From the NCBI GenBank assembly GCA_028571345.1, contig CP116769.1, positions 1,103,486 to 1,135,485 on the forward strand: a stretch of DNA of 32,000 nt, written 5' to 3'. Positions 1 through 32,000 of the stretch are shown here, in pieces. Source of the DNA: Wolbachia endosymbiont of Ctenocephalides orientis wCori (lineage in GTDB: Bacteria > Pseudomonadota > Alphaproteobacteria > Rickettsiales > Anaplasmataceae). How positions within the stretch are numbered: the first letter of the stretch is position 1; each line of letters opens with the position of its first letter. The position numbers and the translations under genes were made by a program. Under the pieces are notes generated by a model. The model saw only the letters and a program-made list of their open reading frames with translations, ran no database searches and was not told the origin of the DNA.

Positions 1-3
1 GGG

Positions 4-1698
4 ATGTTAAATAACTTGAGAAAATGCTATGAAAATAATAGCATTTCAAATGACACACAAAAATATTTTTGCTATCAAAAACGCTCTGTTTTTTTGATTT
101 CACAATCTCAAATGGTTCATGCAAGGGATCTTATGCGAACAAAAAATAAAGTCTTTAACCGAAGAGCATTTATATTGGGTGGGTTTCATCTTACCATTTC
201 TGCCGTTTTTAGTTATAGGCTATACAATTTACAAATCAAAAATAAACGAAAATACGAAATATTGTCCAATAAAAATAGGATACGAATAACCACTATTTTA
301 CCGCAGCGAGGTAAAATTTTGGATAGAAATAATATTGAGCTTGCAGCAAACAAAATCTCTTATTTTGTTATTTTTGATGGAGAAAAAATTTCTAATCGAG
401 AAGTAAATTTACATGAAGAGGAGCACAATATAACAGGAGAAAAAATCACCGCTCTTTATAAACGTCACTACCCATTTGGTCCGATATGCTCTCATATATT
501 GGGGTATACAAAAAAGCAACAAGGAACAAGTGAAGTGGGAGTCAGTGGTATTGAGTACATATACAACGATATATTAAAAGGCGAACCAGGGGAATTTCAG
601 CAAGAGATAAATTCCAGAAAGCGTGTAACTAAGGAATTATCAAGACTACCACAACAAGATGGGGAGGATGTGCAACTAACTATTGACATTAATCTCCAAG
701 AAAAAGTAGCAGGGGTATTTAAGGGCCACACAGGTTCTGTAACGATAATTGATATAAATGATGGAGGAATTTTAGCATTATATAATTCACCTTCTTATGA
801 CAATAACCTTTTTACTGATAGATTATCAAACGAAACTTGGGAAAATCTAAATTCTTCTGAACTGCCACTTGTGAATCGTGCACTTTCACATCAAATTCCA
901 CCCGGTTCAATTTTTAAGACAATAGTTGCACTTGCAGCATTAAAAGATGGAATAATCACAACAGAGAGGGAATTTCTATGCAGAGGCCACATGAAAATAG
1001 GTGAGCAAAAATTTCACTGTTGGAAAAAAGAAGGTCATGGATATGTATCTTTAAATGAAGCAATAGCCTCTTCGTGCAACACTTATTTTTATAATATAGG
1101 AAAAGAAATAAGCGTAGACTCTCTGATGGAAATGGCCAGCAAATTTGGTATTGGAAGTGGCAAATTGATAAAAACATTTAAAGAAGAAGCCTCAGGATTA
1201 TTACCTAATAAAGATTGGCGTACACGAAAGCTGTACTCAGAATGGCAATTGGATGATACTATTAATTTAGTTATAGGGCAGGGATATATTCTCACAACAC
1301 CGTTGCAGCTTGCAGTGCTTGCAGCAAGGCTTGCAACAGGAAAAGACATAACACCATGTATTGAAATGAGCAAAACAACACATGATTTCCCGTGCCTTGA
1401 TGTAAATCGCGAGCATCTTAATATAGTTCAAAAAGCTATGTTTGATGTGGTAAATTCTAAAATTGGCACTGCAGCATCTATTCATAAAAAAAGGTTTGAT
1501 TTTTCCAGAGGTGTTCAAATTTCAGGTAAAACCGGTACGCCAGAGACAAATTCTAAAAGCGCAAGTCACAAACTATTTATTGCTTATGTCCCTTCACATA
1601 ATCCACGTTATGCAATTTCTGTATTTATAGAAAATTGCAAATCTCCGCGTCAAGATTTCCTTGTAGCCAATGAAATATTTCAGTATATGCTTGCCTAG
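4..1698 (+). CDS. mrdA: Penicillin-binding protein 2 (class B PBP, elongation transpeptidase)
   Basis: 564-aa ORF with an N-terminal TM helix (FILGGFHLTISAVFSY). All three PBP boxes are visible: SxxK (GSIFKT), SxN (SSCNTYF) and KTG (SGKTGTP). The true start is probably Met at 112 or 133. The ORF is open to the window edge. Confidence 0.85.
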   Translation: MLNNLRKCYENNSISNDTQKYFCYQKRSVFLISQSQMVHARDLMRTKNKVFNRRAFILGGFHLTISAVFSYRLYNLQIKNKRKYEILSNKNRIRITTILPQRGKILDRNNIELAANKISYFVIFDGEKISNREVNLHEEEHNITGEKITALYKRHYPFGPICSHILGYTKKQQGTSEVGVSGIEYIYNDILKGEPGEFQQEINSRKRVTKELSRLPQQDGEDVQLTIDINLQEKVAGVFKGHTGSVTIIDINDGGILALYNSPSYDNNLFTDRLSNETWENLNSSELPLVNRALSHQIPPGSIFKTIVALAALKDGIITTEREFLCRGHMKIGEQKFHCWKKEGHGYVSLNEAIASSCNTYFYNIGKEISVDSLMEMASKFGIGSGKLIKTFKEEASGLLPNKDWRTRKLYSEWQLDDTINLVIGQGYILTTPLQLAVLAARLATGKDITPCIEMSKTTHDFPCLDVNREHLNIVQKAMFDVVNSKIGTAASIHKKRFDFSRGVQISGKTGTPETNSKSASHKLFIAYVPSHNPRYAISVFIENCKSPRQDFLVANEIFQYMLA

Positions 1699-1765
1699 AA
1701 GGAGTGGAGAAAATTTAGGTTAAGGATAGTTTATATGTTATATTATAAAATATTTTTATAATTTT

Positions 1766-2596
1766 ATGAGCGTTTTAAACTGCTATGATATGCGTTGTGT
1801 GCATGCGATGCATGGTACTGGAAATAATTTTATTATCATAGATTCACGCTCAAAAAATAACCTTAATTTAAATTATAAAGGCATTGCCAATGAAGGTGGT
1901 TATGATCAAGTCATAATCATAACCCATTCCATCTTAGCTGATTGCTTTATGCACGTTTATAACGCTGACGGCAGCAAAGCCGAAATGTGTGGAAATGCAG
2001 CACGCTGTGTTGGACATTTGATAATGCTAGAGAAGAGCGCTGAGTACATTACGATTGAGTTAGTAAATAAACGCATTTTAGAATGCTTTAAAGTAGGTGA
2101 TAAATCTATAAAAGTCAATATGGGCAAACCGTTGCTTAAATGGCATGAAATTCCTCTATCTATCGAGTGTGACACTCTTCATGTACCTTTAAAGTTTGAA
2201 ATGCTAAGAGATCCTGTTGCAGTAAACATTGGCAATCCACATATAATTTTTTTTTCTGAAGATAAAGATAAAATACCATTAGAGCAGTTAGGGCCAAAAC
2301 TAGAAAATTATAAGCTATTTCATAAAAAAACGAATGTTAGCGTGGCACAGATTGAAAAATCCGGAGAAATCAGTTTGAGAGTATGGGAAAGAGGCACAGG
2401 TATTACTGCCTCATGTGGCAGTGCAGCATGTGCGGCGCTTATTGCGTCCGTGCTACGTGGATATCTGAGCTCTAAAAAAGCTCCAGTCAATTTGCCAGGA
2501 GGTACACTACTCATCGAATGGGCAAGTGATGTGTTTATGACCGGAGATGTAGCTTACTCAAATGAGGTTGACCGTTTCTGTCACCCTATGGCTTGA
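1766..2596 (+). CDS. dapF: Diaminopimelate epimerase
   Basis: Has MHGTGNNFIIID, NADGSKAEMCGNAARC and GTGITASCGSAACA, the two catalytic-Cys motifs of DapF. The start may be Met at 1790. The last ~8 codons and the stop lie in a repeat element. Confidence 0.9.
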   Translation: MSVLNCYDMRCVHAMHGTGNNFIIIDSRSKNNLNLNYKGIANEGGYDQVIIITHSILADCFMHVYNADGSKAEMCGNAARCVGHLIMLEKSAEYITIELVNKRILECFKVGDKSIKVNMGKPLLKWHEIPLSIECDTLHVPLKFEMLRDPVAVNIGNPHIIFFSEDKDKIPLEQLGPKLENYKLFHKKTNVSVAQIEKSGEISLRVWERGTGITASCGSAACAALIASVLRGYLSSKKAPVNLPGGTLLIEWASDVFMTGDVAYSNEVDRFCHPMA

Positions 2597-2719
2597 CCTA
2601 CAACTGTATGAATATTGCGTTTTAGGTAAGTTGCTCCCAAAATGGTGTCATTCCAGTACTTGATACTAGGATCAAGTAAGAAAGACCTGGATTTCAGCGT
2701 CACACACTGGAATGACATC
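2571..2719 (+). repeat. Palindromic modular repeat, family 1, long-form copy (overlaps the dapF 3' end)
   Basis: 2571-2598 matches 29732-29759 with 2 mismatches in 28 nt. 2599-2643 resembles 21105-21150. 2644-2719 carries the termini ggtgtcattcc...ggaatgaca and an internal hairpin. Confidence 0.8.
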
Positions 2720-3259
2720 AACTGATTTTTCTTTAAATTAAAGCTATGCAAAAAATTTAAAAATCAAATACCATTAAAGCAAATCATTGCAGTAGGGAAA
2801 AGAAAATGCAGCCCATTAACAAGCTTACCTAGCAAGCATAACCACTCCGAAATAACGTTAGATTTTTCTTAGATCTCCCTATTCTGATCTTTGATCATGA
2901 TGTTCTACCCTTGCTTGTGTGACATCATTACCTGTTACATCGGCTTCATAAATTTGGTTGGAATTCTTGCCAATTCCTTGTTGTCTTCCTTTATCTGTTT
3001 ATTAAGTATACCTACCAATGCCCTGTTGTCTTTATCTTCACTATTTTCACTTATGAATTCATGCCGATAAAGTATTTTAAGAGCGTCTAGTAAAATTGCC
3101 ATGAAGAAATTGAGTTTAAAAGTAGGTCCATTGTTTTCTTGTCTGTATCATCTGAAAAACTTATAATTTATTTTATCTTATTAACAGATGTGTATTTAAG
3201 GTATTTTTTTATATTAACAAGTTTTTTGCATAATAATTCATTAATAAATTAGGTTTTAT

Positions 3260-3766
3260 ATGGATGATAATTTAGTATGTTTAGGAGTTATTACTTCTCC
3301 TCATGGTATAAAGGGTGCTGTTAAAGTAAAAATTTTTACTGAAAAACCTGAGGACATTTCTTTATATGGTGAATTAGTCAGTGATGGAAAGAGCTATAAA
3401 ATAAATTCAATATCTGTCATAGGTGATAGTTTAGTTATAGCAACAATTAATGGAGTAAGTTCTCGCAATGAAGCAGAACTCCTCAGAAACAAAAAATTAT
3501 ATGTGGCGAGAAATAAGCTACCGAAACTTGTATCTGAAGATGAATTTTATCAACACGATCTTATAGATATGAGAGTAATGCTAGAAAACAATGGGCTGTA
3601 TGGCTACGTGCAGTCTATACACAATTTTGGTGCAGGCGATATATTAGAGATCTCAGTGGTAGGTACACAAAAGACAATTATGTTATCTTTTACTAAAGAA
3701 ACATTTCCGCATATAAACATAAAAGAAAGGTATATAGTGTTAAATATGCCGCAGGTTATTGATTAG
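3260..3766 (+). CDS. rimM: 16S rRNA processing protein RimM
   Basis: 168 aa. The N-terminus [24 protein letters not shown] and a C-terminal PRC-barrel-like region are typical of RimM. Confidence 0.85.
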
Positions 3767-3777
3767 ATCTATTGCAT

Positions 3778-3896
3778 AACTCATTTTCTGATGGAAATTT
3801 TGTCTTTGAAGCTTAATTATGCTCCTAAAATATGTTCGAGTATTCTGCGGTGCTTATCTGCGACTCTCCTAAAAATTTCTCATCATAAACAGGTTC
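3778..3896 (-). repeat. Family 2 intergenic repeat (inverted copy)
   Basis: The reverse complement aligns over ~120 nt with 6536-6655. The shared core is tttttaggagag..gca..aagcac.gcagaatactcgaa..tatttt/gaggag, then gacaa(caa)aatt.ccat. Confidence 0.8.
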
Positions 3897-3976
3897 TGCA
3901 ATAGTCCTATTAACAAAGGCTTTGATATTTTATACAAAGCTACTTATAATTATGTAATCAAGTTAAGAGTGTATTT

Positions 3977-4543
3977 ATGGCAGAAAGAGCTAACGATATT
4001 AGACCAGGTCAAGTGCTGGAACATAATGGAGGATTGTTTTTGGTTGTAAGCATTATGCATACTCAGCCTGGTAAAGGCGGTGCATATATAAAGGCTGAAA
4101 TGAAAAATATCAAAACTGGTTCAAAACATCATGAAAGATTTCGCTCTGATGCAACAATTAGAAGGGCAATTTTAGATGAAGAAGAATACACTTATCTGTT
4201 TACTGAAGGAAATCTTGTAAATCTTATGCACCCAACTAATTATGAGCAAATTACTATAGACTTGAACTTATTGGGAGAGAAAAAAGTTTATCTACAGGAT
4301 AACATGAAAATAAAAGTGGTAACTTATCAAGACGAGGTAATTTCTGCACACGTGCCTGATTATGTAACATTTGCTGTAAAAGAAACAGAGTCCATCATTA
4401 AAGGACAGACCGCTACTGCCTCTTATAAACCTGCAATTTTAGAAAATGGAATGCGTGTTAGTGTTCCCCAATTTATAAAGGAAGAAGACAAAATTGTAAT
4501 CCATACTCCTAACGACAGTTACTACGAAAGAGTAAAAGGATAA
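3977..4543 (+). CDS. efp: Elongation factor P
   Basis: 188 aa with MAERANDIRPGQVLEHNGGLFLVV...PGKGGAYIKAEMKNIKTG, the canonical EF-P N-terminal loop. Confidence 0.95.
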   Translation: MAERANDIRPGQVLEHNGGLFLVVSIMHTQPGKGGAYIKAEMKNIKTGSKHHERFRSDATIRRAILDEEEYTYLFTEGNLVNLMHPTNYEQITIDLNLLGEKKVYLQDNMKIKVVTYQDEVISAHVPDYVTFAVKETESIIKGQTATASYKPAILENGMRVSVPQFIKEEDKIVIHTPNDSYYERVKG

Positions 4544-4552
4544 AAGGAAAAT

Positions 4553-5236
4553 ATGTCAATTTCATCGACACGAATTAACGTAATGCTTGGTTCTGTGCAT
4601 AGCGCTTCCAAGCAGCTCATGCGTGATTTCAATGAATTGCAAATCTCTAATGTCAAGTCAGCTGATTTTCTCAATAAAGCTTATTCAAGGTCTAAAAACA
4701 TTATATACGATTGGTTATATGGTTATAAAAGAGATTATGGTTTTATTTATGAGGATGATGCTAATCAAGAAATAAATGACAATGATTATACTTGGTTCGT
4801 CATGCCTATAGAAAGTAAAGAAAATTTTTCTAGCTGCATAGTTTATTTTGCAGTATCGGTCTGCCTTATTCATAAGAATAAAGTTGTTGCAGTTGTCATT
4901 GATGCTCCAGCCCTAAAAGAAACCTTTTGGGCGGAAGAAAAGAAAGGTGCATTTCTTGAAGATTTTAAATCTCGCTGCATAAAAATGCGGATGAAAAGCC
5001 GTGATGGAGGGTTAATAGATGTGAGCAGTAATTTATTAAATAAGCTAAAGCAGGACAATAGTAGTGTGCGTTCTTTTGGCTCAACAGTTTTAGGTTTTGC
5101 TTATCTTGCTGCAGGCAGATATAGTGGAATAATCTACTCTGAAGCTAATCAATACAAAAAATCTCTTGGCAGGCTATTTCTACAAGAAAGTGGTGGAAAG
5201 CTAAAAGAAGATAAAGGTTTGATTATTGCCGGGTAA
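4553..5236 (+). CDS. Inositol monophosphatase (SuhB/IMPase) family protein with degenerate metal-binding motifs
   Basis: Collinear with the IMPase fold. WFVMPIESKENF sits at the W-x-x-D-P-x-D-G-T-x-N-F position, and YKKSLGRLFLQESGG at the W-D-x-A-A-G...E-A-G-G position. 227 aa. Confidence 0.7.
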   Translation: MSISSTRINVMLGSVHSASKQLMRDFNELQISNVKSADFLNKAYSRSKNIIYDWLYGYKRDYGFIYEDDANQEINDNDYTWFVMPIESKENFSSCIVYFAVSVCLIHKNKVVAVVIDAPALKETFWAEEKKGAFLEDFKSRCIKMRMKSRDGGLIDVSSNLLNKLKQDNSSVRSFGSTVLGFAYLAAGRYSGIIYSEANQYKKSLGRLFLQESGGKLKEDKGLIIAG

Positions 5237-5318
5237 TATTGTATTATAAAGTAACAGATAATACTTTACTTCAAACCAGATATGGATATCATTTAAAATA
5301 TATTTTTAAGGCTTATTA

Positions 5319-6476
5319 ATGTCGGAAATTGTAAGCGTGAGTATGGAAGGGAAAGAGCAAGTTCTTGTATATGGGAAGGTGCATTTTAGTGTAAGCCGTA
5401 CAAGCCTTTTAAATACATTATCAAGGATCAGCGGAGTGGTTGAAAGGCGCAACGCGATAGATGTCTTATCATGCATAAGTATTAAAGCACAAGAAGGTAA
5501 AATAAAATTAATAGCTACTGATCTTGATATTTCAATGTTTGCTTCACTTGCTGCAAATGTAACAACAGAAGGAGAAATAAAGGTCTCAGCTCATACTTTA
5601 CACGATATAGTCAAAAAATTGCCGGCTGATCTAGATATAAATTTTGAGGTTAAGGATCAAGGAAAATTATTGATATCATGTGGAAATGCGAACTTTTCTC
5701 TACAGAATGTGGTGTCAGATAAATTTCCCGCCCTTGAAGAAGATGATTATAAGCATGATTTTACCCTGCTCACTACAGATTTAGCAGATTTATTAACAAA
5801 AACGAAATTTGCTGTGTCGTTGGATGACACAAGATATAACCTAAATGGAATATACATTCACACAGATGAACAATTTCTATACTGCGCTGCAACTGATGGA
5901 CACCGTCTTGCGTACGCAAAAAAAGCTAAGCCCACTAATATAAGCGGCGAGTTTGGCATTATCATTCCACGTAAAACTGTTATGGAGCTGTTAAAAGTGT
6001 TGGATTATTGTAATGAAATTAACGTTAAGCTTTCAGAGAGGAAAATAAAATTTACATGTGGTGAATACATTTTAATATCAAAATTAATAGATGGAACCTT
6101 TCCAGACTATAAATCTGTTATTCCATTGTCTCAAGATAAGCACATGTTTGTTGAAAGTAAAAAGCTTTCAGATGTTATAGATCGGGTTTCCGTCGTTATA
6201 CATGATAAGGTAAAATCTATAAAATTCTCTCTAGAAAAAAACAAACTAACTTTACATTCAAATTCCTCAGAGCGCAGTGACGCAACTGAGTCTATAGATG
6301 TGGATTATAATAGTGCTGCTATAGAAATAGGGTTCAACTCACGATATTTGCTTGATGCTTTATCTTGCATAAAGAACAAATGTAAATTCAGCTTAATCGA
6401 TAGCAGTAGTGCTGCACAAATAACTGATGAAGACGATTCAGATGCATTATATATAGTAATGCCCATGAGAACTTAA
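5319..6476 (+). CDS. dnaN: DNA polymerase III beta sliding clamp
   Basis: 385 aa. LSRISGVVERRNAIDVLSCISIKAQEGKIKLIATDLDIS and ATDGHRLA are typical DnaN domain I/II signatures. Confidence 0.9.
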   Translation: MSEIVSVSMEGKEQVLVYGKVHFSVSRTSLLNTLSRISGVVERRNAIDVLSCISIKAQEGKIKLIATDLDISMFASLAANVTTEGEIKVSAHTLHDIVKKLPADLDINFEVKDQGKLLISCGNANFSLQNVVSDKFPALEEDDYKHDFTLLTTDLADLLTKTKFAVSLDDTRYNLNGIYIHTDEQFLYCAATDGHRLAYAKKAKPTNISGEFGIIIPRKTVMELLKVLDYCNEINVKLSERKIKFTCGEYILISKLIDGTFPDYKSVIPLSQDKHMFVESKKLSDVIDRVSVVIHDKVKSIKFSLEKNKLTLHSNSSERSDATESIDVDYNSAAIEIGFNSRYLLDALSCIKNKCKFSLIDSSSAAQITDEDDSDALYIVMPMRT

Positions 6477-6535
6477 ACGTAATCTTTCAGCTAATTCTAT
6501 AGCCGTTAAAACCCTTGTGTAAATAGACTTCTTTT

Positions 6536-6655
6536 GAAACAGATTTATGGTGAGAAGTTTTTAGGAGAGGTGCAAGCAAGCACTGCAGAATACTCGAATG
6601 TATTTGAGGAGCGTAGCTCAGCATCGACAACAAAATTGCCATTAAAAATTGAGTT
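6536..6655 (+). repeat. Family 2 intergenic repeat (direct copy)
   Basis: Aligns with the reverse complement of 3778-3896. It lies between convergent dnaN and ispH. Confidence 0.8.
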
Positions 6656-6683
6656 TCGAAAGAAGTATAATCATAATTTTGAA

Positions 6684-7646
6684 TTAACTTGACCTGTAAT
6701 CCTCCCCAGATGATCTACTGATATGAGTTGGTATCTTAAACTGTACATTTTCAGTTATACCACCTGGCATCACTGAAATTTTCACATCGGTTATTGTTTT
6801 GAGGTAATCTATTAGGTTATCCACTAATATGTCAGGAGCAGAGGCTCCCGCGGTGATTCCAAGTTTATCCACATCCTTCATCCAGCTTTTATCTATGCAA
6901 TTGTGATTGTCAATCAAATAAGCTTTCTTTCCTTTTGCAACACATAGGTCTAACAATCGGTTTGAATTTGAGCTATTTTTACTTCCTATAATTAAAACCA
7001 TATCTACTATTTCAGCGAGCTTTTTTACGGCATTTTGTCTGTTTTGTGTTGCATAGCATATATCTTTCAGATTAGGACCTGTGATATTTGGAAACTTAAG
7101 CATCAAAGCAGCAATAATTTCCTTGGTGTCATCAATACTTAATGTGGTTTGTGTTACATAGGATAGGTTATCTGGATTTTTAACTTGTAAATTATGTACA
7201 TCCTGGACAGCTTGAACTAGAATTATATGGTTATTTACTCTTCCTCTTATTCCCTTAACCTCTGGATGATTTTCATGCCCTATTAAAATTAACTCTTTAC
7301 CTAGATCTTCATAACTTTTTGCTTCTCTGTGCACTTTACTCACTAATGGACATGTAGCATCAATCACTTTAATGCCCTTTCTTTTTGTGTCACACTCTAT
7401 ACTTTCTGATACTCCATGAGCACTGAAGAGCAATATTCCTTGATTATCCTCAATTTCTTCAATATTTTTCACAAAAATCACACCTTGTTTCTTAAAATCC
7501 TCTACTATATATTTATTGTGTACAATTTCGTGCAACACATAAACCTGACATTTATTGCGATATTTTTTTAATGTAATAGCTAATATGTCTACAGCTCTTT
7601 TCACTCCCGCACAAAAGCCTCGCGGTTCAGCTAAGATAATTTCCAT
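6684..7646 (-). CDS. ispH: 4-hydroxy-3-methylbut-2-enyl diphosphate reductase
   Basis: Has [34 protein letters not shown] and ATCPLV (LytB/IspH Fe-S Cys motifs). The start is placed at Met 7646, which gives the canonical N-terminus. The ORF track extends to 7679. Confidence 0.9.
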
Positions 7647-7669
7647 TCCTTCTAGATCAAAATATAAGT

Positions 7670-9424
7670 ATGAAAGCACTACTTAAAAATAAGCTACGCT
7701 CACTATGTTTTATAGTACCATTATTTGTATTTTATATAATTATTATTTTTCGTATATGCTCTTTAGCATTTGGTGATCTAGATATTTCAAATGACCTGAG
7801 AAATAGTAGTAAAGAATACAGGCAACCTGATATTTTAGACAGAAATGGAGTAGTGGTTGCAACAAATGTGCCAACAACTTCGATATATACAGATCCAACC
7901 AGAGTAAAAAATTCAGAAAGCATAGCAACTCAATTATGCTCTACTTTGAGCAACCTTGAGTATGAAAATATATATAAAATACTTACTTCAAAAAAGAAAT
8001 TTGCCTGGATTAAACGGCATTTAGCTCCTCAAGAGTTGTTGAGAGTAAAAAATGATGGTGTACCTGGGATAAATTTCTATAGCGATGTAAAACGCATATA
8101 TCCACATGGTAATTTATTTGCACACGTGCTTGGCTACGCTGACATAGATGGTAGTGGTATTGCGGGCTTCGAGTCATATTTGAGCAAAAGACTGCCTTCC
8201 ATTGTTCAGGCAACTGACACACACTTATATAAATGTTGCAACTTGAAAGCAACTCTTACACAACAGATTGTGTCATCCCAGTGCTTGACACTGGGATCCA
8301 GGTATAAAAATACTCACGAATTATGTGATAAACAACAGATTTTAGAAACATGTGCCAAAAACAATACTCATGATGAAATTGTTCATAAAACTGGATTCCA
8401 GTGTCACAGCACTAGAATGACAACTAATGAATATGTAATGCTATGCGTAGTACACGATGAATTAACCAAAGCTATGAACAAATATCAAGCTCTTGGCGGA
8501 ATAGGAATTGTTTTAAATGTAGAAAACAGCGAGATTATTTCACTGGTTAGCTTGCCTGATTTTAATCCCAATCTCCAGAATAAAGCAAAAGATACACAGA
8601 AATTTAATCGTGCTAGTCTTGGAATATACGAAATGGGTTCAGTGTTAAAATTCTTTACCATAGCAGCAGCACTTGATGCAAACGTTATAAAGACCGATGA
8701 CTTATATGACGTATCAAAACCGATAACCATTGGAAAATATAAAATTCATGATTTTCATAAATCTAAGACTGCAAAAATTACTGTTCGAGATATATTTGTA
8801 AGATCATCTAATATTGGTGCAGCAAAAATTGCAGCTAAGCTTGGCATTGAAAAACAAGTGGAATATTTCAAAACGATGAAGCTGATTTCTCCACTAAAAG
8901 TAGAGATACCTGAAAAATCTAATCCAATAGCTCCAGATAAATGGAGTGAAAGCACGCTAATTACAGCATCTTACGGTTATGGAATAGCTATTACTCCTAT
9001 TCATATTGCACAGACTGCAGCTGCATTGGTTAATAATGGAATATTTCACAACGCAACTTTAATATTAGGTAAGAATAGCATAGGAGAGCAAATTATTACG
9101 AGAAAGACTTCCATTGAAATAAGAAAATTGTTGCGTAAGGCAGTGACCGATGGCACTGGAAGAAAGGCTAACGTCAAGGCCTACTCAATAGGAGGAAAAA
9201 TTGGATCAGCAGAGAAAGTTATAAATGGTAAATACAGTAAAGATGCAAACATAGCATCGTTTATAGGAGTCCTCACTACACTTGATCCAAGGTATATAGT
9301 ATTTATTGCAATTGATGAACCTCAGGGCATGCAATTTTCCACAGGGGGAATGATTGCTGCACCTATAGTAAAAAACATTATAAGTAGAATAATACCAATA
9401 TTAAATATAATGCCTGAGATGTAG
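7670..9424 (+). CDS. ftsI: Penicillin-binding protein 3 / FtsI-like class B PBP carrying an in-frame repeat-derived insert
   Basis: N-terminal TM helix, then [10 protein letters not shown] and [17 protein letters not shown] (PBP dimer module). SxxK is GSVLKF and SxN is RSSNIG. The third box reads GGKIGSA. Confidence 0.85.
8268..8424 (+). repeat. Family 1 palindromic element inside the ftsI ORF (core; may extend 5' to ~8200)
   Basis: Termini are tgtcatcc...gaatgaca. Hairpins are cccagtgcttgacactggg and ggatccag...ctggattcc. The ends are the same as the copy at 29741-29812, but the centre is longer. Confidence 0.8.
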
Positions 9425-9426
9425 AA

Positions 9427-9765
9427 TTAGGCCTTGCTTCTTATTGTAATCTCAAAGTTCTCATTATCAACAACTGTACTCACGAACAAAGAACCATCCT
9501 TTTGAGTTGTGAATTCTAGACCTTTAAGTTCTTTTTTCCCTAATTCTTTATCATTTTCTTTCAGAGTAATGCCAATATCGAACGTGGCAATATTTAGTTT
9601 TACCAAAGCTTCTTTTTCACCGGATGATCTTAAAGTAAGTTCATCTTTTCCTCGCATTAAATCATAAATATTAACTTCTCCCTTATAAATTTCACAATTA
9701 TTATTGGCATCATAATGTGTACTTTCAATACAAAGAATATCATCAAACATAAACATATAAAACAC
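9427..9765 (-). CDS. Hypothetical protein (112 aa), no recognisable family
   Basis: Clean ORF filling the gap between ftsI and grpE, with coding-like composition. No signal peptide or TM helix seen. The start could be at one of the Met codons at residues 1, 4 or 6. Confidence 0.5.
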   Translation of the reverse strand: MFYMFMFDDILCIESTHYDANNNCEIYKGEVNIYDLMRGKDELTLRSSGEKEALVKLNIATFDIGITLKENDKELGKKELKGLEFTTQKDGSLFVSTVVDNENFEITIRSKA

Positions 9766-9907
9766 TCCTAATATTTATTATTTAAATAATTACATATACA
9801 ATTTAAGTATATATACAACTATATTACAATAAAAAATGTTAAATGCAACATTAACTATGAGGAATAATAGCTGCTAAACAAGCAAATTAATAGCTTACCC
9901 ACAATTT

Positions 9908-10483
9908 CTATGACTCCAATTTTGGTGATTTTTTAGAAATAATCACCATTGCAGGGCGAAGCAATCGACCTTTAATCGTATAACCGGTTTGTAGTACTTC
10001 TACTATGGTACCTGGCTCTTTTTCATTATCTTCCACTTCCATAACAGCTTGGTGCAAATTACTATCAAAAGGCTTATCAAGCGATTCTATTTCTTCTATT
10101 CCATGTTTTTTGAGGTCATTAATAATTTTTTGATGAGCTACTTTTATCCCTTCATGTACTGGATCATCGTCTTTTAAATTTTCTATTACTTTTCTTAAAT
10201 TATCGCATGAGTCTATCATATCACGCGCGAATTTTGTTATCGCATAGTCACCCGCGTCACTAATTTGCTTGTGCATTATACGTTTAACGTTTTCATTATC
10301 CGCAACAGCACGACGTAAATGGTCTTCAAGTTGAGCTGCACGTTCCTTTAATATATTTAAATCATCATTTAAATCACTAGCTTGCTCATCATTGTTATTT
10401 GGTTGTGCTTCACCCTTGTTTCTATTCACCATGTCGGCAAATTTCCTCTTTTCTTTGTTGTCTGACATATCATTACCATTCAA
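9908..10483 (-). CDS. grpE: Nucleotide exchange factor GrpE
   Basis: Acidic N-terminus, a coiled coil, then FDSNLHQAVMEVE...GTIVEVLQTGYTIKGRLLRPAMVIISK, a typical GrpE C-terminal beta domain. Confidence 0.9.
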   Translation of the reverse strand: MNGNDMSDNKEKRKFADMVNRNKGEAQPNNNDEQASDLNDDLNILKERAAQLEDHLRRAVADNENVKRIMHKQISDAGDYAITKFARDMIDSCDNLRKVIENLKDDDPVHEGIKVAHQKIINDLKKHGIEEIESLDKPFDSNLHQAVMEVEDNEKEPGTIVEVLQTGYTIKGRLLRPAMVIISKKSPKLES

Positions 10484-10530
10484 GAATCTAATAAATATAT
10501 AACAATTAATCTGAAAATATCAAGCATTAG

Positions 10531-11547
10531 CTACGTTTGTCTTTCCACACTCGCATTTATAAAATTAATCAAAATAGTTTTATAAAGAGAATCAGGAAAG
10601 GTGCTTAAGTTTTCCTGCGCAGCATTGATATAGTACTTCGCTTCTTCCGCGGAAAGTTGAATGGCATTATGGCTTTTAATGTACTGTAATGCTTTATCAA
10701 AACTACCTTGGGTATCAGTAGAGGAAAAACATTCCTTCCAAAATTCCTTTTCTTCTGTGCTGCCTTTTTCGTATGCTATAATAGCAGGTAAAGTAACCTT
10801 TTTCTCAAAAAAATCCTTTCCTACTTGCTTTCCAGAAGCGCCACGCTCAGCAGTGTAATCAAGCACATCATCTATGATTTGAAATGCCATACCAAAATTA
10901 AAGCCAAAATCTTTCAGTTTTTTTACTTCATCATTTATTGCACCAGATATTATAGACGCAGCTTCGCAACACGCAGAAAACAATGATGCTGTTTTTTCCT
11001 TAATAATGCTAAAATAGCTTTTTCTCATTGTGTCTGGATCAAAGGATATTGTCATTTGGATTATCTCACCTTGAACAAGCGAGCGCGATGCCCCTGATAA
11101 AATAGATAGAATATACAAGTTTCCACACTCTATTAGCCATCTAAATGCCATAGTCAATAATAGATCACCAACTAAAATGCTGGATTTATTCCCCCAAACT
11201 CTATTTGCTGCTTTAACTCCATGACGTGTTTCACTTTCATCCAGTACATCATCGTGGAGTAGTGTTGCATTGTGTATAAACTCTACTGCTGCAGCGATCT
11301 TGTTTCGGTCTTCACCTGAATAGTTTAGTATTTTACATATAATAAAGACCAGCTTAGGCCTTATTTTTTTTCCACCTGATTTAATAAGATGGGAGATTAC
11401 TTCAGTAGCAAGCGTATTATACTTATGATCAACACCTTTAAAGATTTTATCTTGAAAGATTAAGATTTCCATATCTAACAAATCAGAAGATACAACCTCA
11501 CCTAGCTTATCTTTTGAATTCATTAAGCCACCGCTGCTATTTGGCAT
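10531..11547 (-). CDS. ispB: Octaprenyl/polyprenyl diphosphate synthase
   Basis: Two aspartate-rich motifs, LLHDDVLDES and QIIDDVLDY. The length is typical of long-chain trans-prenyltransferases. Confidence 0.85.
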   Translation of the reverse strand: MPNSSGGLMNSKDKLGEVVSSDLLDMEILIFQDKIFKGVDHKYNTLATEVISHLIKSGGKKIRPKLVFIICKILNYSGEDRNKIAAAVEFIHNATLLHDDVLDESETRHGVKAANRVWGNKSSILVGDLLLTMAFRWLIECGNLYILSILSGASRSLVQGEIIQMTISFDPDTMRKSYFSIIKEKTASLFSACCEAASIISGAINDEVKKLKDFGFNFGMAFQIIDDVLDYTAERGASGKQVGKDFFEKKVTLPAIIAYEKGSTEEKEFWKECFSSTDTQGSFDKALQYIKSHNAIQLSAEEAKYYINAAQENLSTFPDSLYKTILINFINASVERQT

Positions 11548-11557
11548 TGAAAGAGAT

Positions 11558-11848
11558 TTATGCCTCTTGTTCTTTGATTTTCTTTTCTTCTGCCTCTAGA
11601 GTGATCACGCCTTTTTTGATGAACCACAGAACTCTTTCTGTTGCCTTTGCACCCACACTCAACCAATATTGTAATCTATCAGTTTTGACGACAACACGAT
11701 TTTTACTATCCTTTGGCAACATTGGGTCATACTGCCCTATTCTTTCAATAAAACGCCCATCCCGTGGTGAACGTGAATCAGCTACAACTACCCTATAAAA
11801 AGGACGTTTTTTTGCTCCAAATCTCGCCAATCTTATTTTAACTGTCAT
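11558..11848 (-). CDS. rpsP: 30S ribosomal protein S16
   Basis: [42 protein letters not shown] is the canonical S16 sequence. Confidence 0.95.
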
Positions 11849-11981
11849 CTTAACCTTATTTATAATTAATTTATAATAATTTTATACAGTAATTAATTTT
11901 AGTCAAACAAAAATCTTGTTAGCTTCAAATAATAAGCCTATTGAAATATAGCAACAATTATGTTAGTTAGAAAACATAATT

Positions 11982-12653
11982 TTGTTAAATATAGCTATGG
12001 AAAAAAGTGAGAAACTTGTTGAAAATAAAAAATTAGCTTCTGATGTTCTAAAAGAGATTGCAGATACGAATAATAACGATAGTGATAAAGTAACTTTATT
12101 TGATATTAAAACGGCTCTACATGAGCGCGGTTTTGGTATTTTGATAATAATCTTTTCATTACCCTTGTCAGTACCAATACCTGTTCCACCTGGATATACA
12201 ACTCTATTTTCCATACCTTTAATTCTATTTTCACTGCAGCTTTTATTTGGTTTTGATTCTCCTTGGCTACCACATTGGCTGGAAAGAAAATCTTTTCAAC
12301 GTTCAACGTTAGCTTTCGTGGTAGAAAAAACTTCTCCTATGCTTAAAAAAATAGAAAAATTCATGAAGCCCAGAATGTCTTTTATTTTTTATGGACCTAG
12401 TGAGAAAATTTTAGCTTTTATAATGCTACTTTCTGCGCTTTCAATAGCTCTTCCATTACCCCTTACTAACTTCGTCCCTGCAATAGGTACAACTCTTATT
12501 TCGCTTGGTATTATGAGCAAAGACGGGCTTCTATCTATACTTGGAGTTCTAGTCTCATTATGTGGATTGTTACTTACTCTTGTGATAATAATCAAAGGAC
12601 CACAACTTATAATTGGAGCATTTTCTTTTCTAAAAAGCTTTATATATGATTAA
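11982..12653 (+). CDS. ExoD-family membrane protein
   Basis: LHERGFGILIIIFSLPLSVPIPVPPGYTT...SPWLPHWL...ALPLPLTNFVPA...SKDG matches the ExoD (exopolysaccharide synthesis) family pattern. It overlaps cysS by 8 nt. Confidence 0.7.
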   Translation: MLNIAMEKSEKLVENKKLASDVLKEIADTNNNDSDKVTLFDIKTALHERGFGILIIIFSLPLSVPIPVPPGYTTLFSIPLILFSLQLLFGFDSPWLPHWLERKSFQRSTLAFVVEKTSPMLKKIEKFMKPRMSFIFYGPSEKILAFIMLLSALSIALPLPLTNFVPAIGTTLISLGIMSKDGLLSILGVLVSLCGLLLTLVIIIKGPQLIIGAFSFLKSFIYD

Positions 12654-14019
12654 GCTCTACAATACGTTAACAAAAAAAAAGGAGCTTTTTATACCAATAG
12701 ATAAAAACCATATAAAGATGTATGTTTGCGGTCCGACTGTGTATGATATTGCGCATATAGGTAATGCTCGTTCTGTTGTTGTTTATGACGTATTATTCAA
12801 GCTACTTAAATTTTGCTATAGCAAAGTAACTTATGTGCGCAATATAACTGACATTGATGATAAAATAATCAACGCAGCAAGTAATAAGAATAGCAACATA
12901 GAAAGTATCACTACATATTACACTAAAGCTTTTCACGATGATATGAGAAGCATAAATTGCGAAGACCCAACACATGAACCAAGAGCAACAGAAAATATAG
13001 ACTGCATAATCGAGTTAATTGACCATTTAATGAAATCTGGTCACGCTTATGAAGCCAATAAACATGTATATTTTAGTGTAGAATCTTACCATGAGTATTG
13101 TGCTTTATCAGGAAAAAAAATCGGCGAGTTGGAGCATGGTAGCAGAATCGAAGTTGATGAAAATAAAAAGCGCCCAGGAGATTTTGTATTGTGGAAACCT
13201 GCAAGTGAAACCGATTATGCTCTCTCAAGCTATTGGAATAGTACCTGGGGAGAAGGAAGACCAGGATGGCATATAGAATGTTCAGCGATGGCATACGCTC
13301 ACCTTGGTAAAGATTTTGACGTCCATGGTGGCGGTATAGATTTGCAATTTCCTCATCATGAAAATGAAATTGCGCAGAGTAAATCTGCATTTGCCGGATC
13401 AATGTTTGCAAAATATTGGGTACACAATGGTTTTCTTACAGTAAATGAAGAAAAAATGAGTAAGTCTCTGTTTAATATAGTCAAAGTAAGGGATTTACTT
13501 GATCGCGGAATAAAAGGTGAGGTAATACGTTATGCATTGCTTAAAACCCATTACCGAAAGCCACTTGATTGGACAGAAAGTGTAATTTCTGAATCACAAG
13601 AAACCTTAAATAAATTTTATCGATTGCTACGTGGCGTAAATTTATCTCATATCGAAGAAAGTGATGCAGAGGTCTCTCAAGATTTTATAGATGCTTTAAA
13701 AAATGACTTAAATACTCCTGAAGCCCTGGTAATATTACATGAAATGGCTACAAAAATTAATAGAGCAACTAATGAGCGTGAAAAACTTAAATTGACTGAA
13801 AATTTCGTCAAGAGCGCTAGATTTATTGGCTTTCTTCAGTCAAGTTACCAAGAGTGGTTCACTGTTGATATAAGTGATCAAGAGATAGAACGGTTGCTGG
13901 AGCTAAGAAGAGCTGCAAAGCAAGACAAAAATTATGCTACTGCTGATGAAATAAGAGATCAGTTAAAAAAAATGGGAATTTCAATTTCTGATAATGAAGA
14001 CGGTACAACAACCTGGTAA
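12646..14019 (+). CDS. cysS: Cysteine--tRNA ligase
   Basis: Has MYVCGPTVYD, the HIGNAR (HIGH) motif and the KMSKS motif, plus the Zn-ligand context WHIECS. Confidence 0.95.
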   Translation: MIKLYNTLTKKKELFIPIDKNHIKMYVCGPTVYDIAHIGNARSVVVYDVLFKLLKFCYSKVTYVRNITDIDDKIINAASNKNSNIESITTYYTKAFHDDMRSINCEDPTHEPRATENIDCIIELIDHLMKSGHAYEANKHVYFSVESYHEYCALSGKKIGELEHGSRIEVDENKKRPGDFVLWKPASETDYALSSYWNSTWGEGRPGWHIECSAMAYAHLGKDFDVHGGGIDLQFPHHENEIAQSKSAFAGSMFAKYWVHNGFLTVNEEKMSKSLFNIVKVRDLLDRGIKGEVIRYALLKTHYRKPLDWTESVISESQETLNKFYRLLRGVNLSHIEESDAEVSQDFIDALKNDLNTPEALVILHEMATKINRATNEREKLKLTENFVKSARFIGFLQSSYQEWFTVDISDQEIERLLELRRAAKQDKNYATADEIRDQLKKMGISISDNEDGTTTW

Positions 14020-14024
14020 TTTAT

Positions 14025-14438
14025 ATGGAAAGTTATTTTCTGTTATTTACAGACAGTTTAGTATCATCATTAATTTTACCAATATACCAAGGATTTGTAT
14101 TTGAGGCTATGCTGTGTTTCAGGCAATATCACAACCAGCTTCTTATGTTACTTTTTGGCACACTGGGAGCAAGCTTTGGAGGAGTAATTAACTGGTATTT
14201 AGGTAAAATAACAATCTCTATAAGAAAATCGTATCGAAAACTAGACAACGAATATATAGTGCCAGAAATTATAAAAAATTTGCTCTTTCTTGCAGTGTTA
14301 TTATTTTCATGGGCACCAGCAGTGGGAAGTGTGATTCAAGTTTTATCCGGTTACTTTAGGTTAAAGCTATATATTTTTATACAATTAATTATTATTTCTA
14401 ATTTTCTCTATTGTTTGTACCTAATTAAGGTCAGTTAG
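14025..14438 (+). CDS. YqaA/DedA-like small inner-membrane protein
   Basis: 137 aa and polytopic. LGASFGGVINWYLGK and LLFSWAPAVGSVIQVLSGYFRL align with the E. coli YqaA pattern. Its 3' end overlaps convergent mlaF by 8 nt. Confidence 0.65.
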   Translation: MESYFLLFTDSLVSSLILPIYQGFVFEAMLCFRQYHNQLLMLLFGTLGASFGGVINWYLGKITISIRKSYRKLDNEYIVPEIIKNLLFLAVLLFSWAPAVGSVIQVLSGYFRLKLYIFIQLIIISNFLYCLYLIKVS

Positions 14439-15150
14439 ACGGCTTTTTATGCATACAATGAATAAATTGCTGTATGTATTTATTATTAGTGTTTTCTATC
14501 TCATTAACAGTACCGTGAAAGATAATATTCCCTTCATATAGAACTGCTATTTTGTCTGCTATTTTAAATGCGCTATAAATATCATGTGTGATTGTGATGA
14601 TTGTAGGGTTCAAATCATTAGATAGTTTTATTATTATATCATTTACTATGTCTGACATAATAGGATCAAGCCCTGAAGTTGGTTCATCCAATATAATAAT
14701 TTCTGGATTGTGTGCTATTGCCCTTGCAAGTGCTACTCTTTTCTTCATCCCACCTGAAAGTTCTACTGGAAAAATAGTTGCTATGTTTTCTTCTAACCCT
14801 ACGTCATTTAGTTTTTCCATCGCTAACTGTTTTGCTTCAGCTTTGTTAATATTGAAACGCTTTTTATAATTAAAGGATATATTCTCCCAAACTGTAATAT
14901 TGTCAAATAAAGCAGAATTTTGAAATAACACTCCAAACTTGTTTTTCTTTTTGCTATTGATTTTTATGGAGCCTGAATCTGGTGCCAGCAAACCAATAAT
15001 CGCTTTTGTTAACACGGATTTGCCACTTCCGGAACCACCAAGTATAACCAAAGATTCTCCTTTGATTATATCAAAACTTAAGTTGTTTAGTATTACCTTG
15101 TCGTTAAAAGACAAGTTTAGATTTGATATTGATATTGCGGGACTATGCAT
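14431..15150 (-). CDS. mlaF: ABC transporter ATP-binding protein, MlaF-like (lipid asymmetry maintenance)
   Basis: Walker A GGSGSGKS, signature LSGGMKKRV and Walker B IIILDEPTSGLDP. It is translationally coupled to an MlaE-type permease. Confidence 0.75.
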   Translation of the reverse strand: MHSPAISISNLNLSFNDKVILNNLSFDIIKGESLVILGGSGSGKSVLTKAIIGLLAPDSGSIKINSKKKNKFGVLFQNSALFDNITVWENISFNYKKRFNINKAEAKQLAMEKLNDVGLEENIATIFPVELSGGMKKRVALARAIAHNPEIIILDEPTSGLDPIMSDIVNDIIIKLSNDLNPTIITITHDIYSAFKIADKIAVLYEGNIIFHGTVNEIENTNNKYIQQFIHCMHKKPSN

Positions 15151-15925
15151 AGATCAAGGTAATCAAGTAATTTATCAAAATAATCATTAAGGATGATACA
15201 ACAACAGTTGATGTTGTTGCTACTCCAACCCCCCGTGCACCTTCTCTACAATAGTAGCCATAGTAACAACTTGATATAGAAATTATAGTACCAAATGCAG
15301 TCGCTTTTACCAAGCCAGTTATAAAGTCATTCGTGTTAAAAAATTGAGCTGTATGTTTGATGTATATATTAAAATTATGATTGAATTCAAAAACTGCAGT
15401 GACGCATCCTCCAAATAATCCTATAAGATCAGCGCATATTATAAGTACTGGAAATACTGTGATGGATGCTAAAATTCTTGGTGCAATTAAATATTTAAAT
15501 GGATTAACATTTAAAGTTGTTAGCGCATCTATTTGCTCAGTGATACGCATTGTGCCAATTTCTGCTGCAATTGATGACCCCACTTTTCCTACCATTATTA
15601 AACTAATTAAAACTGGTCCTAACTCTTTAATGATGGTAACTGTAACAATTTTAGGTATTATCTGCTCCTGATTAACCAGTGGGCCACTTAGACTGCTTTG
15701 CAAAACTATAACTGCCCCTATGAAGACTCCTGCTAATCCAACAATTGGTAGGGAGAAAAAACCTATTTCTATAATTTGCCTTGCTACATTACTGAAATAG
15801 TATGGTGGTATAAAGCAATTGTAGATAGACTGAATGAAAAACACAAAGGCGTTACCAAATCTCAATAAAAAGTTGATAAAGCATCGACCAATTAGTCTGA
15901 TACTACTTATATTAAAAAAATTCAC
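15143..15925 (-). CDS. mlaE: ABC transporter permease, MlaE-like
   Basis: 260-aa polytopic protein. Its layout (QIIEIGFFSLPIV..., EIGTMRITEQIDAL) is typical of the MlaE/Ttg2B family. It overlaps mlaF by 8 nt. Confidence 0.75.
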   Translation of the reverse strand: MNFFNISSIRLIGRCFINFLLRFGNAFVFFIQSIYNCFIPPYYFSNVARQIIEIGFFSLPIVGLAGVFIGAVIVLQSSLSGPLVNQEQIIPKIVTVTIIKELGPVLISLIMVGKVGSSIAAEIGTMRITEQIDALTTLNVNPFKYLIAPRILASITVFPVLIICADLIGLFGGCVTAVFEFNHNFNIYIKHTAQFFNTNDFITGLVKATAFGTIISISSCYYGYYCREGARGVGVATTSTVVVSSLMIILINYLITLIYA

Positions 15926-16074
15926 TTTAATTTATCACGCTCAGAAATTAGTTTTACTTAATGTATTAAAATTTTTATTAACTTAGCTGCGGAGTATAAC
16001 TTAGACCCGCTTTAAATTCAATATATAACTAAGTGTTTATAACTCATAAAATAGACCATGAAACTGTAGTGTAT

Positions 16075-19000
16075 TCATATCCCTCTTTCACAACTCTGTT
16101 TTTCCACAACTTTTTCTACTGAAACTGAATTTAGCCAGCTGTCATTTTGATTTGGAGCTTTTACGACCCAGTCCATTGCATTAACTGCATTTGTTTCTTC
16201 TGCTGTCTTCTTACTGTCTTTATAAGGTAAGTTGTGAAAGCCCCCTTGATCAATAGCTTCATAAACACAAAGTCCCCCTAGCATACAATTTTCTCCTATT
16301 TTTTCTCCAATATTTTTTAACCTATTGAATTTATCTTGATCAAATACCTCTACTGTTACTTTTCCTCTATTGTTCGCATTAGGACGCAGCCTAACTTTTA
16401 ATTCTCCCAAACTAGTAGAAAATGTTAGCGTTATATCACTATTATCCGAAAGATCAGTGTAGTTTCTGACACCATCCTTTATTTCAACACTTACTTCACT
16501 TTCACCAATTTTTACTACATTCTGACTAAATATTACATTTCCTTCTTTAAATCCTATTTTTTTTGCTTCTTCTGCAATCTTTGCAACATTTACTAAACTA
16601 CTTTCTGAGTATTTGATGTAGCAAGTGGTATTATCGATTTTTAACTCTTCTAATGATCCTTCTTCATTTACTGCCTCTTCTGCAGCCTTTTTCAAGCTAT
16701 TATAGTATTCCTTAAACTCTGTCTCAGCTTTTGCAATATCCTTATTATAATCCCTATATACATATTCTAATCCCCAAAATTTGTCTTTATCAGAGATATA
16801 TCCTCCTTTTGATATCAATTTACAAATCATGCTAGCAACAACTTCGTCACCCTCTTTTTTGCCTATTTCCAAGGAACCTACTTTATCAACTATTGCACTT
16901 GTAAATGTTTGATGATTTCTTCCAGCAGAATTTATCGTAACTCCACTTTTTAATGCCTGATCTACAATCTCAGCTAACTTACTCATGCTGCTCGCTTCAG
17001 ATACCTTGAAAAGAAATTTATCAAGTTTTTCTTTCTGATTTTGAAGCAGCTCAAAGGTACCTTTCAATTCACCACTAGTCCAATTAGATCTACTCCCATC
17101 ATCACTTTCATCCCACACTTCGAGTTTATATGATTTTTTCGGTTCACCAGAAAGGTCAGAAAAAAGGTCAGGTTCTGTAACATAAGAGCCTATTTCACTA
17201 TAAAAACTGTCATAAAAAATAGGAGCTCTTGCTTCCTTATTTTCAATCGGAGCATTTGGCAATTTTGTACCCTTTCTGCTTTCTATTTCATCTTGTAATA
17301 TTTGGATTATTTCTCCGCTTCTCCAAGTAGACCATTCGTCAATACCTTCAGGCATTATTAAAAACGCAAGATCGGAAACAGATGCTAGATCCTTTACAAT
17401 CTTGAGCCTCTCTCTTTTAGTTTCATTCCAGTTGTTTTCTAATGCGCGTTTAATTGCAATATGTAATGGTGAACAACCTCTACCATCTTCGCTAGCATCT
17501 AGGCTACCATTTTGGATATTAGTATAAGTTTTCAAAGAATCACCGGAGAATTCCCTTTCTTTTCCTATATCTTCGATTGTAGAGCTTGAAAGCTTGCCAC
17601 ATCTCAGATTAAGATCTGCTTTTTTATCTATAAAGAATTTGATCTGACTATGACTTCCATATTTAGCTGCAATATGAATTGGTGCTACTCCATTCTTGTT
17701 TGGTGCATTAATATCTACACCATGCTGTACAAGAAAATTTAGTATTTCTTCGCCACAACCCCACTTTATTGCGTGATGAAGGAGTGTATTGCCTTTATTG
17801 TCTTTTAATTGGAGAAGATGTTTGGCTTTTAAGTCAATTTCTTGAATATGTGCACCTTCTCTATCATTTACTTTTACTTCATGTAAAAGAGCTTTAAGCA
17901 AATCAAGGCTCCTATTCTTAACTGCAAAATGCAATGATGTAAAGCCTTCCTTGTTGATTACATCAATTTTTGCTCCTTCATCAAGTAGCCGATTCACTAC
18001 GTTAATCTTTCCACTTTCAGCAGCATAAAATAGAGGAGTATTGCCATTTTTATCTTTAGCATTAATGTATTCCTCTCTTGCGTAATCTAATTTTTTTCCC
18101 CTTAAACCTGGATCTTTAACGCCATCCCGATCCAATTTGATATTGATTATCCGTATGCATTCCCCCACAAGAGAACCAATTATAGCAGTAATGTTTGCGT
18201 CGGGAGTTTCAATACTTCTATAATCAAAACCATTTTCGCGCGACTCATCACTACTGTTGTTCTCAATGCTTAGGTTATTTAAGGCAGCAAGATGTAAAGG
18301 GCTACGCTTTGCATGATCTAAATCAAAAGGATTTATTTTGTGCAGAAGTAAGTCAACTGTACTACTGCGTCCACAAAGCGCAGCTTTATGTAACACACTC
18401 ATCCCTTCTGCGTTTTTTATATTTAAGTCAACTTTTTCATCTGTTATCATTAATTCTGCAATTCTGCCACTATCTCTTTCGGCTTCAACAGCATCAAAAA
18501 TTGGTGTCTCTCCTGTATCTTGGTGTACAATATTAACATTCGTCGTGCCTGCTTTTACAAGTGATTCAGCAGAATGAGTATCTCCGTGCGCAATTGCATA
18601 ATGAAGTGGAGTATTACCTCGCTCATCTACAATATTAGGATTAGCTTTATTACTAAGAATAAGAACATCAATGCTTTCTGAGCAACCATATTCAGCAGCA
18701 TAATGCATAGGAGTTTTACCTTCTGTATCTTGTATACTTGGATCTGCTCCTGCTTTTAAGAGTAAATCTACAACTTCAGCATCATACTTTACAATATCGT
18801 GTAATACCGTTGATCCAAACTGCCCTGTTTGAAGGTTGAGAATACATTTCAGATCTTTATTACCTTCGTGACGTTTTAAGAATTCTCTAATATCAGTAAC
18901 ATTTTCATCGTCAGTGTAATATTCATGAAATTTTTCATGTTCACGACTTCGTGACCAGAAATTTGCATGCTCAAGTAGATTATCCAGCTCCTTCTTTAAT

Positions 19001-32000: not shown

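Follow-up and report, generated by a model that had tools for sequence, protein, structure and literature searches.

Palindromic repeats of Wolbachia (WPE), including in-frame elements, were reportedly described by Ogata, Suhre and Claverie in 2005 (Trends Microbiol 13:253), and the Rickettsia palindromic elements (RPEs) are said, after Ogata et al. 2000 and 2002, to be selfish palindromic repeats that lie in frame in essential genes at fold-compatible positions. WPE-like in-frame sequences have been found in addA, addB, and priA (Badawi et al. 2014, PMC4224334). Di Nocera et al. 2013 (PMC3733652) described GTAG- and CGTC-tagged palindromic repeats; CGTC-4 occurs in Wolbachia, and CGTC-1 and CGTC-4 are RPE-6 and RPE-4 in Rickettsia.

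We analyzed a window of 32,000 nucleotides from wCori, the Wolbachia endosymbiont of Ctenocephalides orientis, and use positions within that window. An earlier note on this DNA had claimed that a palindromic repeat element lies in frame within ftsI, and this is borne out by the open reading frame, by profile matches, and by element-free alleles. The note had also likened the element to the RPEs. The two do work alike, as selfish palindromic repeats that persist in frame, in ftsI at a position predicted to suit the fold; however, the genus is a different one, and among the matches listed the present pattern occurs only in Wolbachia and unclassified Rickettsiales MAGs. Since WPE-like inserts are already known in Wolbachia, the RPEs are not the only precedent. 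The present family shares with the WPEs its genus, a dispersed distribution, palindromic structure, a length of about 60 to 160 nt, and in-frame copies without stop codons in housekeeping genes, AddA-like helicases among them. We consider it very likely that the insert is a genus-wide, WPE-type Wolbachia palindromic repeat that was inserted a single time, into a permissive FtsI loop, and has stayed in frame since. The WPE identity is a probable one that draws on shared properties and on copies in addA-like genes, where WPE-like sequences are known as well.

In-frame palindromic repeats in Wolbachia and Rickettsia are established, and thus the ftsI case opens no new category; it is a clean, well-bounded example of a known phenomenon in a cell-wall enzyme. 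We found no report of an ftsI copy: a single paper names Wolbachia, ftsI, and palindromic, the wBm genome paper (PMC1069646), and it does not connect them. Three observations go somewhat further: the conservation of the local hairpin, an orientation rule, and an FtsI in wCori that is under constraint without two near-universal features of class B penicillin-binding proteins (bPBPs).

An in-frame insertion in ftsI of wCori

The product of the ftsI open reading frame is 100% identical to wCori protein P0001. It has a PBP_dimer domain (aa 54-157) and a Transpeptidase domain (aa 279-571), and its PDB relatives include Neisseria gonorrhoeae PBP2 (E=2e-65) and Pseudomonas aeruginosa FtsI (E=1e-51). 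We set the bounds of the insertion by DNA and protein alignment with one element-free allele (L001) and two alleles carrying the orthologous element (L002 and L003). All outgroups lack the 79 codons, as does L001, a relative with 93% identity. The bounds of 8200-8424 given in the earlier note were nearly right, the extra DNA being slightly wider (Table 1). Its placement of the insert between the N-terminal module and the transpeptidase domain needs correction: the site falls within the N-terminal module itself, in its C-terminal part, with GxxGxE on one side and the S-L-D-x-R-x-Q motif on the other. The comparison that matters most here is that of element-free Wolbachia, which have a segment of 17 residues, with wCori, which has one of 86. 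We looked across this segment for homologous residues in element-free FtsI proteins (L001/P0002, P0012, P0014, P0017, and Neoehrlichia and Anaplasma outgroups) and found none. The element is also missing from the FtsI homologue of wCfeT, whose annotation begins only at residue ~153.

Other assemblies carry this insertion with identical junctions, namely the complete genome of wCfeJ (L002), a MAG (L003), P0005, and the fragment P0121, and other strains have short, long, and double alleles at this site. No direct repeat indicative of a target-site duplication was found at the junctions when the empty allele L115 was compared with the filled alleles L116 and L003. These alleles differ also in a few codons on each side and so are not a clean insertion/excision pair.

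Table 1. Features of the ftsI insertion, its host gene, and related copies in the window
Feature	Position	Strand	Description or evidence
ftsI (class B PBP) ORF, host of the insertion	7670-9424	+	584 codons open, 584 aa
Whole insertion relative to element-free allele L001	8189-8425	+	237 nt = 79 codons, residues 174-252 (RLPSIVQ...STRMTT)
5' module	8197-8267	+	Degenerate hairpin-unit-like start (ccattgttcaggcaactgacac), then spacer; colinear with L020:2259-2317
Left hairpin unit	8270-8301	+	TGTCAT, 9-bp stem ATCCCAGTG/CACTGGGAT, loop CTTGA, CCAG; nhmmer E=2e-9
Central segment of long-form core	8302-8390	+	Aligns with centres of L002, L003, and L020 (3' part)
Right hairpin unit, inverted	8391-8423	-	nhmmer unit match E=6e-5; 11 residues on + strand
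Right junction (NEYVMLC)	8426-8446	+	DNA and protein alignments
Altered KTG box	9200-9202	+	Codon ATT = Ile511; box is K510-I511-G512 (KIG)
Intergenic short-form copy	2642-2720	+	Two inverted units, 10-nt centre; profile E=1.6e-25
Intergenic copy, 5' module and collapsed core	21076-21205	+	Profile match
Intergenic copy, 5' module and left unit only	25026-25135	+	Profile match
Intergenic short-form copy	29735-29813	+	Left stem CCTATGG/CCATAGG, three compensated pairs off consensus

The core of the ftsI element (8270-8423) consists of two inverted 33-nt hairpin units that flank an 89-nt centre; its unit-to-unit span of 154 nt falls in the 100-160 nt size class. The left unit matches the 23-nt terminal pattern of the family exactly and encodes 11 residues. 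The termini and hairpin modules quoted in the earlier note are present in the sequence, and the similarity to the intergenic copies, on which the note had staked its claim, is significant: an nhmmer profile built from nothing but the four intergenic copies gave two + strand matches in ftsI, correctly ordered: 8266-8311 (E=2.2e-9) and 8385-8425 (E=2e-5). The same profile recovered 2642-2720, 21149-21205, 25099-25135, and 29735-29813. With up to 3 mismatches allowed, the terminal pattern occurred 6 times in the window and 0 times in 100 shuffles. The predicted fold of 8266-8427 has an energy of -51.8 kcal/mol (z=-6.3), and that of the intergenic copy at 2642-2720 an energy of -33.7 kcal/mol (z=-6.6). 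Rfam gave zero matches in the window at the gathering threshold.

The note had further proposed that 8200-8267 resembles a long-form module seen elsewhere in the window. Comparison with the modules at 21075-21152 and 25025-25102 was not significant (E=3.4), but the likeness was recovered outside the window, where the 5' module is colinear with a non-ftsI Wolbachia copy (L020:2259-2317, E=0.002) that lies directly upstream of the L020 core. It is also colinear with the ftsI elements of L002 and L003. The 154-nt ftsI core thus appears to be preceded by a 5' module that accompanies such cores elsewhere.

The repeat family across Wolbachia

Each 33-nt unit comprises TGTCAT, which hardly varies, a stem of 9 bp with a loop of 5 nt, and CCAG, and an element is two inverted units around a variable centre, with a span of 60-80 or 100-160 nt. 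Our census comprised 339 units from 116 sources, with a bimodal size distribution and 87 left/right unit pairs. The terminal pattern was found in at least 111 stretches, all of them from Wolbachia or Rickettsiales MAGs among the matches listed, and the hosts of these Wolbachia include several insects and the filarial nematodes Litomosoides and Mansonella. Phage WO was considered as the main carrier and rejected, as there was no supporting evidence and just 2 viral contigs contained the pattern. Within long ORFs lie 98 of the 339 units (29%), compared with 65% for random positions; the coding hosts include AddA-like helicases, PurL, DnaE, and a 2-oxoacid dehydrogenase E2 protein. The unit loop holds a possible -35-like hexamer, TTGACA.

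The stems of the units covary. At pair 9-27, 81 units have CG and 46 have TA; at pair 14-22, TA (115 units) is the commoner and CG (26) the rarer. Overall, 92.8% of cells at the stem positions are paired, versus 87.9 +/- 0.3% in shuffles. A few subfamily changes passed on by descent, instead of repeated selection, could account for the covariation. In 21 of 37 complete elements pair 9-27 differs (CG versus TA) between the left and right units. Pairing in complete elements is 0.94 when scored locally and 0.88 when scored across the two units, and for the two pairs that covary the local value is 0.85-1.00 and the cross value only 0.64-0.73. Because left and right units often have different compensated pairs, the selected object appears to be the local hairpin and not a long left-right duplex.

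That the local hairpin is kept better than left-right pairing gives the elements the look of REP/BIME-type dimers rather than of classical transposon-derived MITEs; this reading comes from our analysis. Like REPs and BIMEs, the elements have a short hairpin held by compensatory changes, a fixed short tag beside the stem, inverted dimers with variable spacers, and a tendency to cluster with other repeats. In the loci that we fetched, CGTC-type units (CGTCATCCCGCTA...TAGCGGGATC) adjoin the 33-nt units, and a GTCAT...ATC frame is common to both. The tag of the present units is TGTC(AT), however, and not CGTC or GTAG, and so is a variant tag at best, and with the above share of units within ORFs the family is not "extragenic."

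Strand orientation within coding sequences

Coding copies obey a strand-orientation rule, which was first drawn in this analysis. Of the coding units in sense orientation, 5% have a hairpin with a T-rich tail behind it, compared with 72% of the coding units in antisense orientation and 33% of noncoding units. The difference holds when the counts are collapsed to 47 host-gene neighborhoods (3/39 versus 16/22, p=2e-7). In ftsI the A-rich strand of the element is the sense strand, and thus the hairpin and U-tract are kept off the mRNA. A promoter and terminator scan detected no sense-strand terminator in the ftsI insert, in which the count of promoter-like sequences was below the shuffle expectation.

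Mobility of the element

The Correia elements of Neisseria are bacterial MITEs. The present family resembles them in being small, nonautonomous, and multicopy, with inverted ends and a possible -35-like hexamer in the unit loop, and differs from them in that here no target-site duplication or parent insertion sequence (IS) was found and the ends evolve as independent hairpins. We therefore weighed whether the family is a classical MITE, in which the 33-nt units would be the terminal inverted repeats of an IS and copies would be moved in trans by a DDE transposase. Inverted units at both ends of a short noncoding element, discrete size classes, and the IS-rich nature of Wolbachia genomes (PMC4898810) speak for such an origin. 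The lack of a target-site duplication at the ftsI site argues against it, as do the compensated stem differences between left and right units, which favor selection on a local hairpin over end-to-end identity. There are four intervals of 0.5-4 kb bounded by unit pairs, and the two examined (~1 kb each) hold unrelated IS families, IS630-like in L044 and IS5-like in L021. The transposase ORFs of L044 start ~70 nt inside the left unit, which fits a nested insertion and not a parent element. A parent IS was thus not found in these two of the four intervals, in which the IS630-like and IS5-like sequences are nested insertions. Overall, an origin as a classical MITE is unlikely.

More plausibly, a single-strand mechanism that recognizes hairpins would copy the units, as with REPs, and the less likely mover would be a classical IS transposase. 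The 33-nt units may represent a TGTC-tagged branch of the REP superfamily that is copied in this way, and they could colonize ORFs under a strict rule that keeps the hairpin and T-tract off the sense strand. If so, Wolbachia would offer a natural setting for the routine remodeling of essential proteins by REP-type elements.

Conserved motifs of, and selection on, wCori FtsI

Two further changes in wCori ftsI had been overlooked in the earlier note. A wCori-specific in-frame deletion of 21 nt, between 8446 and 8447 and thus beside the element, takes out the 7-residue motif S-L-D-x-R-x-Q, whose D, R, and Q are conserved in 95, 91, and 96 of 97 homologues; only wCori has a gap. Of 118 homologues, 116 have T at the middle column of the KTG box and 1 has S; I is found in wCori only, so that wCori FtsI lacks a full K(T/S)G box. 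The remaining motifs are present: DRNG (57-60), RxYP (142-145), and GxxGxE (163-168) in the N-terminal module and the catalytic boxes SxxK (S324-K327) and SxN (S379-N381). Since these two lesions are unique to wCori and lie at highly conserved positions, tolerance of the whole allele may be incomplete. The earlier note had called ftsI essential. This is not established: wBm carries both ftsI and ftsW as frameshifted pseudogenes (PMC1069646), and a further class B PBP is encoded in the window, at 4-1698.

The flanks of the insertion are under purifying selection. Relative to L001, dN/dS is 0.13 in the N-terminal flank and 0.095 in the C-terminal flank, below or similar to the values for neighboring housekeeping genes. 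Polarized counts of nonsynonymous and synonymous changes are 13:29 on the wCori branch and 11:23 on the L001 branch (p=1). General relaxed constraint or pseudogenization of wCori ftsI was rejected on these pairwise values and branch counts.

A cryptic pseudogene or catalytically dead enzyme would be a different matter. In that case the element, the 7-residue deletion, and KIG would have inactivated ftsI, and read-through of the element would have no functional meaning. The uniqueness of wCori at both motifs, the wBm pseudogenes, the second class B PBP, and the late start of the annotated wCfeT homologue all suit this explanation. Against it stand the low dN/dS of the flanks (0.10-0.13), the intact SxxK, SxN, and third-box K and G, and an AlphaFold2 model in which both modules fold with pLDDT above 90. 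The wCori branch also shows no nonsynonymous excess, a result that fits very recent inactivation too. We regard loss of function of this kind as improbable.

With purifying selection in place despite motif loss and KIG, wCori FtsI may persist as a noncanonical bPBP; for example, it may serve only as a scaffold or act as an activator of FtsW. Linked together, this possibility and that of a TGTC-tagged REP branch with an orientation rule in ORFs make up a speculative proposal that probably does not hold as a whole.

The encoded peptide

The element differs from its flanks in how it diverges. Its dN/dS is 0.4-0.7, and its dS is 0.28-0.50, compared with 0.72-1.33 in the flanks (Fisher p <= 0.0012); synonymous divergence is lower and nonsynonymous divergence higher in the insert. 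A search of the 79-aa segment against 1.84 billion proteins gave 10 weak matches, the best of which was another ftsI fragment and two of which were unrelated low-complexity repeat proteins. On these 10 weak matches, the element-encoded peptide was rejected as a protein family.

Another possibility is co-option, in which the segment would have become a periplasmic, Cys-containing FtsI domain that is specific to the lineage and contributes to divisome function. The allele is kept in frame in at least 3 divergent lineages, the insert has 6 Cys among its 79 residues in a periplasmic protein, and its dN/dS is below 1. However, the Cys codons come from CAGTG(C/T) of the hairpin units, and the Cys-richness is thus a by-product of the repeat. 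The peptide belongs to no family among the proteins searched, disorder is predicted for the segment, a beta-strand that had seemed confident vanished from it once the alignment was corrected, and close relatives (L001, wCfeT, and P0012) manage without it. A dN above and a dS below those of the flanks indicates constraint at the nucleotide level and not at the protein level. Co-option is therefore very improbable. Under the WPE-type insertion that we favor, it is the FtsI flanks, rather than the peptide that the element encodes, on which selection would act. The models and statistics suggest why the insert is tolerated: the frame is kept, there is no stop codon, the site appears to match a variable excursion of other bacteria, the segment is predicted to be disordered, and the A-rich strand of the element, being the sense strand, puts no hairpin with a U-tract on the mRNA.

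History of the ftsI alleles

The ancestral FtsI loop would have been short and element-free. Since the element allele has identical junctions in wCori, in wCfeJ, and in one further lineage, a single insertion event is indicated. The present patchy distribution of alleles probably arose by homologous recombination between strains, followed by decay or nested insertions; we infer this from the absence of the element from L001 and wCfeT, from the short, long, and double alleles, and from the lower dS and higher dN of the insert relative to its flanks. With empty, short, long, and double forms of a single site, the FtsI loop is a convenient natural experiment in the absorption of selfish DNA by proteins. 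An assembly artefact, in which a repeat was wrongly collapsed into ftsI, has a negligible chance of being the explanation: wCori was assembled from flea metagenomes and its exact FtsI protein is known from a single contig, but the same element and junctions recur in the independent assemblies L002 (wCfeJ), L003, P0005, and P0121, and the reading frame is preserved.

Structure model of the insert

The earlier note had proposed structure prediction to see whether the insert forms a surface excursion, and AlphaFold2 models an excursion at low confidence. With a corrected multiple-sequence alignment (A4), residues 178-251 had pLDDT values of 24-37 and both modules had values above 90; the insert is thus modeled as a disordered, low-confidence loop between two well-folded modules. 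In a model from a first alignment (A3), residues 204-206 of the element had formed a strand with pLDDT of ~86. This strand was an artefact, as MAFFT had put the element residues CLTLGSRY under the LSLDxRVQ columns, and it was gone after correction. The idea that an element-encoded strand replaces the deleted motif was rejected, since the corrected alignment drops residues 178-251 below a pLDDT of 50. For annotation and structure prediction, the case shows that a standard alignment can create a spurious, confident beta-strand from element-encoded residues.

A palindromic repeat of Wolbachia lies in frame in ftsI

The earlier note had proposed that a palindromic repeat is read in frame inside ftsI, with the termini and hairpin modules of the intergenic copies. 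We found these termini and modules in the sequence, and the likeness to the intergenic copies is significant: a profile built from the four intergenic copies alone matched ftsI twice on the + strand and in the correct order, at 8266-8311 (E=2.2e-9) and 8385-8425 (E=2e-5), and recovered 4/4 intergenic copies. The 23-nt terminal pattern (at most 3 mismatches) occurred 6 times in the window and 0 times in 100 shuffles. The fold of 8266-8427 had an energy of -51.8 kcal/mol (z=-6.3), and that of the short copy 2640-2722 had -33.7 kcal/mol (z=-6.6). A search of Rfam gave no matches. The resemblance also claimed between 8200-8267 and the module at 21075-21152 and 25025-25102 did not reach significance inside the window (E=3.4), but the segment has a counterpart elsewhere: L020:2259-2317, part of a non-ftsI copy in the Wolbachia of Tribolium confusum, matches this 5' segment (E=0.002) directly upstream of its own core. 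Since the two loci are colinear, module and core form a recurring composite. Thus, the in-frame repeat is real, and its interpretation is supported.

The FtsI-family protein of wCori, the Wolbachia of the flea Ctenocephalides orientis, is 100% identical to the product of the ftsI open reading frame (ORF); the genome, CP116769, has been placed in supergroup I (PMC10438800). Between the two Pfam domains, ~120 residues are left without Pfam coverage. The closest solved structures align to FtsI as two separate blocks, residues 53-172 and 259-582, and the gap between the blocks is 86 residues in wCori versus 47 in Neisseria gonorrhoeae PBP2.

Coordinates of the wCori ftsI ORF, its domains and three ftsI alleles with near-identical flanks
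Feature	Location	Strand	Description
ftsI ORF	7670-9424	+	584 open codons
PBP_dimer	residues 54-157 of FtsI		Pfam; match ends at profile position 123/180
Transpeptidase	residues 279-571 of FtsI		Pfam
L115			ftsI allele without element (empty)
L116	L116:539-2164		ftsI of 541 aa with complete short-form element (filled)
L003	L003:1458-3302		long composite with extra degenerate copy (long)

Most Wolbachia FtsI proteins are 512-516 aa long. P0002, a protein with 93% identity to wCori FtsI, has SKNKEKNPVRLSLDLRIQSVVHDEL in place of the 86 residues, and 8189-8425 is absent at the DNA level from the relative L001. The site is likewise short in Neoehrlichia and Anaplasma and in some 90 more distantly related alphaproteobacterial homologues. 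The segment is thus an insertion without corresponding residues in these relatives, and, because outgroups and distant homologues are short here, element-free FtsI is the ancestral state. The same element, with left and right junctions identical to those of wCori, is present in wCfeJ ftsI (L002, CP051157.1, 596 aa); the 614-aa ftsI of another lineage (L003) also carries it with the wCori junctions, and the ftsI fragment P0121 bears it as well. wFol ftsI has two partial elements in tandem. When we compared empty and filled alleles, no target-site duplication was visible, and the alleles also differed in a few codons on either side of the element. We conclude that the element entered a permissive FtsI loop once and that its distribution among Wolbachia is now patchy. 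In L116, L117:1001-2683, L003, P0006, P0011, and P0013, the loop contains a whole element of the short form, a tandem of two partial copies, or short remnants; judged from these sequences, a series of copies, some decayed and some nested, probably occupies the site.

ftsI had also been called essential. This cannot simply be said here, because wBm has frameshifts in both ftsW and ftsI (PMC1069646), a further class B PBP is encoded in the window at 4-1698, and the wCfeT homologue, element-free at the insertion site, is annotated only from residue ~153. The PBP at 4-1698 (PBP_dimer and Transpeptidase; presumably PBP2) adjoins dapF, 6 kb from ftsI.

The insert is predicted to be disordered and does not evolve as a selected peptide

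Our first AlphaFold2 run gave a confident strand at 204-206, within the element. In its alignment (A3), MAFFT had set the element-encoded CLTLGSRY beneath the LSLDxRVQ columns. We remade the alignment without element-free Wolbachia sequences, so that element pairs with element and a 7-residue gap follows YVML. The strand was gone with the rebuilt alignment and is an artefact. Because pLDDT was then 24-37 at 178-251 and >90 in both modules, the insert is predicted to be a disordered excursion between the modules, in line with the position proposed earlier.

Against L001, dN/dS was 0.13 in the N-terminal and 0.095 in the C-terminal part of ftsI, and 0.12-0.30 in the neighbours ispH, grpE, polyprenyl synthase, and rpsP. 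After polarisation with five other ftsI alleles, non-synonymous and synonymous changes numbered 13 and 29 on the wCori branch versus 11 and 23 on the L001 branch (p=1). Across three orthologous copies, the insert had a dN/dS of 0.4-0.7; its dN was higher and its dS lower than in the flanks (N:S ratio, insert versus flanks, p <= 0.0012). A selected peptide does not fit this pattern; nucleotide-level constraint does, as does a younger element allele acquired via recombination. Among 1.84 billion representative proteins, the 79-residue peptide had only ten weak matches, the best being another ftsI fragment.

Two further changes, both read from one assembly, are found in wCori alone. An in-frame deletion between 8446 and 8447, directly after the element, removes 21 nt coding S-L-D-x-R-x-Q, a motif conserved among 97 homologues (D in 95, R in 91, Q in 96; gap in wCori only). 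The third catalytic box reads K-I-G (ATT, 9200-9202) where 116 of 118 homologues have T; SxxK and SxN are intact. Both changes occur even though ftsI still shows evidence of purifying selection on the wCori branch. Downstream of ftsI, a 112-aa ORF (9427-9765, -) without a Pfam match had a dN/dS of 1.34 against its L001 counterpart, compared with 0.1-0.3 for all neighbours.

Each hairpin unit is conserved on its own

In 148 distinct 33-nt hairpin units, the 9-bp stem was paired in 92.8% of cells versus 87.9 ± 0.3% in shuffles and <=42% in slid controls. Pairs 9-27 (CG in 81 units, TA in 46) and 14-22 (TA in 115, CG in 26) covary strongly, although these counts are non-independent events, subfamily changes being inherited. 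The window copy at 29739 has three more compensated pairs (CCTATGG/CCATAGG versus CCCAGTG/CACTGGG). Left and right units differed in compensated pairs in 21 of 37 complete elements; in these 37, local pairing was 0.94 overall, while left-right pairing at covarying positions fell to 0.64-0.73. Local pairing is thus kept better than left-right pairing; therefore, the constraint is on each unit's own hairpin and not on a long terminal duplex. REP/BIME dimers are likewise constrained as own-unit hairpins (PMC3733652), and, in its anatomy, the ftsI element is best described as hairpin units in a REP/BIME-like dimer plus a 5' module.

Four intervals of 0.5-4 kb were bounded by unit pairs. The two inspected, ~1 kb each, hold transposase genes of unrelated families, IS630-like (L044:1581-2630) and IS5-like (L021:5836-6918). 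For these two, we therefore rejected a parent element in favour of nested insertions; from their positions, IS elements appear to use the repeats as insertion targets. In L010 (e.g., near 1009), L013, and L089, the TGTC-tagged units have clusters of CGTC-tagged hairpins (CGTCATACCGCCGCGGTATC; GATCCCGCTAACACGTAGCGGGATGACG) next to them; the common GTCAT…ATC frame hints at one superfamily. Unit loops generally (e.g., 8285-8290 and 8402-8407) read TTGACA or GTGACA, a -35-like hexamer directed into the element, by consensus match only.

The family is widespread in Wolbachia, and coding copies follow an orientation rule

In species-representative genomes, we found at least 111 stretches with the terminal pattern; among the matches listed, all were in Wolbachia, from insect and filarial hosts, or in unclassified Rickettsiales MAGs. 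Phage contigs were no notable carrier of the pattern. At E <= 0.01, the collected DNA (0.86 Mb) contained 339 units in 116 sources. Left-to-right unit spans clustered at 60-80 nt and 100-160 nt, the latter class including the ftsI core (154 nt). Units lay inside ORFs (150 or more codons without a stop) in 29% of cases versus 65% for random positions. Among the host genes are those for AddA-like UvrD helicases, PurL, DnaE, and a 2-oxoacid dehydrogenase E2 protein. Ogata, Suhre, and Claverie (2005) reportedly described in-frame Wolbachia palindromic elements (WPE). WPE-like in-frame sequences are known from addA, addB, and priA (PMC4224334), and WPE copies have been counted in genome papers (PMC4898810). 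The spread and coding copies of our family agree with this literature, and we infer that it corresponds to the published WPE consensus. The ftsI element thus adds a new case to a known class, working in like manner to the palindromic elements of Rickettsia.

Among all units in loci L004-L114, a T-rich tail followed within a few bases in 33% of non-coding, 5% of sense-in-ORF, and 72% of antisense-in-ORF units. Collapsed by host-gene neighbourhood (47), the figures were 3/39 sense versus 16/22 antisense (p=2e-7). The ftsI copy follows this rule: its right unit resembles a terminator on the antisense strand, and the insert has no sense-strand terminator-like site. The rule could come from avoidance of a hairpin and U-tract on the mRNA or from a preference for Lys/Glu/Asn-rich over Phe/Leu-rich loops.

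At the 3' end of dapF (DAP epimerase, ORF 1766-2596), the last codons (…FCHPMA*) and the TGA stop lie in a unit fragment (2547-2598; 83% identity to 29708-29759); therefore, the repeat fragment provides the C-terminal tail and stop codon. A 156-nt inverted repeat of a distinct family (3761-3915/6523-6672; 73% complementary, between-arm nhmmer E=3e-17), with one more copy in L014, flanks efp, an inositol-monophosphatase-family gene, and dnaN.
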